The notes under the pieces: model-generated | Told to the model about the DNA's origin: nothing | The model's database searches: none | The model's input: only the letters and a program-made list of their open reading frames with translations | Origin: a virus | Taxonomy: Duplodnaviria > Heunggongvirae > Uroviricota > Caudoviricetes | Virus record (IMG/VR): IMGVR_UViG_2627853844_000002 | Length of the DNA stretch: 19,945 nucleotides | Direction: 5' to 3' (one strand) | Made by a program: the position numbers and the translations under genes | Part shown: one piece after another, positions 1 through 19,945 of the stretch | Layout: every line of letters starts with the position of its first letter | How positions within the stretch are numbered: the first letter of the stretch is position 1

Positions 1-174
1 TATCGCGTCCTCAACAATGAATTTTGTGATGCAGTGCCTGGTGCCTCCAGGTGACGTTAACCAGTTAACAATTAACGCCGGATACAGAGAATCCACCCAT
101 AACACTGTTTTTGGTTTTAACTGTTCCGCGTGCGCTCAGCCGCATTCACCACATCACAAAATTCACTTTAAAAA

Positions 175-227
175 GGGCGGCAGAGCAGTCACGGAGTAAA
201 ACTGATACCGCCAAACGTCACCAGAAA
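175..227 (-). ncRNA. dicF: DicF small RNA (53 nt; antisense regulator of ftsZ and other targets)
   Basis: Reverse complement of 175-227 reads UUUCUGGUGACGUUUGGCGGUAUCAGUUUUACUCCGUGACUGCUCUGCCGCCC, matching the DicF sequence as I recall it, followed by a U-run terminator tail (plus-strand A-run 171-174). Confidence 0.85.
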
Positions 228-567
228 ATTGATAACAGAGGGCGTTGCAGCGGGGTTGTCACTTAAGCGTATGGTCAACCTGACAACCCGGTGTCCTCAA
301 CGGGGAAGGAATAACCCCGCCATACTTACCGCCGCGCCATTTCGCGGGTTGCCACAACCGGAAGCGCACGGTCGACGAAAATTTAACGACAGGCTATCTA
401 TGAACCAGCTACCTCGCCATGCGCTTTCGCGTTATGGTCTGACTTTTCAGGGAAATATCCTTTCAGTAAACTGTCAGTTCCGGATGCGCACCCGTGTCCG
501 GCGCACGCACTCCACCTCACCCGTGGAGAACTCCTTAATTACTAACCTTAGCTTTGTTGATTAGCTA

Positions 568-786
568 CTAACGCGGGTATGTAATCATTCTGGCAATGCT
601 TAATGCCGCTGCTTTTTCCAGATTGGTGATATCCTGCTCCAGAGCGAACAGATTTTCAGCCTGCTTAGCCCTGGCTTCATTAGCCCATTTCAGATCCTGC
701 GCTGCATTAATTTTCTGGCGCATCCACTCATAAAGTTCATCATCGGTATAGTCTGGCGCGATGATGACGGGTTCTCGTTTCTGCAT
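568..786 (-). CDS. ydfC: Qin prophage protein YdfC (72 aa)
   Basis: ORF track translation MQKREPVIIAPDYTDDELYEWMRQKINAAQ... recognised as YdfC; position upstream of dicF in the dicB operon. Confidence 0.8.
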   Translation of the reverse strand: MQKREPVIIAPDYTDDELYEWMRQKINAAQDLKWANEARAKQAENLFALEQDITNLEKAAALSIARMITYPR

Positions 787-815
787 ACTGATTCCTCGCG
801 GTGCTGTTTCGCTTA

Positions 816-944
816 TCAGCCGTTAGATTTTGCCGAACTGGAAAGCGCCTGTTTAAACTCACTGAAGCTGAGAGCTTCTTCGCCTTCGGCAAGGCCTTCG
901 AAGTATTCTTCGTAAGCCTTTTCCATGATTGTGTCGAAATCCAT
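816..944 (-). CDS. ydfB: Small protein YdfB (42 aa)
   Basis: Manual translation of the minus strand from ATG at 944: MDFDTIMEKAYEEYFEGLAEGEEALSFSEFKQALSSSAKSNG, stop TGA at 816-818. Not in the ORF track because it is under 60 aa. Confidence 0.75.
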   Translation of the reverse strand: MDFDTIMEKAYEEYFEGLAEGEEALSFSEFKQALSSSAKSNG

Positions 945-945
945 A

Positions 946-1101
946 TCACTCACCTGAGTTTCTTTCCAGCCAGCGACGGGCACCATTTTCGGTTTTAAAC
1001 GTTTTGCTTTTGGTATACGTCATTGCGGTGAACGTGCCGTCCTGGTTTGGAAACACGCCGTACACCAGAGATTCGTTGTTGCCAAGATCGATAGTATCCA
1101 T
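946..1101 (-). CDS. ydfA: Small protein YdfA (51 aa)
   Basis: Internal Met of ORF 946..1179 gives MDTIDLGNNESLVYGVFPNQDGTFTAMTYTKSKTFKTENGARRWLERNSGE (51 aa), first gene of the dicB operon. Confidence 0.75.
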   Translation of the reverse strand: MDTIDLGNNESLVYGVFPNQDGTFTAMTYTKSKTFKTENGARRWLERNSGE

Positions 1102-1267
1102 GCTGACCTCATTTCCCCTTAACGCTGGGGTAGCGGAACTGTTTGCTGAGAACACCGTGCGGTGTGTTGATGCAAACAAGATTAGCCATGACTAACATAT
1201 CGGTCAAGTGATTTTGTATGCTATAGCTAACATAATTGATGTGGTAAAAGATAACTCATTGATGATG
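1102..1267 (-). promoter_or_regulatory. dicB-operon promoter region with candidate DicA operator dyads (TTAGCCATGACTAA at 1182-1195; TAGCTA at 1223-1228)
   Basis: Near-palindromes sharing the TTAG/CTAA half-site with those in the dicA-dicC intergenic region; lies between the dicA stop and the ydfA start. Confidence 0.4.
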
Positions 1268-1675
1268 TTATCTTTTATTTGTCCGCTGACGGGCTTTTAG
1301 TAATTCTTCAAAGAGTTTATTGAAGTTTTTTACTCGAGCTCGCATTTCGGCGAGCTGGGTATCCTGTTCTGATTCTGGCAGTGCATTAAACAGCTCAAGG
1401 AGCTCTAGTTCTTTGGGGGATAAGGCAACTGGCTTCTCAACAGGTGGTGTTGGTTGCTTGTCTTCATCGCCAAATAGAATCCATGTTGGTGAGCATTGCA
1501 ATACTTTACTGAGGGCAAAAAGGTTCTTCCCTGTAGGTTCACTATCACCCCGTTCCCATTGTGATACAGACACATGGGAGATTTTCAGGGCTTTAGCAAG
1601 AGACCTTTGGGTGTGTTTGAGGTTTTTCCGACGATACCTGATGCGTTCGCCGATAGTTAAATTTTTTGTTTCCAT
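1268..1675 (-). CDS. dicA: DicA, HTH (XRE-family) repressor of the division-inhibition operon (135 aa)
   Basis: ORF translation METKNLTIGERIRYRRKNLKHTQRSLAKALKISHVSVSQWERG... has a classic HTH; divergent from dicC. Confidence 0.9.
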   Translation of the reverse strand: METKNLTIGERIRYRRKNLKHTQRSLAKALKISHVSVSQWERGDSEPTGKNLFALSKVLQCSPTWILFGDEDKQPTPPVEKPVALSPKELELLELFNALPESEQDTQLAEMRARVKNFNKLFEELLKARQRTNKR

Positions 1676-1758
1676 AGTTAGCTAATGCTAAATCGTATTG
1701 ACTATGTTTTTGTTAACATCTATCTTGTTAGTTATGACTAACAATAAAGGTGTTTTAA
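1676..1758. promoter_or_regulatory. dicA-dicC divergent promoter/operator region with three dyad-symmetric elements
   Basis: TTAGC-TAAT-GCTAA (1678-1691), TGTTAACA (1714-1721) and TTGTTAGT-TATG-ACTAACAA (1726-1745), all within 83 bp between the divergent repressor and Cro-like gene; cI/cro-like architecture. Confidence 0.55.
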
Positions 1759-1989
1759 ATGCTTAAAACTGACGCTCTTTTGTATTTCGGTTCAAAAACA
1801 AAACTTGCACAAGCAGCAGGTATTCGTTTGGCTTCGCTTTATAGCTGGAAAGGGGATTTAGTTCCCGAAGGTCGCGCGATGCGTCTACAGGAGGCATCTG
1901 GCGGGGAGCTTCAGTATGATCCCAAAGTTTATGATGAATATCGTAAGACGAAGCGGGCGGGGCGGTTGAACAATGAAAATCACTCCTGA
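1759..1989 (+). CDS. dicC: DicC, Cro-like regulator (76 aa)
   Basis: ORF translation MLKTDALLYFGSKTKLAQAAGIRLASLYSWKGDLVPEGRAMRLQEASGGELQYD...; divergent from dicA. Confidence 0.85.
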   Translation: MLKTDALLYFGSKTKLAQAAGIRLASLYSWKGDLVPEGRAMRLQEASGGELQYDPKVYDEYRKTKRAGRLNNENHS

Positions 1990-2263
1990 ACAGGCTCGTG
2001 AGGCTCTGGATGCCTGGATATGTCGACCAGGAATGACACAGGAGCAGGCGACGATATTAATCACTGAAGCATTCTGGGCTTTGAAAGAGCGCCCGAACAT
2101 CGATGTTCAGCGTGTCACATATGAAGGTGGCGCGATTGATCAGCGAGCGCTTGGCGTTAATCGAGTGAAGATATTTGAACGCTGGAAGGCTATCGACACC
2201 AGGGATAAGCGTGAAAAGTTCACGGCGCTAGTGCCTGCAATTATGGAGGCTACCACTGGATGA
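1973..2263 (+). CDS. ydfX: Qin prophage protein YdfX (96 aa); overlaps the dicC 3' end by 17 nt
   Basis: ORF translation MKITPEQAREALDAWICRPGMTQEQ...; position immediately after dicC. Confidence 0.65.
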   Translation: MKITPEQAREALDAWICRPGMTQEQATILITEAFWALKERPNIDVQRVTYEGGAIDQRALGVNRVKIFERWKAIDTRDKREKFTALVPAIMEATTG

Positions 2264-2285
2264 TGAAAAGAGTGTCCATGAACGA

Positions 2286-2435
2286 GTGGATAATGCCCGT
2301 ATTGATTTACGCTCAAAATACTATGTTAAACCTAAAGCTGACCATCCCTGGCTTACGCGCCGAACGCAAAGTCATCAGCAAGTTAAGCCCCCGAAGTTAC
2401 CTAAAAAGAAGCCTGATCCCGATAAAAAAGATTGA
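2286..2435 (+). CDS. Small lysine/proline-rich ORF (49 aa, GTG start), possibly the ydfW/intK remnant; an alternative-frame ORF 2260..2487 also exists
   Basis: Manual translation VDNARIDLRSKYYVKPKADHPWLTRRTQSHQQVKPPKLPKKKPDPDKKD; the length matches my recollection of YdfW, but the frame assignment is uncertain. Confidence 0.3.
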   Translation: MDNARIDLRSKYYVKPKADHPWLTRRTQSHQQVKPPKLPKKKPDPDKKD

Positions 2436-2832
2436 AACCAAGATCGATTCGGTTGAGTGCATATCCATTCATAGGGTAGATTCTTAAGTCGCGTTTCTGG
2501 TGTTCATTTTCGGGTGGTTTGTTACTTGTTTTACCGGGGATATGCCAGAAACGCGCTGAGTCAGTCTGGGCGGTGCGCGTAATGAGGCGTTATGGTAAAT
2601 AGCCTATGCTAATGTCCGCTAAGAGCAAGAAGCGGAAGTTGGCAGTTTTGTGGACTGTCCCCACAAAAGTGACTACAGAAATAGTTGCAATTCATAATTG
2701 ATCATGGGTTGTCAGTTAAACTCGTGGCGATTTAAATAGACTAATTGGGAGTGCGTCCATTACTTATATCTTGTAATGTTAACTATCAGAAATGATACAA
2801 AGATAATATGTCTTTAAAGAAAAGGCTGATGG

Positions 2833-2859
2833 CGAAAAGTGGCCCGATGAGGGCCACAA
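2833..2859 (-). terminator. Rho-independent terminator downstream of flxA
   Basis: Inverted repeat GTGGCCC-gatga-GGGCCAC (2840-2859) followed on the minus strand by a U-rich run (CUUUUC), immediately 3' of the flxA stop. Confidence 0.55.
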
Positions 2860-2871
2860 TACGGCTGTCAC

Positions 2872-3204
2872 TTAGACGTAAATATCAATGGTGCCAGCGG
2901 TATTTGTATCGTCTTTTTTCTCTTCTTTTTTATCAGGCTGAACTGTCGCGTCTTCATTCTTTTTCTCTGCCTGCTGCCTTAACAACTGCTCCAGTTGAGC
3001 CCAGAGGCTTTCAATTTGCTTCTGTACCAATGCAGCCATTTCTTTTTTCTGCTGTGTCGTCATCCCCTCTTCCGATGAGATTTTCCCAAGCTTTTCAGTC
3101 AGCACCTGAATTTGTCTTGTGATTTTGGCTATTTCTGATGTTCCTTCCGGGGCGGAGTTGTTTGAAATAACGGTTGAGGTATTTCCCTGAATTGTGACAG
3201 ACAT
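2872..3204 (-). CDS. flxA: FlxA, FliA (sigma-28)-regulated protein (110 aa)
   Basis: ORF translation MSVTIQGNTSTVISNNSAPEGTSEIAKITRQIQVLTEKLGK...; sigma-28 promoter directly upstream. Confidence 0.85.
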   Translation of the reverse strand: MSVTIQGNTSTVISNNSAPEGTSEIAKITRQIQVLTEKLGKISSEEGMTTQQKKEMAALVQKQIESLWAQLEQLLRQQAEKKNEDATVQPDKKEEKKDDTNTAGTIDIYV

Positions 3205-3225
3205 AGATTTCTCCTTTTAAAAAAG

Positions 3226-3252
3226 CACTATCGGCATGCACAAAAAAATCTT
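3226..3252 (-). promoter_or_regulatory. Sigma-28 (FliA) class 3 promoter for flxA
   Basis: Minus strand reads TAAAGATT-N11-GCCGATAG, against the sigma-28 consensus TAAAGTTT-N11-GCCGATAA, about 25 nt upstream of the flxA ATG. Confidence 0.7.
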
Positions 3253-3406
3253 TAATCGTATTTCTTGTGTCATTAATTGTTTGATGTTCAGATTGTTTTC
3301 CTCGCGGGCTGGCGCGCCTCAGAAAGTAAAGCTTGTTGACAGGGGTAAACGTTCGGCAATAATTTTCTGCCGCATGCGGGTGTTGCATAAAACGTGTTAC
3401 GTTCCT

Positions 3407-3712
3407 TTATCGACAGGTCAGGTCACCGCTCACCCGCCGACGAGAAAGCAACACTGACATGCTAAAGCAAAAAATAGATGAATAAGTTGAGTTGTGCATA
3501 TGTAGCCTGACCGTCACAAAGTATATGGTGTCTGTACCAGTAAGATGATGGCCGGACTCTTTAAAAACGAGCTGACCTGCACAATACAGGATGGACTTAG
3601 CAATGGCTGCTCCTGGCACAAAGCGGACAGTGATCACCGTTCTTACGACTACTTTCTGACTTCCTTCGTGACTTGCCCTAAGCATGTTGTAGTGCGATAC
3701 TTGTAATGACAT
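3407..3712 (-). CDS. ydfV: Hypothetical ORF (ydfV-like, 101 aa); doubtful coding status, overlaps the relB promoter/operator
   Basis: ORF track only; length matches the annotated K-12 ydfV as I recall; no recognisable domain. Confidence 0.3.
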   Translation of the reverse strand: MSLQVSHYNMLRASHEGSQKVVVRTVITVRFVPGAAIAKSILYCAGQLVFKESGHHLTGTDTIYFVTVRLHMHNSTYSSIFCFSMSVLLSRRRVSGDLTCR

Positions 3713-3725
3713 TTGTAATTACAAG
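3700..3725 (+). promoter_or_regulatory. relBE operator relO (RelB/RelE autoregulation site) within the relB promoter
   Basis: CTTGTAATGACATTTGTAATTACAAG: TTGTAAT repeated at 3701-3707 and 3713-3719 with inverted ATTACAA at 3718-3724, 12 nt upstream of the relB start. Confidence 0.65.
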
Positions 3726-3736
3726 AGGTGTAAGAC

Positions 3737-3976
3737 ATGGGTAGCATTAACCTGCGTATTGACGATGAACTTAAAGCGCGTTCTTACGCCGCGCTTGAAA
3801 AAATGGGTGTAACTCCTTCTGAAGCGCTTCGTCTCATGCTCGAGTATATCGCTGACAATGAACGCTTGCCGTTCAAACAGACACTCCTGAGTGATGAAGA
3901 TGCTGAACTTGTGGAGATAGTGAAAGAACGGCTTCGTAATCCTAAGCCAGTACGTGTGACGCTGGATGAACTCTGA
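3737..3976 (+). CDS. relB: RelB antitoxin (79 aa)
   Basis: ORF translation MGSINLRIDDELKARSYAALEKMGVTPSEALRLMLEYIADNERLPFKQTLL...; ATGA overlap with relE. Confidence 0.95.
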   Translation: MGSINLRIDDELKARSYAALEKMGVTPSEALRLMLEYIADNERLPFKQTLLSDEDAELVEIVKERLRNPKPVRVTLDEL

Positions 3977-4263
3977 TGGCGTATTTTCTGGATTTTGACG
4001 AGCGGGCACTAAAGGAATGGCGAAAGCTGGGCTCGACGGTACGTGAACAGTTGAAAAAGAAGCTGGTTGAAGTACTTGAGTCACCCCGGATTGAAGCAAA
4101 CAAGCTCCGTGGTATGCCTGATTGTTACAAGATTAAGCTCCGGTCTTCAGGCTATCGCCTTGTATACCAGGTTATAGACGAGAAAGTTGTCGTTTTCGTG
4201 ATTTCTGTTGGGAAAAGAGAACGCTCGGAAGTATATAGCGAGGCGGTCAAACGCATTCTCTGA
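3976..4263 (+). CDS. relE: RelE mRNA-interferase toxin (95 aa)
   Basis: ORF translation MAYFLDFDERALKEWRKLGSTVREQLKKKLVEVLESPRIEANKLRGMPDCYKIKLRSSGYRLVYQV... Confidence 0.95.
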   Translation: MAYFLDFDERALKEWRKLGSTVREQLKKKLVEVLESPRIEANKLRGMPDCYKIKLRSSGYRLVYQVIDEKVVVFVISVGKRERSEVYSEAVKRIL

Positions 4264-4334
4264 ACCAAAGCATGACATCTCTGTTTCGCACCGAAGGTGA
4301 CACTTCTGCTTTGCGTTGACAGGAGAAGCAGGCT

Positions 4335-4490
4335 ATGAAGCAGCAAAAGGCGATGTTAATCGCCCTGATCGTCATCTGTTTAACCGTCATAGTGACGGCA
4401 CTGGTAACGAGGAAAGACCTCTGCGAGGTACGAATCCGAACCGGCCAGACGGAGGTCGCTGTCTTCACAGCTTACGAACCTGAGGAGTAA
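4335..4490 (+). CDS. hokD: HokD (RelF) Hok-family membrane toxin (51 aa)
   Basis: Manual translation MKQQKAMLIALIVICLTVIVTALVTRKDLCEVRIRTGQTEVAVFTAYEPEE; third gene of the relBE-hokD operon; under 60 aa so absent from the ORF track. Confidence 0.9.
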   Translation: MKQQKAMLIALIVICLTVIVTALVTRKDLCEVRIRTGQTEVAVFTAYEPEE

Positions 4491-4558
4491 GAGACCCGGC
4501 GGGGGAGAAATCCCTCGCCACCTCTGATGTGGCAGGCATCCTCAACGCACCCGCACTT

Positions 4559-4590
4559 AACCCGCTTCGGCGGGTTTTTGTTTTTATTTT
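4559..4590 (+). terminator. Rho-independent terminator of the relB-relE-hokD operon
   Basis: CCCGC-TTCG-GCGGG hairpin (4561-4574) followed by TTTTTGTTTTTATTTT. Confidence 0.8.
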
Positions 4591-4598
4591 CAACGCGT

Positions 4599-4628
4599 TT
4601 GAAGTTCTGGACGGTGCCGGAATAGAAT
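4599..4628 (+). promoter_or_regulatory. Candidate sigma-70 promoter upstream of rem (TTGAAG-N18-TAGAAT)
   Basis: Hexamers read directly from the sequence; spacing 18 nt; function inferred only. Confidence 0.3.
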
Positions 4629-4706
4629 CAAAAATACTTAAGTAGCGCGCAGGGATAAGAGGGATGGTCCCTTAAAGGGGAGAGCTAATTATCCGGAAGG
4701 ATTCTG

Positions 4707-4958
4707 ATGATGAACATCGAAGAACTGCGTAAAATTTTTTGTGAAGATGGCCTCTATGCTGTGTGCGTTGAAAATGGAAATCTTGTTAGTCATTACCGCA
4801 TTATGTGTTTGCGAAAGAATGGGGCTGCGTTAATTAATTTTGTGGATGCTCGGGTCACGGACGGATTTATCTTGCGCGAAGGTGAGTTTGTCACTTCATT
4901 ACAGGCATTGAAAGAGATCGGAATAAAAGCTGGCTTTTCTGCTTTTTCAGGAGAATAA
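4707..4958 (+). CDS. rem: Uncharacterised prophage protein (83 aa), probably Rem
   Basis: ORF translation MMNIEELRKIFCEDGLYAVCVENGNLVSHYRIMCLRKNG...; length and position after hokD match my recollection of rem; the sequence itself was not recalled independently. Confidence 0.45.
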   Translation: MMNIEELRKIFCEDGLYAVCVENGNLVSHYRIMCLRKNGAALINFVDARVTDGFILREGEFVTSLQALKEIGIKAGFSAFSGE

Positions 4959-5024
4959 ACTCATCTACAATCTTGCGCGGGGCTGAACTCCCGCTGAGTA
5001 ACACCGTGCCACCGGAGAAAACCG

Positions 5025-5303
5025 ATGGCACGCAACGCAAAATATTACAATTCTGATAATTCGCCCGTTCTTGCCTGCACGCACGGGCGGTATTCTCACG
5101 CATTCAAGTCTGAATGGTTCCAGCACCCTCCATGCACTGCAGAACAGGCCGAATGGCTGATTCATTCTTACCGCAGGCGCGGGTTCGAGGTTAAGAAAGC
5201 TCTCAGTCTCGACTATCGGCACTGGATAATCTCTGTCAGGCTGCCTTATTCCGAACGCCCACCACGTGCGTCCCGCACTTTCCAGCAACGGATCTGGAGG
5301 TAA
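5025..5303 (+). CDS. Hypothetical protein (92 aa); its stop overlaps the ydfU ribosome-binding site
   Basis: Good SD (GGAGA, 6-nt spacer) before ATG 5025; stop TAA at 5301-5303 sits 1 nt before the ydfU GTG start; no recognisable domain. Confidence 0.4.
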   Translation: MARNAKYYNSDNSPVLACTHGRYSHAFKSEWFQHPPCTAEQAEWLIHSYRRRGFEVKKALSLDYRHWIISVRLPYSERPPRASRTFQQRIWR

Positions 5304-5304
5304 C

Positions 5305-6354
5305 GTGCGGGTATTACTTAGACCTGTTCTGGTGCCTGAGCTTGGGCTGGTGGTCCTTAAGCCGGGCCGTGAATCCATACAGATATTTCATAATCCTCGA
5401 GTGCTGGTGGAACCGGAACCAAAAAGCATGCGTAATCTGCCATCCGGAGTCGTTCCTGCCGTTCGCCAGCCGCTGGCGGAAGACAAAACATTGCTGCCGT
5501 TTTTTAGTAACGAACGGGTGATTCGTGCTGCTGGCGGCGTTGGCGCATTGTCCGACTGGCTATTACGTCATGTTACATCCTGCCAGTGGCCTAATGGCGA
5601 TTACCATCACACTGAAACAGTCATTCACCGTTATGGTACCGGCGCAATGGTGTTGTGCTGGCACTGCGACAACCAACTGCGTGACCAGACATCGGAATCA
5701 CTGGAGCTGCTTGCTCAACAAAATCTGACAGCATGGGTGATTGACGTCATCCGTCACGCAATAAGCGGTACGCAGGAGCGGGAATTATCTTTGGCTGAAT
5801 TATCCTGGTGGGCGGTCTGCAATCAGGTGGTGGATGCACTACCTGAGGCTGTATCGCGTCGTTCGCTGGGATTACCAGCGGAAAAAATCTGCTCGGTGTA
5901 CCGCGAAAGCGACATCGTACCGGGAGAGCAGACCGCCACCAGCATATTGAAACAACGCACAAAAAATCTTGCACCGTTGCCTTACGCCCACCAGCAACAA
6001 AAATCACCACAGGAAAAGACGGTGGTAAGCATCACCGTTGATCCAGAGTCTCCGGAATCTTTCATGAAGCTGCCTAAACGTCGCCGCTGGGTTAAGGAGA
6101 AATACACACGTTGGGTTAAGACACAGCCGTGTGCTTGCTGCGGTATGCCAGCCGACGATCCGCATCATCTGATTGGTCACGGGCAGGGCGGAATGGGAAC
6201 AAAAGCACATGATCTCTTTGTGTTGCCTTTGTGCAGAAAGCATCACAACGAGCTGCATACGGATACAGTGGCATTTGAAGATAAGTATGGCTCCCAACTG
6301 GAGCTGATATTTCGTTTTATCGATCGCGCGCTGGCAATTGGCGTACTGGCGTAA
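5305..6354 (+). CDS. ydfU: YdfU, DUF968-family prophage protein with a C-terminal HNH-like zinc-finger nuclease motif (349 aa from GTG)
   Basis: GGAGG SD then GTG at 5305; C-terminus contains CACCGMPADDPHH...GTKAHDLFVLPLCRKHHNELH (CxxC ... HH ... CxxHH). The ORF track's longer 5266 start is less likely. Confidence 0.7.
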   Translation: MRVLLRPVLVPELGLVVLKPGRESIQIFHNPRVLVEPEPKSMRNLPSGVVPAVRQPLAEDKTLLPFFSNERVIRAAGGVGALSDWLLRHVTSCQWPNGDYHHTETVIHRYGTGAMVLCWHCDNQLRDQTSESLELLAQQNLTAWVIDVIRHAISGTQERELSLAELSWWAVCNQVVDALPEAVSRRSLGLPAEKICSVYRESDIVPGEQTATSILKQRTKNLAPLPYAHQQQKSPQEKTVVSITVDPESPESFMKLPKRRRWVKEKYTRWVKTQPCACCGMPADDPHHLIGHGQGGMGTKAHDLFVLPLCRKHHNELHTDTVAFEDKYGSQLELIFRFIDRALAIGVLA

Positions 6355-6367
6355 GTGGAGAACGAGC

Positions 6368-7120
6368 ATGAACCTTGAAGCCTTACCAAAATATTACTCC
6401 CCAAAATCTCCAAAATTGAGCGATGACGCTCCAGCGACAGGCACCGGTTGTTTAACAATTACGGATGTAATGGCAGCGCAGGGGATGGTGCAGTCGAAAG
6501 CACCACTTGGGTTGGCCTTATTTCTGGCAAAAGTTGGTGTTCAGGACCCTCAGTTTGCGATTGAAGGCCTGCTAAATTACGCGATGGCACTGGATAACCC
6601 GACATTGAACAAATTGAGTGAAGAAATCCGGTTACAGATTATTCCTTACCTCGTGAGTTTTGCCTTTGCTGATTACTCCAGGTCTGCGGCAAGTAAGGCT
6701 CGCTGTGAGCATTGTTCAGGTACGGGATTTTATAATGTATTGCGCGAAGTGGTGAAACACTACAGACGCGGGGAATCTGTAATCAAGGAAGAATGGGTGA
6801 AGGAACTATGTCAGCATTGCCATGGTAAGGGCGAAGCCAGCACAGCGTGCAGAGGGTGTAAGGGTAAAGGGATTGTTCTGGATGAAAAAAGAACCCGGTT
6901 TCATGGCGTACCGGTATATAAGATTTGTGGGCGTTGTAATGGAAACCGGTTTAGTCGTTTACCGACCACGCTGGCACGACGTCATGTCCAGAAGCTGGTA
7001 CCAGACCTGACCGATTATCAGTGGTATAAGGGGTATGCGGACGTCATTGGTAAACTGGTAACAAAGTGCTGGCAGGAAGAAGCATACGCGGAAGCGCAAT
7101 TGAGGAAGGTGACGAGATAA
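6368..7120 (+). CDS. quuQ: Q-family late-gene antiterminator (250 aa)
   Basis: ORF translation from the internal Met MNLEALPKYY...; multiple CxxC zinc-finger pairs (CEHCSGTG, CQHCHGKG, CRGCKGKG, CGRCNG); sits immediately upstream of a PR'-like promoter and terminator. Confidence 0.8.
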   Translation: MNLEALPKYYSPKSPKLSDDAPATGTGCLTITDVMAAQGMVQSKAPLGLALFLAKVGVQDPQFAIEGLLNYAMALDNPTLNKLSEEIRLQIIPYLVSFAFADYSRSAASKARCEHCSGTGFYNVLREVVKHYRRGESVIKEEWVKELCQHCHGKGEASTACRGCKGKGIVLDEKRTRFHGVPVYKICGRCNGNRFSRLPTTLARRHVQKLVPDLTDYQWYKGYADVIGKLVTKCWQEEAYAEAQLRKVTR

Positions 7121-7151
7121 ATGATTTTTGCTGAAGATGGCGACATGATGT

Positions 7152-7180
7152 TTGCATTTTTCAAAAAATATGGATAAAAT
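7152..7180 (+). promoter_or_regulatory. PR'-like late promoter (TTGCAT-N17-TAAAAT) downstream of quuQ
   Basis: Hexamers at 7152-7157 and 7175-7180 read from the sequence; position analogous to lambda PR'. Confidence 0.5.
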
Positions 7181-7225
7181 TTTTTCAACGATGGGCTTTG
7201 TATACCCGACGTTAAGAAAAAGTAG

Positions 7226-7256
7226 AAAACCCGCTGATGAGCGGGTTTTGTGCTTT
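7226..7256 (+). terminator. tR'-like intrinsic terminator (target of Q antitermination)
   Basis: ACCCGCT-GATG-AGCGGGT hairpin (7229-7246) followed by TTTTGTGCTTT, about 50 nt downstream of the PR'-like -10. Confidence 0.7.
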
Positions 7257-7541
7257 AAATGGGGCAATGGTAATGTTGAATCTCATCCCGGGACTCATGT
7301 CTGTTAACTTATTATTTAGCTGGTGACTTGGTTATTTGCCTGATGTTTAAAATGTTTTCTTCCAGTACAATGTCCCTAAACACAATGAGTCTGCTTATTA
7401 TATTATTAGCAGAGCTATTACGGCCAAAGTACAGCATAAGCTTTTAAAGCCAATCAACCAGTCATCAAGACAGACGGGGTTATTCATAAAAACTCTCCAT
7501 GTGTGATCCGATGGGGCCTGAAATTAAAGCTTTAATATAGC

Positions 7542-7754
7542 TCATGAAAGGTAAACATTGGCAGCTGAAGGGCCACGCAGACCATTTATCCGGCAAAATT
7601 CCACGCGTAATCCGGTGGTAATTTCTTCTGCATCGCGGAGATTGAGCGCTGAAACATGAAGCTGGACATCGATACGACCATCGGATGGGGTGATAAGACC
7701 CTTGCCGCTTTTGCCGTCAAAGGTTTTGACAATTCCTGTCATTTTACGGGACAA
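7542..7754 (-). CDS. cspF: Cold-shock protein family member CspF (70 aa)
   Basis: ORF translation [70 protein letters not shown]. Confidence 0.9.
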
Positions 7755-8054
7755 AAAAATTCCTTAATACTGATAACTTGGCGCACTATACACACGTTCC
7801 TGAAGAAAGCTATAGTTTTTTGATGGGGTTGAAGATGGCTGGATGTCTAAAATAAACATTGCTTCATATGTTCAACTATGCGTTAATGATTGCGTCGGTT
7901 TGAAGAACAGACGATATACGAAGTAGTTTACTAAAGCAGTTCTCATTTCAGGTGTTATTCACTTATTCCTTCTTTGAGTCTCTCCAATTAAGTACGAAGT
8001 CGTTTCTGTTATGCAAACCATTTATGCCGAAAGGCTCAAGTTAAGGAATGTAGA

Positions 8055-8270
8055 ATGTCAAATAAAATGACTGGTTTAGTAAAATGGTTTAACGCTGATA
8101 AAGGTTTCGGCTTTATTTCTCCTGTTGATGGTAGTAAAGATGTGTTTGTGCATTTTTCTGCGATTCAGAATGATAATTATCGAACCTTATTTGAAGGTCA
8201 AAAGGTTACCTTCTCTATAGAGAGTGGTGCTAAAGGTCCTGCAGCAGCAAATGTCATCATTACTGATTAA
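8055..8270 (+). CDS. cspB: Cold-shock protein CspB (71 aa)
   Basis: ORF translation [71 protein letters not shown]. Confidence 0.95.
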
Positions 8271-8381
8271 AATTCATCGCTCGTCTGTATACGATAACGA
8301 AGAAGGCTGATGCCTGAGTAGAGATACGGACAGAGTAGTGAATATTGGATCTCTTTAATAAAAAGTAAGGAGGTCCAATAC

Positions 8382-8417
8382 ATGAAACAATGGCTAGCAT
8401 ATTTGGCAAAATCTTAA
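8382..8417 (+). CDS. Candidate 11-codon mini-ORF (MKQWLAYLAKS) with a near-consensus Shine-Dalgarno
   Basis: TAAGGAGGT at 8366-8374, 8-nt spacer, ATG at 8382, stop TAA at 8415-8417; no other evidence of translation. Confidence 0.3.
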   Translation: MKQWLAYLAKS

Positions 8418-8551
8418 TCAGGAAAAGTATGCTAACCATTGTGGTGAAGTGCAGGTTTGCTGCATGAATAGTTTTACAGCAGAAGCTAACTGCTGGCATG
8501 GCAAAACAAAGTGCGTAAGTGGATGACTCCCACAAAAAGCACCACAATCTC

Positions 8552-8576
8552 AAACCCGCTCAGGCGGGTTTTTTAT
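8552..8576 (+). terminator. Rho-independent (possibly bidirectional) terminator between the cspB region and a convergent small ORF
   Basis: CCCGC-TCAG-GCGGG hairpin (8555-8568) followed by TTTTTT ATTAT. Confidence 0.7.
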
Positions 8577-8633
8577 TATCTGCTTTAAATATATTATTAA
8601 AATATAGAAAATACTTGTTACTAATAAAATCAA

Positions 8634-8804
8634 TCAGGCTACAGCTTTAAGATTTGTCTGGAATACTTTGTTGCAATGAGGGCAGATCAAAAGGGCACCT
8701 TTTTGTACTCTTGAAAAACTGTGTTCTGACTCTTGGGTGCAGTTTGGGCAGGAACATTTAACGAGATAATTACGGCGTGATTTTGAGTTTTTACGTTCTG
8801 ACAT
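8634..8804 (-). CDS. Small zinc-ribbon protein (56 aa; C-x-C-x2-C ... C-x2-C); possibly the small protein annotated as ynfU in recent K-12 annotations
   Basis: Internal Met of ORF 8634..8855: MSERKNSKSRRNYLVKCSCPNCTQESEHSFSRVQKGALLICPHCNKVFQTNLKAVA; AGGA SD about 8 nt upstream of the ATG. Confidence 0.5.
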   Translation of the reverse strand: MSERKNSKSRRNYLVKCSCPNCTQESEHSFSRVQKGALLICPHCNKVFQTNLKAVA

Positions 8805-9023
8805 AGGCTTTTCCTGTATAAATGGCCGTATACAGTACACTAAATATGAAAACATTTCTCGTATTATTATTTTATATATGACTTTCTTTCAAAATAATTA
8901 CCCACATTTTTAATGTGTATGTTTTTTTAGCGCCGTTGAGAACAACGTGTGCTGTCAAAACTACCCCGTAGACTCCGATCTTTTCAAACATATTGCACCA
9001 TCCGTGTACATCGGGGTGAGGAT

Positions 9024-9239
9024 ATGAAATCAATGGATAAGTTAACAACAGGTGTTGCCTATGGCACATCGGCGGGTAATGCTGGTTTCTGGGCATTGCA
9101 GTTACTCGATAAAGTAACTCCGTCACAGTGGGCTGCAATCGGTGTGCTGGGTAGCCTGGTTTTTGGCCTGCTGACGTATCTGACAAATCTTTATTTCAAG
9201 ATTAAAGAAGACAGGCGTAAGGCTGCGAGAGGAGAGTAA
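9024..9239 (+). CDS. essQ: Pinholin (S21-like class II holin) with dual-start MKSM motif (71 aa)
   Basis: Internal start of ORF 8949..9239: [71 protein letters not shown], closely resembling the phage 21 pinholin as recalled. Confidence 0.85.
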
Positions 9240-9243
9240 TCCA

Positions 9244-9551
9244 ATGACTCAAGACTATGAACTGGTTGTGAAAGGAGTCCGTAATTTTGAGAATAAAGTT
9301 ACGGTAACTGTAGCCTTACAGGACAAAGAACGCTTTGACGGTGAAATTTTTGACCTGGATGTCGCCATGGACCGTGTTGAAGGAGCTGCGCTGGAGTTTT
9401 ATGAGGCAGCAGCCAGAAGGAGCGTCCGGCAAGTCTTCCTGGAAGTAGCAGAAAAATTGTCAGAAAAAGTTGAGTCTTATCTGCAGCATCAGTACTCCTT
9501 TAAGATTGAAAATCCTGCCAATAAGCACGAGCGTCCTCATCATAAATATCT

Positions 9552-9555
<4 letters not shown>
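9244..9555 (+). CDS. ydfR: YdfR, uncharacterised protein inserted between holin and endolysin (103 aa)
   Basis: ORF translation MTQDYELVVKGVRNFENKVTVTVALQDKERFDGEIFDLDVAMDRVEGAALEFYEAAARRSVRQVF... Confidence 0.75.
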
Positions 9556-10579
<1,024 letters not shown>

Positions 10580-10941
10580 GGTAATATTAAATCGGAACAT
10601 TTACATCGCGGAATGTAAAATTTAAATAAAAAGGACTCTTCCATGAGCCAAAATTCCTGAAATCTTAAGGGTAAGATAAAAGGTCTTAATCAGAATGACA
10701 CGTTTTATTAATAAATAAAGCTATTCTTTCATTGCTGTGTTTTTCTTTACAAAAGTAATCCTTGCTATGGGTGGTTAATCATGCGTTAATGGTGTTCTGG
10801 TTTGTTACAAATTTATCTGAAGCAGTCATTGTTATAATTTTATTATTTGTACCTCTTGAGATTTCCTTGTTGGTTTTTCTCTCTGATATTTTTTTTCGGA
10901 CCATTCTGCCCAAGGGCTAATTTCTTCAAAAGGTAATAATT

Positions 10942-11154
10942 ATGTCTAACAAAATGACTGGTTTAGTGAAATGGTTTAACCCTGAAAAAGGTTTTGGTTT
11001 CATCACGCCGAAAGATGGCAGCAAAGATGTGTTTGTCCATTTCTCAGCAATTCAGAGCAACGATTTCAAAACATTAACTGAGAATCAGGAAGTTGAATTT
11101 GGTATTGAGAACGGACCTAAAGGTCCTGCCGCTGTTCATGTAGTGGCGCTTTGA
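10942..11154 (+). CDS. cspI: Cold-shock protein CspI (70 aa)
   Basis: ORF translation [70 protein letters not shown]. Confidence 0.95.
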
Positions 11155-11353
11155 GGTAGACAATATTACAAACCATATTCACTTTAGATGCCCGTGTTGT
11201 CATGGTTCCCAGTATAGAACATCATCTTTTGATGTTTCTGACATGAATCCTTTCGGGGCAAAATGTATCTTTTGTAAATCAATGATGATTACATTTGATA
11301 ATATTTCACAATACTTAAATGCCAGCCGTCTGTCGTTGGATTTAAAAAAGTGA
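11144..11353 (+). pseudogene. Zinc-ribbon-like reading frame (paralog of the 8634..8804 ORF) lacking any canonical in-frame start before its first Cys cluster; only the C-terminal 36 codons (ATG 11243) are conventionally translatable
   Basis: Frame +1 relative to cspI reads ...FRCPCCHGSQYRTSSFDVSDMNPFGAKCIFCKSMMITFDNISQYLNASRLSLDLKK*; an ATG at 11188 is out of frame by one nucleotide (ATG CCC GTG ... stops after 9 codons). Confidence 0.35.
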
Positions 11354-11358
11354 AAATG

Positions 11359-11386
11359 AAGGCTCCTTCGGGAGCTTTTTTGCTTG
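11359..11386 (+). terminator. Rho-independent terminator downstream of cspI and the zinc-ribbon frame
   Basis: GCTCC-TTCG-GGAGC hairpin (11362-11375) followed by TTTTTTG. Confidence 0.7.
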
Positions 11387-11499
11387 GTGTCTATTCGATG
11401 GATACTCACATACTACGGTAACATCATGAAAAAAATCATAGTTTTTTTAACTCTGAACCAGCAGTGGTAGTGCCAGCGATGACTGGAGTTAACACCATC

Positions 11500-11655
11500 A
11501 TGCGTGAATATCCAAATGGCGAAAAAACACACCTTACTGTAATGGCCGCAGGGTTTCCATCTCTGACCGGAGATCATAAAGTCATTTATGTAGCCGCGGA
11601 TCGACATGTTACTTCAGAAGAAATTCTGGAAGCAGCAATAAGGCTCTTGAGTTGA
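11500..11655 (+). CDS. ynfN: Small Qin prophage protein YnfN (51 aa)
   Basis: Internal ATG of ORF 11464..11655: MREYPNGEKTHLTVMAAGFPSLTGDHKVIYVAADRHVTSEEILEAAIRLLS; length matches recollection. Confidence 0.6.
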   Translation: MREYPNGEKTHLTVMAAGFPSLTGDHKVIYVAADRHVTSEEILEAAIRLLS

Positions 11656-11826
11656 TTTGATGCTATTGCATTGATAATTCAGGAAAATTCTCTTTGTCTG
11701 TTTGTGTAAAATTTAGACTATCGTATGTTGATTATTGCGATGTTTCATCTTATCTTTTACACGTTTGCACCATATAATCGACTTACTGTGTAACTGGAAA
11801 GTCATAACAGACTAAAAGAGGAAATG

Positions 11827-12000
11827 ATGAATATTGAAAACTTAAAAACAAAAGCAGAAGCAGATATTTCTGAATATATAACAAAAAAAATTATTGAACT
11901 TAAGAAAAAGACCGGGAAAGAAGTTACCAGTATTCAGTTTACCGCACGGGAAAAAATGACGGGTCTTGAAAGCTATGATGTCAAGATTAATTTAATCTGA
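11827..12000 (+). CDS. gnsB: GnsB (57 aa), Gns-family small protein
   Basis: Manual translation MNIENLKTKAEADISEYITKKIIELKKKTGKEVTSIQFTAREKMTGLESYDVKINLI; a weak hairpin with a U-run follows at about 12030-12055. Confidence 0.85.
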   Translation: MNIENLKTKAEADISEYITKKIIELKKKTGKEVTSIQFTAREKMTGLESYDVKINLI

Positions 12001-12151
12001 TGTATTCAATAATAAAATTTATCCATAAACCTCGTTTTTACGGGGTTTTGTTATATTTGAATGGTTCCGAATATCTAAATCACAATTGTTGATGGTTTTT
12101 ATTAAACCAATGCAGTCCGGCTCAGGAGTGAGAGAAGCCGGACGTTATGGT

Positions 12152-12562
12152 TTAGCGTGGTAAGATCTGTGTAGTTTTCTGGATGCTTTCAGTAAATAGT
12201 AATGAATTATCAAAGGTATAGTAATATCTTTTTTGTTCGTGGATATTTGTAACCCACCGAAAAACTCCTGCTTTAGCAAGGTTTCTTCTGTATTCCTGAA
12301 ATGTGATCTCTCTGGATTTCAGCTTATTAGAGGTCGTTTCTATAAGATGCCTATCCTTTGAAAATTTGACAGACACAATGTTTTTTAGGCCCTTTAATAA
12401 CACTGTATTATCATTTTTTAATACAATATGAACATTCTCTGTGGCTAAATAGTAAATGTAATGTGAGACATTGTGACGTTTTAGCTCAGAATAAAACCAT
12501 TGATAGTTTAAATCGTTTCGAACTTTATCAAATATTTGTTTAAAAATGACTACCTGATCCAT
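12152..12562 (-). CDS. ydfO: YdfO, DUF1398-family prophage protein (136 aa)
   Basis: ORF translation [54 protein letters not shown]...; GGAAGG SD 7 nt upstream of ATG 12562; an IS10 end lies 37 bp upstream. Confidence 0.8.
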
Positions 12563-12589
12563 AGATAAACCTTCCATGTGATATGAGGG

Positions 12590-12598
12590 GGCGTAGTC
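12590..12598. repeat. IS10 target-site duplication, left copy (GGCGTAGTC)
   Basis: Identical 9-mer directly abuts both IS10 termini (12590-12598 and 13928-13936). Confidence 0.9.
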
Positions 12599-12644
12599 CT
12601 GATGAATCCCCTAATGATTTTGGTAAAAATCATTAAGTTAAGGT

Positions 12645-12713
12645 GGATACACATCTTGTCATATGATCAAATGGTTTCGCGAAAAATCAATAATCAGACA
12701 ACAAGATGTGCGA
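12645..12713 (-). ncRNA. IS10 antisense RNA-OUT (from pOUT; represses transposase translation); coordinates approximate
   Basis: Placed from established IS10 organisation (RNA-OUT covering roughly IS10 nt 47-115, overlapping the transposase start at nt 108); not derived independently from the sequence. Confidence 0.5.
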
Positions 12714-13914
12714 ACTCGATATTTTACACGACTCTCTTTACCAATTCTGCCCCGAATTACACTTAAAACGACTCAACAGCTTAACGTTGGCTTGCCACGC
12801 ATTACTTGACTGTAAAACTCTCACTCTTACCGAACTTGGCCGTAACCTGCCAACCAAAGCGAGAACAAAACATAACATCAAACGAATCGACCGATTGTTA
12901 GGTAATCGTCACCTCCACAAAGAGCGACTCGCTGTATACCGTTGGCATGCTAGCTTTATCTGTTCGGGCAATACGATGCCCATTGTACTTGTTGACTGGT
13001 CTGATATTCGTGAGCAAAAACGACTTATGGTATTGCGAGCTTCAGTCGCACTACACGGTCGTTCTGTTACTCTTTATGAGAAAGCGTTCCCGCTTTCAGA
13101 GCAATGTTCAAAGAAAGCTCATGACCAATTTCTAGCCGACCTTGCGAGCATTCTACCGAGTAACACCACACCGCTCATTGTCAGTGATGCTGGCTTTAAA
13201 GTGCCATGGTATAAATCCGTTGAGAAGCTGGGTTGGTACTGGTTAAGTCGAGTAAGAGGAAAAGTACAATATGCAGACCTAGGAGCGGAAAACTGGAAAC
13301 CTATCAGCAACTTACATGATATGTCATCTAGTCACTCAAAGACTTTAGGCTATAAGAGGCTGACTAAAAGCAATCCAATCTCATGCCAAATTCTATTGTA
13401 TAAATCTCGCTCTAAAGGCCGAAAAAATCAGCGCTCGACACGGACTCATTGTCACCACCCGTCACCTAAAATCTACTCAGCGTCGGCAAAGGAGCCATGG
13501 GTTCTAGCAACTAACTTACCTGTTGAAATTCGAACACCCAAACAACTTGTTAATATCTATTCGAAGCGAATGCAGATTGAAGAAACCTTCCGAGACTTGA
13601 AAAGTCCTGCCTACGGACTAGGCCTACGCCATAGCCGAACGAGCAGCTCAGAGCGTTTTGATATCATGCTGCTAATCGCCCTGATGCTTCAACTAACATG
13701 TTGGCTTGCGGGCGTTCATGCTCAGAAACAAGGTTGGGACAAGCACTTCCAGGCTAACACAGTCAGAAATCGAAACGTACTCTCAACAGTTCGCTTAGGC
13801 ATGGAAGTTTTGCGGCATTCTGGCTACACAATAACAAGGGAAGACTTACTCGTGGCTGCAACCCTACTAGCTCAAAATTTATTCACACATGGTTACGCTT
13901 TGGGGAAATTATGA
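12706..13914 (+). CDS. IS10 transposase (402 aa)
   Basis: ORF translation MCELDILHDSLYQFCPELHLKRLNSLTLACHALLDCKTLTLTELGRNLPTKARTKHNIKRIDRLL... recognised as IS10 transposase; start at IS10 nt 108. Confidence 0.95.
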   Translation: MCELDILHDSLYQFCPELHLKRLNSLTLACHALLDCKTLTLTELGRNLPTKARTKHNIKRIDRLLGNRHLHKERLAVYRWHASFICSGNTMPIVLVDWSDIREQKRLMVLRASVALHGRSVTLYEKAFPLSEQCSKKAHDQFLADLASILPSNTTPLIVSDAGFKVPWYKSVEKLGWYWLSRVRGKVQYADLGAENWKPISNLHDMSSSHSKTLGYKRLTKSNPISCQILLYKSRSKGRKNQRSTRTHCHHPSPKIYSASAKEPWVLATNLPVEIRTPKQLVNIYSKRMQIEETFRDLKSPAYGLGLRHSRTSSSERFDIMLLIALMLQLTCWLAGVHAQKQGWDKHFQANTVRNRNVLSTVRLGMEVLRHSGYTITREDLLVAATLLAQNLFTHGYALGKL

Positions 13915-13927
13915 GGGGATCTCTCAG

Positions 13928-13936
13928 GGCGTAGTC
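13928..13936. repeat. IS10 target-site duplication, right copy (GGCGTAGTC)
   Basis: Same 9-mer as 12590-12598, directly after the IS10 inside end. Confidence 0.9.
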
Positions 13937-13957
13937 TGCACGATTATCTAAATTGCT

Positions 13958-14191
13958 TCAATCTGGTCTGACCTGTTTTCTGAGCAATTCAGTAATGTCA
14001 CTCTTTTCTTTGTTTGCTTCAGAAGAAACTCTTTTTTCTGAGCACAGTCTCCGGCGGCAGGCTTCAATGACCCAGGCTGAGAAATTCCCGGACCCTTTTT
14101 GCTCAAGAGCGATGTTAATTTGTTCAATCATTTGGTTAGGAAAGCGGATGTTGCGGGTTGTTGTTCTGCGGGTTCTGTTCTTCGTTGACAT
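13958..14191 (-). CDS. ynfO: YnfO, uncharacterised prophage protein (77 aa)
   Basis: ORF translation MSTKNRTRRTTTRNIRFPNQMIEQINIALEQKGSGNFSAWVIEACRRRLCSEKRVSSEANKEKSDITELLRKQVRPD; stop lies 22 bp from the IS10 target duplication. Confidence 0.7.
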   Translation of the reverse strand: MSTKNRTRRTTTRNIRFPNQMIEQINIALEQKGSGNFSAWVIEACRRRLCSEKRVSSEANKEKSDITELLRKQVRPD

Positions 14192-14329
14192 GAGGTTGCC
14201 CCGTATTCAGTGTCGCTGATTTGTATTGTCTGAAGTTGTTTTTACGTTAAGTTGATGCAGATCAATTAATACGATACCTGCGTCATAATTGATTATTTGA
14301 CGTGGTTTGATGGCCTCCACGCACGTTGT

Positions 14330-14579
14330 GATATGTAGATGATAATCATTATCACTTTACGGGTCCTTTCCGGTGATCCGACAGGTTACGGGGCGGCGAC
14401 CTCGCGGGTTTTCGCTATTTATGAAAATTTTCCGGTTTAAGGCATTTCCGTTCTTCTTCGTCGTAACTTAATGTTTTTATTTAAAATACCCCCTGAAAAG
14501 AAAGGAAACGACAGGTGCTGAAAACGAGCTTTTGGGCCTCTGTCGTTTCCTTTCTCTGTTTTTGGCCGTGGAATGAACA
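14330..14579 (+). other. Lambda-type cohesive-end site: cosQ / cosN (GGGCGGCGACCT at 14391-14402) / cosB
   Basis: CGCACGTTGTGATATGTAGATGATAATCATTATCACTTTACGGGTCCTTTCCGGTGATCCGACAGGTTACG followed by GGGCGGCGACCTCGCGGGTTTTCGCTATTTATGAAAATTTTCCGG... matches the lambda right-end/left-end junction as I recall it, with a few substitutions in cosB. Confidence 0.85.
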
Positions 14580-15149
14580 ATGGAAGTCAACAAAAAGCAG
14601 CTGGCTGACATTTTCGGTGCGAGTATCCGTACCATTCAGAACTGGCAGGAACAGGGAATGCCCGTTCTGCGAGGCGGTGGCAAGGGTAATGAGGTGCTTT
14701 ATGACTCTGCCGCCGTTATAAGATGGTATGCCGAAAGGGATGCTGAAATTGAGAACGAAAAGCTGCGCCGGGAAGTTGAAGAACTGCGGCAGGCCAGCGA
14801 GACAGATCTCCAGCCAGGGACTATTGAGTACGAACGCCATCGACTTACGCGTGCGCAGGCCGACGCACAGGAGCTGAAAAATGCCAGAGACTCCGCTGAA
14901 GTGGTGGAAACCGCATTCTGTACTTTCGTGCTGTCGCGGATCGCAGGTGAAATTGCCAGTATTCTCGACGGGATCCCCCTGTCGGTGCAGCGGCGTTTTC
15001 CGGAACTGGAAAACCGACATGTTGATTTCCTGAAACGGGATATCATCAAAGCCATGAACAAAGCAGCCGCGCTGGATGAACTGATACCGGGGTTGCTGAG
15101 TGAATATAACCGCGCTGACAGACAATACGCAGGGGGCAGCAGGTCTTGA
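14580..15149 (+). CDS. nohA: Terminase small subunit Nu1 homolog, C-terminally altered by a deletion fusion (189 aa)
   Basis: ORF translation [46 protein letters not shown]... matches lambda Nu1 as recalled up to ...LLSEY, then diverges into [13 protein letters not shown] where the sequence joins stf. Confidence 0.9.
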
Positions 15150-16062
15150 GTTATACGAGGTGTATAACAACGGATATCCAACAGCGTATGGAAATATCAT
15201 TCACCTGAAAGGGATGACAGCCGTTGGCGAAGGTGAGTTACTCATCGGCTGGAGTGGTACAAGCGGTGCTCATGCTCCGGCATTTATTCGTTCACGACGG
15301 GATACGACCGACGCAAACTGGTCGCCGTGGGCGCAGCTTTACACCTCGGCTCATCCTCCTGCAGAGTTTTATCCAGTCGGTGCACCAATCCCGTGGCCAT
15401 CAGATACCGTTCCGTCTGGTTATGCCCTGATGCAGGGGCAGACTTTTGACAAATCTGCATACCCGAAACTTGCAGTTGCTTATCCGTCAGGCGTGATCCC
15501 TGATATGCGTGGCTGGACGATTAAGGGCAAGCCCGCCAGTGGTCGGGCCGTATTATCTCAGGAACAGGACGGCATTAAATCGCACACCCACAGCGCCAGC
15601 GCATCCAGTACGGATTTGGGGACGGAAACCACATCGTCGTTTGATTACGGAACCAAATCCACGAATAACACCGGGGCGCATACCCATAGTATTAGCGGGA
15701 CCGCAAATAGTGCCGGTGCGCACCAACACAAGAGTTCCGGTGCATTTGGTGGCACGAACACGAGCATTTTCCCTAATGGTTATACCGCGATTTCAAATCT
15801 AAGCGCGGGGATTATGAGCACAACAAGCGGTAGTGGCCAGACTCGTAATGCAGGGAAGACATCATCAGATGGTGCTCATACCCACTCGCTGTCCGGCACT
15901 GCTGCAAGCGCAGGCGCGCATGCACATACTGTCGGTATTGGTGCTCATACGCACTCCGTTGCGATTGGTTCACATGGACACACCATCACCGTTAACGCTG
16001 CTGGTAACGCGGAAAACACCGTCAAAAACATCGCATTTAACTATATTGTGAGGCTTGCATAA
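15100..16062 (+). CDS. stfQ: Side-tail-fibre C-terminal fragment (320-aa ORF from GTG; 5'-truncated remnant, likely not independently expressed)
   Basis: ORF begins inside nohA with no SD; Gly/Ser/Thr/Ala-rich with repeated GAHTHS / AGAHxH motifs typical of phage tail-fibre distal domains; followed by the tail-fibre assembly gene. Confidence 0.7.
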
Positions 16063-16637
16063 TGGCATTCAGAATGAGTGAACAACCACGGACCATAAAA
16101 ATTTATAATCTGCTGGCCGGAACTAATGAATTTATTGGTGAAGGTGATGCATATATTCCGCCTCATACAGGTCTGCCAGCAAACAGTACCGATATTGCAC
16201 CGCCAGATATTCCGGCTGGCTTCGTGGCTGTTTTCAACAGTGATGAGTCATCGTGGCATCTCGTTGAAGATCATCGGGGTAAAACGGTTTATGACGTGGC
16301 TTCCGGCGACGCGTTATTTATTTCTGAACTCGGTCCGTTACCGGAAAATGTTACCTGGTTATCGCCGGAAGGGGAGTTTCAGAAGTGGAACGGCACAGCC
16401 TGGGTGAAGGATACGGAAGCAGAAAAACTGTTCCGGATCCGGGAGGCGGAAGAAACAAAAAACAACCTGATGCAGGTAGCCAGTGAGCATATTGCGCCGC
16501 TTCAGGATGCTGCAGATCTGGAAATTGCAACGGAGGAAGAAATCTCGTTGCTGGAAGCATGGAAAAAGTATCGGGTATTGCTGAACCGTGTTGATACGTC
16601 AACTGCACAGGATATTGAATGGCCAGCACTGCCGTAG
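16062..16637 (+). CDS. tfaQ: Tail-fibre assembly protein (191 aa)
   Basis: ORF translation [78 protein letters not shown]...; start overlaps the stf stop. Confidence 0.85.
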
Positions 16638-16734
16638 GGTAAAACATATAAATTCTATAATTAGATGTATCTTTCCATTTACGGCAAGGAAGGGGGCTTG
16701 GAAGACGTAAAGCATCTCACACCGAGATTATTTT

Positions 16735-17325
16735 TTATATGTCAGGTGTCTGAAGTTTTGCTTTGGCTCTTAAAATGGTTTGCCGCGAGGTTTTGAATTC
16801 CCGGGCAATGGCACTTATACTTACACCTGACTTAATTCGTTCGAATACCGCCTGTTTCTGTTCTTCATTTAACACAGGTGGTCGACCAAAACGTTTCCCT
16901 GCGCCGCGGGCTCTTACTATCCCGGAATGAGTGCGTTCAAGTAAAAGGTCTCGTTCAAATTCAGCGACTGCTGAAATTACTTGCATCATCATTTTTCCTG
17001 TTGGACTGGTCAGGTCAATGCCCCCCAATGCTAAGCAATGCACTCTGATACCTGTTTCGGTCAGTTGTTCCACTGTTTTCCTGATATCCATTGCATTACA
17101 ACCAAGGCGATCCAGTTTTGTCACAATCAATTGATCACCACATTTCAGGCGAGCAAGCAACCGGTTAAAACCAGGACGCTCACTGGTTGCTGCTGAGCCG
17201 CTAATGTGTTCTTCGATTATTTGCTGAGGTTTGATTTTAAAACCTGCACTTTCGATTTCCCGGCGTTGATTTTCGGTGGTCTGATCCAGCGTTGATATCC
17301 GACAGTAAGCAAAAATTTGAGACAT
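16735..17325 (-). CDS. pinQ: Pin/Gin/Hin-family serine DNA invertase (196 aa)
   Basis: ORF translation [29 protein letters not shown]... with the catalytic Ser in the YxRxSTxxQ motif and a C-terminal HTH. Confidence 0.9.
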
Positions 17326-17641
17326 AGTGAGACTCTATACGAAATTGGTGTTCATATCATAATGCATCTCAGAAAATAATTATGATTATTTTTGTGCATA
17401 TTTGTATGTACACGTTCGAAAATAAACGAATGCGTATGCAACCCCGTAATTTTGGTGAGACCCAAAATCGATTTTGTGAAAAATGGCTTTAACTCGGTTT
17501 GTTTTTCGAGTTCCGGGCGGACTCAAGGAAGAAGAATAGTGTTGCGTGTTATTTTAACCAGATTTCAAGTTGTTTGGTCGTGGAAAAGTGGAGCAAAATG
17601 TTGTTAAAGTGGAAAAATGATAAAAAAGTAAGTTTATTATA

Positions 17642-17875
17642 TTACATTTTACCATTTAAATTTTGGTTGTCTTTAAGAACTGATATCGCTGTTTGTAATA
17701 ATTCTTTGTTATCCAGCCATGATGTTTTCTTTATGTTTCCTTCAATGTAATCAAGCAATGTTCTGGTATTGATAGGTCTTCCCTGTTTTGCTACTTCCAC
17801 TACAGCATCCCCTAGGATAATTCTTACTTCAGGAAGCTGCGCAGGGAACCACTTTAGGGTGTCTTTTGATTTCAT
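17642..17875 (-). CDS. ydfK: YdfK (77 aa), small prophage protein
   Basis: Internal Met of ORF 17642..17908: MKSKDTLKWFPAQLPEVRIILGDAVVEVAKQGRPINTRTLLDYIEGNIKKTSWLDNKELLQTAISVLKDNQNLNGKM; AAGGAAT SD upstream. Confidence 0.7.
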   Translation of the reverse strand: MKSKDTLKWFPAQLPEVRIILGDAVVEVAKQGRPINTRTLLDYIEGNIKKTSWLDNKELLQTAISVLKDNQNLNGKM

Positions 17876-18661
17876 GAAGATATTCCTTAAAATATTATTG
17901 ATTTTCATTGCGATATTGTATGTCTGATTCAGGATATGTTGACTTATACATCGGTTTTGTCTGGGTTATTGGATATGCCAATCCCTAATTTTATTAGAGC
18001 ATGACTAAAAATGCTGAATATGATAAGGAGCGAAGTGATTATCAGTATGCTGTTCATATAGCCTCGAATTAGTAATGTGTTATATATGATATAGTTGACA
18101 ATTTTTATCCTGGGTGTTCTTAAAGTTCGTAGATAAACATTGTCGTTTCAGGTATACAGGAATGCTAACAGGTGGCGGCAAAAATCAGGCGGTTTATGGC
18201 GCAAGCTGAAGTGGCAACTGCAAACTATCTTATGCAGAGACTCTACACGGATTGGGTTTAAAAGTATACATAGATAACAGTTTTTATCTGAAAAAGAAAA
18301 ATATCAAGGTGATATAGCCTATATGCCTTTGATGCGGAGGAATGAATGTGATGGGAGTGATGTATCTGAATAGTTGAAAAACCGCAGACACACCTTATGC
18401 AAGAACGTGCTGCGATTGGCTGGTAAATTTTTCGATAGTGTGAGTATTGAATGATTTCCAGCCGTTCTTGATTTTACGCATAAATCCATGAAAAAACTAC
18501 TTATCTGTTGGGGAGTTTTTTTGGGGCATATATGGGACAGAAATAGGCCCCAGATAGACACTGAGATCGAACTTAGGATGCTTTTTAAAAAAATGCAACT
18601 ATCTGAAAAAACCTAGAAAACGCCAAGGAAACCACAGGATGGGAAAAAACACCTGTGAATT

Positions 18662-19945
18662 ATGGATTTCCAGTTATATTCGCTCGGCGCAGCGTTAGTG
18701 TTTCATGAAATATTTTTTCCTGAATCATCAACGGCAATGGCGTTAATTCTGGCAATGGGAACCTACGGTGCAGGTTATGTGGCGCGTATTGTCGGAGCAT
18801 TTATTTTCGGCAAAATGGGCGACAGAATAGGGCGTAAAAAAGTGCTCTTTATTACCATCACCATGATGGGGATCTGTACCACCTTAATTGGTGTGTTACC
18901 GACCTATGCACAGATTGGTGTTTTTGCACCCATCTTGCTGGTGACGTTGCGTATTATTCAGGGGTTGGGTGCAGGTGCGGAAATTTCCGGTGCCGGTACG
19001 ATGCTGGCGGAATATGCGCCAAAAGGTAAGCGCGGAATTATCTCCTCATTTGTGGCTATGGGAACTAACTGCGGAACCTTGAGCGCAACGGCAATCTGGG
19101 CCTTTATGTTCTTCATTCTCAGTAAAGAGGAACTGCTGGCGTGGGGATGGCGTATACCGTTCCTGGCGAGTGTTGTCGTGATGGTCTTTGCTATCTGGTT
19201 GCGTATGAATCTGAAAGAAAGCCCGGTCTTTGAGAAGGTTAACGACAGTAACCAACCGACAGCAAAACCTGCACCTGCTGGTAGCATGTTCCAGAGCAAA
19301 TCCTTCTGGCTGGCAACAGGGCTGCGTTTTGGTCAGGCGGGTAACTCCGGGTTAATTCAGACTTTCCTTGCAGGCTATTTAGTGCAGACGTTATTGTTTA
19401 ACAAAGCAATTCCAACAGATGCATTGATGATCAGTTCGATTCTCGGCTTTATGACCATTCCGTTCCTTGGTTGGTTATCCGATAAAATTGGTCGCCGGAT
19501 CCCGTATATTATTATGAATACCTCCGCGATTGTGCTGGCATGGCCAATGCTTTCTATCATTGTAGATAAAAGCTATGCCCCGAGCACCATTATGGTTGCA
19601 CTGATTGTGATTCATAACTGTGCGGTGCTGGGATTATTTGCTCTGGAAAACATTACCATGGCAGAAATGTTCGGCTGTAAAAACCGCTTTACCCGGATGG
19701 CTATTTCTAAAGAAATTGGTGGTCTTATCGCTTCCGGTTTTGGTCCTATCCTGGCGGGTATTTTCTGCACCATGACGGAATCCTGGTATCCGATCGCCAT
19801 TATGATCATGGCATATTCAGTGATTGGTTTAATCTCTGCGCTGAAAATGCCAGAGGTGAAAGACCGTGATTTAAGTGCGCTGGAAGACGCTGCGGAAGAT
19901 CAACCGCGTGTTGTAAGAGCTGCGCAACCTTCCAGAAGTCTGTAA
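18662..19945 (+). CDS. ydfJ: MFS transporter (metabolite:H+ symporter family, ProP/ShiA/KgtP-like), apparently N-terminally truncated (427 aa)
   Basis: Many hydrophobic transmembrane segments; the G-x3-D-R-x-G-R-K motif occurs at about residue 50 rather than about residue 90, implying loss of the first one to two transmembrane helices; an in-frame stop lies 2 codons upstream of the ATG. Confidence 0.8.
   Translation: MDFQLYSLGAALVFHEIFFPESSTAMALILAMGTYGAGYVARIVGAFIFGKMGDRIGRKKVLFITITMMGICTTLIGVLPTYAQIGVFAPILLVTLRIIQGLGAGAEISGAGTMLAEYAPKGKRGIISSFVAMGTNCGTLSATAIWAFMFFILSKEELLAWGWRIPFLASVVVMVFAIWLRMNLKESPVFEKVNDSNQPTAKPAPAGSMFQSKSFWLATGLRFGQAGNSGLIQTFLAGYLVQTLLFNKAIPTDALMISSILGFMTIPFLGWLSDKIGRRIPYIIMNTSAIVLAWPMLSIIVDKSYAPSTIMVALIVIHNCAVLGLFALENITMAEMFGCKNRFTRMAISKEIGGLIASGFGPILAGIFCTMTESWYPIAIMIMAYSVIGLISALKMPEVKDRDLSALEDAAEDQPRVVRAAQPSRSL

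Follow-up and report, generated by a model that had tools for sequence, protein, structure and literature searches.

We consider that the prophage Qin has both control regions of its P22-type immunity module within positions 1102-1758, where DicA and DicC act on shared dyads, and we give this reading a probability of about 0.85. Positions refer to the window, that is, the whole stretch of 19,945 bp that was analysed. The first-pass annotation had already read the repeated dyads as multiple DicA/DicC operators at two promoters. This interpretation is correct and was already known, since the layout has been in the literature since 1988, when Béjar gave Oa, Om, and Oc their names and pointed out the likeness of the locus to immunity regions of lambdoid phages (cited in PMC3441716 and PMC10448788). 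What is added here are exact coordinates for the predicted sites at the dicB promoter (dicBp), whose location is unknown according to Reg-Seq (PMC7567609), comparative evidence for four good sites in K-12, and the fast evolution of the operator centres. The residual novelty lies in the mapping of the two dicBp sites (OB1 and OB2), in the finding that Om is degenerate, in a probable terminator, and in the polymorphism of the operator centres, which may be new.

The Locus and Its Proteins

The region of the window was 100% identical to the cryptic lambdoid prophage Qin of E. coli K-12 MG1655, and the orientation of the window is the reverse of the usual Qin map. The genes are as follows.

175-226, minus strand: DicF small RNA (Rfam)
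568-786, minus strand: ydfC
between ydfC and ydfA in gene order: ydfB
946-1101, minus strand: ydfA
1268-1675, minus strand: dicA, 135-aa repressor with an HTH_3 domain and without an S24 peptidase domain (start codon 1673-1675, stop codon 1268-1270)
1759-1989, plus strand: dicC, Cro-like regulator (Pfam P22_Cro)
past dicC: truncated ydfX, then flxA, ydfV, and relBE

The genes dicA and dicC are divergent and the spacer between them has 83 bp. The K-12 version of the immunity region was also found, with 99.7% identity, in PhiR42_1 from the phages collection. At the position of ydfX, which in K-12 is truncated to 96 aa and annotated as incomplete (window 1973-2263), this phage has a 173-aa gene annotated cII (L249, 3372-3893). 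When 5,426 complete E. coli genomes were searched, 3,983 had matches to the immunity region, the median being 2 places per genome and the maximum 9, so that several prophages may share one small pool of DicA. A 2.5-kb contig of a Collinsella MAG (L003, JAIIUG010000151.1) also encodes a DicA of 99% identity, flanked by DNA of the E. coli type, and is probably mis-binned E. coli sequence. Elsewhere in the window, the Rfam matches at 7894-8286, 10796-11181, 12644-12713, and 16405-16603 comprise two cspA-type thermoregulator leaders, the RNA-OUT antisense RNA, and an IS009 RNA.

DicA matched only HTH-type families in Pfam (HTH_3, 1.3e-16; Phage_CI_repr, 7.5e-6). Its N-terminal domain was aligned to that of P22 C2 over residues 7-71 (E = 8e-20), and the P22 C2 structures solved with operator DNA matched the same domain with E = 1e-19 to 1e-20. 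The S24 peptidase domain, responsible for RecA-stimulated self-cleavage, gave no Pfam match in the 135 residues of DicA, in agreement with the antirepressor control described for this protein (PMC10448788). DicC matched P22_Cro with 1.7e-11 and 44.1 bits, the cut-off being 30.2 bits. The dicA locus works as a lambdoid switch, yet DicA is not a SOS-cleavable CI.

Operators and Promoters

The control elements of both regions are listed below; dicCp is the dicC promoter.

1725-1744: Oc, perfect 8+4+8 dyad of 20 bp, TTGTTAGTtatgACTAACAA, that is TTGTTAGTTATGACTAACAA (core 1728-1741)
1703-1716: Om position, TATGTTTTTGTTAA, three core mismatches, in the dicCp spacer
1675-1694: Oa, core 1678-1691, TTAGCtaatGCTAA / TTAGCTAATGCTAA, including the 8-bp palindrome TTAGCTAA
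1698-1726, plus strand: dicCp, -35 TTGACT 1698-1703, 17-nt spacer, -10 TATCTT 1721-1726 (promoter scan)
1179-1198: OB1, core 1182-1195, TTAGCcatgACTAA / TTAGCCATGACTAA, in the dicBp spacer and overlapping the -10
1214-1233: OB2, core 1217-1230, TATGCtataGCTAA, just upstream of the dicBp -35
1179-1207, minus strand: predicted dicBp core promoter, -35 TTGACC 1207-1202, 17-nt spacer, -10 TAATCT 1184-1179

Considering that the short half-site words were at chance level in the window (TGTTAG, 10 versus 9.2 expected; TAGCTA, 3 versus 3.1; TTAG-N6-CTAA with one mismatch allowed, 5 versus 8.0), we used as evidence the full dyad and a position weight matrix (PWM). The full dyad TTAGY-N4-RCTAA (TTAGYNNNNRCTAA) had exactly three matches in the 19,945 bp, all of them inside 1102-1758. 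From shuffled sequences 0.08 matches were expected, and none of 200 shuffles reached three. The full dyad and its placement are therefore non-random, while the short words alone are at chance; the half-site search over the window proposed in the first-pass annotation gave a signal in the former and none in the latter. The PWM was trained only on the sites of diverged relatives, the K-12-like alleles being left out, and it detected four outstanding sites in the window: Oc (24.9 bits, rank 1), OB1 (24.5 bits, rank 2), OB2 (20.1 bits, rank 3), and Oa (17.1 bits, rank 4). The next best match had 5.2 bits. On this basis we predict four, rather than six, good sites in K-12.

Between dicA and dicC, the three palindromic elements that had been noticed earlier were all present (1725-1744, 1678-1691, and 1711-1718). 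As operators they are not equivalent, since Oc and Oa match the consensus of the family and Om, taken in register, reaches only 0.8 bits (rank 18) in K-12. The third palindrome, TGTTAACA at 1711-1718, is contained in Om, and the distance from Om is exactly 25 bp both to Oa and to Oc. Oc spans from -8 to +12 of dicCp. Taking into account the 5'RACE and the -11 A of PMC3441716, together with the DicA site annotated at -8 to +12 of this promoter (bioRxiv 10.1101/2025.05.13.653802), the dicCp start would be at about 1733 and the site at 1725-1744. Relative to dicCp, Oa immediately precedes the -35, Om occupies the spacer, and Oc lies over the start site. Oa also adjoins the dicA start codon, and its centre, CATTAG, is conserved and nonpalindromic.

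At dicBp, the half-sites noticed upstream of ydfA proved to belong to the dyads OB1 and OB2, except that TAGCTA is not a separate motif or half-site; it forms part of Oa and OB2. One half of OB2 is perfect (GCTAACA) and the other is imperfect, with TATG replacing TTAG. The promoter itself fell under the threshold of the promoter scan because its -10 matches the consensus in only 3 of 6 positions; its start, read from the sequence, is predicted near 1171-1173, and the positions of the -35 and -10 are kept in the Citrobacter and Serratia loci. Three operators are mentioned for dicBp in PMC10448788, versus the two sites found by us: apart from these two, nothing in the dicA-ydfA spacer scored above -5.2 with the PWM, and no third site was consistent in the relatives.

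The transcript of ydfA-dicF-dicB would have a leader of about 71 nt (1102-1172, minus strand), with an invariant GTTCCGC and a small hairpin, CGCY-N5-RGCG, whose 4-bp stem has one weakly covarying pair. A second, upstream hairpin in the leader differs in sequence between lineages. The leader had no Rfam match and its fold was not significant (z = -1.5). A resemblance to the HK022 put (putL/putR) RNA was also considered and rejected, the best local alignments scoring 31-34 versus a mean of 35.7 for shuffled leaders.

Upstream of dicF, a full DicA/DicC site was sought and discarded: the best score was -5.4 and only an isolated half-site was seen near 557. This good operator half-site belongs to a cluster of TTAG/CTAA words without a full dyad (ACTAACCTTAGCTTTGTTGATTAGCTACTAAC, window 538-575), located just downstream of the ydfC stop codon, and the cluster may have to do with a weak ChIP peak that has been reported for DicC on the upstream side of dicF.

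Conservation of the Dyads

Homologues of DicA with their flanks were gathered from IMG/VR and GTDB genomes, and a site was counted as conserved when it matched TTAG-N6-CTAA with at most one mismatch. About 20 distinct repressor alleles, with 64-92% identity and including those of Citrobacter and Serratia, had sites centred at -59 and -9 from the ATG, and nearly all of them had two further sites, 35-36 bp apart, downstream of the repressor stop codon. In this downstream pair the distal site, counterpart of OB1, was perfect and the proximal one, counterpart of OB2, was usually imperfect. Conservation in homologous immunity regions, on which the first-pass annotation had made its reading depend in part, was thus observed over a wide range of repressor divergence.

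In four of the diverged alleles (L139, L159, L129, and L092) there was an extra site with one mismatch at -34, the position of Om, giving three operators 25 bp apart at -59, -34, and -9; the K-12 spacer has two consensus sites with a degenerate middle one. Judged by its sequence, Om in K-12 is a degenerate operator remnant that in some relatives is near the consensus. Two more distant loci (L006 and L007, with repressors of 53% and 32% identity) had no TTAG dyads and a different architecture, for which reason they are uninformative. At short distance we compared 41 haplotypes of an 861-bp segment from near-identical Qin-like prophages, and the TTAG/CTAA cores were essentially invariant while the neighbouring bases varied.

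The phage mEp460 (L248, LR597641, 1200-1900) provides a natural exchange. Its repressor has 17% identity to DicA over the HTH half and 49% over the C-terminal half, and its Cro has a different N-terminus. On the ydfA side, the flanking DNA that both loci have in common is almost the same. At the equivalent places of both promoters there are TTGAG-N4-CTCAA dyads and no TTAG dyads. Since the HTH and the dyads change together, operators and recognition domains swap as a unit, as in an immunity module. The OR/OL-like layout at two promoters, already put forward in the earlier annotation, is supported by the PWM sites at both promoters, by their fixed positions in about 20 alleles, and by this swap.

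Roles of DicA and DicC

According to Yun (2012), DicA binds Oc both in vivo and in EMSA with crude extracts, a single A-to-C change in Oc abolishes the binding, and expression of dicC is repressed by DicA while that of dicA is activated; no binding of DicA in vivo was seen with Oa or Om in isolation, a result stated as data not shown, and His-DicA is described as mostly insoluble (PMC3441716). Reg-Seq also recovers the DicA site at dicCp and lists the location of the dicB site as unknown (PMC7567609), and the selection against intact Oc on plasmids has been attributed to titration of DicA (bioRxiv 10.1101/2025.05.13.653802). Oc is the main DicA operator. Ragunathan (2023) described that dicBp is repressed by DicA, that the repression is relieved by the antirepressor Rem, and that the system is bistable (PMC10448788). 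It had been proposed from the layout that the repressor would control both its own expression and the division-inhibition operon, and the two published effects, activation of dicA (PMC3441716) and repression of dicBp (PMC10448788), agree with it. For DicC, the strongest ChIP-seq signal was at this locus; binding sites were inferred to flank dicA on both sides, the motif being the palindrome TT(A/C/T)G...C(G/A/T)AA, and DicC represses dicA 48- to 84-fold (PMC11430063).

In the mechanism that we propose, dimers of DicA and of the Cro-like DicC would recognise TGTTAG-YYATRR-CTAACA, with four good copies in K-12. The outer TTAG/CTAA bases are presumably contacted, and the readout of the central hexamer is probably indirect, as homology to P22 C2 and 434 suggests. 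DicA on Oc, a site that takes in the dicCp start and the end of the -10, would block dicC and stimulate dicA, which is the step already demonstrated in the literature. DicC, and perhaps DicA in excess, would shut off dicA through Oa, in a manner like that of lambda OR3; we infer that Oa is the preferred DicC site. At the other end, DicA on OB1 and OB2 would exclude RNA polymerase and silence ydfABC-dicF-dicB, the repression being published and the exact sites being our prediction.

It is possible, if doubtful, that the dyads are divided between both proteins instead of shared, Oc, OB1, and OB2 with their palindromic YYATRR centres being the DicA sites and Oa, with the asymmetric CATTAG, overlapping the dicA promoter and serving in essence DicC alone. 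The failure of Oa to bind DicA (PMC3441716) points in this direction, and so do the conservation and asymmetry of its centre, while the other three centres vary, and the strong repression of dicA by DicC with its main ChIP peak here (PMC11430063). Nevertheless, Oa and Oc are 50 bp apart and are not separated at ChIP resolution, Oc and OB1 also fit the DicC motif, and a DicC site was inferred on the dicBp side as well; moreover, the conservation of the Oa centre may stem from its overlap with dicA promoter or translation-start signals.

That Oc alone works, the remaining dyads (Oa, Om, OB1, and OB2) being relics of the ancestral phage in K-12, seems to us improbable. Qin is decaying, as seen in the truncated ydfX, Om is degenerate, and neither Oa nor Om bound DicA in vivo (PMC3441716), all of which would fit such relics. 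Relics would not be expected, however, to keep invariant or nearly invariant cores in Oa, OB1, and OB2 among 41 haplotypes in which the neighbouring bases vary, nor positions fixed in about 20 diverged alleles. The strong repression of dicBp by DicA (PMC10448788) also needs a site, for which OB1 and OB2 are the sole candidates, the DicC sites were inferred on both sides of dicA (PMC11430063), and the same region is carried with 99.7% identity by the phage PhiR42_1. We retain shared dyads at both promoters as the preferred reading.

The Stop-Codon Hairpin

The following element lies between dicA and dicBp.

1245-1277, minus strand: A/T-rich hairpin, perfectly complementary 11-nt arms at 1245-1255 and 1267-1277

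The earlier description of a 10-bp hairpin overlapping the dicA stop codon was right in that the right arm covers this codon and was off by one in the left coordinate, the 10-mers being at 1246-1255 and 1267-1276. Folded as RNA on the dicA sense strand, the hairpin had -11.6 kcal/mol and z = -4.96, and none of 200 shuffles was as good. In K-12 it has few G-C pairs and ends in UUUU (U4), missing the terminator criteria of the scan. In the alleles with 93% identity, ATC/TGA is changed to GCA/TGC on both arms and three pairs are added, resulting in a 13-bp stem with a 5-nt loop and U5. No such hairpin was found at the Citrobacter and Serratia loci. By analogy with lambda t_imm, it is probably not an operator but a weak intrinsic terminator of dicA, which would most likely end dicA transcription before dicBp and so shield this promoter from read-through. 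Next to it, on the plus strand at 1281-1294, there is a terminator-like stem, GTCCGCTGACGGGC, followed by TTTT and antisense to the dicA 3' end.

The stop-codon hairpin, being a perfect inverted repeat of 11 bp between dicA and dicBp, could also be taken as a protein-binding dyad or as the third dicBp operator, in view of the three operators mentioned in PMC10448788. We regard this as very improbable: the sequence is unlike the operator consensus (PWM -5.7), the arms do not abut but are separated by 11 bp, the changes on both arms in the 93% alleles keep and extend the pairing of an RNA or DNA stem, and the Citrobacter and Serratia loci retain both operators yet lack the hairpin. Finally, that the palindromes are due to chance in A/T-rich intergenic DNA, as the lack of enrichment of TGTTAG, TAGCTA, and one-mismatch TTAG-N6-CTAA in the window might suggest, can be dismissed in view of the full-dyad excess (3 versus 0.08), the PWM scores (17-25 versus 5 bits), the conservation, the mEp460 module swap, and the published binding (PMC3441716).

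Polymorphism of the Operator Centres

The 41 haplotypes were also used to study the central YYATRR hexamers, located as follows.

1732-1737: centre of Oc
1186-1191: centre of OB1
1221-1226: centre of OB2

The four YY/RR positions around the central AT of these three operators were highly polymorphic, with transitions only, and the centre hexamer of Oa was identical in 40 of the 41 haplotypes. The centres that occur in nature include TCATAA, TCATGA, CCATGG, and CCATAA. A minor-allele frequency of at least 10% was observed in 10 of the 12 centre positions versus 41 of 186 third-codon positions (Fisher p = 2.7e-5). Among pairs of sites no more than 6 bp apart, 11 of 18 had all four allele combinations, versus 9 of 72 control pairs, and such four-gamete violations at so short a distance point to recurrent mutation and not to recombination. 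A tree-based homoplasy test (3.9 versus 0.5 steps) was discounted because the tree had been built from the comparison sites; the tree-free tests given above were used in its place, and they still support the effect on the centres, more modestly. Template switching at quasi-palindromes was considered and rejected, since symmetric Oc centres were seen in 11 of 41 haplotypes and about 13 were predicted from independent allele frequencies, with no excess.

The variation of the centres may reflect selection on affinity via indirect readout, or a mutational hotspot. We put forward only tentatively, as the less probable side of the question, that the YYATRR centres of three of the four DicA operators are fast-evolving affinity dials.

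Comparison with Other Immunity Systems

One of the closest known systems is immC of P22, which also has divergent genes for C2- and Cro-type proteins, operators overlapping both promoters, a second operator set at the leftward promoter downstream of the repressor gene, and dyads with a 14-bp core and a 4-bp centre. The P22 operator has the form TTAAG-N4-CTTAA. Its half-site is thus TTAAG instead of the TTAGY of Qin, and since the half-sites differ, Qin and P22 would be heteroimmune. By comparison with P22 C2, the 135-aa DicA has a different C-terminal domain, without the S24 self-cleavage domain, and by comparison with P22 the K-12 Qin has a degenerate middle operator and only two sites at the PL-like promoter. 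In Qin, the outer, presumably contacted bases of the operators are invariant and the centre varies only within a pyrimidine/purine pattern, which resembles the indirect readout of noncontacted central bases by the 434 repressor and P22 C2 (PDB 2r1j and 3jxb-d). The link of DicA to the indirect readout of these repressors is drawn purely by analogy, DicA being homologous to the protein in the P22 C2 structures.

As in lambda, the repressor shuts off the cro-type gene and stimulates its own expression (PMC3441716), the Cro-like protein DicC acts in turn as a repressor of dicA (PMC11430063, PMC6915034), and the switching is bistable (PMC10448788). Also shared are an ancestral operator spacing of about 25 bp and a hairpin between the repressor gene and the PL-like promoter (compare t_imm). 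On the other hand, the lambda operators have no sequence homology to those of Qin, and lambda is induced by RecA cleavage whereas Qin is induced by the antirepressor Rem (PMC10448788). With about 60 bp between the centre of Oc and the dicA ATG, the geometry of the activation need not equal that of CI at OR2. In its induction DicA would be analogous to the Gifsy GfoR/GfhR type, that is, a short noncleavable repressor which is removed from its operators by an antirepressor (PMC10448788).

Conclusions

The dyads are the published repressor-binding sites that keep the cell-division-inhibitor genes of Qin off. If the operator centres were indeed affinity dials, selection on the strength of the operators would seem to be still under way. 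Such tuning may be explained by the approximately 20-25 DicA molecules per cell being common to several co-resident prophages and easily titrated.

Follow-up and report, generated by a model that had tools for sequence, protein, structure and literature searches.

A conserved small gene ahead of ydfU in the Qin prophage, with probable translational coupling and a putative structured leader RNA

Translational coupling of the classical kind, in which terminating ribosomes reinitiate at a downstream gene whose ribosome-binding site is occluded, is known from trpE-trpD and from the coat and lysis genes of RNA phages. Promoter-proximal RNA hairpins occur in lambdoid early operons, as exemplified by lambda nut (boxA-boxB) and HK022 put. 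The Q protein switches on lysis and, in the case of Stx phages, also the toxin genes. In the isrK-orf45-anrP operon of Gifsy-1, which is transcribed yet translationally silent, translation of a small ORF activates the next gene by coupling, with consequences for the expression of a Q-type antiterminator (PMC4825925). The locus described here belongs to the Qin cryptic prophage of E. coli K-12 and was analysed in a window (the whole stretch of DNA under study) of 19,945 nucleotides, which is 100% identical to K-12 W3110. Qin is a defective prophage that carries several pseudogenes. The features of the locus are as follows.

4559-4586, plus strand: intrinsic terminator 3' of hokD (7-bp stem, 4-nt loop, T-run; consensus scan)
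4599-4628, plus strand: candidate sigma-70 promoter of rem (TTGAAG 4599-4604, 18-nt spacer, TAGAAT 4623-4628)
4707-4958, plus strand: rem, 83 aa, annotated in MG1655 and W3110
4944-4971, plus strand: promoter-like element of ORF92-ydfU-quuQ (-35 TTTTCA 4944-4949, 16-nt spacer, -10 TACAAT 4966-4971)
4977-4994, plus strand: predicted leader hairpin P1 (stem 4977-4981 with 4990-4994, loop GCUGAACU; covariance model R1)
5005-5032, plus strand: predicted leader hairpin P2 (5005-5015 pairs with 5022-5032)
5025-5303, plus strand: ORF92, 92 aa, phrog_1212 (residues 1-26 extension, 27-92 core)
5272-5311, plus strand: predicted junction hairpin (ORF92 codons 83-87 pair with CUGGAGG, containing the ydfU SD, and with GUGCGGG at the ydfU start)
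5305-6354, plus strand: ydfU, 349 aa, DUF968 His-Me-finger (HNH-like) nuclease with a GTG start (Pfam, phrog_96)
6368-7120, plus strand: quuQ/ydfT, Q-type antiterminator, last gene of the block (annotation)

The ORF92-ydfU pair resembles the classical coupled pairs in the few nucleotides that separate stop and start, in the location of the SD inside the upstream ORF and in a downstream start that is predicted to be buried in a hairpin with upstream codons. It differs from them in its GUG start and in the short GGAGG-GUG spacing (4 nt). The best explanation overall, to which we assign a probability of about 0.75, is that the ORF92 gene constitutes in Qin the first cistron of a block comprising ORF92, ydfU and quuQ, and that this block is subject to coupling and to leader control. 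Ribosomes that end ORF92 at UAA 5301-5303 would reinitiate one base further on at the ydfU GUG, for which the GGAGG within the last two ORF92 codons (Trp-Arg) would serve as SD. ORF92 would be the entry point of an operon that ends in Q.

ORF92 corresponds to CDS WP_012304870.1, a hypothetical protein called by PGAP in W3110 and in many other genomes, while the MG1655 reference annotation displays no gene at this position. The initial annotation, whose coordinates for both small ORFs, the junction and the rem promoter were all correct on re-check, spoke of two uncharacterised ORFs upstream of ydfU; this is half true, as PGAP already calls the second of them. ORF 4707-4958, which it regarded as probably rem, indeed carries that name in MG1655 and W3110. 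In MG1655, the best curated of bacterial genomes, a conserved gene of 92 codons is missing that pipelines call elsewhere, and ORF92 deserves a name and a locus tag.

ORF92 is a bona fide coding sequence within the early-right ("nin") region of lambdoid phages. Its start codon is ATG 5025, preceded at 7 nt by an SD (GGAG, 5014-5017), and it displays a dN/dS of 0.11-0.22 in frame, against 1.4-4.3 in the shifted same-strand frames (+1, +2). In two of the three antisense frames the ratio likewise reaches ~0.9 or more. The remaining one gives a low value, which is to be expected of a frame that shares its wobble positions with ORF92. Variable sites number 20, 21 and 45 at the three codon positions, the homologues present a 6-nt indel that is in frame, and a 137-aa antisense ORF overlapping ORF92 is interrupted by stops in homologues. 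The core is more constrained (dN/dS 0.10-0.18) than the N-terminal extension (0.42-0.58). rem, with a dN/dS of 0.14 relative to the copy in E. coli strain 2013C-3342 (locus L003), and ydfU (see below) are under selection of comparable strength. Homology searches, which the initial annotation had proposed for both small proteins, placed rem in phrog_340 (E 4e-21) and ORF92 in phrog_1212; purifying selection and family membership establish that both are real, conserved phage genes. The initial annotation had allowed that the upstream ORF might lack conservation; it is conserved in related as well as in diverged loci. It is hardly credible, against the frame-specific purifying selection, the in-frame indels, the distant homologues, the PHROG family and the confident fold described below, that 4959-5304 is an untranslated 5' leader of ydfU in which ORF92 is a chance open frame, a possibility that would agree with the empty MG1655 reference and with Rho-dependent termination upstream of ydfU.

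ORF92 represents the longer version (90-92 aa) of a family of small phage proteins, phrog_1212, whose members usually measure 66-68 aa. In hmmscan (E 1.7e-35) residues 27-92 cover positions 1-66 of the 66-position profile, and clustering of phrog_1212-type proteins yields 501 clusters at 90% and 104 representatives at 50% identity. Relatives of 66 aa, 30-48% identical to ORF92, are encoded by Gifsy-2 (STM1021.1n), mEp237 (gp51), phiES15 (gp17) and PY54 (ORF47), all named members of the family, and by Klebsiella, Hafnia, Edwardsiella, Erwinia and Pantoea phages, with nine further enterobacterial genera represented among the hosts of phages that encode such 66-aa relatives. phrog_1212 also includes the C-terminal part of N15 "Orf QD1". 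Residues W31, T38, A42, L45, Y49, G53, D63, L73, P74, R81 and W91 are invariant in eight sequences from five host genera, and H34 and C37 are also invariant (49 sequences). The short forms share with ORF92 their nin-region position immediately 5' of a nuclease gene and the use of C-terminal Trp-Gly/Arg codons as the SD of the next gene. The Qin-type form, in contrast, carries an N-terminal extension of 24-26 residues and is the first gene past the leader, whereas a ninB-like gene or ybcN precedes the short forms, which are coupled to it in turn. An origin of the extension by deletion of a ninB-like gene was considered and rejected, only the first 11 nt (ATGGCGCACGA) being in common.

The AlphaFold2 model of ORF92 displays a beta-alpha-beta-beta-alpha core with a pLDDT of ~90, preceded by 26 N-terminal residues that are predicted to be disordered. 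Searches with ORF92 of Pfam (E up to 10), NCBIfam and PADLOC gave no match, a sequence profile search of the PDB returned nothing meaningful, and Foldseek comparison of the model with the PDB and BFVD revealed no structure at E < 1e-3, the best match being its own relative N15 Orf QD1; a relative of known function was thus not found by sequence and structure searches. To our knowledge, no member of phrog_1212 has a known function. An R3H-like fold was rejected (Foldseek E of only 0.8-1.3; conserved residues lacking R-x-x-x-H), the sole resemblance being the beta-alpha-beta-beta-alpha order. Domain fusions gave no clue to function, as the few long matches that carry replication-O or baseplate-J domains look chimeric. 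The closest counterparts in position are NinD, NinE, NinF and NinH of lambda and DLP12, which like ORF92 are small, lie between recombination and nuclease/Q genes, are tightly packed with their neighbours and have no assigned function, although they are unrelated in sequence. In DLP12 the equivalent slot, flanked by ybcN and ybcO, is that of ninE. Identity of ORF92 with NinE (Pfam PF05322) was rejected, hhalign against DLP12 NinE giving a probability of 0.07% and Pfam no match. The ORF92 protein is probably an accessory factor, as yet putative, of nin-region DNA-processing enzymes.

The order ORF92, DUF968, (RusA), Q is common to all related loci; in related prophages rusA lies between the nuclease and Q genes. 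YdfU matches DUF968 (PF06147) with an E of 1.4e-76 and 256.8 bits (gathering cut-off 27.8), displays a dN/dS of 0.19, and its residues 1-349 span positions 1-334 of the phrog_96 profile, end to end from the GTG. This GTG, at 5305, is invariant, and an in-frame GTG upstream, at 5266, is not conserved. DUF968 and YbcO both fall in group 7 of the His-Me finger superfamily (PMC5714182). Obligate pairing of ORF92 with DUF968 was discarded, since SfV-type phages carry a 58%-identical YdfU without the small gene.

The ORF92 stop codon (TAA, 5301-5303) is followed by C5304 and by the ydfU GTG (5305-5307), and the ydfU SD (GGAGG, 5296-5300) lies within the last two ORF92 codons (TGG AGG, Trp-Arg). Judged from the aligned loci, this junction is conserved beyond chance, because TGGAGGTAAcGTG does not vary among 84 related loci or among 14 distinct diverged copies, while the ORF bodies of the latter have a mean mutual identity of only 78-83%. 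The mean nucleotide identity of pairs, 0.78-0.83 in the ORF92 body, climbs to 0.93-0.98 at the junction, and the 1-nt gap was retained in every further diverged copy checked. The arrangement extends to other nuclease genes. In 84 loci TGGAGG-TAA-C-GTG precedes DUF968, in 95 loci TGGGGG-TGA-NN-ATG precedes NinG, and 14 loci with the latter junction continue into YbcO; a stop-SD-start junction is thus kept in ~190 loci before three nuclease families. It offers a clean natural case in which the codons for the two C-terminal residues (Trp-Arg or Trp-Gly) also serve as the SD of the next gene. Alternatively, the junction could owe its conservation to constraint on the N-terminus of YdfU, or to recombination at the boundaries of modules.

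The initial annotation had offered two readings of this spacing, tight translational coupling or a single ancestral gene split by a frameshift, and only the former survives the comparison: together with the reality of both genes and the identity of rem, linkage of the coupling type is supported by the conserved 1-nt gap, the internal SD and the predicted hairpin. The split-gene reading, in which ORF92 and ydfU are the two halves of a pseudogene remnant in a decaying prophage, draws on the defective state of Qin and on frames that lie only 1 nt apart. However, comparison with orthologous prophages, as the initial annotation had suggested, revealed no fused form among 129 and 501 protein matches and ~200 loci, all matches measuring 66-92 aa save a few chimeric fragments. 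Moreover, the identical gap is found in inducible-phage copies and diverged prophages, the small protein stands alone before NinG/YbcO, where the 2-nt gap imposes another frame relation, YdfU fills its family profile from residue 1, and both genes are under purifying selection. We consider a split gene extremely improbable.

A programmed +1 frameshift at AGG-UAA-C, which would generate an ORF92-YdfU fusion protein in the manner of prfB, is also very unlikely. An SD-like GGAGG adjoins the stop codon, a rare AGG would occupy the P site before UAA C and, ahead of its GTG, the ydfU frame stays open over 13 codons. Against this, there is no slippery codon, the AGG-reading tRNA cannot re-pair on GGU, and the 2-nt gap of the NinG/YbcO junctions would require another shift. 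Furthermore, the ydfU frame upstream of the invariant GTG 5305 is not conserved, GTG 5266 being GTC in relatives.

Coupling of two separate genes, the preferred reading, is consistent with the folding predicted for the junction. ORF92 codons 83-87 would lock the ydfU SD and GUG in a hairpin with a predicted energy of -19.3 kcal/mol, a modest advantage over shuffled sequences (z -1.76; 9 of 200 shuffles fold equally well), in which the stop UAA and the following C form an internal bulge. The predicted probability that the ydfU start codon is unpaired is 0.02 in K-12 and 0.01 in the related locus L004. Burial of both SD and GTG in this predicted hairpin would argue for obligatory translational coupling in Qin, and we therefore propose that ydfU would be translated only if ORF92 is translated.

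The initial annotation had missed a promoter-like element and a structured leader of ORF92 at 4944-5032. The promoter-like element, which may be active in K-12, was picked up by a consensus scan that is not significant by itself (3 promoter-like sites against 1.8 expected). Its pattern, TAnnnT 6-8 nt before P1 with TTGNNN upstream at 16-18 nt, is found again where the flanks are otherwise unrelated. In loci without rem, interpretation of CTGGCATTCTGGTTTAC as a sigma-54 promoter was rejected by eye, there being no GC at -12. In Gifsy-2 (L006) the leader promoter element lies ~1,600 nt upstream of the Q gene, and in its sister prophage Gifsy-1 the mapped TSS of the antQ operon lies 1,600 nt ahead of antQ (PMC4825925).

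Hairpins P1 and P2 together appear, from comparative evidence, to form a conserved structured RNA with covariation. The covariance model matches in 81 of 85 loci, which were gathered via the ORF92-family protein and not via the RNA. The K-12 copy is diverged, scoring 25.9 bits with model R1 over window positions 4975-5036 (E ~1e-4 to 1e-5) compared with 60-80 bits for typical copies. In alignment A6, whose inner P1 pairs are fixed by the search word, none of 500 shuffles reached the observed covariation score, and the same result (0/500) was obtained with alignment A7 (37 distinct rows), which is model-fitted and displays double changes in 12 of 15 pairs and 91% paired positions, against 14-44% in slid controls. 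Within A7, four of the five P1 pairs present GC/AU/UA/CG exchanges, with 99% of cells paired. P2 presents the compensatory series GCGCCA/UGGCGC, GCGUCA/UGGCGC, GCGUCA/UGACGC and GCACCA/UGGUGC. Of eight lineages that were folded, seven have both P1 and P2 as their predicted minimum-energy structure, L218 forming P2 only. The family consensus of the P1 loop is CCUGAACAA; reading P1 as a DNA operator is judged less probable, since covariation affects the arms and leaves the centre unchanged. A perfect complement of the P1 loop occurs once elsewhere in the window, inside quuQ, probably by chance. Searches of Rfam 15 (E up to 10) with the K-12 and two typical leader copies gave no match covering P1-P2, and literature searches on the P1 loop sequence and on ylcH/ybcN leaders found nothing relevant. 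The weak Rfam matches (E 0.2-9) were to unrelated families and lay over the upstream terminator or clipped the leader edge.

In P2 the SD GGAG (5014-5017) lies at the loop edge and the U and G of the ORF92 AUG (5025-5027) fall in the 3' arm. ORF92 would sit behind a sigma-70-type promoter and a two-hairpin leader in which P2 pairs with its start codon, so that ORF92 initiation would be the likely control point of the whole block. The leader resembles lambda nut and HK022 put, as a lead only, in its fixed loop, its covarying stem and its location upstream of terminators and Q. It differs in a loop of 8-9 nt, compared with the 5-nt GNRA-like loop of boxB, and in a second hairpin that includes both the SD and the start codon, a feature indicative of translational control. 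Closer in organization is isrK-orf45-anrP, likewise a prophage operon with a structured ribosome-binding region at its first small ORF, although it occupies another locus, downstream of antQ, has other sequences and is activated by a trans-acting sRNA (PMC4825925). The Rfam isrK model gave only a sub-threshold match at the hokD 3' end (4499-4580) and none at the leader.

Levels of ydfU mRNA increase in rho/nusG mutants, those of rem do not, and a Rho-dependent terminator has been placed upstream of ydfU (PMC9160355). The ORF92 sequence is C-rich and G-poor. Because of this composition and of the response of ydfU to rho/nusG mutations, the ORF92 region seems to behave in laboratory K-12 like a poorly translated RNA acted on by Rho. 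ORF92 has no entry in the supplements of the Stringer et al. preprint and of the Cappable-seq study. In another reading ORF92 is a regulatory leader ORF only, the translation of which would open the ydfU start and mask a Rho loading site while the peptide itself has no function. Compatible with this are the C-rich region with a Rho-dependent terminator upstream of ydfU, the weakly constrained and predicted disordered first 26 codons, and initial codons that are dictated by P2, where an Ala to Thr change occurs together with the partner base. Nevertheless, the 66-residue core is 30-48% identical across ten enterobacterial host genera, with 11-12 invariant residues, a dN/dS of 0.10-0.18 and a confidently predicted fold, and Trp91 is retained even in PY54, where no gene follows closely. 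A functionless peptide is therefore improbable, though less so than the split-gene, frameshift and untranslated-leader readings.

Retaining ORF92 as a functional first cistron, we tentatively extend the proposal, at somewhat short of even odds, to 4944-5032 being an undescribed class of cis-regulatory RNA that gates Q-antiterminator operons. The element would head such operons in many lambdoid prophages, among them Qin, DLP12, Gifsy-1/2, mEp237-like phages and Stx-phage relatives. P2 would hold the first cistron, in Qin ORF92, in an untranslated state, transcription could be terminated by Rho within the C-rich ORF, short of the nuclease and Q genes, and late functions would thereby stay silent in the lysogen. 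Relief might come from a ligand of the invariant CCUGAACAA P1 loop or from N-modified polymerase arriving from PR, and ORF92 translation would act as the switch both for ydfU translation (coupling) and for Q transcription (anti-polarity). We know of no activator of the ORF92 leader. If the leader and ORF92 translation do gate the operon, they would contribute to the silence of prophage late genes and be part of why Rho inhibition wakes them. In a genome-wide study of STEC, ydfU-type genes were among the HUS-associated accessory genes (PMC11950266).

Upstream of the block lie the hokD terminator, the candidate rem promoter and rem. A terminator-like hairpin with a T-run is found at 4559-4576, directly past hokD. 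The initial annotation had noted the candidate rem promoter TTGAAG-N18-TAGAAT directly after this terminator; it is present, was found by the same consensus scan with 9 of 12 consensus matches in its hexamers, and fits a TSS at ~4635, 7 nt past TAGAAT. This position is indirect and not primary data, rem TSS being placed near 4635 because the ydfU reverse primer (window 5815-5834) used in RT-qPCR sits 1200 nt from the TSS (PMC9160355 supplement). The true rem start may be the second ATG, at 4710. All rem homologues carry Pfam PF27490 (precomputed), and the AlphaFold2 model of Rem has a pLDDT of 54. A match of SocB to Rem was dismissed as noise (E 0.0099; 14.9 bits against a cut-off of 210). rem would be a separate insert, optional among these prophages, that has a promoter of its own and lies between the hokD terminator and the ORF92 leader. 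Many related prophages lack rem, which is precisely deleted in one locus (L025), and in loci without rem the hokD-type terminator adjoins the leader promoter directly.

The region belongs to the Qin cryptic prophage of E. coli K-12: in a megablast search positions 4600-5500 matched strain W3110 at 100% identity, and 4431 of 5426 complete E. coli genomes contain related sequence. The genes run in the order relB, relE, hokD, rem, an unnamed ORF of 92 codons (ORF92), ydfU and ydfT/quuQ, the last encoding a Q-type antiterminator. The initial annotation had placed two ORFs upstream of ydfU, the first being probably rem with its own candidate promoter; all coordinates were correct on re-check, the first ORF is rem, and the observation holds in the form given and is for the most part unremarkable. 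The elements concerned are:

4559-4576, terminator-like hairpin with a T-run, which ends hokD just 5' of the rem promoter
4599-4628, candidate rem promoter directly after the hokD terminator (TTGAAG, 18-nt spacer, TAGAAT)
4707-4958, rem
5025-5303, ORF92, 92 aa, with GGAG 7 nt 5' of its ATG
5296-5300, GGAGG of the ydfU Shine-Dalgarno (SD) sequence, made by the last two sense codons of ORF92, TGG AGG
5301-5303, TAA stop of ORF92, followed by one C and the ydfU GTG at 5305

The gene rem is a named gene, and ORF92 is a conserved hypothetical phage gene omitted by the MG1655 reference, whose curated record has no annotation between rem and ydfU. PGAP annotates ORF92 as hypothetical protein WP_012304870.1 in W3110 and most other genomes, and the exact protein occurs on at least 1000 contigs, always named "hypothetical protein" or "prophage protein".

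Comparative analysis shows that ORF92 is a real gene. Diverged E. coli copies (63-80% amino-acid identity) retain a frame of 90-92 codons, with a single indel of 6 nt. Measured against six diverged copies, Nei-Gojobori dN/dS falls at 0.11-0.22 for the frame of ORF92 and at 1.4-4.3 for frames +1 and +2, and a low ratio in one antisense frame is the expected wobble-aligned artefact; the antisense ORF at 4965-5378 (137 aa) carries stop codons in three relatives. For the same genome pair rem and ydfU display values of 0.14 and 0.19, and ORF92 is thus as constrained as its annotated neighbours. Constraint is strongest in residues 27-92 (dN/dS 0.10-0.18), which span the entire phrog_1212 profile (E 1.7e-35), while residues 1-26 are weakly constrained (0.42-0.58) and predicted to be disordered.

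Searches with tblastn and profiles revealed relatives of 66-68 aa and 30-48% identity in Gifsy-2, mEp237, phiES15, PY54 and phages of Klebsiella, Hafnia, Edwardsiella, Erwinia, Pantoea and Citrobacter. When 1.84 billion representatives were searched exhaustively with an HMM, only 104 family matches were returned, the few longer ones resembling chimeras; the family is thus a narrow one of stand-alone small proteins in Enterobacterales phages. No family match was found in Pfam, NCBIfam or PADLOC, and kinship with NinE, which fills the same slot in the DLP12 prophage, was rejected, no relation being found. The AlphaFold2 model (49-sequence alignment) displays a confident beta-alpha-beta-beta-alpha core at residues 31-70 (pLDDT about 90). 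Foldseek returned nothing significant; the best viral match was the protein's own relative, N15 Orf QD1, and an R3H-domain reading was rejected, PDB matches having E near 1 and the R-x3-H signature being absent. In linear-plasmid phages of the N15 type a Cys-rich (CxxC) region precedes the family domain (phage YDC107_1, 1485-1989; N15), the two being annotated in N15 as the single 142-aa "Orf QD1", and the gene lies downstream of Q, just 5' of a DnaQ-like exonuclease gene.

The single nucleotide between ORF92 and ydfU had been attributed either to translational coupling or to a single ancestral gene split by a frameshift. The ORF92 homologue and the next ORF were located in 200 loci, with families of the next ORFs confirmed by Pfam. 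In 84 Qin-type loci the junction reads TGGAGG-TAA-C-GTG and precedes a DUF968 protein of 349-352 aa, while in 95 loci TGGGGG-TGA-NN-ATG precedes NinG; the latter junction precedes YbcO in 14 loci. RusA follows in one locus, and the gap in PY54 is 48 nt. All eleven further diverged E. coli copies recovered by exact protein look-up maintain the 1-nt gap. Gaps of 1 and 2 nt imply different frame relations, which excludes a recent split as well as a frameshift fusion that is conserved; no fused ORF92-nuclease protein was present in these loci or among the protein matches, and YdfU matches phrog_96 from residue 1, its GTG at 5305 being invariant, unlike an upstream in-frame GTG at 5266. A split gene is therefore refuted. 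NinG, YbcO and DUF968 proteins all belong to the His-Me-finger nucleases and are believed to have a role in phage recombination (PMC5714182). The pairing of ORF92 with YdfU is not obligatory, as in SfV-type phages a YdfU with 58% identity is preceded by another gene.

Coupling of ORF92 to the downstream nuclease gene is predicted to be tight. RNA 5272-5311 is predicted to fold at -19.3 kcal/mol (z-score against shuffles a modest -1.76), with ORF92 codons 83-87 (CCCGCAC UUUCCAG) pairing with CUGGAGG, holding the ydfU SD, and GUGCGGG, holding its start; the ORF92 stop codon would occupy an internal bulge. For the ydfU start codon the predicted probability of being unpaired is 0.02 in K-12, and in a relative with 76% identity it is 0.01. 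Across 14 distinct copies, mean pairwise nucleotide identity increases from 0.78-0.83 within the body of ORF92 to 0.93 over its final 11 codons and 0.98 immediately beyond them, and the few changes in the hairpin arms are mostly C-to-U, preserving G-U pairs. It is therefore predicted that only ribosomes which have already translated ORF92 would go on to translate ydfU.

The most interesting element within these coordinates is a conserved and apparently undescribed leader RNA. When the 110 nt preceding ORF92 were aligned across unrelated contexts, three conserved features emerged:

4966-4971 in K-12, -10-like hexamer TACAAT
4977-4994, hairpin P1, 6-8 nt after the hexamer, whose arms covary around the fixed loop CCUGAACAA (GCUGAACU in K-12)
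5005-5032, hairpin P2, after P1, its 5' arm complementary to the start-codon region

Promoter and hairpins together occupy 4944-5036 in the window, 3320-3379 in the MG1655 DLP12 contig and 1844-1907 in that of Gifsy-2. Scanning viral contigs for the 15-mer CAGCCTGAACAACTG gave more than 120 loci, some of them chance matches to so short a sequence, which lack all other leader features; about 70 of 83 distinct contexts show the full architecture, including TTGNNN placed 16-18 nt upstream of the hexamer. The gene that follows is either ORF92-type or ninB-like (197-200 aa), both beginning ATGGCGCA. The leader heads a Q-ending operon in many lambdoid prophages. Its promoter has independent support, since the antQ transcription start site (TSS) of Gifsy-1 lies 1,600 nt upstream of antQ (PMC4825925), matching the distance that separates the leader (1844) from Q (3451) in its sister prophage, Gifsy-2. 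No matching family exists in Rfam 15, and no description was found in the literature searched.

A covariance model built from 14 seeds matches 81 of 85 loci, which had been gathered via protein rather than RNA. In K-12 Qin its match covers 4975-5036 (25.9 bits), and in DLP12 it lies just before ylcH (28.7 bits); in short-form loci the match lies about 600 nt upstream, ahead of the ninB-like gene. Covariation in the aligned leaders is clear. Over 37 distinct rows 91% of positions pair, against 14-44% with partners slid; double changes occur in 12 of 15 pairs, and four of five P1 pairs each display three to five standard types (from GC, AU, UA, CG and UG). None of 500 shuffles reached the observed values, with the caveat that the alignment is fitted to the model. 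Along the P2 series GCGCCA/UGGCGC, GCGUCA/UGGCGC, GCGUCA/UGACGC the second codon switches from encoding Ala to encoding Thr, and RNA structure thus dictates the protein's first residues. With the 5' end set at P1, P1 and P2 form the minimum-energy fold in seven of eight lineages (in L218, P2 and not P1); the U and G of the AUG are predicted to be paired and the SD to lie in a loop. The only perfect complement of the consensus P1 loop in the window (TTGTTCAGG, 6712-6720) lies inside quuQ; near-matches number 13 against 5.5 expected, a count reached by 3 of 200 shuffles, and the quuQ match is probably due to chance.

Upstream of this leader, rem is a separate module. Many related prophages join the hokD terminator straight to the ORF92 leader without rem, and one contig, L025, has rem precisely deleted. 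There (376-437 and upstream) the rem promoter (TAGAAT CAAAAAT) is fused directly to the leader hairpin, apparently via the short repeat AAT/CTT. The rem start reads ATGATG (4707-4712); the real start may be 4710 (82 aa), because the first codon is TTG in E. coli strain 2013C-3342 and many homologues begin at the second Met. Pfam accession PF27490 is precomputed on all Rem homologues. The PMC9160355 supplement gives a distance of 1200 nt between the TSS and the reverse primer used for ydfU RT-qPCR; this primer maps to 5815-5834, placing the TSS at 4635, 7 nt after TAGAAT, so the proposed rem promoter is consistent with the TSS used in that study.

The terminator upstream of ydfU is listed among the strongest Rho-dependent terminators, and ydfU, but not rem, is up in rho/nusG mutants and with bicyclomycin (PMC9160355). 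The stretch 4930-5290, coinciding with ORF92, is rich in C (27-35%) and poor in G (21-28%), which fits that terminator. Together these observations indicate that in laboratory K-12 the ORF92-ydfU RNA is probably poorly translated and terminated by Rho. ORF92 is the first cistron of a block comprising ORF92, nuclease, (RusA) and Q. P2 would gate its start, translation of ORF92 is predicted to expose the start of ydfU, and Rho could plausibly load on its C-rich RNA. In a coherent proposed model, a closed leader would prevent ORF92 translation, leading to Rho termination before ydfU and Q and a silent prophage.

Elsewhere in the window, routine Rfam matches above gathering score were:

175-226 (-), DicF
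7894-8286 and 10796-11181 (+), cspA thermoregulator leader, cspB/cspI regions
12644-12713 (-), RNA-OUT
16405-16603 (+), IS009

The hokD 3' end and terminator (4499-4580) display a sub-threshold isrK match (25.1 bits, the gathering score being 50; E 0.0036), and a partial isrK-like match lies just upstream of the leader in contig L231 (4640-4688).

Follow-up and report, generated by a model that had tools for sequence, protein, structure and literature searches.

Sequence conservation and a predicted structure both support the view that YdfU, the product of a gene of the defective lambdoid prophage Qin, ends in a zinc-stabilised HNH (His-Me finger) nuclease domain. For its role we lean, if only slightly, towards that of a lambdoid delayed-early endonuclease, its HNH domain stabilised by zinc, that would cut or nick phage replication or recombination intermediates. 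The HNH assignment is itself already known, from literature and annotation resources dating to 2014-2017, and with the idea having been available since 2017 the present analysis adds confirmation and detail to it, not a new concept. The additions that may be new are a likely degenerate second module nearer the N-terminus, the separate loss of zinc ligands and catalytic residues among homologues, and the apparently dead active site of the phage P1 relative, PdcB.

The window is the whole stretch of DNA analysed, 19,945 nucleotides from a Caudoviricetes virus. Its DNA from 4600 to 7200 shows 100% identity with C600 and J53, both derived from Escherichia coli K-12, and their annotation gives the gene as ydfU, 'DUF968 domain-containing protein', of Qin. 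Genes here run in the order relB-relE-hokD, rem, a 92-aa ORF, ydfU and ydfT/quuQ, so that ydfU does lie, as an earlier note on this DNA had it, between a toxin-antitoxin operon and Q. The features concerned are:

3737..4490, + strand: relB-relE-hokD toxin-antitoxin genes (from the C600 annotation, coordinate offset 4401; for context only)
5025..5303, + strand: upstream 92-aa ORF (WP_012304870.1; PHROG 1212, E 1.7e-35), ending 1 nt before the ydfU start
5296..5300, + strand: ydfU Shine-Dalgarno sequence GGAGG, 4 nt upstream of the GTG
5305..6354, + strand: ydfU coding sequence, a single 349-codon ORF with GTG start and TAA stop (6352-6354), from the homologue alignment
6368..7120, + strand: ydfT/quuQ, late-gene antiterminator Q, starting 13 nt past the ydfU stop, with GGAG at 6357-6360

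The GTG start at 5305 is backed both by the GGAGG and by homologues whose own sequences open with these MR.LL residues, and the homologue starts support a 349-aa YdfU in preference to the older 362-aa form. With the stop codon of the 92-aa ORF (5301-5303) falling within the spacer between the ydfU Shine-Dalgarno and the GTG, and the Shine-Dalgarno itself within the last codons of that ORF, translational coupling of the two is suggested. In the phage PhiR42_1 the same DNA is annotated as an opposite-strand ORF of 137 aa (window 4965..5378, - strand), which conflicts with the 92-aa ORF. The short spacings from the 92-aa ORF to Q fit a tightly packed operon. Among the strongest Rho-dependent terminators in vivo of E. 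coli is one upstream of ydfU in K-12 (PMC9160355), and the gene, intact but resident in a defective prophage, is therefore probably silent there. As to the downstream neighbour, quuQ (6368..7120, + strand) combines an Antiterm domain with a zinc-finger segment of the DnaJ CxxCxGxG type at aa 148-193 (Pfam DnaJ_CXXCXGXG, 35.4 bits). Some E. coli genomes encode apparent 607-aa YdfU-Q fusions carrying both DUF968 and Antiterm (proteins P0003, P0004 and P0006), presumably arising from loss of the ydfU stop and the 13-nt spacer.

Along the protein the following regions can be told apart:

5305..5538, + strand: N-terminal subdomain, aa 1-78, a small beta-rich region with short helices in models and no Pfam match
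5539..5778, + strand: aa 79-158, with a zinc-type ligand set; predicted helix, beta-hairpin (105-110, 113-118), helix (119-125) and long helix (131-153)
5779..6069, + strand: helical linker, aa 159-255, with conserved LSxxELxWWA...LP, equivalent to DUF968 positions 1-80
6070..6351, + strand: C-terminal HNH/His-Me finger domain, aa 256-349, equivalent to DUF968 positions 82-171, from the structure model
6130..6258, + strand: motif core, C276 to H318, with zinc ligands C276/C279/C310/H313 and putative active site H288, D303 and H314/N315/H318

The earlier note had read a CxxC, a paired His and a CxxHH-N-x2-H from the C-terminus, and named a profile search, structure prediction and the conservation of the His and Cys residues as ways of checking its HNH proposal. 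The motif is there: the translation includes QPCACCGMPADDPHHLIGHGQGGMGTKAHDLFVLPLCRKHHNELH, providing C276, C279, H287, H288, D303, C310, H313, H314, N315 and H318, with the spacing C276-x2-C279, H287-H288, D303, C310-x2-H313-H314-N315-x2-H318. Pfam DUF968 (PF06147) matches YdfU with E 1.4e-76 and 256.8 bits (cut-off 27.8), aa 160-346 corresponding to profile positions 1-171, and PHROG 96, 'HNH endonuclease', matches the full length with E 2.8e-171, scores that chance would not give. These matches uphold the HNH half of the proposal that a DUF968-like body is joined to a C-terminal HNH motif, while the separate body has to be given up, since profile positions 82-171 are the HNH motif and DUF968 thus contains it. 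Against Pfam HNHc_6 (PF16784), cut-off 26.6 bits, the last 94 aa alone score 29.6 and full-length YdfU 26.3. No match was found in NCBIfam, and PDB sequence searches with the single protein and with two alignment profiles gave nothing significant, YdfU being linked to Ref and YbcO by fold comparison only.

Structure prediction points the same way, the C-terminal model having the beta-beta-alpha-metal fold of the HNH/His-Me finger superfamily with H288 at the end of the strand 285-288. Four zinc ligands flank the hairpin, as in the treble-clef HNH subtype (CxxC...CxxC/H). The arrangement of the domains relative to one another is uncertain, the pTM of the whole protein being only 0.56, and linker aa 228-242 are of low confidence (pLDDT below 50). 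In the mechanism that we would propose, C276, C279, C310 and H313 would hold a structural zinc in the treble-clef site, H288, with which strand 1 ends, would act as general base, activating the attacking water, and D303 together with the helix residues H314, N315 and H318 would hold the catalytic divalent metal.

Might YdfU instead be a Ref-like RecA-dependent nuclease, one that cuts only in RecA filaments or D-loops and so stimulates recombination as does P1 Ref? We consider this unlikely. Against the Ref family profile RecA_dep_nuc (PF16786) YdfU scores 17.8 bits and its C-terminal 94 aa 21.9, both under the cut-off of 26.9. The N-terminal segment on which Ref depends is basic and disordered; YdfU has a structured N-terminal region of 255 aa instead. 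Further, ref and the YdfU homologue pdcB coexist in P1, and the two are thus not interchangeable.

Conservation of the motif was assessed with a search of 1.84 billion cluster representatives that yielded 2885 YdfU relatives, the motif being covered by 69 representatives. Both kinds of residue are widely kept: H288 in 64 of the 69, D303 in 68, and H314 and H318 in 63 each, with all four present together in 62, and a zinc tetrad of C276/C279/C310/[C or H]313 intact in 53, so the check on His and Cys conservation also favours the HNH proposal. Position 313 is C in 20 and H in 33 of the tetrad-bearing representatives, an alternation typical of what a metal ligand would be expected to show. The exceptions are instructive. 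Fourteen of the 69 lack C279 together with C310 and/or the residue at 313 while retaining every catalytic residue, and four or five jointly lack H287, H288, H314 and H318 while retaining the four cysteines. Zinc ligands and catalytic residues thus appear to be lost as separate sets across homologues, a pattern that may be new, and two residue sets behaving as separate units is what would be expected of a structural zinc site and an active site.

Among the homologues without the histidines is P1 PdcB, which aligns with YdfU over the full length (26% identity, E 1e-40). Its gene follows phd-doc and pdcA, and the next gene is lpa, which encodes the late-promoter activator:

3905..4948 of locus L002, strand not given: P1 pdcB, YdfU homologue

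In PdcB, PY replaces HH287/288 and both H314 and H318 are lost, while the CxxC...CxxC and the N-terminal CQ..CWHHDN motif are kept. With its catalytic histidines gone PdcB is predicted to be catalytically inactive, a dead YdfU homologue that may not have been recognised before; RefSeq labels it 'HNH endonuclease' despite the missing histidines. From the literature, pdcB is dispensable for P1 lytic growth and its product is highly conserved among P1-like phage-plasmids. A protein that lacks the histidines and is dispensable argues that catalysis is not the sole conserved property of the family. A relationship between P1 PdcA and the 92-aa ORF upstream of ydfU was considered and rejected, the two having no similarity.

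Those with a taste for regulation could take PdcB as the exemplar and see in YdfU mainly a non-catalytic DNA-binding or regulatory factor tied to the late-transcription switch, its HNH fold serving as a zinc-finger DNA-binding module. PdcB and its relatives keep the fold, a CC..CC zinc site and the N-terminal motif with all catalytic histidines lost, and unrelated systems have the gene immediately ahead of the late regulator (Q of 250, 127, 113 or 192 aa; Lpa in P1). Even so we judge this improbable for YdfU itself, which with the 62 representatives mentioned keeps every catalytic residue, and such retention points to catalysis being under selection. The place beside Q may merely mark a module boundary in mosaic lambdoid genomes, and in one distant homologue it is RusA, not Q, that follows the gene.

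Homologues of YdfU are widespread and very common. Of 5426 complete E. coli genomes, 4924 contain DNA similar to a 2.6-kb query spanning rem-ydfU-ydfT, and tblastn detected homologues in 186 phage records, among them Escherichia, Stx-converting, Shigella, Salmonella, Klebsiella, Yersinia, Edwardsiella, Vibrio and P1-like phages. Their genes are last or near-last in the early-right (ninR-like) operon, adjoining Q and frequently with RusA as a neighbour. SfV, mEp390 and an Stx2a phage have RusA first, then in some cases a KilA-type gene, and after that the YdfU homologue and Q, with the downstream Q proteins belonging to different size classes; in a Klebsiella phage the homologue is directly before a 192-aa Q; and the relBE-hokD-rem-ydfU-Q block of PhiR42_1 (host ECOR13) is the same as that of Qin. 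More distant homologues (30-35% identity) are encoded at the end of the early operon ahead of Q and lysis genes, or ahead of RusA. A position at the end of the early-right operon, with Q adjoining and RusA often near, makes the cutting of replication or recombination intermediates a likely job, and YdfU would then cut or nick phage DNA intermediates before late gene expression and packaging. A role as a Holliday-junction resolvase standing in for RusA was rejected: YdfU accompanies RusA and does not replace it, so that such a role is not implied. Neither does YdfU resemble in its location the terminase-associated HNH proteins of the HK97 gp74 type, the genes for its homologues being in the early operon; SfV and a second locus (L011) have a separate small HNH gene that adjoins the terminase or stands at the end of the genome, which also indicates that YdfU is not the terminase-associated HNH.

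The earlier note also considered a defence or toxin effector, and one may extend this to superinfection exclusion, YdfU being an effector nuclease that possibly acts with the toxin-antitoxin genes nearby. We think this very improbable, and it has the least support of the rival readings. At E <= 0.01 no model of PADLOC-DB 2.0 matched YdfU, Rem or the 92-aa ORF, so nothing there supports a defence role; YdfU has no sensor or partner domain; and most homologues, those of SfV, mEp390, Stx2 phages and Klebsiella and Vibrio phages, lack a toxin-antitoxin module in their vicinity and are encoded inside the replication/nin operon.

Does the N-terminal half hold a relic of the same module? No Pfam family matches aa 1-159, and comparison of the N-terminal model with BFVD (Foldseek) returned no significant structural match. 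Within this half a Cys/His cluster is strongly conserved, with consensus CQ..Y[C/H]...LCWH[H/C]DN. Every sequence in an alignment of 31 has C93 and C118, conservation reaches at least 90% for Q94, W119 and D122 (D122 in 29 of the 31), and C and H alternate both at position 101 (18 C, 12 H) and at position 121 (23 H, 8 C). An initial hhalign comparison of the N- and C-terminal domains, based on 31 sequences, did not reach significance (E 0.04, probability 1.3%). When 66 N-terminal and 62 C-terminal sequences are aligned profile to profile, aa 77-157 pair with 262-348, in register over 78 columns, with a P-value of 0.002 and a probability of 13.9%, the reversed control having a P of 0.87. Such similarity between the two profiles is suggestive, not proof, of duplication. 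The aa 77-157 module has no conserved histidine ending its strand 1. It is reasonably likely, though not proven, that aa 77-157 are a second, degenerate copy of the His-Me/treble-clef module, one that is probably non-catalytic. The N-terminal 255 residues, this module included, would most likely serve in recognition of DNA or of DNA structure, in dimerisation or in control.

A bolder and rather doubtful extension would have the YdfU/PdcB family consist of tandem His-Me finger proteins derived by an ancient internal duplication, in which the N-terminal zinc module (C93, C/H101, C118, H/C121 and D122) is kept more strictly than catalysis and acts as a DNA-structure sensor or dimerisation unit, and the C-terminal copy does the cutting; in P1-type phage-plasmids the cutting copy would be dead and the protein, encoded next to the late-gene activator, would persist as a DNA-binding factor without catalysis. 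Separately, in several assemblies the N-terminal half (the region of window 5305..5784) continues in frame into fragments of tail-tip, tail-fibre, capsid or portal proteins (proteins P0145, P0189, P0190, P0173 and P0125). That these are real fusion architectures with the N-terminal domain as a mobile module was rejected, as they look like deletion chimeras of decayed prophages or misassemblies; most likely they record large internal deletions in decaying Qin-like prophages.

An intact HNH gene at the early/late boundary is a reasonable target for assays of phage recombination and packaging. The degenerate N-terminal module and the dead PdcB would be small but useful annotation corrections, in view of the label that RefSeq attaches to PdcB.

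The earlier note named no established function, and our literature search likewise found no experimental work on YdfU or any close homologue, with YdfU still among the uncharacterised in a 2024 y-ome survey; the HNH assignment itself was in print by 2017. DUF968 proteins were described as carrying a zinc-finger HNH motif by Curtis et al. in 2014 (PMC4118853), where a Lambda Orf/NinB-like domain was also proposed for Gram-positive DUF968 proteins, and a nuclease function was predicted for YbcO by Kaur and Subramanian in 2016 (PMC4999995). Jablonska et al. in 2017 (PMC5714182) united DUF968 and DUF1364 as His-Me finger group 7, naming Qin YdfU (NP_416078) and YbcO (3g27), noting RusA and Q as neighbours and proposing a role in recombination or repair. 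RefSeq and PHROG 96 term the phage homologues 'HNH endonuclease'.

Comparison with these systems brings out what is shared and what is not. YdfU is a member of group 7, having in common with it the CxxC..HH..D..CxxHH..H motif, prophage origin and RusA/Q neighbours and showing no difference in the C-terminal domain, whereas its N-terminal 159 residues and their zinc motif are covered neither by the Pfam DUF968 model nor in the portions of PMC5714182 considered here. The solved chain of YbcO (prophage DLP12, DUF1364, PDB 3g27) has only 81 residues and is thus essentially the HNH core alone, in contrast to YdfU with its 255 extra N-terminal residues. P1 Ref (PDB 3plw, PF16786), a RecA-dependent HNH nuclease, differs from YdfU in its N-terminal region. 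PdcB, like YdfU, follows a toxin-antitoxin pair and precedes a late-gene regulator.

Follow-up and report, generated by a model that had tools for sequence, protein, structure and literature searches.

The window analysed here, 19,945 nucleotides deposited as a virus record (Caudoviricetes), is the Qin prophage of Escherichia coli K-12 (strain ER2796). Between positions 6300 and 9300 its 3 kb are 100% identical to K-12, where the region is annotated. The K-12 copy of Qin is defective, being both truncated and rearranged, and the interval from dicC to quuQ holds pseudogenes, IS elements and opposed genes. After quuQ (ydfT) come a short non-coding interval, four small cargo genes and the lysis cassette, with a second cold-shock gene, cspI, beyond it (Table 1). 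A preliminary description of the region had located all its features correctly, and quuQ, cspF, cspB and essQ are confirmed by annotation and Pfam; the identity of every protein in the region is known with high confidence. The gene identities, conservation, RNA 3' ends and cargo polymorphism given below come from the present analysis or from published data.

Table 1. Features from quuQ to cspI, in window coordinates.
Feature	Position	Strand	Description
quuQ (ydfT)	6368..7120	+	Intact Q-lambda-family late antiterminator, 250 aa
pR'-like late promoter	7152..7180	+	-35 TTGCAT (7152-7157), 17-bp spacer, -10 TAAAAT (7175-7180)
AACGATGGG	7187..7195	+	-10-like element, putatively inducing a sigma70-dependent pause
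Predicted pR'-tR' short transcript, 67 nt	7187..7253	+	3' end by Term-seq, 5' end predicted
tR' intrinsic terminator	7226..7254	+	Stem AAAACCCGCT/AGCGGGTTTT, loop GATG, tail TTTTGTGC; hairpin 7226-7249
ynfS	7398..7487	-	29-aa small protein; RefSeq; Pfam PF23697 YnfS
cspF	7542..7754	-	Divergent cold-shock-domain protein, antisense to late transcription; Pfam CSD PF00313, 5.6e-22
cspB 5' UTR, cspA-type thermoregulator	7894..8054	+	Predicted own start at ~7894
cspB	8055..8270	+	Cold-shock protein of the CspA family, in the direction of late transcription; RefSeq; CSD PF00313, 9.8e-32
cspB mRNA stem-loop and dominant 3' end	8347..8385	+	Stem GGATCTC/GAGGTCC, read from the sequence
Second intrinsic terminator	8552..8580	+	AAACCCGC-TCAG-GCGGGTTT then TTTATTAT; scan and fold
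ynfU	8634..8804	-	56-aa zinc-ribbon protein, last cargo gene; RefSeq; Pfam PF23499 YnfU
essQ	9024..9239	+	P21-type holin; opens the lysis cassette and bounds the slot on the right; Pfam PF04971, 4.4e-34
cspI with cspA-type 5' UTR	10796..11154	+	Another csp module, independent of the first, beyond rzpQ and in the direction of late transcription

The product of quuQ matches Pfam PF03589 (E = 3.6e-54; 181.3 bits against a cut-off of 26.7), a family that lambda Q also matches in a profile search. QuuQ aligns over its full length with the lambda Q structures 7UBM and 7UBN (E = 4.6e-36), residues 1-120 and 160-250 corresponding to residues 1-125 and 117-207 of lambda Q (PDB 7UBM); the alignment takes in the Cys-rich zinc-binding region. 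Identity between the two proteins is 33%, and QuuQ carries about 45 additional amino acids as a zinc-finger insert of the CxxCxGxG type (DnaJ_CXXCXGXG match in Pfam). The Q proteins of Tritos, SfV, mEp460, Stx2k and HannyBb are equal to QuuQ in length and 93-98% identical to it. A literature search found no report on the function of quuQ/ydfT.

Probable promoter and pause element, and terminator, after quuQ

A PR'-like promoter and a tR'-like terminator had been proposed to lie directly after quuQ. Both are borne out, the former by its lambda geometry and an identical AACGATGGG, the latter by its hairpin and a Term-seq 3' end. The promoter (TTGCAT-17-TAAAAT) starts 32 bp past the Q stop codon and is kept in 8 phages; a consensus scan reports it as TTTGCA-18-TAAAAT at 7151-7180. 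Promoter-like matches are not above chance by themselves, with 9 found and 6.4 +/- 2.7 expected from shuffles. What makes this particular call credible is the combination of lambda pR' geometry, a lone AACGATGGG and the conservation of the block from -35 to -10. The geometry equals that of lambda throughout: -35, 17 bp, -10, 6 bp and then AACGATGGG. This 9-mer, which includes AACGAT, is identical in lambda pR', where it also lies 6 bp past the -10, is invariant across the 8 phages, and occurs once in the window against 0.15 expected by chance. In the -35 to -10 block, 93% of the columns are invariant. Between the Qin-type and SfV-type phage groups the block is 96.6% identical, as against 87.6% for the less conserved 3' end of the Q coding sequence and 57% for the segment from +10 to +39, the least conserved part of the module. 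The 17-bp spacer of pR' is the presumed Q-binding element. By analogy with lambda, transcription is predicted to start at A7187 (MG1655 1,642,422, minus strand) and polymerase to pause at this element; position 7187 has no matching coordinate in the supplementary data of Cappable-seq and SMRT-Cappable-seq.

The tR' hairpin was recovered by the terminator scan as well as by folding. It is kept in Ayreon and in SfV, whose annotation lists it as a terminator, and its T-tract is shorter in the Qin group (TTTTGTGC) than in the SfV group (TTTTTTTGTGCC). The preliminary description had predicted a 3' end at about 7250. Published Term-seq of uninduced K-12 places an abundant one at MG1655 1642356(-), which corresponds to window 7253(+) and stands in three condition lists with scores of 103591, 55368 and 123305. 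Term-seq maps 3' ends only, so the transcript that stops at 7253 may be a quuQ mRNA tail instead of a pR' product. Another Term-seq 3' end, found in one condition at window 7421, may reflect some Q-independent read-through or another start. When folded, the segment 7187-7256 forms two hairpins (-29.7 kcal/mol, z = -6.6).

The cargo slot and its counterparts in other phages

Homology between phages ends directly past tR', at ~7254, and homology with other S21-type lysis modules restarts only at the ribosome-binding site of the holin gene, at ~9010. Between these points lies a variable, AT-rich slot of 1.76 kb (~7255-9010), with a GC content of 0.33-0.39 (0.44-0.46 in cspF) compared with 0.45-0.54 in the flanks. 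The preliminary description had rightly filled this slot with cspF and cspB; it had missed ynfS and ynfU and had closed the slot at 8270. The strands agree with its view that cspB is co-directional with late transcription and cspF antisense to it, and ynfS and ynfU are antisense too. Its term "cold-shock RNA chaperone" suits CspB, in which RNP1 (KGFGFI) and RNP2 (VFVHF) are intact. CspF has KGKGLI and VQLHV instead; it lacks the RNP1/RNP2 aromatic residues and on these motifs should not be classed with the RNA chaperones. The product of ynfS has been listed as a detected small protein.

Within the slot, cspB forms a unit complete in itself, with a cspA-type 5' UTR, a predicted cold-shock promoter of its own and its own 3' end. 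The Rfam model of the complete cspA-type transcript, thermoregulatory 5' UTR included (RF01766), matches at 7894-8286 with 158.8 bits over model positions 1-428, the gathering score being 78; no match to this model was found for cspF. Term-seq places a premature 3' end in the cspB leader at window 7975, and a Rho termination region falls at window 8072, inside the cspB reading frame; Rho-dependent attenuation has been published for cspB. The 3' ends of the mRNA itself map to MG1655 1641226 and 1641224(-), window 8383 and 8385, with scores from 604404 to 2464295. At the terminator 8552-8580 Term-seq gives just a weak 3' end, at window 8549 and from the opposite (ynfU) side. The cassette has the features of a moron in its variable presence at one junction, in the predicted promoter and terminator belonging to cspB, and in its differing base composition.

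The block formed by Q, pR' and tR' is about 90% identical in SfV, mEp460, Ayreon and the Stx2c and Stx2k phages, and the slot behind it carries various cargoes. In SfV, mEp460 and Ayreon this is a DNA methylase; in the Stx2c and Stx2k phages it consists of tRNAs and stx2AB, which agrees with the earlier assertion that Shiga toxin genes occupy "this exact position" elsewhere. Qin, 2H10 and PhiR42_1 share the cargo ynfS-cspF, cspB and ynfU, and Tritos has the Qin-type cargo minus ynfS and the 3' end of cspF, which were lost by deletion. A csp cargo stands between pR' and the lysis genes in Tritos, 2H10 and HannyBb, all of them deposited genomes of unchecked viability. In HannyBb the pR'-tR' block is found 1.7 kb from Q, directly ahead of the csp and lysis block, and no tRNAs were found in the 1.7-kb insert. 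The divergent csp pair also occupies a different slot in phage PHB10, beside int and umuDC. Across 1289 genome records the Qin junction is conserved at 99% identity or more, and about 40% of complete E. coli genomes contain the module.

Past the lysis genes, the annotated cspI has a leader scoring 112.8 bits against RF01766. A cspI also follows Rz in mEp460_ev081, whose holin has no cspB upstream. The induction of cspI, ynfQ and ynfN by DNA damage was considered as evidence of Q control and rejected, as csp genes outside the prophage respond alike.

A proposed Q-dependent switch and its rivals

Taken as a whole, the interval probably opens the late operon of the lambdoid prophage Qin and adds a cargo cassette to it, the full mechanism of pR', Q and read-through included. 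The start site, the pause, the loading of Q and Q-dependent read-through are the steps that we infer, and they would run as follows. Host sigma70 RNA polymerase would start from pR' (7152-7180) at about A7187 and be paused as sigma70 re-binds the -10-like AACGAT at +1 to +6. Without Q, the polymerase would end at tR' (7253) and free an RNA of ~67 nt. QuuQ is predicted, from the -35/-10 spacer being the most conserved non-coding block, to bind the pR' element; it would there load onto the paused polymerase and make it resistant to terminators. The modified polymerase would then have to cross the whole slot (7255-9010) before reaching the holin gene, running antisense across ynfS and cspF and sense across cspB. 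Neither the Rho-dependent attenuation of the cspB leader nor the terminator at 8552-8580 would stop it; it would pass antisense across ynfU and continue into essQ-ydfR-rrrQ-rzpQ and on to cspI-ynfQ-ynfN-gnsB. In the resting prophage cspB is expressed alone, from its predicted cold-shock promoter and under its thermosensing 5' UTR. Gene order suggests, as the preliminary description proposed, that prophage induction and Q read-through could co-regulate cspB. The mRNAs of the cspA type have a thermoregulated 5' UTR, and at 37 °C the level of CspB protein may stay low despite read-through.

The same features could be read more modestly. The hairpin at 7226-7249 might merely end the quuQ mRNA, or act in both directions and serve the converging ynfS-cspF unit as well, with no functional promoter between quuQ and the hairpin, in which case the 3' end at 7253 would belong to transcripts begun upstream of quuQ. 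Term-seq reports 3' ends only, T-runs flank the hairpin on either side, the scan scored it on the minus strand only, and the lack of enrichment of promoter-like matches over shuffles fits this reading as well. We nevertheless consider it very unlikely. Conservation is higher in the promoter block and AACGATGGG than at the coding end of Q, and their geometry is that of lambda pR' base for base, while the position of the HannyBb block, 1.7 kb from Q, makes sense only for a promoter. The bidirectional version was not adopted, the opposite strand having no listed Term-seq 3' end at the hairpin. A genuine promoter, for its part, could be a fossil. Under this explanation, which we regard as possible though we lean against it, Q would never be made in K-12 and most Qin-carrying E. 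coli, or would be inactive at pR'; cspB, cspF and the lysis genes would be transcribed only from promoters of their own (cold-shock, RpoE, RpoH), and there would be no Q-linked control of cspB. The truncation and rearrangement of Qin between dicC and quuQ are in keeping with this, as is the autonomy of cspB, whose start, leader and 3' end are its own and whose Term-seq scores are very high without induction. In genomic SELEX, the holoenzymes of RpoH and RpoE give peaks in the spacers essQ-cspB and cspB-cspF, a hint of promoters there that do not need Q, and the response of cspI, ynfQ and ynfN to DNA damage, shared with non-prophage csp genes, points to a general csp response. Against a fossil, QuuQ is full length and 93-98% identical to the Q of the five relatives named above; promoter, pause element and terminator are all intact, and the near-identity of the junction across the 1289 records betrays no sign of decay. 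This explanation is concerned with activity in K-12 only and is compatible with the proposed mechanism in intact relatives.

A further possibility is that the main product in the lysogen is the pR'-tR' RNA itself, acting in trans as an Hfq-dependent regulator in the manner of StxS, with the csp genes being incidental. The abundant 3' end at 7253 in uninduced cells, the stable two-hairpin fold and the precedent of StxS, which arises from pR'/tR', would all suit such a role. So would five A-R-N triplets in a row (7215-7229), read from the sequence, beside the U-tailed terminator, and the presence of "cspF.ydfT.IGR" among the Hfq RIL-seq RNAs with 70 chimeric fragments. This RNA, however, received an sRNA probability of 0.0024 from a RIL-seq-based classifier; it is given without strand or exact position and could be the ynfS mRNA. 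Moreover, the segment from +10 to +39 is precisely the one with the lowest conservation (57%), the A-R-N run is missing from the SfV-type copies, and no target of the short RNA is known. We consider a regulatory RNA as the main product unlikely.

It is improbable that either the ~67-nt RNA is an unannotated, StxS-like regulator of the Hfq type or Q drives a temperature-independent supply of the cspB and cspI chaperones. In Qin-type phages such a supply, if real, would come from cspB ahead of the lysis genes and cspI behind them, and it could help late genes to be expressed, or read-through to occur, at low temperature. Should Q read-through reach cspB, or the short RNA prove functional, late control of the prophage would be tied to the physiology of cold shock and RNA chaperones. 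More immediately, the late promoter, pause site and terminator of Qin are given precise positions, and an "orphan" K-12 Term-seq 3' end finds an explanation. K-12 would thus carry a harmless and tractable copy of the Q/pR'/tR' switch behind Shiga toxin production in the Stx2c and Stx2k phages. The layout is real, yet it is one ordinary example of a phage design already well known, the genome is fully annotated, and the import of an arrangement of known kind beyond a tidy annotation is small.

Comparison with known late-control systems

The closest model is the Q/pR' (qut)/tR' system of lambda. Its Q shares a Pfam family with QuuQ and can be aligned to it over the full length, the promoter directly follows Q in both phages, and the 17-bp spacer and the 6 bp from the -10 to an identical AACGATGGG are shared. 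Both have a downstream terminator that yields a short RNA, which in lambda is the 6S RNA. The two systems differ in that their Q proteins share only a third of their residues and the zinc-finger insert belongs to QuuQ, and the pR' spacer sequences, the presumed Q-binding elements, are unrelated. The terminator lies at ~+40 to +67 in Qin and at ~+194 in lambda, with a predicted RNA of ~67 nt in the former and one of 194 nt in the latter, and the cargo ahead of the holin gene measures ~1.8 kb in Qin but ~0.4 kb in lambda. It has been described that pR' promoters are constitutively active and give short terminated RNAs in lambda, 21, phi80, 82, P22 and Stx phages, and that lysogens of Stx phages make such RNAs constitutively.

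Among the latter, the Stx2k and Stx2c phages have a Qin-like Q/pR'/tR' (~90%) and likewise place their cargo, the toxin genes, between tR' and holin, whereas the cargo of Qin consists of cold-shock genes with their own regulation, and two of its four genes are on the opposite strand. StxS, a 258-nt product of the 933W/Sakai-type pR' that is processed to a 74-nt form, shares no sequence homology with the Qin RNA; it sets a precedent for a regulatory role, for which the short RNA of Qin is only a candidate. With the lambdoid morons Qin shares variable presence at a fixed junction, AT-richness, and the autonomy of cspB and its expression from the resting prophage. Its slot differs from theirs in holding four small genes in both orientations and not one unit of promoter, gene and terminator.

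Two other loci of K-12 invite comparison. In DLP12, another defective lambdoid prophage, a Q-type antiterminator is reported to control the essD-ybcS-rzpD lysis cassette alongside RpoE; the evidence for DLP12 is experimental, whereas that for Qin is architectural only. The cspH-cspG-ymcF-ymcE-gnsA locus contains a divergent csp pair which, together with its intergenic region, is 76% identical to cspF-cspB. This locus is without Q, pR'/tR' and lysis genes, and its downstream genes match cspI-ynfQ...gnsB of Qin. It looks like a Qin-like late region that has lost its lysis cassette.

The probable late control region behind quuQ

From 6300 to 9300 the sequence matches E. coli K-12 at 100% identity, and in the RefSeq annotation the region is the defective lambdoid prophage Qin. 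Its annotated gene order runs dicB, dicA/dicC, relBE, hokD, rem, ydfU, ydfT (quuQ), ynfS, cspF, cspB, ynfU, essQ, ydfR, rrrQ, rzpQ, cspI, ynfQ, ynfR, ynfN, gnsB, nohA, tfaQ, pinQ (essQ here is essD in RefSeq). An IS10 copy at about 12640-13970, next to ydfO, is missing from MG1655, and its junction finds a 100% match in K-12 strain ER2796 only, which marks that strain as the source.

Features of the window
Feature	Position	Strand	Basis or remark
DicF sRNA	175-226	-	Rfam; unconnected with the csp/late-promoter finding
quuQ	6368-7120	+	
Promoter-like site (pR')	7151-7180		consensus scan
GC-rich hairpin (tR')	7226-7249		scan
cspF	7542-7754	-	
cspA-type thermoregulator, cspB	7894-8286		Rfam
cspB	8055-8270	+	
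Additional intrinsic terminator	8552-8580		scan, fold
Holin (essQ)	9024-9239	+	
cspA-type thermoregulator and cspI, second csp module	10796-11181		Rfam, annotation
cspI/ynfQ stretch	10942-11409		ynfQ cold-shock-like, after cspI
IS10 RNA-OUT	12644-12713	-	
IS10 transposase	12706-13914	+	
IS009 RNA family	16405-16603	+	Rfam; unconnected with the csp/late-promoter finding

QuuQ and lambda Q match the same profile (Pfam PF03589) and align end to end at 33% identity (PDB 7UBM, E = 4.6e-36); QuuQ has an additional zinc-finger-like insert of about 45 residues. The Q proteins of Tritos, SfV, mEp460, phiSTEC1575-Stx2k and HannyBb have the length of QuuQ and 93-98% identity to it, so QuuQ looks intact.

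After the Q stop codon, and ahead of cspF, come a promoter-like site and a GC-rich hairpin. The scan on its own is no proof of pR', since this AT-rich region has no more promoter-like matches than chance would give (9 found, 6.4 +/- 2.7 expected). Instead, the site is made credible by comparison with lambda pR', which reads TTGACT, 17 bp, TAAATT, TGACTC, AACGATGGG. The Qin site reads TTGCAT, 17 bp, TAAAAT, TTTTTC, AACGATGGG; the spacing and the 9-mer are common to both, and the window has a single occurrence of the 9-mer where chance predicts 0.15. In lambda, AACGAT at +1 to +6 is a -10-like element at which sigma70 holds the polymerase in a promoter-proximal pause, and it is there that Q loads. 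By lambda geometry, Qin transcription is predicted to start at A7187, the position given in the preliminary description.

A 3' end that Adams et al. (2021, supplementary file 1, PMC7815308) mapped by Term-seq to MG1655 1642356 (minus strand) coincides with the hairpin. Classed as "orphan" and flanked by the tR' hairpin sequence, it is listed under three conditions, scoring 103591, 55368 and 123305. Converted as 1649609 minus the MG1655 coordinate, a relation verified with the printed 61-mers, it falls at 7253 on the plus strand, so that in K-12 without induction an abundant RNA ends where tR' is predicted. On the opposite strand these data list no 3' end at the hairpin. The preliminary description, which placed a pR'-like promoter and a terminator after quuQ and an RNA 3' end at about 7250, is borne out on each point. 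The SfV and Ayreon records likewise annotate the hairpin as a terminator.

According to the StxS paper (PMC7547250), transcription from pR' promoters is always on in lysogens and stops a short way downstream, and comparable short RNAs are known for lambda, 21, phi80, 82 and P22. The proposed 67-nt Qin transcript (7187-7253) has a mapped 3' end and a 5' end placed by analogy; 7187-7256 folds as two hairpins (z = -6.6). Just 5' of the tR' stem, five successive A-R-N triplets (AGA AAA AGU AGA AAA, 7215-7229, plus strand) are found in the Qin-type copy and are missing from SfV-type copies. Another strong 3' end (score 87904, one condition) lies about 170 nt past tR' at 7421 on the plus strand (MG1655 1642188, minus), at a small hairpin antisense to ynfS, which suggests either tR' read-through without Q or a processed RNA. 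Since the T-tract of tR' is also shorter in Qin-type than in SfV-type copies, some Q-independent read-through may occur.

Conservation and the cargo slot

With Q and 200 bp downstream as query, 35 phage genome records matched, and in most of them homology stops at query position 881 (window 7249), the hairpin end. In an eight-phage alignment the promoter, pause element and hairpin stem are invariant. Compared region by region, the Qin-type and SfV-type groups share an identity of 87.6% at the Q coding 3' end, 96.6% from -35 to -10, 57% from +10 to +39, 73.6% in the hairpin and 32.8% beyond 7255. This is the pattern that would be expected with selection on promoter and spacer, the latter likely the Q-binding element, and with a recombination junction 3' of the terminator. 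In a set of 5426 complete E. coli genomes, the Q 3' end followed by pR' and tR' is present at >=80% coverage in 2245, and the tR' to ynfS-cspF junction in 1406, mostly at >=99% identity. Phage HannyBb has two pR'-tR' copies (L010 1672-1810 and 3346-3500): the one directly 3' of its Q gene is degenerate, while the other, 1.7 kb further on and preceded by a remnant of a Q 3' end, is identical to the Qin copy and joined to a csp and lysis block. No tRNAs were found in the insert between them.

Homology with other P21-type lysis modules is not regained before the ribosome-binding site of the holin gene (about 9010), and the slot therefore spans 7255-9010 rather than the 7121-8270 first proposed. 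Its contents had been given as cspF and cspB, which are there together with ynfS and ynfU. PhiR42_1 and 2H10 carry the same ynfS-cspF, cspB and ynfU cargo, and Tritos lacks only 7290-7549 (ynfS and the cspF 3' end). SfV has a small ORF and a DNA methylase, mEp460 and Ayreon two small ORFs and a DNA methylase. Shiga toxin genes had correctly been assigned to this exact position: the same Q module precedes three tRNAs, stx2A and stx2B in phiSTEC1575-Stx2k, and a methylase, two tRNAs, a RIP-family A subunit and a Shiga-toxin B subunit in an Stx2c phage. GC content in the slot is mostly 0.33-0.39, rising to 0.44-0.46 over cspF; Q and the lysis genes have 0.45-0.54.

Expression and mobility of the csp cargo

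The thermoregulator match at cspB begins at model position 1 (158.8 bits), which places the transcript start at about 7894; at cspF, Rfam gave no cspA-type leader match in the window. RNP1 and RNP2 aromatic motifs are kept in CspB and lost in CspF. For cspB, a premature Term-seq 3' end at 7975, a Rho termination region within the gene, Rho-dependent attenuation of a fusion and, immediately past a stem-loop, 3' ends at 8383/8385 with very high scores were reported (PMC7815308). The dominant mRNA end (8347-8385, plus strand; scores up to 2.46 million) lies 113-115 nt beyond the stop codon, after a stem-loop without a T-tract and away from the canonical terminator, and probably arises by processing or protection. 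The hairpin of that terminator (8552-8571) resembles tR' in sequence (AAACCCGC...GCGGGTTT); in the Term-seq data it is weakly used in the opposite direction, by transcripts from ynfU (3' end at 8549, scores about 940-1030).

Csp genes also occur elsewhere. The unrelated 57-kb phage PHB10 carries a diverged divergent cspF-like/cspB-like pair (L012 3865-4583) between an SOS-response peptidase gene, just 3' of int, and umuDC, about 1.7 kb further. As this is outside the Q-holin slot, the two-gene module moves between cargo slots. In mEp460_ev081, the post-Rz csp module is present without cspB. With its own start, 3' ends and terminator, and with mobile csp modules, the csp cargo fits the definition of morons. 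In Qin the cspI module and ynfQ follow rzpQ directly in the late direction and cspB precedes the holin, so that csp modules bracket the lysis cassette. DNA-damage induction without a LexA box, reported for cspI, ynfQ and ynfN, is common to non-prophage csp genes. The chromosomal cspH-cspG-ymcF-ymcE-gnsA locus (L011 2464-3741; NC_000913.3 1050963-1052240), compared with 7546-8169, 10938-11301 and 11809-12001, follows the Qin late region collinearly except that the lysis cassette is missing. The cspG 5' UTR is 73% identical to that of cspB versus 53% for cspI, and the sequence 3' of cspG is 69% identical to post-cspI versus 46% to post-cspB sequence. The locus looks like the outcome of a recombination between the two flanking csp genes that removed holin to Rz from a Qin-like ancestor.

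In intact relatives with pR'-dependent lysis genes, Q-modified polymerase would have to cross the slot. Given the gene order and the known behavior of this polymerase, cspB would be co-transcribed with the late genes, as would cspI further downstream, with antisense transcription over cspF, ynfS and ynfU. Three observations speak against such a mechanism mattering in K-12: the RefSeq annotation shows Qin as defective, cspB clearly has expression of its own, and SELEX with RpoH/RpoE holoenzymes gave peaks in the spacers essQ-cspB and cspB-cspF.

Place among known systems

The finding is already known in kind: all K-12 annotations contain the gene order, and the concept is textbook knowledge. 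The annotations lack only the exact positions of pR', pause and tR' and the connection with the "orphan" Term-seq end. The least ordinary possibilities left are no more than plausible: that Q-driven supply of Csp proteins benefits the phage, and that the short RNA acts in the manner of StxS, for which the Hfq RIL-seq feature table offers weak evidence ("cspF.ydfT.IGR", 70 chimeras, low sRNA score). By every sequence-level criterion the Qin element belongs with the lambda Q/pR'/tR' switch and works like it, and its cargo behaves as a moron. The closest functional parallel is found in the Stx phages, some of which carry the same Q module.

Follow-up and report, generated by a model that had tools for sequence, protein, structure and literature searches.

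The cspB 3' untranslated region of the Qin prophage

The window analysed here (the whole stretch of DNA, 19,945 nucleotides) is the Qin prophage of E. coli K-12. Window positions are used throughout; the genome coordinate is 1649609 minus the window coordinate. The cold-shock protein gene cspB (8055..8270, plus strand) is 100% identical to K-12 cspB (b1557) and its product matches PF00313 (E = 1e-31). The Rfam cspA thermoregulator model spans 7894-8286. The zinc-ribbon gene ynfU (8634..8804, minus strand), which is annotated in NC_000913.3 and matches PF23499, is convergent to cspB, and the curated K-12 annotation (NC_000913.3) lists no gene between the two. The usual order of the cassette is cspF (leftward), cspB (rightward), the element described below, and ynfU (leftward).

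All features at issue are held in roughly 300 nt of structured cspB 3' untranslated region (UTR). The initial annotation had singled out an 11-codon open reading frame (ORF) with a strong Shine-Dalgarno (SD) sequence, two inverted repeats and a strong intrinsic terminator downstream, and had noted that no terminator separates cspB from this mini-ORF. These elements are indeed present. An exact TAAGGAGGT at 8366-8374, the sole exact copy in the window, precedes an ATG at 8382-8384 (7 nt past the 9-mer, 8 nt past its GGAGG core), which opens the frame MKQWLAYLAKS (8382..8417, plus strand; ATG AAA CAA TGG CTA GCA TAT TTG GCA AAA TCT TAA). Both inverted repeats exist, one base away from the positions first given to them. 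The terminator consists of a hairpin at 8552-8571 and a U-tract, and a consensus scan found no terminator-like site between cspB and the mini-ORF. That these features exceed chance was borne out as well: the stretch 8271-8385 folds with -43.2 kcal/mol (z = -6.9) and 8386-8579 with -62 kcal/mol (z = -4.1), and the helices covary across lineages.

Two covarying RNA domains are located behind cspB

Nearest to cspB, the 3' UTR contains a conserved structured domain, D1 (8272..8343, plus strand), which was delineated by minimum free energy (MFE) folding and covariation. It has a covarying outer stem (8283-8291/8323-8331), an inner hairpin (8304-8307/8312-8315) and two conserved loop strands, CGAUAACGAAGA and CCUGAGUAGA. 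On alignment A5, comprising 15 sequences, 86% of cells pair, compared to 17-43% in slid controls, and 10 of the 13 pairs have changed on both sides. D1 is missing from the PHB10-type lineage.

Further downstream, the two inverted repeats turned out to be helices of a covariation-supported four-way junction (P1-P4; 8438..8548, plus strand) that is preceded by a hairpin, P0 (8392..8437, plus strand; GGCUAGCAUA 8392-8401 / UAUGCUAACC 8428-8437). RNAalifold predicts P0-P4 with nine covarying pairs, and the MFE fold of the single sequence agrees with P1-P4. The junction helices are P1 (8438-8446/8540-8548), P2, which is the first repeat (GTGCAG 8449-8454 / CTGCAT 8460-8465), P3, which is the second (CAGCAG 8477-8482 / CTGCTG 8490-8495), and P4 (8519-8522/8530-8533), all formed by the plus-strand RNA. 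P3 carries an invariant 7-nt loop, AAGCUAA (8483-8489; unpaired probability 0.99), and the junction contains an invariant joining strand of 12 nt, AAAGUGCGUAAG (8508-8519). A tentative pseudoknot would join 8470-8473 with 8525-8528 (83% paired, weak covariation). The initial annotation had also proposed a structured RNA derived from the cspB 3' UTR. This proposal comes close to the evidence, except that the stem-loops it described are helices of one junction and not independent hairpins.

On alignment A4 (29 distinct sequences), pairing is kept in 93.5% of cells, and 13 of 36 pairs are compensatory. None of 500 shuffles reached these values, and slid controls gave 24-55%. P0 is 86% paired, with changes on both sides at four pairs; here the CUA codon of K-12 (CCA elsewhere) restores a U-A pair facing a lineage-specific A in UGCUAACC. 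The covariation comes from about six independent lineages of one bacterial family, and the compensatory substitutions across these lineages identify the element as a conserved structured RNA. The two invariant motifs served as search anchors; a scan anchored solely on P2 recovered both independently, with AAGCUAA and AAAGUGCGUAAG in every match.

The junction accompanies cspB-like genes in many Enterobacteriaceae

Phages and prophages from many Enterobacteriaceae carry the junction downstream of a cspB-like gene. We found the element in the unrelated phages Cyrano and PHB10. More than 120 IMG/VR contigs also contain it, as do 29 genome stretches representing about 10 named genera, among them Kosakonia, Enterobacter, Kluyvera, Phytobacter, Raoultella, Leclercia, Atlantibacter and Superficieibacter, and its contexts are phage or prophage morons. 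In all copies with enough upstream sequence (n = 161), bar one that is disrupted by an IS3 element, the junction follows the cspB-like gene at a distance of 130-230 nt. ynfU accompanies the element in most lineages, the exceptions being the Cyrano, L106 and L094 types. A natural modular 5' border at P1 was considered for L081 and discarded, since reading of the flank revealed an IS3-like insertion sequence. In the window itself, nhmmer detected a single junction copy (8439-8546) and no second one, for example behind cspI (10796-11181).

Conservation of the junction matches that of the csp coding sequence; the stretch between them, including the mini-ORF, is less conserved. Identity to K-12 amounts to 68-82% in the csp ORF, 46-56% in the intervening UTR and 74-82% in the junction, and in 20 of 28 pairs the junction shows a nucleotide identity at least as high as that of the csp ORF. 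Between lineages, the junction retains 68-91% identity versus 42-67% for the flanking UTR, with the sole exception of Kosakonia and Phytobacter, a closely related pair (UTR 79%). The junction is thus conserved like its protein and moves with the gene between unrelated phages; therefore, selection acts on the RNA itself.

Abundant RNA ends just downstream of hairpin H(-1)

Between D1 and P0 lies a hairpin, H(-1) (8344..8379, plus strand; -17.1 kcal/mol), with a 14-bp stem formed by AUUGGAUCUCUUUA (8344-8357) and UAAGGAGGUCCAAU (8366-8379) and a loop at 8358-8365. The apparent SD sequence is the 3' arm of this hairpin. H(-1) contains two G.U pairs, which would turn into A.C mismatches on the opposite strand, and is therefore specific to the plus-strand RNA. 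Of the four natural variants of the stem, three remain paired: two C>U changes that face a G and one G>A change that faces a U. Between lineages, the position of H(-1) is conserved but its sequence is not, and the hairpin has no U-tract. It is followed by an A-rich single-stranded linker, ACAUGAAACAAU (8380..8391, plus strand).

Published Term-seq data, obtained at 37°C from cells in LB at OD 0.4, LB at OD 2.0 and M63, contain minus-strand 3' ends at genome positions 1641226 (604,404 reads) and 1641224 (1,233,565 and 2,464,295 reads) (Adams et al. 2021; PMC7815308, supplementary file 1). These positions correspond to 8383 and 8385 of the window, within the linker and inside or just past the AUG of the mini-ORF, and sroA, which is located on the same strand, has comparable counts. 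K-12 cells at 37°C contain an abundant RNA whose 3' end lies 4-6 nt past H(-1), at the mini-ORF AUG. We infer that the linker 8380-8391 is a processing or trimming site. An internal promoter was considered as the source of this RNA and rejected, as a scan and inspection of the plus strand at 8000-8380 yielded nothing convincing.

The final hairpin of the UTR (8552..8577, found by consensus scan; -12.8 kcal/mol) has the make-up of an intrinsic terminator: the arms AAACCCGC (8552-8559) and GCGGGTTT (8564-8571) form a G+C-rich stem of 8 bp, five of them G-C, around a 4-nt loop, and UUUUUUAUU follows (TTT-A-TT). It is a bidirectional terminator common to the convergent cspB (plus) and ynfU (minus), and on the ynfU strand a 3' end was mapped at 1641060 (+), window position 8549 (PMC7815308). 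For the cspB strand, the initial annotation had expected a discrete RNA 3' end at about 8575 and had named its absence as one of two observations that would refute its reading; no 3' end at the terminator (16410xx) was called on this strand in any of the three conditions at 37°C (PMC7815308). Either little transcription gets there, or the downstream fragment is unstable at this temperature. PHB10-type and Enterobacter-type copies have no canonical G+C-rich terminator after P1.

A processed 3' UTR RNA module is the preferred interpretation

As to function, our best guess is a processed 3' UTR RNA module. We assign a probability of roughly 0.6 to the explanation that a cspB 3' UTR RNA ends at H(-1), that the junction is a selected module and that cutting or trimming takes place in the linker. 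According to this model, the primary cspB transcript would extend to the shared terminator and would be cut in the linker 8380-8391 between H(-1) and P0, judging from the context most likely by RNase E; alternatively, the 3' end could arise from trimming back to H(-1). The first product would be the cspB mRNA or a stable fragment of D1 and H(-1), capped by the nuclease-resistant hairpin. The second would be a predicted RNA of roughly 190 nt, comprising P0, the junction and the terminator. This folded module would be the selected part, and its invariant unpaired nucleotides most likely form a predicted binding surface for a protein or a small ligand, which may be tied to the function or control of the accompanying Csp protein. 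The RNA 3' ends at 8383/8385 fit a cut at this site. The 37°C data speak against the model: no cspB-strand 3' end was called at the terminator, and Rho terminates early in cspB at this temperature, which must be set against the high amount of RNA ending at 8383.

Known 3' UTR RNAs offer partial parallels. CpxQ, SroC, SdhX and NarS are small RNAs (sRNAs) that are released from 3' UTRs by RNase E and share the terminator of the mRNA. Like these, the cspB element is located in the 3' UTR of a stress gene, uses the terminator of the mRNA itself, has a single-stranded processing or 3'-end site upstream and is better conserved than the surrounding UTR. Unlike them, it is of much greater size and structural complexity (a four-way junction, P0 and possibly a pseudoknot), its downstream product was undetected by Term-seq at 37°C, and some lineages have no canonical terminator. 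A second parallel are protective 3' stem-loops of the cspE type. ProQ reportedly binds the 3' ends of csp-family mRNAs such as cspE, and the cspB transcript likewise is a csp-family mRNA with a stable hairpin, H(-1), and an RNA end 4-6 nt downstream. An end at this distance is the pattern left by stalled 3'-to-5' exonucleases. In contrast to protective stem-loops, H(-1) is internal to the primary transcript instead of being its terminator, and only its position is conserved. The cspA thermoregulator (RF01766) concerns the same gene and is likewise an example of RNA structure affecting the expression of a cold-shock mRNA; however, this model covers the 5' UTR and the ORF and ends before D1, so that the 3' UTR domains are outside it. 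DicF of Qin and IpeX, a prophage moron-associated non-coding RNA at the 3' side of nmpC in DLP12, resemble the element in being non-coding RNAs of cryptic lambdoid prophages beside a moron gene, but share neither sequence nor structural similarity with it.

Both 3' UTR RNA domains are uncatalogued, with no Rfam match and no description in the literature searched. Over 8287-8640, no Rfam 15 family matched at the gathering threshold. Matches at E <= 10 were all below threshold and mostly centred on the terminator, including Trp_leader (RF00513) at 8493-8577 (21.7 bits versus a gathering threshold of 41) and isrK (18.3 versus 50); the PHB10 copy gave no relevant Rfam match. Full-text searches retrieved no description of a cspB 3' UTR RNA. 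No bacterium has been annotated more thoroughly than E. coli K-12, yet about 300 nt behind cspB hold two covariation-supported, uncatalogued RNA domains. Cold-shock regulation has been studied almost entirely via the 5' UTR. If the junction controls the fate of the cspB mRNA or acts as a stand-alone RNA, it would add a 3' UTR layer to this regulation, and phage moron cassettes would gain an RNA component.

Transcription termination, a complex-fold RNA or an sRNA as alternatives

The ends at 8383/8385 might also stem from termination just past H(-1), Rho-dependent or otherwise associated with the hairpin, followed by trimming, with the junction as a conditional read-through module. We regard this alternative as improbable, though deserving serious consideration. 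It would accommodate the strong end at H(-1) together with the lack of an end 190 nt further on, where the intrinsic terminator is much better, and Rho does act on cspB at 37°C. In this scenario, the cspB mRNA would normally end at H(-1) and the junction would be transcribed only when termination is suppressed, for instance in the cold, through antitermination mediated by Csp, or after prophage induction, through late transcription modified by Q. CspA-family proteins are known to act as transcription antiterminators, and in Qin-type prophages the cassette is placed between the Q antiterminator gene and the lysis genes. However, H(-1) lacks a U-tract, and the linker, being short and A-rich, looks more like an endonuclease site than like a C-rich rut site. 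In PHB10, Cyrano and Kosakonia, the element also occupies positions other than the one between Q and the lysis genes. Moreover, the next gene is convergent or unrelated in every lineage; therefore, nothing consistent would be available for read-through to regulate.

A bolder and more doubtful reading takes the junction 8438-8548 as a new class of functional RNA with a complex fold in enterobacterial phages, either an aptamer that senses a ligand or captures a protein or a catalytic RNA, working together with the phage-borne cold-shock protein. Such an RNA might, for example, titrate or load CspB, a host RNase or a chaperone during infection or cold stress, a role different from that of a simple stability element. 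As in riboswitch aptamers and tRNA-like or Y-RNA-like modules, a closing stem with three hairpins is combined with invariant strands, an invariant loop and a possible tertiary pairing between loop and junction. Closing stems with invariant junction strands or loops and possible tertiary pairing are typical of ligand- or protein-binding RNAs. Unlike those modules, the cspB element has no match in Rfam or ARAGORN and is upstream of no gene. A riboswitch was rejected on the grounds that the element is always downstream of csp and that the genes after it are convergent or variable. A tRNA-like fold was likewise rejected: strands of about 11 and 23 nt and a loop AAGCUAA without U33 do not fit, and ARAGORN detected no tRNA or tmRNA in the window.

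It is unlikely that the junction and terminator constitute an Hfq- or ProQ-dependent 3' UTR sRNA with the AAGCUAA loop and/or AAAGUGCGUAAG as seed. The position would suit such an sRNA, as the stretch from 8386 to the parental terminator (8552-8577) contains no gene, the terminator with its U-tail is shared with the mRNA, and a putative processing site is found upstream. Conservation of the invariant single-stranded stretches extends across genera, the loop being unpaired with a probability of 0.99, and prophage-encoded sRNAs are known, with DicF detected by Rfam in the same window. However, a 110-nt four-way junction with about 30 conserved pairs goes far beyond the known needs of seed-type sRNAs, and neither a discrete stable RNA nor a stable 3' end at the terminator emerged from the three Term-seq conditions at 37°C. 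PHB10-type and Enterobacter-type copies are devoid of the canonical terminator hairpin, the usual handle for Hfq or ProQ, and the full text of the RNA-interactome papers searched does not mention the locus. As a separate observation, a local target of the invariant strand was looked for and rejected: matches to its complement, CTTACGCACTTT, in the window did not exceed chance expectation.

The mini-ORF is not a conserved coding feature

The initial annotation had favoured a leader peptide or small protein, that is, a strong SD sequence driving translation of the 11-codon ORF, either for the peptide itself or for control of the downstream hairpins and terminator. This reading fared poorly and we consider it very unlikely. 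Its basis is the exact TAAGGAGGT 7 nt upstream of the ATG, unique in the window, and almost every closely related E. coli copy retains both SD and ATG. Translation would also unwind the 5' arm of P0, to which codons 4-7 of the mini-ORF contribute, and the weak sub-threshold Trp_leader match (8493-8577) could be counted in its favour. However, the SD is sequestered in the 14-bp stem of H(-1) with an unpaired probability of 0.006, and the dominant RNA 3' end is located at the AUG itself, leaving neither an accessible ribosome-binding site nor a start codon on a stable transcript. The mini-ORF was found only in a near-identical E. coli lineage. ATG and SD are missing in every diverged lineage (Cyrano, PHB10, L106 and Enterobacter-type), and one E. 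coli lineage (L048/L171) has deleted SD, mini-ORF and P0 and kept the junction. Among Qin-type alleles of the mini-ORF, all six substitutions are non-synonymous, one of them changing W to a stop codon, and none is synonymous. The G>A change opposite U in H(-1), which weakens the SD, keeps the pairing and improves the hairpin, is present in 7 of 103 copies.

Similarly, the arrangement does not correspond to a leader-peptide attenuator. As in trpL attenuators (RF00513), a short ORF is followed by hairpins and a terminator; unlike there, the mini-ORF is located 3' of a gene, cspB, and not 5' of a regulated operon, its SD is sequestered and its sequence is unconserved. It lacks a run of regulatory codons, and the transcription unit contains no further gene in the same direction before the bidirectional terminator and the convergent ynfU. 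Instead of mutually exclusive hairpins, the independently folding P0 and junction separate the terminator hairpin (8552-8571) from the mini-ORF, and neither RNAalifold nor single-sequence folds revealed a conserved alternative pairing with the terminator hairpin. The K-12 annotation contains nothing at the mini-ORF, though the ribosome-profiling-derived small proteins ynfQ, ynfR, ynfS and ynfU are listed nearby. A truncated relative of ynfQ or ynfR, the small proteins behind cspI, was considered and excluded for lack of similarity; ynfQ is a zinc-ribbon protein, hence no similarity to the mini-ORF. In our model, the mini-ORF arose incidentally, in one lineage, from the hairpin arm and P0. Altogether, the finding in the cspB 3' UTR is probably an RNA feature rather than a peptide gene. 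It also teaches that a textbook-perfect SD with an ATG may arise as a by-product of a hairpin arm.

A DNA-level or protein-coding origin of the conserved block

That the block is conserved as DNA or protein (a recombination site, or a 97-codon minus-strand ORF at 8260..8553), or only through recent shared ancestry, can practically be dismissed, even though most E. coli copies are at least 95% identical and phage records carry coding sequences over it: paired columns exchange G-C with A-U and U-A with C-G, G.U pairs work only on the plus-strand RNA, the junction retains more identity between lineages than its flanks outside the Kosakonia-Phytobacter pair, and the minus-strand frame breaks between lineages (different frames in L048, Cyrano and L106) and has no Pfam match. 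The hypothetical coding sequences over the element in the records of PhiR42_1 (minus strand) and PHB10 (plus strand) are probably artefacts of automatic annotation.

A structured RNA element downstream of cspB

The window is E. coli K-12 DNA, namely the cryptic prophage Qin (NC_000913.3 coordinate = 1649609 minus window coordinate; minus strand). The gene order is quuQ (+), ynfS and cspF (-), cspB (8055-8270, +), the feature under study and ynfU (8634-8804, -), beyond which lie essQ, ydfR, rrrQ and rzpQ, all (+). No gene is annotated in the cspB-ynfU interval of NC_000913.3, a curated record that already contains the nearby small proteins ynfQ, ynfR, ynfS and ynfU known from ribosome profiling. 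The 370 bases around the feature match MG1655-derived genomes at 100% identity, and 1,640 of the 5,426 complete E. coli genomes contain them. Outside the element, window position 8607 is G instead of the A of NC_000913.3 (TAGAAAAT versus TAAAAAAT), an exact match to a subset of MG1655-derived assemblies, e.g. CP010444.

All sequence elements named in the initial annotation are present: a Shine-Dalgarno (SD) sequence, an ATG, an 11-codon ORF, two inverted repeats and a terminator. Its alternative reading, a structured cspB 3′ UTR RNA, was essentially right but understated. The region is part of an uncatalogued RNA element, conserved and supported by covariation, that belongs to cspB cassettes carried by phages; in kind it is a structured 3′ UTR or ncRNA motif. 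What makes the element interesting is its occurrence in K-12 and its accessibility to direct tests. In a distant BLAST search against phage genomes, positions 8425-8578 were common to two unrelated phages, Cyrano (108 kb; element between hicB and dnaE) and PHB10 (57 kb), and alignment of both to K-12 revealed compensatory changes in all stems. Pattern scans detected the element in more than 120 viral contigs, and a scan anchored solely on stem P2 added 47 further copies. Twenty-nine genome stretches carrying it came from ~10 named genera, MAGs and a mis-binned contig; the genera include Escherichia, Shigella, Enterobacter, Kosakonia, Kluyvera and Phytobacter, and further Raoultella, Leclercia, Atlantibacter, Pseudescherichia and Superficieibacter.

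RNAalifold analysis of 13 representatives yielded a hairpin P0 (8392-8401/8428-8437) followed by a four-way junction, in which P1 (8438-8446/8540-8548) closes P2 (8449-8454/8460-8465), P3 (8477-8482/8490-8495, around aagctaa) and P4 (8519-8522/8530-8533), with 9 covarying pairs. P2 and P3 are the two inverted repeats, and the single-sequence fold of K-12 is the same as this consensus. Across 29 distinct sequences, 93.5% of cells are paired in the P0-P4 model and 13 of the 36 pairs show two-sided changes (e.g. in P1 G-C/A-U, U-A/A-U and A-U/G-C). None of 500 shuffles matched the observed pairing and compensatory values, and pairing fell to 24-55% once the 3′ partners were shifted by 1-3 columns. 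No variation occurs in the P3 loop AAGCUAA or in the joining strand AAAGUGCGUAAG, even in a scan not anchored on them. These constant, unpaired nucleotides may form a surface that binds a protein or a small ligand. J2/3 (8470-8473) can tentatively be paired with the P4 loop (8525-8528; 83% of cells paired, weak covariation). In the copy of Raoultella lignicola (L168), the J2/3 strand holds an 8-nt unit, CCTGAAAG, repeated ~7-fold in tandem inside the junction; P2 and P4 are also changed and the copy looks degenerate.

Upstream of the junction, domain D1 (8272-8343) has an outer stem (8283-8291/8323-8331) with strong covariation (double changes in 7 of 8 pairs); its loop strands CGAUAACGAAGA and CCUGAGUAGA are conserved as well. 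D1 is found in most lineages and is absent from the PHB10 type. Its loop sequence ACGATAACGAAGAAG closely resembles ACGATATACGAAGTAG of the cspB 5′ UTR, right after the cold-box region (the similar sequences lie at 7911-7926 and 8291-8305). A common binding motif, or an interaction between the two cspB UTRs, is possible.

In all copies with enough upstream sequence the element lies 130-230 nt downstream of a CspB-like ORF (63-100% protein identity), the sole exception being one IS3-disrupted copy; in Cyrano the upstream csp gene is unannotated. A divergent CspF-like gene upstream is usual and a convergent YnfU-like gene downstream is frequent. The contexts are cargo positions of phages and prophages, for example in the Q-to-lysis interval, beside integrase and umuC, or within ~100-kb phages. 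In pairwise comparison with K-12, nucleotide identity amounts to 68-82% in the ORF, 46-56% in the UTR from stop codon to P1 and 74-82% in the junction, and PHB10-type copies compared with Kluyvera or Phytobacter copies share up to ~90% in the junction and ~72% in the ORF. This profile indicates that the RNA module is under selection at least as strong as that on the protein, while the mini-ORF stretch is not. Its most likely role would be that of an RNA module, either standing alone or acting in cis, with a tie to the function of Csp. The window holds a single copy of the element, and none was found behind cspI.

Several loci are rearranged. In L022 an insertion of ~770 bp interrupts cspB, many Qin-type copies (E. 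coli copies near-identical to K-12) have a disrupted cspF, L009/L013-type loci are among the insertion or rearrangement variants, and in L081 an insertion-sequence end (IS3-like, read from flanking sequence) adjoins the P0/P1 border. PHB10-type and Enterobacter-type loci (e.g. L003, L044, L094, L157) lack the G+C-rich terminator after P1. In these lineages a T-rich tract comes immediately after P1, or no terminator is evident, and the element's 3′ end may form differently.

Hairpin H(-1) and RNA 3′ ends

The SD-like 9-mer TAAGGAGGT (8366-8374, +) has no other exact copy in the window. The region 8271-8385 folds at -43.2 kcal/mol (z = -6.9) into two domains, D1 and a 14-bp hairpin, H(-1), in which AUUGGAUCUCUUUA (8344-8357) pairs with UAAGGAGGUCCAAU (8366-8379). 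H(-1) alone reaches -17.1 kcal/mol, and the SD has an unpaired probability of 0.006 when the whole 3′ UTR ensemble is considered. The apparent Shine-Dalgarno is one arm of this hairpin. H(-1) is a structure of the + strand RNA, because two of its pairs are G·U and would be A·C mismatches on the opposite strand. Natural variation among ~100 Qin-type copies supports this reading. Three variants preserve the stem: C>U opposite G, twice, and G>A opposite U, which weakens the SD (GGAGG to GGAGA) but replaces a wobble by a Watson-Crick pair. A single variant (A>C) disrupts pairing.

Term-seq data of Adams et al. 2021 (PMC7815308, supplementary file 1) contain an 'orphan' minus-strand 3′ end here in 3 of 3 conditions, at 1641226 in LB OD 0.4 (604,404 reads) and at 1641224 in the remaining two (1,233,565 and 2,464,295 reads). 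By the printed flanking sequence, these ends fall at window 8383, the U of the AUG, and 8385. The end is strong, as minus-strand values in the covered stretch of that table run from ~23,000 upwards and the known sRNA sroA has 976,436 (PMC7815308). It lies 4-6 nt 3′ of H(-1), which has no U-tract, and this position is the signature of a stem-protected processed or trimmed end. A discrete transcript ending near 8575, as initially predicted, was not detected in the three conditions at 37 °C: no minus-strand end is listed in 1641000-1641099, so that the intrinsic terminator has no called end for the cspB strand. An opposite-strand end at 1641060 (window 8549) indicates that the G+C-rich hairpin with its T-run (8552-8577) terminates ynfU. 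The stem of this terminator (AAACCCGCTCAGGCGGGTTT, 8552-8571) is nearly matched by that of the quuQ/cspF hairpin (AAAACCCGCTCATCAGCGGGTTTT, 7226-7253), where a Term-seq 3′ end maps at genome 1642356 (-), window 7253.

The primary cspB transcript would be cut in the A-rich single-stranded linker 8380-8391, with RNase E as the obvious candidate nuclease, or trimmed back to H(-1). The upstream product would be an RNA capped by a nuclease-resistant hairpin; the downstream product, an RNA of ~190 nt comprising P0, junction and terminator, is not seen at 37 °C. Under the main rival explanation of this step, termination just past H(-1) followed by trimming, transcription would reach the junction only at low temperature or in the late phase of phage transcription. 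Adams et al. 2021 further report a 3′ end in the cspB 5′ UTR (1641634, 80 nt upstream of the ORF; window 7975) and a bicyclomycin-sensitive site inside the cspB ORF start (1641537; window 8072), which together indicate Rho attenuation of cspB at 37 °C. Early Rho termination in cspB at this temperature does not by itself account for the abundant RNA that ends at 8383. D1 and H(-1) form a very stable 115-nt unit (z = -6.9), which may be the abundant RNA ending at 8383, and this end may represent a very stable decay intermediate of the two domains.

Variation of the mini-ORF

One reading in the initial annotation was a leader peptide or small protein encoded by the 11-codon ORF (8382-8417, +; ATG at 8382). 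This reading is not supported, given the sequestered SD, the RNA 3′ end at the AUG, whereby most SD-bearing RNA at 37 °C lacks the ORF, and the ORF's lack of conservation. Qin-type copies encode MKQWLAYLAKS (38 copies), MKQWPAYLAIT (32), MKQWPAYLAKS (26), MKQWPAYLVIT (2), MKQWPAYLAKP (2) or MKQ-stop (1), and all six substitutions among them (6/6) are non-synonymous. CUA (Leu), which K-12 has instead of CCA, re-creates a U-A pair in P0 by facing a lineage-specific A, a change that is RNA-compensatory rather than selected for the peptide. In the L048/L171 lineage (E. coli, Escherichia sp.) ~82 nt with SD, ORF and P0 are absent and the flanking domains are kept. Neither an ATG nor an SD is present at the homologous place in Cyrano-like, L106-like, PHB10-like and Enterobacter/Kluyvera/Kosakonia-type copies. 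By sequence comparison, the mini-ORF is not conserved. In a diverged copy (L179, E. coli ECGI0523) the sequence 5′ of P0 is replaced, and another 13-codon ORF (MFKQETKASTAKT), in a partly different frame from the K-12 ORF, ends at the same TAA.

Other annotations of the region

A 97-codon minus-strand ORF, annotated in one phage record, was rejected: its frame differs between lineages and it has no Pfam match. GenBank lists 'hypothetical protein' CDSs over P0-P2 in PHB10 (L003 2450-2575, +) and antisense to the whole element in PhiR42_1 (L004 2990-3265, -); both are probably gene-caller artefacts over structured RNA. ARAGORN found no tRNA or tmRNA. No Rfam 15 family covers the element at gathering thresholds, with weak, mostly terminator-centred sub-threshold matches only at E <= 10, and the PHB10 copy had no match either. 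Full-text literature searches did not find a description of a cspB 3′ UTR RNA. The cspA thermoregulator model of Rfam extends no further than 8286. Further matches at gathering score in the window are DicF, a second cspA thermoregulator (cspI), RNA-OUT and IS009 (listed together: 175-226, 10796-11181, 12644-12713, 16405-16603).

Follow-up and report, generated by a model that had tools for sequence, protein, structure and literature searches.

An open reading frame of 56 codons with two paired-cysteine motifs, encoded between cspB and a holin gene in a 19,945-nucleotide stretch of viral DNA (IMGVR_UViG_2627853844_000002; the whole stretch is called the window here), is virtually certain to be ynfU of the Qin prophage of Escherichia coli K-12. 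The gene is already known and annotated, and it is not a discovery. New here are the restriction of its family to the Enterobacteriaceae, the constraint on its protein, a predicted promoter block of its own, a mostly chromosomal location, and its adjacency to cold-shock (csp) genes. Taken as a whole, these results are best explained if ynfU is a translated gene of Qin, carried as cargo, whose product is an accessory protein linked to Csp proteins or to RNA; we hold this composite explanation tentatively, at somewhat less than an even chance.

Identity, expression and conservation of YnfU

Over positions 8000-9300, the window matches E. coli K-12 MG1655 with 100% identity, and 1,618 of 5,426 complete E. 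coli genomes carry at least 80% of this interval. RefSeq annotates the matching stretch as the defective lambdoid prophage Qin, with the gene order ydfT/quuQ (antiterminator), cspF (minus strand), cspB (plus strand), ynfU (minus strand), essQ, ydfR, rrrQ, rzpQ, cspI, ynfQ, ynfR, ynfN and gnsB. This annotation bears out the placement given in an earlier note on the same DNA, which had put the gene in a prophage, between cspB and the holin gene, on the opposite strand and convergent with cspB. The K-12 locus tag of ynfU is b4776. Coordinates of the features discussed are collected in Table 1.

Table 1. Features of the window in and around ynfU.
Feature	Position	Strand	Remarks
cspF	7542..7754	-	divergent from cspB; third gene of the ynfU-cspB-cspF module common to many genera
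cspB mRNA with cspA-type thermoregulator	7894..8286	+	RF01766, 158.8 bits; coding sequence 8055-8270; converges on ynfU
Conserved structured RNA	8389..8552	+	about 165 nt, five helices; between cspB and the terminator; from alignment and covariation
G+C-rich hairpin AAACCCGC-TCAG-GCGGGTTT	8552..8571		8-bp stem; -12.8 kcal/mol; z = -4.7 against shuffles
ynfU coding sequence	8634..8804	-	56 aa plus stop; RefSeq WP_211180497.1, "putative zinc-binding protein YnfU"
Shine-Dalgarno AGGA	8812..8815	-	7 nt before the ATG; within a nearly invariant CAGGA(A/G) in 35 aligned upstream regions
Predicted sigma-70-type promoter	8832..8860	-	-35 GAGAAA 8860-8855; 17-nt spacer; -10 TACTGT 8837-8832
Alternative promoter-like site TTGAAA-18-AATAAT	8863..8892	-	consensus scan, 10 of 12 matches; Escherichia-specific
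Holin gene essQ (PGAP: essD)	9024..9239	+	first gene of the Qin lysis cassette; divergent from ynfU
cspI, then ynfQ (YmcF-like Cys-rich small protein)	10942..11353	+	second half of the csp gene cluster

The encoded protein, MSERKNSKSRRNYLVKCSCPNCTQESEHSFSRVQKGALLICPHCNKVFQTNLKAVA, contains the CSCPNC and CPHC motifs exactly as the earlier note had read them. It matches Pfam model PF23499 over its full length (107.3 bits, 3.5e-31, cut-off 27, model positions 1-49 of 49) and NCBIfam model NF038384, zinc_YnfU_fam, over nearly all of it (79.4 bits, 1.1e-22, cut-off 36, model positions 1-51 of 52). Between the protein and this family (PF23499; NF038384, "YnfU family zinc-binding protein") there is no difference: the gene is the same, both CPxC knuckles are present, and the size agrees. 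The family carries no assigned function in the databases.

Discovery of ynfU dates to 2019, when Ribo-RET, a form of profiling with stalled initiation complexes, revealed its translation (Weaver et al., bioRxiv 10.1101/511675). In a western blot of chromosomal SPA-tag fusions from the same study, the level of YnfU was the highest among the newly found small proteins and fell between those of AcrZ and YoaK, and the protein was well expressed at 37 C in rich medium. The discoverers also pointed out that YnfU has two CPXC zinc knuckles and that modelling matched it with the zinc domain of PA0128 (bioRxiv 10.1101/511675). RiboReport gives ynfU full Ribo-seq coverage and a peak at the translation initiation site, and PIRT-seq recovered the gene independently. 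YnfU is thus expressed at readily detectable levels in K-12. That such a gene is easily missed in annotation was true historically, until after the Ribo-RET work, but RefSeq now names it. Later papers repeat "possible metal binding," and one places ynfU in a pangenome cluster of prophage genes. The literature that mentions ynfU or b4776 reports neither a function nor cold induction, and in the literature searched we found no description of a link to Csp or YmcF neighbors or of a mainly chromosomal distribution.

In an alignment of 31 homologs, and across 88 loci, the conserved cysteines are C19, C22, C41 and C44. They form two knuckles, C19-P-N-C22 and C41-P-H-C44, with about 18 residues between them in a stand-alone protein, and are the predicted zinc ligands. 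C17 is dispensable, being replaced by Ser or Asn in Atlantibacter and in one Citrobacter among the 88 loci. The loop S26-E-H-S-F30 is invariant in the family, R32, Q34, K35 and G36 are conserved, and so is a basic N-terminus (R4, K5, R11); read directly from the sequence, the protein has 10 Lys or Arg residues versus 3 Glu. Distant small relatives (P0060-P0080) retain the pattern CPxC-x3-(S/A)EHS-x2-RV-x-K-x3-L-x-CPxC-x2-LF.

An exhaustive HMM search of 1.8 billion protein representatives found only 42 clusters, counted at 50% identity, at E <= 0.001, so the family is a narrow one. A word-indexed search returned 49 clusters, every one of them from enterobacteria and almost every one bearing the label "YnfU family zinc-binding protein," and the family is restricted to the Enterobacteriaceae. 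The median dN/dS over 945 ortholog pairs is about 0.11 (pairwise NG86, with synonymous sites saturated), which indicates strong purifying selection on the protein. Family membership, constraint and documented translation all uphold the claim in the earlier note that this is a genuine gene for a small protein of zinc-ribbon type. That note had proposed homology and expression as its checks; since homologs with conserved cysteines exist and expression is documented by Ribo-RET and Ribo-seq, the claim survives both, as a finding that was already known.

The convincing remote homologs among the 42 clusters are small stand-alone proteins, and the idea that some carry extra, function-revealing domains was rejected; where long proteins were matched, the match covered only a short Cys-rich stretch or the protein was a gene call with read-through (such as P0050 and P0057). 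Homology of YnfU to the csp-linked YnfQ/YmcF family (PF23641) was likewise rejected, as BLASTP gave no alignment and hhalign a probability of 4.6%.

Start site, promoter and downstream RNA

Mechanical listing of open reading frames gives a 73-residue frame from the ATG at 8855; the 56-residue form begins at the ATG at 8804. The Met at 8804 is kept in 85 of 88 loci, and the in-frame extension upstream of it is not conserved, so the 56-residue form is the true product. The longer form was rejected because several genera have an in-frame stop one to five codons before the conserved Met; its ATG overlaps the -35 element of the conserved promoter block. The ribosome-binding site that the earlier note had judged good is confirmed as an AGGA, reading from 8815 to 8812 on the coding strand.

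A block of about 60 bp is common to the upstream regions of ynfU in every genomic context (73 distinct loci). It consists, in order, of an A-rich stretch, xxGCxA, a 17-bp spacer, TAnnGT, a conserved CC, and CAGGA(A/G) placed 6-7 nt before the ATG. In the family consensus of the promoter, xxGCxA-17-TAnnGT, the G of the -35 element and the TA..GT of the -10 element are invariant. From its sequence, we infer that the block may serve as a promoter of sigma-70 type whose -35 element is weak, with transcription starting near 8825. In that case, ynfU would be transcribed as an autonomous unit with a short unstructured leader of about 20 nt. RNAalifold found no conserved pairs in 35 aligned ynfU upstream regions, and an Rfam scan of the ynfU strand gave no match, RF01766 included; a structured or thermosensing 5' leader for ynfU was rejected on these grounds. 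By the criterion of its leader, ynfU falls outside the cspA-type cold-shock regulon, and only the neighboring csp genes carry RF01766.

The alternative promoter-like site in Table 1 is not conserved in genera other than Escherichia. An older genomic SELEX study, carried out before ynfU was known, reported binding peaks of RNA polymerase holoenzyme, with sigma-E and with sigma-32, between essQ and cspB; they convert to positions near 8703 and 8561 of the window and are too coarse for promoter assignment. Stretches resembling Zur or Fur boxes by eye, GAAATGTT in E. coli and AATAATGAT in Raoultella, were discarded, because neither is conserved across genera.

On the other side of the gene, the earlier note had placed a hairpin at 8555-8574 and proposed it as a likely bidirectional terminator shared by ynfU and cspB. 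The hairpin is real (folding values in Table 1) but lies at 8552-8571. It is conserved in Escherichia, Citrobacter and Superficieibacter. The plus strand 3' of the hairpin reads UUUUUUAUUAU / TTTTTTATTAT, and with TTTTTTATTAT following the stem it is a textbook intrinsic terminator for the transcript of the cspB strand. After the stem on the ynfU strand comes GAGAUUGUGG / GAGATTGTGG; with GAGATTGTGG in this position, termination of ynfU would be only weak, or aided by the A-U pairs of the stem itself. Termination in both directions is therefore possible, canonical for the cspB strand but non-canonical for ynfU. Nor is the hairpin directly adjacent to cspB, from which it is separated by about 280 nt of conserved RNA.

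Regions downstream of cspB-like genes align well among Escherichia, Citrobacter, Superficieibacter, Kluyvera, Kosakonia, Scandinavium and Enterobacter.

The conserved RNA between cspB and the terminator includes five helices, which extend over about 8392-8548 of the window and in which 86.8% of cells form standard pairs, versus 29-53% in controls with slid partners, and in which 31 cells are changed on both sides, versus 11-17 in the slid controls. The covariation score is 0.224 versus 0.06-0.09, and none of 500 shuffles reaches the observed score. Frequent G-U pairs, together with a plus-strand consensus energy of -38.8 versus -34.6, argue that the RNA belongs to the cspB strand. A covariance model built for it finds matches in 20 sources, phages PHB10 and HannyBb among them; the clear ones are all on the csp strand and downstream of csp. 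In Yokenella, the RNA follows a csp gene other than the one convergent with ynfU. No RefSeq genome of E. coli has the element annotated; it matches no Rfam family and was not found described in a brief literature search. It may be a conserved 3'UTR or a small RNA derived from a 3'UTR. The notion that 8271-8551 is a degraded paralog of ynfQ/ymcF was rejected: the region has no nucleotide or protein similarity to these genes and is instead conserved structured RNA.

Genomic neighborhoods of ynfU

A scan of one genome per species gave 80 ynfU loci, all from Enterobacteriaceae except for a few contigs that are evidently mislabelled. Genes for cold-shock-domain (CSD) proteins were sought in 12-kb loci by tblastn with CspB and CspF. 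A CSD gene occurs no more than 600 bp from ynfU in 58 of these loci, while 22 have no adjacent CSD gene. When loci are clustered by the similarity of DNA lying more than 1.5 kb from ynfU, 21 flank contexts result, and CSD-adjacent loci occur in 17 of these independent contexts. At least four arrangements of csp around ynfU are seen: csp may be convergent with ynfU, in tandem with it, divergent from it, or upstream of it on the same strand. The pattern of cspB and cspF in Qin, where a second, divergent csp comes after the convergent one, also occurs in Citrobacter, Raoultella, Enterobacter, Kluyvera and Kosakonia. The Klebsiella oxytoca group has a tandem csp 174-200 bp downstream of ynfU, Salmonella and Phytobacter have a divergent csp upstream, and in some Enterobacter a csp on the strand of ynfU precedes it by about 220 bp. 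Apart from Qin-type prophages, all CSD matches in the 12-kb loci lie within about 1 kb of ynfU. In 11 of 12 representative loci, the neighboring csp scores above the gathering score for the cspA thermoregulator, RF01766.

Genes for YmcF-like proteins (PF23641, the ynfQ family) recur as well, next to ynfU in many loci. They are divergent from ynfU and 136-164 bp upstream of it in Kluyvera, Scandinavium and an Enterobacter, while in Atlantibacter, Phytobacter and Citrobacter they are no further than about 0.5-1 kb away. The gene for one distant relative, P0063, is likewise divergent from a csp-ymcF (CSD-YmcF) operon. In Citrobacter meridianamericanus (L016), gnsB-ynfQ-csp is divergent from ynfU and a convergent csp follows, which is the order found in Qin without the intervening lysis cassette. 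Such neighborhoods may mirror the co-mobility of small autonomous genes and not a shared function.

The surroundings of ynfU, in at least 15 genera, are mostly ordinary chromosomal ones. Among the flanking genes are budR/budABC in Klebsiella, thrS-infC-rplT and yniD in Kluyvera, pmrD in the Enterobacter cloacae complex, and tautomerase and GST genes in Enterobacter. Because the neighborhoods are mostly chromosomal and so many of the 80 loci have a CSD gene nearby, Qin appears to carry ynfU as cargo along with cspB and cspF, and we consider such cargo status, or a chromosomal origin of the gene, probable. Phage PHB10 has the whole ynfU-csp-csp module beside its integrase gene, not at the lysis genes. 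We read these arrangements as a mobile enterobacterial cold-shock gene cluster to which ynfU belongs and of which Qin carries part around its lysis genes.

Within Qin, ynfU has the attributes of a prophage moron: a conserved promoter of its own (predicted), a hairpin terminator (predicted) 63 nt downstream, an antisense position between Q and the holin gene, and a protein detected in the Qin-carrying strain K-12. The morons that lambdoid phages have between Q and the lysis genes, such as stx in Stx phages, are similarly accessory genes with their own promoter and terminator, and ynfU, like them, lies between the gene for the antiterminator Q (ydfT/quuQ) and the holin gene. Unlike the stx-type morons, ynfU is antisense to the late operon and belongs to a multi-gene csp cluster found outside phages as well.

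Fold resemblances and proposed function

An AlphaFold2 model of YnfU, built from the 31-sequence alignment, is of no more than moderate confidence, with a mean pLDDT of 66, rising to 72-74 over residues 11-50, with short strands (12-16 and 25-29) and one short helix. A Foldseek search of the PDB with this model returned no match at E <= 0.001. The top matches, which are non-significant (E 0.15-0.5, TM about 0.43-0.46), are HVO_2753 and small zinc-finger proteins bound to archaeal ribosomes, followed by the zinc finger of thioredoxin-2, Kti11 and MCM zinc ribbons. Searching PDB sequences with a profile similarly gave nothing significant, all matches having E >= 0.03, with L44e/eL42 (E = 0.03), Tim15 (E = 0.033) and PA0128 (E = 1.3) among these non-significant hits. 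YnfU may fold as a single C4 zinc ribbon, and its conserved cysteines suggest that it would bind one zinc ion. It appears to be a generic ribbon of this type, and its likeness to RNA- and ribosome-binding ribbons is suggestive only.

The best non-self Pfam match of YnfU is the N-terminal zinc ribbon of PhnA/YjdM (PF08274; PA0128, PDB 2akl), a C4 ribbon with CPxC-type knuckles such as is predicted for YnfU, at E = 1.3e-4; its score of 22.4 bits is below the gathering threshold of 30.8, and YjdM has an extra C-terminal domain that YnfU lacks. HVO_2753 (PDB 6ydh), the archaeal ribosome ribbons (9fhl_C, 9e71_Bc, 9znf_BV) and eL42/L44e share with YnfU a size of 50-65 residues and a basic character, and have the zinc-ribbon form predicted for it; in L44e the likeness is a local motif, CPxCxxxxEHSxS..KG. 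They come from archaea or eukaryotes, YnfU from enterobacteria only, and the matches have E >= 0.15 by Foldseek and the HMM value given above. Eukaryotic proteins with a CSD plus zinc knuckles (Lin28 and plant CSPs) offer a functional analogy only, in that a CSD and a small zinc module occur together. In those proteins the two are fused in one polypeptide and the knuckles are of the CCHC retroviral type; here csp and ynfU, or csp and ymcF/ynfQ, are neighboring genes, and YnfU would be a separate C4 zinc ribbon.

The mechanism we propose starts from the gene cluster. Qin would have picked up ynfU, cspB and cspF from an enterobacterial chromosomal cold-shock gene cluster, and in Qin ynfU would be a moron expressed in the lysogen, antisense within the late leader between Q and the lysis genes. 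Its product would be a small basic accessory protein associated with RNA, ribosomes or Csp proteins, and would share a pathway with the CspA-type RNA chaperones, in the adaptation of RNA or translation to cold. A Csp- or RNA-linked role, suggested by gene neighborhood, charge and a weak resemblance of fold, is the likeliest of the functions considered, although the balance is against it. The good expression at 37 C and the lack of a long structured leader like that of cspA argue that ynfU is not obviously cold-induced. The 22 loci that lack an adjacent CSD gene also speak against such a role, as does the chance that small autonomous genes just move in company.

Other functions are conceivable, and the accessory genes of phages commonly encode small proteins that bind zinc. 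The earlier note had suggested a phage regulator or anti-defence factor, and YnfU as a factor serving the phage, whether in the development of Qin-type phages or against host defence, would accord with that background, with the position of ynfU in a prophage, just upstream of the lysis cassette and divergent from it, and with the same position in several Escherichia phages and one Klebsiella phage; the distant relative P0066 is encoded on the opposite strand between the lysis and terminase genes of yet another prophage. Phage records that encode YnfU, however, number only 8 of 50,697, and most members of the family reside in the non-phage chromosomal settings described above. The predicted promoter is retained everywhere, and an orientation antisense to the Qin late operon fits poorly with a function in the lytic cycle. 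PADLOC gave no match at E <= 0.1, and PHROGs gave only non-significant matches to families without assigned function, the best having E = 0.0023, so that assignment to a defence or phage family was rejected. The suggestion is left without support; a phage-specific function is less likely than the Csp- or RNA-linked role, and we regard it as improbable.

That YnfU modulates one particular larger protein, such as a chaperone, a protease or an enzyme, for instance as an escort of Hsp70 in the manner of Zim17/Tim15/Hep1, is unlikely, with somewhat more in its favor. In the expectation of the discoverers, most small proteins work by binding to larger proteins (bioRxiv 10.1101/511675), and the surface loop SEHSFxRVQKG, which is conserved, would suit a protein interface. 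The non-significant Tim15 alignment is nearly full-length and crosses both knuckles, and the DNL-type zinc finger (PF05180) resembles YnfU in knuckle spacing and in several loop residues (S-x-H-S/T, KG and L-I-x-CPHC). Yet the match to PF05180, at E = 0.074, is itself non-significant and far under the family threshold (13.5 versus 27 bits); the D-N-L motif that should follow the second knuckle is not conserved in the YnfU family, whose sequences differ beyond C44; and nothing links YnfU to Hsp70, nor does a gene for a chaperone or other large partner recur near ynfU, where only CSD and YmcF-like genes do. Metal handling, that is, the buffering, storage or sensing of zinc, is the least probable, and we give it very little weight. 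It could draw on the database name "putative zinc-binding protein," on the four conserved cysteines in two CPxC knuckles, on a transcriptome preprint in which ynfU is loosely grouped with iron-related genes up-regulated together, and on a low-frequency polymorphism between ynfU and cspB in one silver-nanoparticle selection line of an evolution experiment, but neither paper holds mechanistic evidence for a metal role. When a 6-kDa protein has a single structural Zn(Cys)4 site, this typically marks a zinc ribbon whose fold the metal stabilizes and not a buffer, the ynfU upstream block by inspection contains no conserved sequence like a Zur or Fur box, and no genes for metal transport or homeostasis recur nearby.

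The Csp- or RNA-linked reading leads to a bolder one, which we think quite unlikely as it stands: that YnfU, and independently the YmcF/YnfQ-like protein, is a trans-acting zinc-ribbon partner of CspA-family RNA chaperones. If this were true, the pairing would be a "split" bacterial counterpart of the eukaryotic proteins that join a CSD to zinc knuckles, acting on RNA or the ribosome at transitions of temperature or growth, and the cluster of csp, ymcF, ynfU and structured 3' RNA would be a mobile module for cold adaptation, carried as cargo by lambdoid phages such as Qin. Short of that, ynfU is recast from a phage invention to enterobacterial chromosomal cargo of Qin. Few orphan small proteins of E. 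coli are expressed as well as YnfU. The conserved structured RNA beside ynfU is one modest lead, and the adjacency of ynfU to csp and YmcF-like genes is a modest new functional lead, one that gives a concrete hypothesis that is cheap to pursue: a phenotype on cold shift, and binding to RNA, ribosomes or Csp proteins.

Conserved elements in the 3' region of cspB

Between the stop codon of cspB and the terminator lies a structured RNA element, previously unannotated, that is found 3' of cspB-like genes in at least seven genera and in two phages, with a structure backed by covariation. No Rfam family matched the element. Around its last helix and the terminator, at window 8496-8574 (+), two matches fell below their Rfam thresholds, isrK at 18.3 bits (gathering score 50) and Trp_leader at 21.7 (gathering score 41); both probably reflect likeness to a terminator. 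The element may be either part of a 3'UTR or a small RNA derived from one.

A smaller hairpin closer to cspB is likewise kept 3' of cspB-like genes across many genera, with compensatory changes, GGC/GCC to GGA/UCC in Kluyvera and Kosakonia. It stays with the csp gene even at loci where csp lies upstream of ynfU, such as Salmonella L036 and L089.

The same region holds an 11-codon open reading frame preceded by a very strong Shine-Dalgarno sequence, TAAGGAGGT. The stretch that carries this Shine-Dalgarno sequence and the ATG is missing in one Escherichia sp. locus (L011) and is unconserved in the other aligned genera, and therefore the reading frame is probably not a conserved gene.

Features in the cspB-ynfU region and the ynfQ gene (window coordinates)
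Feature	Position	Strand	Remarks
Hairpin AGGC-UGAU-GCCU	8304-8315	+	inside conserved block ~8290-8322, shortly 3' of cspB stop codon
11-codon ORF	8368-8418 (Shine-Dalgarno plus ORF)	+	ATG at 8383; MKQWLAYLAKS, then stop
Structured RNA element	8389-8552	+	between cspB stop codon and terminator
Helices of the element	~8392-8437, 8438-8446/8540-8548, 8449-8465, 8477-8495, 8519-8533	+	
ynfQ	11165-11353	+	starts 10 nt 3' of cspI

ynfU homologues at other loci and in databases

Escherichia phage HannyBb (locus L096, 2950-3550) retains both ynfU, annotated there as the 73-residue form, and the structured RNA element; tblastn found no cspB beside them. The adjoining 2.5 kb is annotated as a series of hypothetical reading frames of about 30 codons, and no tRNA genes are present in it. 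At three loci from the Enterobacter cloacae complex (L092-L094, 4017-5180), the called ynfU homologue has Pro in place of the conserved start Met, and on its upstream side only 15 bp separate it from the end of an IS element that encodes a DDE transposase; the promoter and the native ynfU start have therefore been lost in these strains. Some database names among the YnfU homologues (P0002, P0007 and P0010), "Permease, cytosine/purine..." and "aspartate carbamoyltransferase regulatory subunit", are evidently mis-annotations, and the gene calls P0050 and P0057 run on into adjacent sequence.

RNA polymerase binding near ynfU, and the gene ynfQ

Genomic SELEX placed peaks for the sigma-32 and sigma-E RNA polymerase holoenzymes in the essQ-cspB spacer (Shimada et al. 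2017, PMC5493296), a result that predates the annotation of ynfU. By our conversion, the peaks at genome positions 1639072 and 1638930 fall at about 8561 and 8703 in the window; the data are too coarsely resolved for these peaks to be assigned to the ynfU promoter.

The product of ynfQ, whose annotated start codon is ATT, is a second Cys-rich small protein, unrelated to YnfU, with a CPCC...CIFC pattern, and is YmcF-like (PF23641). High conservation marks the homologues of this protein, which in several genera are recurrent neighbors of csp genes and ynfU.

Follow-up and report, generated by a model that had tools for sequence, protein, structure and literature searches.

The cysteine-rich frame that follows cspI in the window (the whole stretch of DNA analysed, 19,945 nucleotides), which has no canonical start codon ahead of its first cysteine cluster, is a known gene: ynfQ, its protein family and its ATT start codon are already recorded in RefSeq and Pfam. 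Very probably, ynfQ is the second cistron of the cold-inducible cspI mRNA, is translated from the AUU codon at 11165, and yields a zinc-ribbon protein of 62 residues. The whole stretch is the Qin prophage of Escherichia coli K-12, and the region from 10930 to 11660 matches E. coli K-12 chromosomes with 100% identity and occurs in approximately 2100 of 5426 complete E. coli genomes. Within it, ynfQ is a prophage copy: its chromosomal counterpart is ymcF, which lies downstream of cspG and resembles ynfQ in protein family (Pfam PF23641), length (62 residues), sequence (approximately 65% identity) and the placement of an ATT codon 10 nt after the csp stop codon. The order of genes is parallel at the two loci (cspG-ymcF-ymcE-gnsA versus cspI-ynfQ-ynfR-ynfN-gnsB), but ymcF is nearly universal (5414 of the 5426 complete E. 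coli genomes), whereas ynfQ is prophage-borne and found in the approximately 2100 genomes mentioned above.

Gene content of the region

The RefSeq annotation of K-12 was transferred to the window (window coordinate = L001 coordinate + 7429; Table 1). Since ynfU and ynfQ are both in RefSeq, the two Cys-rich frames singled out in the original prediction, the one after cspI and another on the minus strand near cspB, are both annotated genes. The prediction had described the open frames correctly: the plus-strand frame is open from 11144 to 11353 (70 codons, with CIFCKS in its course and LKK before the stop codon), lies at +1 relative to cspI, opens 8 nt before the cspI stop codon, and contains no in-frame ATG, GTG or TTG before the codon of its first cysteine at 11189; the first canonical in-frame start is the ATG at 11243, from which a C-terminal ORF of 36 residues is possible; the ATG at 11188 lies one nucleotide off the zinc-ribbon frame, in the frame of cspI, and runs for nine codons before a stop (MPVLSWFPV); and the minus-strand frame is present with the Cys motifs ascribed to it. 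What had been overlooked is the in-frame ATT at 11165, with the GAGG that ends 8 nt upstream of it. Immediately after cspI there is indeed, as had been proposed, a genuine small frame that encodes a zinc ribbon and lacks a canonical start, but none of the three explanations offered for it (a frameshifted pseudogene, a +1 shift from the out-of-frame ATG, or synthesis of the C-terminal 36 residues only) holds.

Table 1. Features of the cspI-ynfQ region and its surroundings in the window.
Feature	Position	Strand	Source and remarks
cspB	8055-8270	+	RefSeq
ynfU	8634-8804	-	RefSeq, "putative zinc-binding protein", 56 aa
Thermoregulator mRNA element, cspA type	10796-11181	+	Rfam RF01766, 112.8 bits (gathering score 78)
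cspI	10942-11154	+	RefSeq; stop codon TGA at 11152-11154, 10 nt before the ynfQ start
Shine-Dalgarno sequence GAGG	11153-11156	+	Overlaps the cspI stop codon TGA; 8 nt between GAGG and ATT
ynfQ	11165-11353	+	RefSeq, "cold-shock protein / cold shock small protein YmcF"; 62 codons and stop
ynfQ start codon ATT (AUU), non-canonical	11165-11167	+	RefSeq and codon comparison
First zinc knuckle, CPCC (Cys9, Pro10, Cys11, Cys12)	11189-11200	+	Alignment
Second zinc knuckle, CIFC (Cys34 to Cys37)	11264-11275	+	Alignment
ynfR	11356-11421	+	RefSeq; ORF of 21 aa
Terminator-like hairpin followed by U run	11358-11383	+	RNA folding, -14.9 kcal/mol, z-score -2.7
ynfN	11426-11655	+	RefSeq, flagged as frameshifted
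gnsB	downstream of ynfN	+	RefSeq

Several features of the surroundings are recorded here in their own right. The ynfN gene of K-12, labelled 'frameshifted' by PGAP, is truly frameshifted: it has a run of seven T residues (11443-11449) where E. coli lineage L006 has eight, and an intact 76-aa form starting MKK(I/V)IVFF is found in lineage L006 and in Trabulsiella (L012). The ynfR ORF overlaps the terminator-like hairpin and U run directly 3' of the ynfQ stop codon. A second full-length match to RF01766 lies over the cspB mRNA (7894-8286, 158.8 bits, compared with 112.8 bits for the cspI mRNA). The name ynfQ has also been given to another gene: in Table 1 of VanOrsdel 2018 it denotes a different ORF of 37 aa between ydfJ and ydfK, which appears to be the ORF later named ynfT, because the Qin region of a later list starts with ynfT at the same coordinate (1632890). 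The detection data of that study are accordingly not applicable to the 62-aa ynfQ.

Comparative evidence for the ATT start codon

Eighty of 277 genome matches were fetched as loci, representing about 20 enterobacterial genera; 79 were usable, and in each the codon located eight codons before the first cysteine was read. This codon is ATT in 54 loci (Escherichia, for both ynfQ and ymcF, most Citrobacter, Kosakonia, Scandinavium, Yokenella, Trabulsiella, Pseudescherichia and others), ATG in 21 loci (Klebsiella, Raoultella, Leclercia, Silvania, Enterobacter, Citrobacter sedlakii and Shimwellia pseudoproteus), and ATC in four loci (Salmonella, L014, L033 and L048; Siccibacter, L061). The orthologues of Salmonella and Siccibacter also have the overlap of stop codon and Shine-Dalgarno sequence 10 nt upstream, and AUC appears to serve as their start codon. 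In the 21 of 79 loci with ATG, this canonical start stands in frame exactly where the ATT is. Among the 58 loci with ATT or ATC, 25 (the ynfQ locus and 24 others) lack any canonical start in frame from the upstream stop codon to the first cysteine.

A per-codon table of the 72 unique DNA sequences identifies position 1 as the sole codon that alternates among ATT, ATC and ATG. Codons 5 to 20, including CPCC, are nearly invariant as amino acids, and synonymous codons are used freely among them (six for Arg8, four for Gly14, four for Ser15 and five for Arg18); the retention of amino acids through synonymous change indicates that the N-terminal half with CPCC is translated and under purifying selection. 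Ahead of position 1 lie five hypervariable codons (12 different residues at codon -1), with one exception: codon -4 admits only AAG, GAG, CAG or TAA, since the stop codon and the Shine-Dalgarno sequence overlap there. The overlap is conserved as T(A/G)AGG, 9-11 nt upstream of the start, and its distance is fixed in all csp-linked loci. Coding constraint begins at position 1 or one to two codons later, and this onset, together with the alternation of ATT, ATC and ATG, is the signature of a start codon. Three characteristics of an infC-type AUU start were found at ynfQ: AUG at the same position in orthologues, GAGG or AAGG 8 nt upstream, and no canonical alternative. Initiation at the putative start codon ATT 11165 is the explanation supported by curated annotation and comparative evidence together. 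Among the papers searched, none gave a direct experimental mapping of the N-terminus or initiation site of YnfQ or ymcF (by toeprint, retapamulin/Onc112 profiling peak or N-terminal peptide); the tetracycline-inhibited profiling paper considered NUG codons alone.

Alternative readings of the frame

The alternative that fares best, although it is very unlikely, is a CspI-YnfQ fusion made by a prfB-like +1 frameshift at the terminal CUU UGA G of cspI, either beside separate initiation or in place of it. The gene ends in CTT TGA G (11149-11155), the +1 frame is that of ynfQ and is open from 11144, and the CUU UGA of the mRNA (CTT TGA, 11149-11154) has the slippery codon and stop codon of the RF2 (prfB) frameshift site, a slippery CUU U with a stop codon and a downstream frame at +1 being shared with prfB; in C. 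sedlakii, moreover, a csp ORF is naturally in frame with ymcF. Unlike prfB, however, cspI lacks a Shine-Dalgarno-like stimulator 3 nt ahead of the CUU, where the sequence reads GUAGUGGCG, and the combination of a prfB-type stimulator and a conserved site was not found (upstream sequence GTAGTGGCG). The last csp codon varies among orthologues (CTC, GTA, CGC, CGT, ACT), and the four codons that separate the stop codon from the ATT are hypervariable. The distance from the csp stop codon to the ATT is 9, 10 or 11 nt depending on the genus, so that the frame relation to csp shifts from genus to genus, which fits independent initiation or re-initiation and not frameshifting. With a site that is not conserved, no stimulator and variable spacing, the prfB-like frameshift is set aside as a conserved mechanism, although E. 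coli itself might make a CspI-YnfQ fusion at a low level.

Still less probable is a start at another near-cognate in-frame codon such as ATT 11177 (codon 5), which is mostly conserved as Ile. Codon 5 is CTC (Leu) in ymcF of E. coli and its relatives (7 of 72 sequences) and is never ATG; ATT 11177 lies 20 nt from the Shine-Dalgarno sequence, and the alternation among ATT, ATC and ATG is confined to position 1.

That the frame is a frameshifted or start-less pseudogene, a decayed and untranslated copy of a zinc-ribbon gene, is hardly credible. The absence of a canonical in-frame start, the location in a defective prophage and the real frameshift in neighbouring ynfN of K-12 all speak for decay, but the start-less arrangement is under strong purifying selection across many genera, since dozens of species have kept it, as has the paralogue ymcF, which nearly every E. 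coli genome carries; the amino acids are invariant under synonymous change from codon 5 to codon 46; and no intact 'ancestral' form exists in another frame, the ATG of the orthologues that possess one being located exactly where the ATT is. Equally hard to credit is the production of only the C-terminal 36 residues. The ATG at 11243 is the sole canonical in-frame start, but the methionine that it encodes (Met27) is not conserved: position 27 is Lys in 49% of sequences and is occupied by nine different residues, Met being found only in ynfQ of the K-12 type and Arg in a close E. coli variant (P0001). Conservation is highest in the N-terminal half, where the first knuckle lies, and the 36-mer would carry only one CxxC. 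The least probable of all, although an ATG followed by CCC G is indeed present at 11188, is a start there with a +1 shift on CCC-G that leads into the zinc-ribbon frame. Just 29 of 79 loci have ATG as this triplet (it is CTG in 29, GTG in 11 and TTG in 10), its first base being the synonymous third base of Arg8 that precedes the TG of Cys9. This ATG also has no Shine-Dalgarno sequence, and a protein begun at it would be missing the invariant Cys9 and the conserved I5-H6-F7-R8.

Expression of ynfQ

With initiation at AUU 11165, the expression of ynfQ would proceed as follows. The cold-inducible cspI mRNA would carry the gene as its second cistron, and translation would start at the near-cognate AUU by means of the GAGG that overlaps the cspI stop codon. 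[quoted passage not shown]

Several observations bear on the transcript. There is no terminator in the 10 nt between cspI and ynfQ, and a hairpin with a U run occurs only after the ynfQ stop codon; this plus-strand hairpin was missed by a consensus terminator scan and was revealed by direct folding. The RF01766 element spans the cspI leader, the cspI coding sequence and the ynfQ start site. In transcriptomes, ynfQ is co-induced with cspI and ynfN (PMC11228462), and cold shock strongly raises the level of the protein encoded by the next ORF, detected as YnfR-SPA (PMC6001520).

A known parallel in start codon and arrangement is infC, which is also cold-inducible and begins with AUU shortly after the stop codon of the preceding cistron (UAA GGU AUU; PMC3592434, PMC5499595); pcnB shares the AUU start codon, and a 2017 paper counted only infC and pcnB as AUU-initiated genes of E. 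coli (PMC5499595). In a standard context AUU is 6-8 times weaker than AUG, and at an infC-like stop-GGU-AUU junction about half of the initiation is re-initiation and half is de novo (PMC3592434). Messages that begin with AUU are selectively depressed by IF3, and the discrimination is thought to be weaker in the cold (PMC5499595). The two systems differ in the distance from stop codon to start codon (10 nt for ynfQ versus 3 nt for infC) and in the fate of the codon: AUU has been exchanged for AUG in several genera within the YmcF family, whereas the AUU of infC is extensively conserved (PMC5499595).

Linkage to csp and choice of start codon

An intact csp gene ends 9-10 nt upstream in 46 of the 79 loci, and every one of these has ATT or ATC, never ATG. 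Conversely, all 21 ATG loci are without a separate csp cistron at that place, having instead csp remnants, a new upstream context or an in-frame csp-ymcF fusion, although these ATG loci derive from only about 3-6 independent lineages, so that the correlation comprises few independent data points. Eight further loci were compared with the rule that a csp stop codon upstream goes with ATT or ATC and the absence of csp with ATG, and seven conform to it: Dickeya lacustris (csp on the same strand, stop codon 11 nt upstream) and Pluralibacter gergoviae (csp on the same strand, stop codon 10 nt upstream) have ATT, and E. hormaechei, K. quasipneumoniae, K. aerogenes, Kluyvera and S. blattae, which have no csp upstream, have ATG. 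The eighth, Tenebrionibacter, does not conform, as it has GTG or ATG with csp upstream on the same strand; in addition, eight Pseudescherichia loci retain ATT without any csp gene upstream. Because of the exceptions in these two genera, the link between coupling and ATT is not absolute. The modestly new point is that almost every locus in which csp ends 9-11 nt upstream has ATT or ATC, and most loci without it have ATG.

The arrangement in C. sedlakii NBRC 105722 (L008, approximately 1297-1686) is peculiar: the csp ORF is in frame with ymcF, there is no stop codon for 89 codons before the first cysteine, and an ATG is located 68 codons before the ymcF ATG. Either the locus encodes a natural Csp-YmcF fusion, or the assembly is in error here.

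As a tentative explanation of the pattern, which may well prove wrong, AUU or AUC might be held by selection specifically where the translation of ymcF or ynfQ is coupled to csp (where the csp stop codon and the Shine-Dalgarno sequence overlap, 9-11 nt upstream), ribosomes from the massively translated csp message re-initiating at a weak, IF3-sensitive codon, and AUG might take over upon loss of csp. If so, the output of the zinc-ribbon protein would be tied to the translation of Csp and to the relaxed fidelity of IF3 in the cold.

The YmcF-like protein family

YnfQ (residues 1-62) matches positions 1-62 of the Pfam family PF23641, YmcF-like, with an E value of 6.9e-32 and 109.9 bits (cut-off 27). 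A search of 5.8 billion proteins yielded 132 homologues, nearly all of them enterobacterial and mostly 62 aa long. The columns of CPCCHGSQ and GAKCIFCK are invariant or nearly so among 25 aligned homologues, with Cys34 retained in 90% or more (it is Tyr in one of the 25). Among the 72 unique DNA sequences the same two motifs, including CIFC, are invariant except for Cys11 (97%), so that Cys9, Pro10 and Cys12 are present in every sequence, with synonymous codon variation throughout. NCBIfam contains no HMM for YmcF, and YnfQ gives only sub-threshold matches there, to ECs_2282_CxxC.

With its two CxxC knuckles, the 62-residue protein is most likely a four-cysteine zinc ribbon. An AlphaFold2 model of YnfQ, of moderate confidence (pLDDT 69), has short strands around both knuckles and a C-terminal helix. 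A Foldseek comparison of the model with the PDB gave no significant match, and the non-significant matches were generic zinc ribbons (TFIIE-alpha, ribosomal protein chains, NrdR and an RNA polymerase II subunit, chain L). A 2026 review modelled YnfQ as rubredoxin-like (PMC13348028). The linkage to csp and the one apparently natural in-frame csp fusion suggest a role beside Csp proteins, and the best guess is that YnfQ acts as a nucleic-acid-binding or ribosome-associated zinc-ribbon partner in the Csp cold-shock response.

YnfU and other zinc ribbons near csp

The minus-strand frame, ynfU, had been taken for a paralog of the frame after cspI. The two genes have in common that each encodes a small protein with two CxxC knuckles and lies near csp genes; they differ in that ynfU has a canonical ATG, is on the opposite strand and belongs to another Pfam family (PF23499, E value 3.5e-31, and also NF038384). 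A tagged form of YnfU, which has a pair of CPxC zinc knuckles, has been detected, at the highest level among a set of new small proteins (Weaver et al., preprint 10.1101/511675). YnfQ matches neither PF23499 nor NF038384 and is accordingly not a member of the YnfU family, although both proteins weakly touch NF047912, below its cut-off. BLASTP of YnfQ against YnfU returned no alignment at E<=100, and hhalign of a 25-sequence YmcF profile against a 20-sequence YnfU profile gave a probability of 4.6% over 8 columns, pairing the first knuckle of one family with the non-equivalent second knuckle of the other. Neither these results nor the separate Pfam families, PF23641 and PF23499, support paralogy. 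Nothing beyond the generic CxxC...CxxC pattern is shared, and the resemblance is that common zinc-ribbon pattern, not a demonstrable paralogy.

The proximity of the two genes is another matter. An ORF of the YnfU family is found within 1.5 kb of csp-ymcF in 15 of 88 loci (L021, L024, L030, L041, L043, L054, L056, L060, L064, L066, L070, L071, L078, L086 and L087) from several genera, always on the strand opposite ymcF. The YnfU and YmcF families co-localise near csp genes, and this genomic association is real.

Significance

The start-less frame after cspI needs no new biology. The lesson that it offers is that a conserved frame without a start codon can be a gene with a near-cognate start and not a pseudogene. 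If they are translated as proposed, ynfQ and ymcF would add two genes to the AUU-initiated infC and pcnB of E. coli, becoming by the count given above the third and fourth natural examples, both of them in the cold-shock response. The relation between start codon and csp linkage amounts to a hypothesis of coupled, IF3-gated translation in cold-shock operons, and the linkage of csp to two unrelated families of small zinc-ribbon proteins points to an unexplored part of the cold-shock response.

Follow-up and report, generated by a model that had tools for sequence, protein, structure and literature searches.

An IS10 insertion in the Qin prophage of Escherichia coli K-12 ER2796 probably separates ydfO from its upstream control and places it under read-out from pOUT

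From where is ydfO transcribed, when a complete insertion element stands between this gene and its upstream neighbour? The question is raised by a stretch of DNA of 19,945 nucleotides (IMG/VR record IMGVR_UViG_2627853844_000002; in the following "the window"). Around the junction of the element with ydfO, the sequence matches the chromosome of Escherichia coli K-12 ER2796 (NZ_CP009644.1), a DNA-methyltransferase-deficient strain from New England Biolabs, at 100% identity and that of ER3413 at 98.8%. According to the RefSeq annotation, the window is the Qin cryptic prophage of ER2796. In this region, gnsB is followed by ydfO on the minus strand, a gene on the plus strand whose product is named as an IS4-like element ISVsa5 family transposase, ynfO on the minus strand, and finally nohA.

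Several other features of the prophage were recorded. Matches to Rfam comprised the antisense RNA DicF at positions 175–226 (minus strand, 76.7 bits), which is expected for a Qin prophage, two cspA-type thermoregulators at 7894–8286 and 10796–11181 (both plus strand), the second of which covers the 5' leader of cspI, a gene which RefSeq places at 10942–11154, and a full-length match to IS009 at 16405–16603 (plus strand, 220.9 bits) within the 3' half of tfaQ. In ER2796 and ER3413, RefSeq treats ynfN (11426–11655, plus strand) as a pseudogene with a frameshift; MG1655 possesses a short intact ynfN.

The ydfO gene itself is intact. Its coding sequence (12152–12562, minus strand) appears both in the list of open reading frames and in the annotation of ER2796; the protein of 136 amino acids with the start codon at 12562 is 100% identical to YdfO of MG1655 and belongs to DUF1398 (PF07166, E = 1.5e-46). 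A Shine-Dalgarno-like GGAAGG (12570–12575, minus strand), as read from the sequence, is kept 7 nt 5' of the annotated ATG. A second in-frame ATG is located 5 codons further upstream at 12577 (12575–12577, minus strand; MEGLS-MDQ...) and is also still present, 21 nt from the end of the element, without an obvious Shine-Dalgarno sequence of its own. It was the start in an older annotation of 141 amino acids, which was used for the NMR structure PDB 2HH8.

The inserted element (12599–13927, plus strand) is a complete IS10 of the IS10-Right type with a length of 1329 bp, the outside end being at 12599 and the inside end at 13927. Its termini are imperfect inverted repeats, CTGATGAATCCCC at the outside end and CTGAGAGATCCCC at the inside end, and the last bases up to position 13927 are GGGGATCTCTCAG. 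The transposase gene (12706–13914, plus strand; 402 amino acids), which RefSeq names as an IS4-like element ISVsa5 family transposase, starts at IS10 nucleotide 108 and contains a DDE_Tnp_1 domain (PF01609, E = 1.5e-24). On both sides the element is bordered by the 9-bp target-site duplication GGCGTAGTC, the left copy at 12590–12598 and the right copy, a perfect direct repeat of it, at 13928–13936. MG1655 has this 9-mer once, in an unbroken ynfO-ydfO spacer of 57 bp without IS10, and thus represents the empty site, from which a simple transposition in ER2796 can be deduced. The duplicated sequence fits the relaxed target consensus of IS10, NRCNNNGYN (quoted in PMC4574204), and matches only 4 of the 6 positions of the classical consensus GCTNAGC.

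Over its entire 1329 bp the element shows 100% identity to the gltS-side copy of IS10 in yedZ::Tn10 of ER2796; thus, its presence is not a matter of chance. From the map of Tn10, we take the gltS-side copy to be IS10-Right. A solo copy of IS10-Right would have moved from the Tn10 of the ER2796 lineage into the 57-bp spacer, with its outside end toward ydfO. The genome paper on ER2796 lists "IS10 in intergenic ynfO-ydfO", with 1338 bp, in its Table S1 and counts it as one of "two solo IS10 insertions"; it is silent on the expression of ydfO (PMC4444293).

An earlier note on this DNA had placed the outside end of IS10 37 bp upstream of the ydfO start, had described pOUT as sense for ydfO, and had put ynfO upstream on the same strand, separated from ydfO by the insertion. 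All of this was borne out. Base 1 of IS10 is at -37 from the annotated ATG (12562), with 36 bases intervening; ynfO (13958–14191, minus strand; DUF3950, 77 amino acids), which was originally 57 bp 5' of ydfO and on the same strand, is now 1338 bp further away. The assumption that both genes are natively co-transcribed was made from the 57-bp spacing. The orientation of pOUT follows from its product, the antisense RNA-OUT, which was recognized on the minus strand at 12644–12713 by the Rfam model RF00240 (98.8 bits, where the gathering score is 41, E = 6e-20, model positions 1–70 of 70). RNA-OUT overlaps the transposase start codon at 12706 on the strand opposite to the transposase gene, and its hairpin is a long stem-loop in the predicted fold. 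Since it is located on the strand of ydfO, RNA-OUT points outward from IS10 and to ydfO. Its 5' end at 12713, which is IS10 nucleotide 115 and corresponds to the start of pOUT, is also the position at which the region considered in the earlier note ended on the right.

A -10-like hexamer TAAAAT (12721–12726, minus strand; IS10 nucleotides 123–128) was read from the sequence 7 nt 5' of RNA-OUT. The assignment of TAAAAT as the -10 of pOUT goes back to the mapping by Simons et al. in 1983, as far as it is cited in PMC9330008 and PMC4574204. IS10 nucleotides 108–202, which include pOUT, show no differences among five aligned copies of IS10. A consensus promoter scan of positions 12000–14700 found no promoter, pOUT included, and a relaxed scan for pairs of hexamers missed pOUT too. 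The reason is that the -35 region of pOUT matches poorly; thus, negative results of these scans with respect to other promoters are weak evidence in either direction.

Between pOUT and ydfO, the path appears to be free. The start of pOUT at 12713 is 151 nt upstream of the ydfO ATG, and a read-through transcript would possess a leader of 151 nt, consisting of RNA-OUT (70 nt), the terminal part of IS10 (about 45 nt) and the native remnant (36 nt). A scan of the minus strand from 12713 to 12562 showed no intrinsic-terminator-like site; the only terminator-like match on the minus strand was at 12280–12267, within ydfO. The predicted fold has UAUCCACC after the RNA-OUT stem and AGGGGAUUCAUCAG after the hairpin of the terminal inverted repeat; neither sequence is a U tract. 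The statement holds for terminators of the intrinsic type, and Rho-dependent termination is possible. The arrangement on the sense strand is pOUT, followed by an intact ydfO with its ribosome-binding site.

The native remnant of 36 nt between the ydfO ATG and the end of IS10 (12563–12598, minus strand) is too short for a promoter plus a leader, and the relaxed scan showed no promoter-like pair of hexamers with its -10 in this remnant. A hybrid promoter at the junction of IS10 and the flanking DNA was considered and rejected, as no -35 in the IS10 terminus paired with a -10 in the flank in the same relaxed scan. Since too little native DNA is left for a promoter of ydfO, its transcription must either start in IS10 or cross IS10.

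What would be lost by the insertion can be judged from the native control of ydfO. Induction of the gene by the ionic liquid [C2mim]Cl was 12-fold (array) and 117-fold (qPCR) in strain DH1. The native gene is thus strongly inducible, and a native control exists which could be lost. Genomic SELEX revealed a PdhR-box-like sequence, AACAGGTCAGACCAGAT, reported as lying between ynfO and ydfO (PMC7660256); in the window it was located at 13961–13977 (minus strand), at the extreme end of ynfO, and IS10 separates it from ydfO. When the empty site was reconstructed, the sole promoter-like pair under relaxed conditions was GTCAGA-18-GATAAT (window 13943–13977, minus strand). Its -35 overlaps the PdhR-box-like site, its predicted start falls on the duplicated 9-mer, and it is found on the same side of IS10 as ynfO. 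If this promoter were real, IS10 would sit at the native start site of ydfO, and the promoter would now fire into the inside end of IS10; this is speculative.

The explanation which accounts best for these data is that the insertion of IS10 severs ydfO from its upstream control and puts it under read-out from pOUT; we would give this a probability of about 0.75. The geometry of the insertion is a direct observation, and the activity of pOUT, the read-out and the polarity at this locus are deduced from published biology of IS10. The gene would be cut off from the ynfO transcript, from the candidate promoter at the end of ynfO and from the PdhR-box-like site. Transcripts from ynfO which enter IS10 would face 1.3 kb of untranslated antisense RNA and would probably stop; such polarity is plausible. 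Those transcripts from pOUT which do not end as the RNA-OUT of about 70 nt should leave the element into ydfO, since there is no terminator-like signal on the way and the ribosome-binding site of ydfO is intact. The 5' leader of the resulting mRNA would begin with RNA-OUT, followed by the terminus of IS10. A low to moderate constitutive expression of ydfO would be expected to replace its native stress-inducible control. The suggestion in the earlier note, that the insertion rewires ydfO rather than simply inactivating it, is compatible with the intact coding sequence and Shine-Dalgarno sequence, the absence of a terminator-like site from the path, a remnant of 36 nt that is too small for either a native or a hybrid promoter, and the literature on read-out from pOUT; with respect to the actual effect on expression, it is still an inference.

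The competitor which survives best is a plain polar insertion, in which effectively all pOUT transcripts would end at IS10 nucleotide 47 and ydfO would be promoterless and silent in ER2796. The main product of pOUT is indeed the RNA-OUT of about 70 nt, which is described as terminating at nucleotide 47 (PMC5006887), so that read-out can only be a fraction of the initiations at pOUT, perhaps a small one. Some pOUT transcripts run into neighbouring genes, with a read-out given as just about 10% of lacUV5 (Simons 1983, as summarized in the 2022 review PMC9330008), and the native upstream signals have been moved away by 1338 bp. However, no intrinsic-terminator-like signal follows RNA-OUT in the window, and the distance from the 3' end of RNA-OUT to the ydfO ATG is only 82 nt, much of it structured, which would offer little substrate for Rho. 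Moreover, activation of adjacent genes from the outside end of IS10 is documented (PMC9330008, PMC4574204, PMC11481808): the review names acrEF in Salmonella, as far as its summary goes, and the other two papers cite outward promoters at both ends of IS10 as explanation for the expression of adjacent genes. A silent ydfO would appear rather unlikely, although it deserves more consideration than the remaining alternatives.

Much less probable is that ydfO keeps an expression of its own, be it from a promoter in the 36 nt, from a hybrid promoter at the junction, or by transcription from ynfO through the whole of IS10. A weak outward promoter-like pair, TTAACT-16-AATCAT, is present in the last 45 bp of the outside end of IS10, and the scan for intrinsic-terminator-like sites was negative for the minus strand inside IS10. 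However, a start within the remnant, where no pair has its -10, would leave the Shine-Dalgarno sequence without a leader, and the sole candidate for a native promoter has remained with ynfO. The path from ynfO through IS10 produces 1.3 kb of untranslated antisense RNA, as the minus strand of the element contains no open stretch of more than 70 codons. Its C/G composition, used as a proxy for loading of Rho, showed a single modest C-rich stretch at about 13160–13310, which is not decisive. Insertions of Tn10 and IS10 are classically strongly polar.

The distribution of the insertion bears on a further possibility, namely that its site and orientation were selected. Among 5426 complete genomes of E. 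coli, the IS10 junction between ynfO and ydfO was found only in ER2796 and ER3413. A more sensitive search yielded two additional independent IS10 insertions upstream of ycgX, a paralogue of ydfO, both with pOUT toward the gene. In FDAARGOS_1370 (NZ_CP070098.1), a clinical isolate, IS10 occupies the position 5' of ycgX which is exactly homologous to that in ER2796, in the same orientation (locus extract 3146–4492); its duplication of 9 bp, TGCGTAGTG, has the core GCGTAGT in common with the site in ER2796. The copy in FDAARGOS_1370 has an IS10-Left-like outside end, and the region upstream of ycgX retains a remnant resembling the 3' end of ynfO. In EC4 (NZ_CP060974.1), a further IS10 turns its outside end to ycgX from about 0.3 kb upstream (locus extract about 2927–4255); the element lies in the 3' part of bluR, which is split into two pseudogene fragments. 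A synthetic junction of the ydfO side with the inside end of IS10, which was used as query for the opposite orientation, gave 0 matches among the 5426 genomes. Pattern scans with GCGTAGTNCTGAKRRATCCCC of genome contigs and metagenome contigs gave five matches, all of them chance hits in unrelated GC-rich DNA and none in IS10.

Upstream of ydfO-like genes, within about 0.3 kb of them, IS10 has inserted three times independently, each time with pOUT toward the gene, and overexpression of YdfO is cited, as far as the citation goes, as raising resistance to oxidative stress. This might suggest a recurrent adaptive activation of DUF1398 genes, with insertion and orientation at ydfO selected for turning on this gene. 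It is the least probable of the alternatives, since 3:0 does not reach significance (one-sided p = 0.125), the duplications at the shared site both agree with NRCNNNGYN (PMC4574204), the insertion in EC4 disrupts bluR, which perhaps is its relevant effect, ER2796 is a heavily bottlenecked laboratory strain so that neutral insertions fix easily, and two larger collections gave no further junctions. The sample is too small for selection to be inferred, and since both duplications conform to the relaxed consensus, target preference is the economical explanation for the site. A broader version, also quite unlikely, would regard GCGTAGT upstream of the DUF1398 paralogues ydfO and ycgX as a recurrent target of IS10, at which the orientation with pOUT toward the gene is favoured because activation of the gene is advantageous, for example by tolerance of oxidative stress; activation of DUF1398 by IS10 would in that case represent a minor path of adaptation taken repeatedly, and not a neutral accident of the laboratory.

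In ER3413, a derivative of ER2796, the copy at the ynfO-ydfO site is identical to the tetD-side IS10 (IS10-Left type). It shows 10 differences to the copy in ER2796 (nucleotides 24–903), of which three are in RNA-OUT (nucleotides 47, 83 and 107) and none in pOUT. The authors of the ER2796 genome paper call this change a probable gene conversion (PMC4444293, Table S1). The differences, in a copy located at 2300–3628 of the locus extract, would fit a long tract of gene conversion from another copy of IS10, in a mutator background deficient in dam.

The methylation status of these strains should also influence IS10. A Dam site overlaps the -10 of pIN (PMC5006887); in the window, this GATC is at 12665–12668 and is unmethylated in the dam-deficient ER2796 (PMC4444293). 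In a strain without Dam, pIN should thus be derepressed, and convergent transcription, or pairing of RNA-IN with the RNA-OUT leader, could lower or destabilize the read-through into ydfO. A second GATC is present at 13918–13921 in the inside end (GGGGATCTC). As both sites are unmethylated, expression of the transposase and activity of the inside end should be derepressed in all six copies of IS10. The promoters pIII and OUTIIp, whose reported location at IS10 nucleotides 1000–1230 (PMC11481808) corresponds to 13598–13828 of the window (plus strand), would leave the element at its inside end, in antisense direction to ynfO and toward the divergent region of ynfO and nohA.

In ER2796 and ER3413, ydfO is probably uncoupled from its native control. 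The element between ynfO and ydfO probably also sends out transcripts from its two ends, as sense RNA into ydfO and as antisense RNA into ynfO. As methylation-free hosts, the two strains are in wide use, and the practical relevance is limited. If the preferred explanation, read-out from pOUT into ydfO, is true, it would add one further example of a known property of IS10 and would raise no new question on this element or on gene regulation. The insertion is already catalogued and the mechanism has been known since 1982–83; it is an ordinary case.

The closest known systems are the classical examples of read-out from pOUT of Tn10 and IS10 (Ciampi, Schmid and Roth 1982; Simons et al. 1983; acrEF, Olliver et al. 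2005), which involve the same element and the same promoter. As these cases are cited, the outside end adjoins the 5' side of an intact gene and pOUT is on the sense strand, as for ydfO; in the classical cases, however, activation was selected and measured, whereas the case of ydfO, a prophage gene of DUF1398, is known from sequence. Vectors of the pSU8 family (Gonzalez-Prieto et al. 2015, PMC4574204) carry IS10 between Pcat and cat, some tens of bp away from the start codon; as for ydfO, the element is flanked by a duplication of 9 bp, and an outward promoter of IS10 was proposed to replace the native one. The sequenced junction in pSU8 is reported to be with nucleotide 1329, i.e., the inside end, and no particular promoter was named, whereas ydfO has the outside end, and thereby pOUT, next to it; moreover, the insertion in pSU8 arose under selection by chloramphenicol, unlike that at ydfO. 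A third counterpart is Pout of IS1999, another member of the IS4 family, together with blaOXA-48 or blaVEB-1 (PMC9330008). IS1999 is a different element, and the genes concerned are resistance genes with a clear selected phenotype, but the principle is shared with pOUT: a promoter for an antisense RNA doubles as an outward promoter.

Follow-up and report, generated by a model that had tools for sequence, protein, structure and literature searches.

An IS10-Right-type element in the ynfO-ydfO spacer of the Qin prophage of Escherichia coli K-12 ER2796

Introduction

A copy of IS10 lies between the prophage genes ynfO and ydfO in the DNA analysed here (the window, 19,945 nucleotides), and the locus raises the question of whether this is a simple transposition into a previously intact spacer, which arm type of Tn10 the copy belongs to, where it came from, and what it does to the gene next to it. 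The window is identical at 19945/19945 positions to E. coli K-12 ER2796 (NZ_CP009644.1, 1611430-1631374, reverse strand), and the region is the cryptic prophage Qin, from ydfJ to ydfC.

Identity and boundaries of the element

The element was delimited by reading the sequence, by the list of open reading frames and by a repeat search, which together gave a complete IS10 of 1329 bp (Table 1), starting with CTGATGAATCCCC at 12599 (in a longer string, CTGATGAATCCCCTAATGA) and ending with GGGGATCTCTCAG at 13927. The two ends form an imperfect inverted repeat, about 23 bp long and beginning CTGA, with 17 of 23 positions complementary. On both sides the element is bordered by GGCGTAGTC; the repeat finder gives 10 nt and not 9 because the last G of IS10 extends the match by chance, and the 9-bp flanking repeat is genuine, not a chance repeat.

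Table 1. Features at and around the insertion, in window coordinates
Feature	Position	Strand	Basis or remark
ydfO (DUF1398, Qin prophage)	12152..12562	-	annotation; Pfam DUF1398 E = 1.5e-46
Target-site duplication, left copy, 9 bp GGCGTAGTC	12590..12598	.	single in MG1655 empty site
IS10, IS10-Right type by sequence, 1329 bp	12599..13927	+	outside end 12599, inside end 13927
Outside-end terminal inverted repeat, 23 bp	12599..12621	+	terminal comparison
RNA-OUT antisense RNA	12644..12713	-	Rfam RF00240
Dam site GATC, IS10 bp 67-70	12665..12668	.	sequence read
IS10 transposase gene, 402 aa, intact	12706..13914	+	sole long ORF
Inside-end terminal inverted repeat, 23 bp	13905..13927	-	carries GATC
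Dam site GATC in inside end, IS10 bp 1320-1323	13918-13921	.	sequence read
Target-site duplication, right copy, 9 bp GGCGTAGTC	13928..13936	.	repeat search
ynfO (DUF3950, Qin prophage)	13958..14191	-	annotation; Pfam DUF3950 E = 2.7e-21

The transposase reading frame matches Pfam DDE_Tnp_1 at 87.3 bits (cut-off 23, E = 1.5e-24), and is annotated in ER2796 as WP_001339197.1. Its translation shows D97, D161 and E292 together with the IS4-family signature Y-(2)-R-(3)-E-(6)-K (Y285-R288-E292-K299), residues that we take, from the literature, to have the catalytic role. RNA-OUT was recovered over its full length (70/70), scoring 98.8 bits where the gathering score is 41; the RNA overlaps the beginning of the transposase gene and starts at IS10 bp 115 (window 12713, minus strand), the known start of pOUT. 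IS10 is known to have two Dam sites with a regulatory role, one in the inside end and one in pIN, the promoter of the transposase gene, at its −10 region; Dam methylation normally restrains IS10, and a dam-negative state raises its transposition. The overlap of the site at bp 67-70 with the −10 region of pIN has been described (PMC5006887).

Membership in IS10 of the IS4 family is indicated by length and termini, the DDE reading frame, the 9-bp duplication, RNA-OUT and the two Dam sites, all of which are present. An earlier note on this DNA had described the element as IS10, complete at 1329 bp, its 402-aa transposase intact and a 9-bp direct repeat flanking it, and the reading frame, the DDE_Tnp_1 match, the termini and both repeat copies agree with that description. 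No part needed for autonomous movement is missing, since the copy has both ends, the transposase, RNA-OUT and the two Dam sites; judged by its sequence, it should still be mobile, and more so as the host is dam-negative.

Empty site and strain distribution

Deleting 12599-13936 from the window leaves 18,607 bp, the same length as MG1655 NC_000913.3 1631002-1649608, and the two sequences differ by 11 SNPs in 18607 bp, none of them close to the insertion site. The MG1655 empty site carries one copy of GGCGTAGTC and a ynfO-ydfO spacer of 57 bp (measured from the annotated ydfO start at 12562; 42 bp if the longer ORF, starting at 12577, is used), the earlier note having estimated roughly 57 bp on removal of the element and one repeat. 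Its statement that the K-12 reference has no IS10 agrees with the empty site in MG1655 and with a published statement that MG1655 is without IS10 (PMC11148124). With an exact empty site and a 9-bp duplication, the locus is therefore a simple insertion and not a rearrangement.

Eight of the 11 SNPs cluster at window 17724-18235 (ydfK, ynfT and the region upstream), which matches the report of a patch in Qin ydfK that gene conversion brought in from the Rac prophage (ynaE) (PMC4444293); the isolated SNPs are 647 A/G in ydfC, 5930 A/T in ydfU, and 8607 G/A between ynfU and cspB. The gene ynfN (11426-11655) is labelled 'frameshifted' by RefSeq in ER2796 and in its derivative ER3413 (NZ_CP009789.1), with the same sequence as in MG1655, where a shorter intact gene is annotated; the label is an annotation difference and no mutation.

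For the strain distribution, two 301-bp junction queries were searched against 5426 complete E. coli genomes. Both IS10 junctions were found together in two genomes, ER2796 and ER3413, and the uninterrupted ynfO-ydfO junction in 2174, while IS10 at any location was present in 1968 genomes, at up to 45 places per genome. The opgB::IS10 allele is common to 30 genomes, only two of which (again ER2796 and ER3413) have the ynfO-ydfO insertion, and the insertion is therefore specific to the ER2796/ER3413 branch; that it was strain-specific had been suspected in the earlier note. It is also already in print: S1 Table of Anton et al. 2015 PLoS One (PMC4444293) has a row for "IS10 in intergenic ynfO-ydfO" (insertion bet 1635044-1635045; ER2796 1617449-1618786; 1338 bp), and the main text of that paper counts "two solo IS10 insertions" in ER2796. 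The ynfO-ydfO IS10 is thus a known, strain-specific and documented insertion.

IS copies are a classic cause of misassembly, and one explanation of the locus would be that the ER2796 assembly has put an IS10 copy in the wrong place. However, the target duplication is perfect and the empty site precise, ER2796 and ER3413 were sequenced separately and both carry the insertion, with 10 internal bases differing between their copies, and both genomes were closed with long PacBio reads, so that an assembly artefact is extremely unlikely.

Right or Left type

Of the two arm types of Tn10, a tetracycline transposon, IS10-Right is the one that is autonomous and transposase-proficient; on the classical map it is the arm near tetD/tetR. 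The canonical Tn10 map likewise gives IS10R as the arm nearer tetR (PMC10044804). Typing was carried out against the two IS10 arms of Tn10 in plasmid R100 (NC_002134.1), the original Tn10 source. The window copy is identical to the tetD-proximal R100 arm at 1328/1329 positions, the one difference being a silent change at bp 203 (A in the window copy, C in both R100 arms), and has 16 differences from the gltS-proximal arm; at the positions that separate the two arms it is Right-type in 15 of 15. WP_001339197.1 is the transposase of the tetD-proximal arm as well. Near-identity to this arm, with IS10R being the arm near tetR, therefore makes the window copy IS10-Right by sequence, and the earlier view that Right and Left could not be told apart from the window is not upheld. 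The IS10 copies of NEB 5-alpha, called IS10L by others, show 17 differences from the window copy, which is consistent with this typing although indirect. Protein cluster names for the three transposase variants gave no Right/Left split, all being 'ISVsa5 family' or 'IS10 transposase'.

A search of the source genome for further copies, which the earlier note had proposed, gave six IS10 copies and one Tn10 in ER2796: two solo copies, the two Tn10 arms and a tandem at opgB. The six copies are of two sequence types, which differ at 10 positions (bp 24, 25, 27, 47, 83, 107, 203, 410, 425 and 903). Between the window copy and the gltS-side arm of yedZ501::Tn10 there is no difference (1329/1329). The second type is hybrid: it resembles IS10-Left over the outer 900 bp (bp 24-903) and IS10-Right close to the inside end (1249-1300), and it makes up the tetD-side Tn10 arm, the insertion in rclA and the two copies at opgB.

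These hybrids bear on a different typing, in which the window copy would be IS10-Left or a Left/Right hybrid, poorly autonomous and mobilised in trans. Four of the six ER2796 copies are hybrids with IS10-Left-type bases at bp 24-903, the ER3413 copy at the ynfO-ydfO site is of hybrid type, and the window's own sequence type occupies, in the ER2796 Tn10, the gltS side, which is the 'Left' position of the R100 map. Against this stand the Right-type bases at every arm-separating position, the 16 differences from the Left arm and a transposase that is the R100 Right arm protein, and the sequence type of the window copy is named IS10R in PMC10044804. We regard a Left or hybrid identity as extremely unlikely, and retain IS10-Right.

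yedZ501::Tn10 of ER2796 (2021730-2030876) and the Tn10 of R100 (36132-45278) are both 9147 bp long, with 25 differences, all inside the IS10 arms. The arm arrangement in ER2796 (gltS side fully Right, tetD side hybrid) is the reverse of that in R100. The Tn10 of strain BM28 is arranged as in ER2796, its arm of IS10R type being far from tetR and its L/R hybrid close to it (PMC10044804), and the F' plasmid NZ_CP053608.1 carries a Tn10 with 100% identity to the ER2796 element; an arrangement with the Right arm far and the hybrid near seems to be common to laboratory Tn10. A single inversion between the Tn10 arms does not fully explain it: it accounts for the tetD-side hybrid but not for the fully Right gltS-side arm, for which an extra conversion would be needed.

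Two further observations concern the hybrid type. The rclA::IS10 junction of ER2796 was found at 100% identity in five genomes, with seven covering at least 80% of the query, and the genomes with this junction include the dam/dcm strain ET12567 and the isolates AR436 and AR_0374; either these genomes have the insertion from a common laboratory ancestor, or the site is a recurrent hotspot. UniRef places the hybrid-type transposase sequence with an entry for a human cDNA (Q6AW98_HUMAN, DKFZp686P13170), which is probably IS10 that jumped into the clone from an E. coli cloning host.

Neighbouring genes

With respect to transcription of the two prophage genes, the insertion has ynfO on its upstream side, with 30 bp between the ynfO stop codon and the inside end of IS10, and ydfO on its downstream side, with 37 bp between the outside end and the annotated ydfO start; the transposase gene (plus strand) is antiparallel to both (minus strand). 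Since ynfO-ydfO is among the operons listed in PMC12218254, it is reasonable to say that the insertion splits a probable ynfO-ydfO transcription unit. The insertion adds 1338 bp to the distance that separates ydfO from ynfO and from whatever lies upstream of ynfO, and read-through from ynfO into ydfO is therefore probably lost.

The orientation of the element, which this analysis adds to the earlier note, places pOUT toward ydfO: the outside end faces this gene, and pOUT and RNA-OUT therefore point into it. Activation of adjacent genes from pOUT is known from the older literature. Transcripts from pOUT may thus read into ydfO, and polarity on ydfO may be offset in part. How far such read-through would extend is uncertain, because RNA-OUT ends at IS10 nt 47 (PMC5006887). 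Sequence reading and a repeat search found no T-rich terminator after RNA-OUT or the small hairpin at 12612-12635. A scan of 12100-14500 for consensus sigma-70 promoters returned no sites, and missed the known pIN and pOUT too; it is therefore uninformative on promoters here.

A PdhR SELEX peak between ynfO and ydfO, with a PdhR-box-like sequence, has been reported (PMC7660256). The reverse complement of that sequence, ATCTGGTCTGACCTGTT, is located at window 13961-13977, inside the 3' end of ynfO, and IS10 now separates ydfO from this SELEX site.

Origin of the insertion

ER2796 is dam-negative (PMC4444293), its dam allele being dam-16::Kan, and its published Tn10 history comprises yedZ501::Tn10 as well as the tandem IS10 left by zjj202::Tn10 at the fimB-opgB deletion (PMC4444293). 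These records, and the copies in the genome, substantiate the idea in the earlier note of a lineage exposed to Tn10. The locus is almost certainly a simple cut-and-paste insertion of IS10-Right into the Qin ynfO-ydfO spacer, made within this Tn10-exposed pedigree. IS10 transposase excises the element and cuts the target with a 9-bp stagger, and repair yields a direct repeat. Tn10 was brought into the pedigree deliberately, as zjj202::Tn10 and yedZ501::Tn10; on this scheme, a copy of IS10-Right type then transposed on its own into the 57-bp spacer, the transposase cutting GGCGTAGTC with a 9-bp stagger and gap repair producing the flanking direct repeat. Either Tn10 could have been the donor. 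The target GGCGTAGTC agrees with the known preference NGCTNAGCN at 4/6 specified positions, a moderate and not a perfect hotspot match.

A parallel insertion bears on whether the event was also selected. In FDAARGOS_1370 (NZ_CP070098.1, a clinical isolate), IS10 lies upstream of ycgX, a DUF1398 paralogue of ydfO, at a homologous position, in the same orientation and with the same target core (GCGTAGT) as the ydfO insertion of ER2796. It is an independent event at another locus, near bluR/ycgX, and the copy is of IS10-Left type with 14 differences. The ycgX element occupies 2654-3982 of the extracted locus and is flanked by the direct repeat TGCGTAGTG.

One reading of this parallel is that the ydfO insertion is real but was selected, pOUT turning on a DUF1398 gene and the same arrangement having hence arisen twice, at ydfO and ycgX. 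Two independent insertions at homologous positions, with the outside end toward the DUF1398 gene in both, and an intact RNA-OUT and pOUT facing ydfO, speak for such selection. However, there are only two such events among 5426 genomes, the orientations of two insertions match by chance in 50% of cases, and the core shared by the two sites points to sequence-directed target choice. Selection through pOUT is judged very unlikely, and the wider proposal, that the sequence upstream of DUF1398 prophage genes is a recurrent IS10 target at which insertions might be retained through pOUT activation, is very unlikely too. If it were true, the ER2796 insertion would be an IS10-driven activation of a silent DUF1398 gene and not a neutral passenger. 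Simple insertion of IS10-Right is thus kept as the reading of the locus.

Significance

ER2796 is a methylation-free cloning host in wide use, and the ynfO-ydfO IS10 is among its documented secondary mutations; it shows that IS10 remaining from strain construction with Tn10 still moves in laboratory lineages. An intact copy of the active Right type, derepressed by the dam-negative state of its host, is a possible source of further insertions into chromosomes or cloned plasmids. Work on the Qin prophage in ER2796 or ER3413 would be done with ydfO uncoupled from ynfO. Beyond such bookkeeping the insertion has little importance.

Comparison with known systems

The element and the entry in PMC4444293 are the same object, since strain, coordinates and sequence agree and the 1338 bp given there include one repeat; that paper gives neither the Right/Left type of the ynfO-ydfO IS10 nor its orientation relative to ydfO, both of which are given here.

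The IS10 of ER3413 is at the same site as in ER2796, with the same direct repeat and orientation, but differs from the window copy at all 10 hybrid-type bases, one consequence being V266I in the transposase. This copy (2150-3478 of the extracted locus) is identical to four hybrid copies elsewhere in the ER3413 genome, and its base changes have been published as probable gene conversion. The conversion tract covers at least 880 bp and was acquired by a dam-negative strain in the course of a few steps of strain construction.

With the IS10-Right of R100 (the tetD-proximal arm), the window copy shares the length of 1329 bp, the terminal repeats, RNA-OUT, the two Dam sites and the 9-bp target duplication; the R100 element is an arm of Tn10, whereas the window element is a solo copy.

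Follow-up and report, generated by a model that had tools for sequence, protein, structure and literature searches.

What is a lambda cos site doing in a prophage that can no longer package itself, and could a helper phage still make use of it? The site lies in a window of 19,945 nucleotides, the whole stretch of viral DNA analysed here (IMG/VR record IMGVR_UViG_2627853844_000002). The original prediction was that the terminase of a co-resident or superinfecting lambdoid phage could cut at this cos and mobilise the neighbouring DNA. Its structural premise, that an intact lambda-type cos adjoins an altered Nu1 homologue in a defective prophage, is confirmed by alignment. The account that best explains the whole, and in which we place considerable confidence, is that the Qin prophage has kept its packaging origin, a lambda-type cos intact in sequence, beside a deletion of about 21.1 kb, and that nicking by a terminase would lead to a break and to recombination.

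The window is the Qin cryptic prophage of E. coli K-12, in the ER2796 lineage. About 1.2 kb surrounding cos and nohA match many E. coli K-12 genomes at 100% identity, and the gene is annotated nohA there, while C600 and MG1655 are 99.9–100% identical to the window, with the same annotation and the same gene order. This order runs from dicB, dicA/dicC, relBE, hokD, ydfU, the Q-like ydfT and cspF/cspB, through essD-ydfR-rrrQ-rzpQ, cspI, gnsB, ydfO and ynfO, to nohA, stfQ, tfaQ, pinQ, ydfK and ynfT, with the prophage inserted in ydfJ. Its right-hand part includes the following features:

15109 to 16062, plus strand: stfQ', the C-terminal remnant of a side tail fibre gene (Pfam Collar and Phage_fiber), annotated as stfQ or as a partial tail protein.
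18670 to 18673, no strand: attR, the right prophage/host junction inside ydfJ; the MG1655 feature "cryptic prophage Qin" starts at 1632277, and the end of the PhiR42_1 homology agrees.

attR is thus 4.28 kb downstream of cosN in the packaging direction. The Qin locus and its homology to lambda have long been known, reportedly in part from lambda qin hybrids (the lambda qin111 work), and the RefSeq records for C600 and MG1655 carry the cos without a feature annotation. Several peculiarities of the window may be recorded alongside. Between ydfO and ynfO, at a distance of about 460 bp upstream from cosN, sits an IS10/ISVsa5 element of 1329 bp (12599-13927) that encodes a 402-aa DDE transposase and is flanked by a 9-bp target duplication, GGCGTAGTC; among 5426 complete genomes the insertion is present only in ER2796 and ER3413, and C600 and MG1655 are without it. 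In the ydfK-ynfT region, positions 17724-18235 differ from the Qin copy of MG1655 and C600 by 8 clustered SNPs; with the paralogous Rac copy (ynaE/ynaM) of K-12 genomes the agreement is 100%, which indicates a gene-conversion patch from Rac to Qin in this strain lineage. The prophage also carries two cold-shock paralogues, cspB and cspI (8055-8245 and 10942-11132), which are 73% identical, and the late region has four morons of the csp family, namely cspB, cspI, cspF and ydfK.

For the comparison with lambda, the reference was the DE3 record, in which the cos site is annotated; the lambda coordinate equals the window position minus 14390. Positions 14200-15108 align with lambda without gaps at 98.5% identity, and the 389 bp at 14055-14443, spanning cosQ, cosN and I2, are 100% identical. 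Since the cosN 22-mer, moreover, has no second match in the window at 5 or fewer mismatches, chance is excluded and the site is cos by homology. Its subsites are as follows:

14361 to 14367, plus strand: cosQ (GGGTCCT), the termination subsite, lambda bp 48473-48479; identical to lambda and invariant across 9 aligned phage and prophage cos regions.
14385 to 14406, plus strand: cosN, the 22-bp nicking site; 22 of 22 positions as in lambda.
14408 to 14440, plus strand: I2 (lambda bp 18-50); 100% identical to lambda.
14440 to 14455, plus strand: cosB R3, a TerS binding site (lambda bp 50-65); one change, G54A, at 14444.
14460 to 14498 (limits approximate), plus strand: the I1 region, with the IHF site between R3 and R2; variants at 14463 and 14492.
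14499 to 14514, minus strand: cosB R2, an inverted copy of R1 (16 of 16 positions as an inverted repeat); identical to lambda.
14540 to 14555, plus strand: cosB R1; identical to lambda.

The alignment thus upholds the near-identity with lambda that had been claimed for cosQ, cosN and cosB, and cosN, with its full identity, shows no mutation at its nick sites. (For the limits of I2 we follow PMC4856287.) The 12-nt cohesive end, GGGCGGCGACCT, occupies 14391-14402 and is accompanied by the flanking symmetric bases, with cosQ upstream; in MG1655 the same end is found at 1636556-1636545 on the complementary strand. In cosB, R3, I1, R2 and R1 follow one another in the lambda order and at the lambda spacing, and the TerS start falls at about bp 191. 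The nohA ATG at 14580 aligns opposite the lambda Nu1 ATG, at lambda bp 190 by the offset used here; the Nu1 ATG is given as bp 191 in PMC9026076, so the offset between window and lambda may be 1 base out. Every sequence-level requirement for initiation by a lambda-type terminase is present: cosN, I2, the R3-I1-R2-R1 array and the spacing between them. By every sequence criterion tested, then, the feature is a lambda-type cos, followed by a gene of the Nu1 family whose product is altered at its extreme C-terminus.

How did such a site come to lack the genes that should follow it? The answer comes from Escherichia phage PhiR42_1 (PV340562), a lambdoid, full-length relative of Qin with a complete genome that has int, xis, exoVIII, an immunity region of the dicA/dicC type, relBE, Q and the lysis genes and, in its late part, cos, Nu1, A through J, lom, stf, tfa and pin. 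The relevant features in the window are:

14580 to 15149, plus strand: nohA, a Nu1 (TerS) homologue of 189 aa (Pfam PF07471), annotated nohA, b1548.
15107 to 15108, no strand: the deletion junction, with a 2-bp microhomology (TA), joining Nu1 codon 177 to stf nucleotide 2126.

Window positions 13927-15108 correspond to PhiR42_1 23035-24216, and 15107-15698 to 45353-45944, so that 21,136 bp are missing from Qin, from Nu1 codon 177 into stf. A blastn search of the window against PhiR42_1 24217-45352 gave no match, and no terminase A, head or tail genes are annotated at the locus in C600 or MG1655. The absence of the large terminase and of all head genes is thereby borne out, and with it the statement that the element is unable to package itself. 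A single illegitimate deletion of about 21.1 kb removed the end of Nu1, A, the head and tail genes, J, lom and two thirds of stf. The resulting nohA-stf junction was found in 421 genomes, all of them K-12 laboratory strains among the matches listed. The comparison with PhiR42_1 provides an exact, base-level account of how Qin became defective. There is a second breakpoint relative to this phage at 2251-2252, where K-12 Qin is missing phage positions 7897-12695, a segment that holds cII, an O-like replication gene, lygF, a methyltransferase and an IS.

The same deletion accounts for the peculiar end of NohA: it took place at the 2-bp microhomology and put 13 out-of-frame codons in the place of the last 5 of Nu1. 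Residues 1-176 are 100% identical to Nu1 of PhiR42_1 and differ from lambda Nu1 only by K48R, A75T and L132I; thereafter, out-of-frame translation of stf supplies 13 residues in place of IEQSG, giving a protein of 189 rather than 181 aa. The small terminase had been described as C-terminally altered, which is correct, and as truncated, which overstates the change: 176 of the 181 residues are kept and the protein is longer than Nu1. The PF07471 match (336.5 bits, profile positions 1-164 of 164) takes in the winged-HTH and oligomerisation regions, and there are structure matches to PDB 1J9I (E=3e-39) and 6HN7 (E=1e-58); the solved DNA-binding domain of lambda TerS is among the structures matched. 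The TerL-binding domain of Nu1 is formed by the C-terminal 40 or so residues (PMC9026076); NohA keeps 35 of these 40, the last 5 being swapped for 13 unrelated ones. A promoter scan upstream of nohA found no sigma-70-like site, and expression probably depends on Q-mediated late read-through, which here would also have to cross the IS10. This element stands in the route of Q-dependent late transcription towards nohA.

What would a helper make of this site? Initiation of packaging needs cosN and cosB, and termination needs cosQ and cosN; TerS and IHF bind cosB, TerL is positioned to nick cosN, and the terminase, which stays on the cosB end, docks on the prohead and translocates away from cosN through cosB (PMC4669245, PMC9026076). 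Since all initiation elements are present, a terminase of lambda specificity supplied in trans should be able to cut the Qin cos. It would assemble on cosB with IHF, nick cosN, remain on the cosB end and move rightwards through nohA, stfQ', tfaQ, pinQ and ydfK, leaving the prophage after 4.3 kb and passing into ydfJ, ydfI, dcp, mar, lsr and hipBA. That a helper terminase nicks the site and starts packaging rightwards into ydfJ and beyond is plausible. Completing it is another matter: in the 56 kb downstream there is no cosN-like 22-mer (up to 5 mismatches) and no copy of the 12-mer (up to 1 mismatch). With no cosQ-cosN downstream, packaging has no way to end, and no mature transducing particles should form; what could realistically follow is a double-strand break in the chromosome, together with recombination. 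In the classical docL particles of lambda, heads with a single cos contain host DNA; they arise from unexcised prophages at low frequency, and rare single-cos defective particles of this type are at most what is expected here.

Signs of recombination at cosN are found in the natural phage population. The feature concerned is:

14272 to 14374, no strand: a patch of lambda-type haplotype left of cosN, containing all 11 differences from PhiR42_1 in 1182 bp.

These 11 differences lie 17-119 bp left of the nick, and the window is identical to lambda there. Across 90 natural loci, the haplotypes of the left patch and of cosB occur in many combinations, and this reassortment identifies cosN as a recombination breakpoint in this phage family. 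The 389-bp identity with lambda, set against the 11 differences from PhiR42_1, prompted the idea of a K-12-specific gene conversion from lambda to Qin. It was rejected as unnecessary, since the lambda-type left patch is present in 17 of the 90 loci, with several cosB types, and one IMG/VR contig (L070) carries the exact K-12 haplotype with an intact Nu1-A. A cos that has been cut by terminase stimulates recombination to its left. The reassortment at cosN fits this left-of-cos stimulation, as well as an experiment by De Paepe et al. with DLP12 and lambda. In that experiment, recombination between lambda and DLP12 at cos/nu1 was 100-fold above that at the tail-fibre homologies of Qin and Rac, half of the lambda/DLP12 junctions adjoined cos, and the recombinants were viable, including some with the crossover to the right of cos; Qin was tested at stf/tfa only, cos not being covered (PMC3945230). 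The free end left of cosN would be recombinogenic, and infecting lambdoid phages could take up cos, Nu1 and late-region alleles from Qin or pass theirs on to it. Such cos-stimulated recombination would be a likelier consequence of cutting than mobilisation. The reassortment itself speaks for the phage population generally, and not for events at this chromosomal copy.

One could go further and suppose that the Qin cos is live: that it is nicked during growth of phages with lambda specificity, that rare docL-like heads of about 44 kb (ydfJ-hipBA) are formed, that the break drives the exchange at cosN, and that NohA may join in. This reading we consider unlikely. If it were true, the host DNA carried would extend from ydfJ through dcp, marRAB and lsr to hipBA.

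The mobilisation of the neighbouring region put forward in the original prediction is improbable. Under this proposal the orphan cos would be a helper-dependent packaging origin that mobilises the chromosome from ydfJ through mar and lsr to hipA, in a manner resembling lateral transduction. The part concerning initiation stands: the initiation subsites are all intact and correctly spaced, packaging would lead out of the prophage with attR only 4.3 kb away, and docL particles show that such an event can occur at low frequency. What does not stand is the remainder, since sequence-specific termination is lacking, with no second cosQ-cosN within about 56 kb downstream. Lateral transduction, moreover, starts from a headful pac site, and the Qin site is a cos, at which termination requires cosQ and cosN. 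The published data argue against efficient mobilisation as well: cos phages are stated not to perform lateral transduction (PMC12829572), and in purified lambda particles from a K-12 lysogen the reads fell almost exclusively on lambda and about 25 kb to each side of it, the host reads coming almost only from around the lambda attachment site (PMC7667829).

Could the site instead be dead? It might be neutral DNA that has not yet mutated further, a relic as far as lambda helpers are concerned, with assembly of TerS and IHF weakened by G54A or the flanking variants, or both. From cosN to the ATG, Qin departs from lambda by six substitutions: G>A at bp 54, A>G at 73, T>C at 102, G>A at 134, T>G at 144 and T>G at 175. 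The segment ACGAGCTTTTGGGCC had been singled out as differing from the lambda cosB; the difference is real and consists of bp 134 and 144 (window 14524 and 14534), but these lie in the spacer between R2 and R1, outside the repeats. The sole variant within an R element is that at bp 54, inside R3 (bp 50-65). TerS contacts mapped by NMR cover bp 55-63 (PMC9026076), which places bp 54 just outside the contacted bases.

To what extent are these variants a sign of decay? Scanning of the IMG/VR viral contigs for the cosQ-cosN core yielded 120 loci, of which 93 have a lambda-type cos. Among the latter, the Qin alleles at bp 54, 73, 102, 134, 144 and 175 have frequencies of 16, 66, 61, 47, 33 and 35%, respectively. 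54A is found in 15 of the 93 and in PhiR42_1, and the I1 variants at 14463 and 14492 are the majority alleles (61/93 and 57/93) and are both present in DLP12, too. The complete Qin-like phage PhiR42_1 combines all six with an intact Nu1-A, and at least 8 IMG/VR contigs have the full Qin cosB haplotype with an intact Nu1-A junction downstream of it. L070, for example, is 99.9% identical to the window over 8.8 kb and has an identical cos, followed by the rest of Nu1 and A. Since the same haplotype is found beside intact terminase genes in natural Qin-type prophages, the variants do not represent decay. To all appearances, the cos of K-12 Qin is a normal working allele kept in a broken prophage.

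Besides the position of G54A inside R3, one observation speaks for the relic. In 77 IMG/VR loci, 54A (window 14444) always goes with R48 in Nu1 (window 14722; 11 of 11) and never with K48, while 54G is paired with K48 in 58 of 65 loci. This is the sole hint of co-variation between TerS and its site that was seen, and it probably reflects linkage. Co-adaptation of R3 54A with Nu1 K48R was considered and not adopted, the two positions being 278 bp apart and the pattern nested as linkage predicts. Because 54A occurs only with R48, the natural pairings do not prove that lambda's own TerS accepts the Qin R3. Against the relic, bp 54 is not among the bases contacted, K48R is a conservative change, 54A is nested inside the R48 haplotype as linkage would have it, the remaining five variants are common and occur with K48-type Nu1 too, and the recombination signature at cosN is consistent with cutting. 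A dead cos is thus very unlikely, and an intact site that a lambda-type terminase could nick is still the preferred reading. Another group of contigs was seen in IMG/VR: about 18 (L015, L016, L020-L022, L040, L050 and others), the "TATTAA" class, have the exact cosQ-cosN core and the first 50 or so bp of lambda, followed by unrelated sequence in place of cosB. Presumably these phages use the lambda cosN but package with another specificity.

We know of no interference phenotype reported for K-12, the standard lambda host, and this counts against the last possibility, that NohA has been kept for its action on superinfecting phages, as a functional substitute for TerS or as a poison or decoy subunit that would bind cosB or Nu1, couple poorly to TerL and so disturb packaging (Rpp-like interference). 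The idea is scarcely credible. In its favour, the DNA-binding and oligomerisation regions are 100% identical to those of a working phage Nu1, the extreme C-terminus of the TerL-binding domain is altered, and the nu1 homologue of DLP12 is functional in lambda (PMC3945230). Against it, the changed residues are only 5 of the 40 in the C-terminal domain, expression should need Q-dependent read-through, there being no promoter-like site upstream, and accidental deletion fully explains the fusion.

In practice the consequences are modest, and no new question is opened. The chromosome of standard K-12 hosts contains a lambda cos in Qin and another in DLP12, both intact in sequence, which may be cut by terminase during lambda growth, cosmid work and in vivo packaging. 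The two prophages would also be reservoirs of cos, Nu1 and late-gene alleles for lambdoid phages.

How does the locus compare with other systems that use a lambda-type cos? The cos-type PICIs of E. coli, those with Rpp, are similar in being chromosomal, in having a lambda-like cosQ and cosN, and in depending on the terminase and capsids of a helper (PMC9026076). Unlike Qin, they excise, replicate, and carry Rpp and a non-phage cosB that redirects TerS. In Qin, cosB is the phage's own R3-I1-R2-R1, the gene after cos is Nu1, and there is no Rpp, so that the Qin cos is not that of a PICI. Nor is Qin a capsid-sized unit between two cos sites: a single cos is found within 56 kb, and the window lacks the cII-O segment present in PhiR42_1. 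As far as excision is concerned, the comparison with PICIs covers the window only, the int and xis positions being outside it.

PhiR42_1 is 99.95% identical to the window over 10.3 kb of the early and late regions; the identity is 100% in the stretch that begins 16 bp to the left of the cosN nick and extends to Nu1 codon 176, six variants included. It differs in keeping int, xis, the replication genes and the 21.1 kb between A and stf, and in having another haplotype in the 103 bp left of cosN. Lambda itself shares cosQ, cosN, I2, R2 and R1, as well as the spacing to the TerS start codon, with 98% identity between its TerS and NohA over residues 1-176; Qin is set apart by six substitutions in cosB and the leader, three in TerS, a replaced C-terminal pentapeptide, and the lack of gene A and the head genes downstream.

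A parallel is to be found in the same host. In E. coli K-12, DLP12 too has an orphan lambda-type cos, whose cosN is identical and which is accompanied by a Nu1 homologue, nohD; the DLP12 cos/nu1 region recombines with lambda and is functional (PMC3945230). As in Qin, the cos region is followed by a deletion, in this case leading into aaaD' and tfaD. At positions 2855-3598 of locus L011 (DLP12 of MG1655), the order is cos, full-length nohD, and then a short piece of A (aaaD) that has been fused to tfaD. DLP12 differs from Qin in that NohD is full-length (181 aa), a fragment of A survives, and the cosB haplotype is GGCGTT, compared to AGCAGG in Qin. The loss of head and tail genes from DLP12 is a deletion independent of, and analogous to, that of Qin, in the same genome.

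Follow-up and report, generated by a model that had tools for sequence, protein, structure and literature searches.

A single illegitimate deletion as the probable origin of the nohA–stfQ junction in the Qin prophage of Escherichia coli K-12

The junction between nohA and stfQ in the Qin prophage is best explained as a scar that formed when one illegitimate deletion removed 21,134 bp. This deletion left nohA with a swapped tail and, overlapping it, an open reading frame (ORF) in which the first codons of the large-terminase gene A are joined to the 3' part of a side-tail-fibre gene (A'-'stf). The probability of this reading is estimated at about 0.92.

The stretch of DNA analysed (19,945 nucleotides, in the following called the window) is, judged by its sequence, the Qin cryptic prophage of E. 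coli K-12 in the form found in strains of the ER2796/ER3413 type, which carry an extra IS10. Its ORFs follow the order cspB/cspF, essQ, rrrQ, rzpQ, cspI, ydfO, ynfO, nohA, stfQ, tfaQ, pinQ, ydfK and a truncated ydfJ. The latter, a transporter gene (18662–19945) with the PGAP remark 'missing N-terminus', had its 5' end cut off by the integration of the prophage and marks the Qin attachment site. The size of the prophage at this locus varies from 11 to 97 kb between strains (PMC6379469).

Qin is a textbook defective prophage, Qin, nohA and stfQ are already known and annotated, and the scar is a case of ordinary prophage decay with little importance in itself. What is added here is the breakpoint to the exact base, the ancestral allele carried by a wild strain, the extent of the loss and what it comprised, and the start signals of the A'-'stf frame; in the literature on stfQ, nohA/nohB/nohD and Qin no account of the breakpoint or of the A'-'stf fusion was found. 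The in-frame nature of this fusion matters to annotators as well as to readers of stfQ knock-out or expression data.

The junction and its undeleted counterpart

The left side of the junction belongs to nohA (14580–15149, plus strand; b1548 in NC_000913), a homologue of the small terminase Nu1 with 189 aa, whose sequence is native up to 15108. NohA matches the Pfam family Phage_Nu1 (PF07471) with E = 2.7e-101 over positions 1–164 of the 164 of the profile, that is, over the whole domain. As befits a gene of the Nu1 type, cosN and a lambda-like cosB lie directly upstream: the 12-nt cohesive end GGGCGGCGACCT (14391–14402, plus strand) agrees in every base with the left end of lambda (NC_001416) and is followed by the cosB region, which extends up to nohA. 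Not in keeping with this type are the foreign C-terminus and the remainder of just 9 nt of A.

At the break the sequence reads ...ctgagtgaatata/accgcgctgac..., the slash standing after 15108. A search of 50,697 phage genomes assigned positions 14400–15108 to cos and nu1 of lambda-like phages (98.6–98.9 % identity) and positions 15107–16700 to the 3' part of a side-tail-fibre gene together with tfa (95–98 %), and none of these genomes contained a record covering both sides of the junction. The fibre gene of phage mEp460_ev081 comprises 3,072 nt, and its match to the window begins at about codon 707. In a three-way alignment the homology changes over at GAATATA/ACCGCG. These phage matches and the alignment agree with the first-pass annotation, according to which nohA follows lambda Nu1 to 15108 and then runs on into tail-fibre sequence, and the alignment which it had proposed for finding the breakpoint and any microhomology locates the switch at 15107/15108. 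Because the homology to Nu1 ends at 15108 and that to the side-tail-fibre gene starts at 15107, the two parents have only the dinucleotide 'TA' in common. This is a microhomology of 2 bp with no filler DNA, reflected in a 2-nt overlap of the BLAST segments, and it is not significant, since an overlap of at least 2 bp would be expected, by a hand calculation, in about 16 % of random joins. The identity of nearly 100 % which flanks the junction on both sides is not due to chance. As in an illegitimate deletion scar, one intact relative is collinear with both flanks, the join is clean and the shared bases are few.

The same annotation spoke of Nu1 fused to stf, which applies to the DNA but not to the protein: beyond the junction the nu1 frame reads stf in another phase and reaches a stop after 13 codons. 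Compared with the ancestral protein of 181 aa, the last five native codons of nohA are thus replaced by 13 out-of-frame stf codons, and the novel 13-residue C-terminus that had been proposed was correctly recognised, as the undeleted Nu1 confirms.

The intact relative is the wild strain MLI108K2 from Mali (NZ_CP117001.1). Here the same prophage, without the deletion, occupies the ydfJ site as in K-12, and the proteins YnfO, YdfO, TfaQ, PinQ and YdfK are identical. Its nohA encodes 181 aa (...LLSEYIEQSG) and its stf 1024 aa, and between nohA and tfaQ the complete, lambda-like morphogenetic module A-W-B-C-D-E-FI-FII-Z-U-V-G-T-H-M-L-K-I-J-lom-stf is found, B being the portal and C the protease gene. 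In a BLAST comparison the window aligned with MLI108K2 in two blocks, 13927–15108 (99.1 % identity) and 15107–17567 (99.9 %), which are 21 kb apart in that genome. All 11 mismatches of the left flank fall within 14272–14374 and there is none from 14375 to 15108; the right flank has three in 2,461 nt. Position 15108 corresponds to position 12197 of the MLI108K2 locus and 15109 to 33332. Hence, relative to this copy, K-12 has lost 21,134 bp. The missing DNA comprises the final 17 nt of nu1, everything after base 9 of A, 19 other whole genes and codons 1–707 of stf. Counted as genes, the loss amounts to the 20 from A to lom, in addition to the last five nu1 codons.

The proposed course of events is one illegitimate, microhomology-level deletion of these 21,134 bp within Qin in the K-12 lineage of E. 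coli. Its left break lies 9 nt into A, equal to 17 nt before the end of nu1, and is inside both genes because they overlap; its right break separates codon 707 from codon 708 in the stf gene of 1024 codons. That one deletion took the large terminase, the portal and the head and tail genes had already been suggested from the window, and the undeleted copy at the same site bears this out, the single event being inferred from parsimony.

Of 5,426 complete E. coli genomes, 359 were matched by an 80-nt probe across the junction, each a single time and with at least 99 % identity. Nearly all of the 60 carriers sampled from these 359 are laboratory derivatives of K-12; they include MG1655, BW25113, DH5alpha, DH10B types, JM109, C600/EC600, J53, MC4100 and TG1. 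In other genomes the left half of the probe leads into the large terminase, and full-length fibre genes contain the right half. The near identity to the intact copy indicates that the deletion is recent and lineage-specific.

Start signals, expression and product of stfQ

stfQ (15100–16062, plus strand) encodes 320 aa and consists of codons 1–3 of A in frame with codons 708–1024 of stf. The remnant of A (15100–15108, plus strand) comprises its native GTG and codons 2 and 3 (V/M-N-I), which now serve as the first three codons of stfQ; at the fusion point, codon 3 of A (ATA, its last two bases being the shared TA) passes in frame into codon 708 of stf (ACC). As an in-frame join is expected by chance in one of three cases, it is no evidence of selection. 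An in-frame TGA (15097–15099) directly precedes the GTG at 15100.

The first-pass annotation had placed the start of stfQ at a GTG inside nohA, had found no ribosome-binding site and had concluded that the frame is probably not expressed or expressed only by chance. The position of the GTG is right, but the sequences compared show that the codon is not there by chance: the large-terminase gene natively starts at this GTG. In lambda, nu1 occupies 191–736 and A 711–2636, so that both overlap by 26 nt, base 711 is the GTG of A, and the 50 nt in front of it are identical to 15050–15099 of the window. For the undeleted Qin, the PGAP annotation likewise lets A begin at the counterpart of 15100; the frame there reads VNISNSQVNRLRHF..., which is gpA. 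Being composed of the first three A codons and stf, the fusion therefore retains the initiation region of A. This includes a GGGG upstream of the GTG with a 5-nt spacer, for which an anti-Shine-Dalgarno pairing of −5.7 kcal/mol is predicted, against −5.6 for tfaQ and −3.3 for nohA; a value like that of stfQ is reached at about 10–16 % of arbitrary positions. The Shine-Dalgarno sequence of stfQ is weak but native, and the statement that the gene lacks a ribosome-binding site does not hold. The argument from a chance GTG without a ribosome-binding site to missing expression fails because the start and the upstream signals are A's own, yet its conclusion may still hold through missing transcription.

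That stfQ is a fully silent remnant which is never translated is considered slightly less probable than the opposite. In favour of silence, the late genes of a repressed defective prophage are normally untranscribed, a consensus scan from IS10 to nohA gave no promoter-like site on the plus strand (with a total for the region at chance level), and cloned DNA from upstream of nohA showed low promoter activity in a lacZ fusion (PMC1802558). In the ER2796/ER3413-type strain IS10 stands, in addition, between the late operon and nohA, and in one proteome supplement nohA has all-zero values (PMC8144880). On the other hand, the start codon and the upstream region are those by which lambda makes gpA, the predicted Shine-Dalgarno pairing of stfQ equals that of tfaQ, and the scan found no terminator-like site between nohA and the start of stfQ. 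The A'-'stf fusion would accordingly be translatable, through the weak initiation region of A, whenever a late transcript is made; this transcript would normally be silent, and here IS10 would separate the genes further from the late promoter. One N-terminomics supplement contains no entries for stfQ, nohA or tfaQ.

The IS10 (12599–13927, plus strand; 1,329 bp, with a transposase of 402 aa) lies between ynfO and cos/nohA and is bordered by a target duplication of 9 bp, GGCGTAGTC, at 12590–12598 and 13928–13936. Its junction with the flanking DNA was found in ER2796 and ER3413 only, and neither MLI108K2 nor NEB5-alpha has an IS10 here. It is strain-specific and separate from the deletion, and it should exert a polar effect on late-operon transcription towards nohA and stfQ.

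Between IS10 and nohA, further features were observed. Just left of cos, at 14272–14374, the window differs from the undeleted Qin of MLI108K2 by 11 substitutions. In this patch the MLI108K2 Qin resembles the K-12 prophage DLP12, with three differences between these two, whereas the K-12 Qin, which is presumably lambda-like here, differs from both; the pattern of substitutions suggests a small recombination patch. Upstream of cos/nohA there are also a published FNR-binding sequence, TTAAGTTGATGCAGATCAATTAAT, and a Fur box close to the consensus, GATGATAATCATTATC (14247–14270 and 14338–14353). Both sites are reported to be bound, in vivo or in vitro, and promoter activity was low (PMC1802558, PMC2189734).

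As to the protein, StfQ lacks the phage_tail_N attachment domain (PF08400), which covers residues 1–134 of the ancestral Stf of 1024 aa, but retains the collar (Pfam Collar domain, E = 9.9e-12), the needle and the receptor-binding tip. Residues 90–320 resemble the tip structure of T4 gp37 (2XGF) with E = 2.9e-83, the His-x-His repeats included. Seven of these (SHTHS, AHTHS, AHQHK, AHTHS, AHAHT, AHTHS and SHGHT, at 15595–15975) align with the needle region of 2XGF. stfQ is listed by PGAP as a pseudogene 'missing N-terminus' and in the MG1655 reference as a CDS. The gene of the tail-fibre assembly chaperone, tfaQ (16062–16637, plus strand), whose start overlaps the stop of stfQ, is intact, with a Pfam Caudo_TAP match of E = 3.6e-43 and the same protein accession as in the undeleted Qin; stfQ is thus followed by a Tfa gene, as is usual for lambdoid Stf. 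The serine recombinase gene pinQ (annotated at 16735–17325, minus strand) lies 3' of the fibre genes. Without its attachment domain, the StfQ fragment would most likely be a functionless remnant. A realistic role for the fibre remnant of Qin might be that of a recombination substrate, supplying fibre sequence to infecting lambdoid phages. De Paepe et al. found that infecting lambda acquires stf-tfa of Qin through Red/RecA recombination, mainly Red, at about 2e-6 (PMC3945230).

Other deletions near the nu1/A overlap and alternative histories

Further nu1 fusions were found as partial matches to the junction probe and mapped on the intact Qin copy, so that their ends can be given in window-equivalent coordinates. 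Including that of K-12, five independent prophage deletions from different E. coli lineages have their left ends within 15084–15108, four of them within 15084–15088. A fusion of nu1 to L in a single genome, LWY6, has its left end at 15084, shares 'GA' and spans 12.8 kb. Two classes end at 15086, namely a fusion to a fibre domain (189 genomes) and, in Qin prophages of the PEC399 type (52 genomes), a fusion to a fragment of J with 'GATA' shared and an imperfect 10-bp match. A fusion to J with its left end at 15088, sharing 'TACC' and about 15.4 kb long, occurs in 65 genomes, among them E. coli B, BL21, C and some wild isolates. The K-12 fusion to stf, with the shared 'TA', ends at 15108.

In PEC399 itself (NZ_CM168011.1, 1032–2711) nohA is followed by a 303-nt J fragment, a 207-nt fibre fragment, tfaQ and pinQ. 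This allele represents a second, independent path of Qin decay at the same locus, and its sampled carriers all come from non-laboratory sources.

The clustering of ends near the K-12 break suggests that the left end is possibly not random. One might assume that the nu1/A overlap is a genuine recurrent boundary, of which the K-12 Qin is one of at least five instances: either a deletion hotspot or a selected cut, by which cos and Nu1 are kept while A and the structural genes are shed. This is held to be rather unlikely. For it speak the five junctions with the right partners L, fibre domain, J, J and stf, which show a microhomology of 2–4 bp where the right partner was mapped, and the results with 120-nt ancestral probes. 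With these, 311 of 4,062 records were truncated at the nu1/A overlap, and 306 of the 311 belong to the three classes counted above (65, 189 and 52 genomes). The probe just upstream gave 9 of 4,007, the one just downstream none of 3,766, and a probe located 500 nt into A gave 7 of 3,355. However, record counts reflect clonal expansion rather than independent events, and two of the control windows contain at least one event as well. Moreover, DLP12 of K-12 broke further inside A (aaaD). Among the sequence features examined, none was found to account for the clustered left ends: the nearest Chi-like octamer, GCTGGATG (15071–15078), considered with a view to resection halted by Chi, has two mismatches to Chi, and the RNA fold around the start codon is at chance level (z-score 0.15). 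Since clonal expansion inflates the record counts, the clustering is suggestive but not established. It provides a possible handle on the dismantling of prophages, the meaning of which hinges on counting independent events, and if the boundary were genuine, orphan cos-Nu1 modules may be kept for a host or mobilisation function.

The PEC399-type Qin also bears on the number of steps in K-12. With nu1, a J fragment and an stf fragment in a row it must have undergone at least two deletions, so multi-step decay does exist in this family, and the K-12 junction could in the same way have arisen by two or more deletions in succession. Against this stand the clean junction, the partial matches sampled, among which no intermediate with either K-12 endpoint was present, and the flanks, whose virtual identity to the intact copy leaves little time for serial events. 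A stepwise origin is thus improbable, and the single deletion remains the preferred explanation.

That the C-terminus of nohA and the start of stfQ are the native, unfused genes of a compact element, a finding which according to the first-pass annotation would speak against a fusion and for which the MG1655 reference, with b1548 and b1547 as ordinary CDS, might be cited, has next to no probability in view of the undeleted copy at the same locus (Nu1 of 181 aa, Stf of 1024 aa, 20 genes between them), of the thousands of genomes in which the left half of the junction runs on into the large terminase, and of StfQ itself, which is without the N-terminal fibre domain and is rated by PGAP as an N-terminally truncated pseudogene.

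Other mechanisms were considered as the origin of the junction and rejected. Homologous recombination between prophages does not fit a junction that shares only 2 bp, and cleavage at cos with subsequent end joining does not fit an intact cos that is 700 bp away, on the left side of the break. An origin mediated by Pin, with an invertible segment of the Pin/Gin type at pinQ, was dismissed as well: inverted repeats of at least 14 nt are absent from 14900–17500, save for a palindrome with overlapping arms at 15710–15729, and the breakpoints vary among lineages.

Comparison with related prophages and phages

The Qin prophage of K-12 MG1655 (nohA b1548, stfQ b1547, tfaQ, pinQ) represents the same locus and matches the window in gene order, ORF limits and the junction; ER2796/ER3413 differs from it by the additional IS10 between ynfO and cos. 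The Qin of MLI108K2 differs in that it keeps the 21,134 bp from A to codon 707 of stf, has IS3 and IS1 insertions of its own and bears, left of cos, the DLP12-like patch with its 11 substitutions.

Lambda is nearly base-for-base alike over cosN, nu1 and the start region of A up to 15108. In contrast to Qin it contains the whole morphogenetic module, and the fibre allele of K-12 is of the mEp460/T4-gp37 type. Phage mEp460_ev081 shows the same stf-tfa-recombinase order as Qin. StfQ is similar to the crystallised collar-needle-head fragment of T4 gp37 (2XGF), but has no shaft or attachment region and is encoded in a defective prophage.

A parallel case of decay is DLP12 (nohD-aaaD-tfaD), where cos and nu1 were also retained and the head and tail genes are gone down to the fibre-assembly sequence. 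The nu1 gene of DLP12 is the one shown to be functional in lambda (PMC3945230). Unlike nohA, nohD is intact with 181 aa, A is broken a few hundred nt into the gene, which gave rise to the pseudogene aaaD, and the receptor-binding fibre fragment, which is still present in Qin, was not retained.
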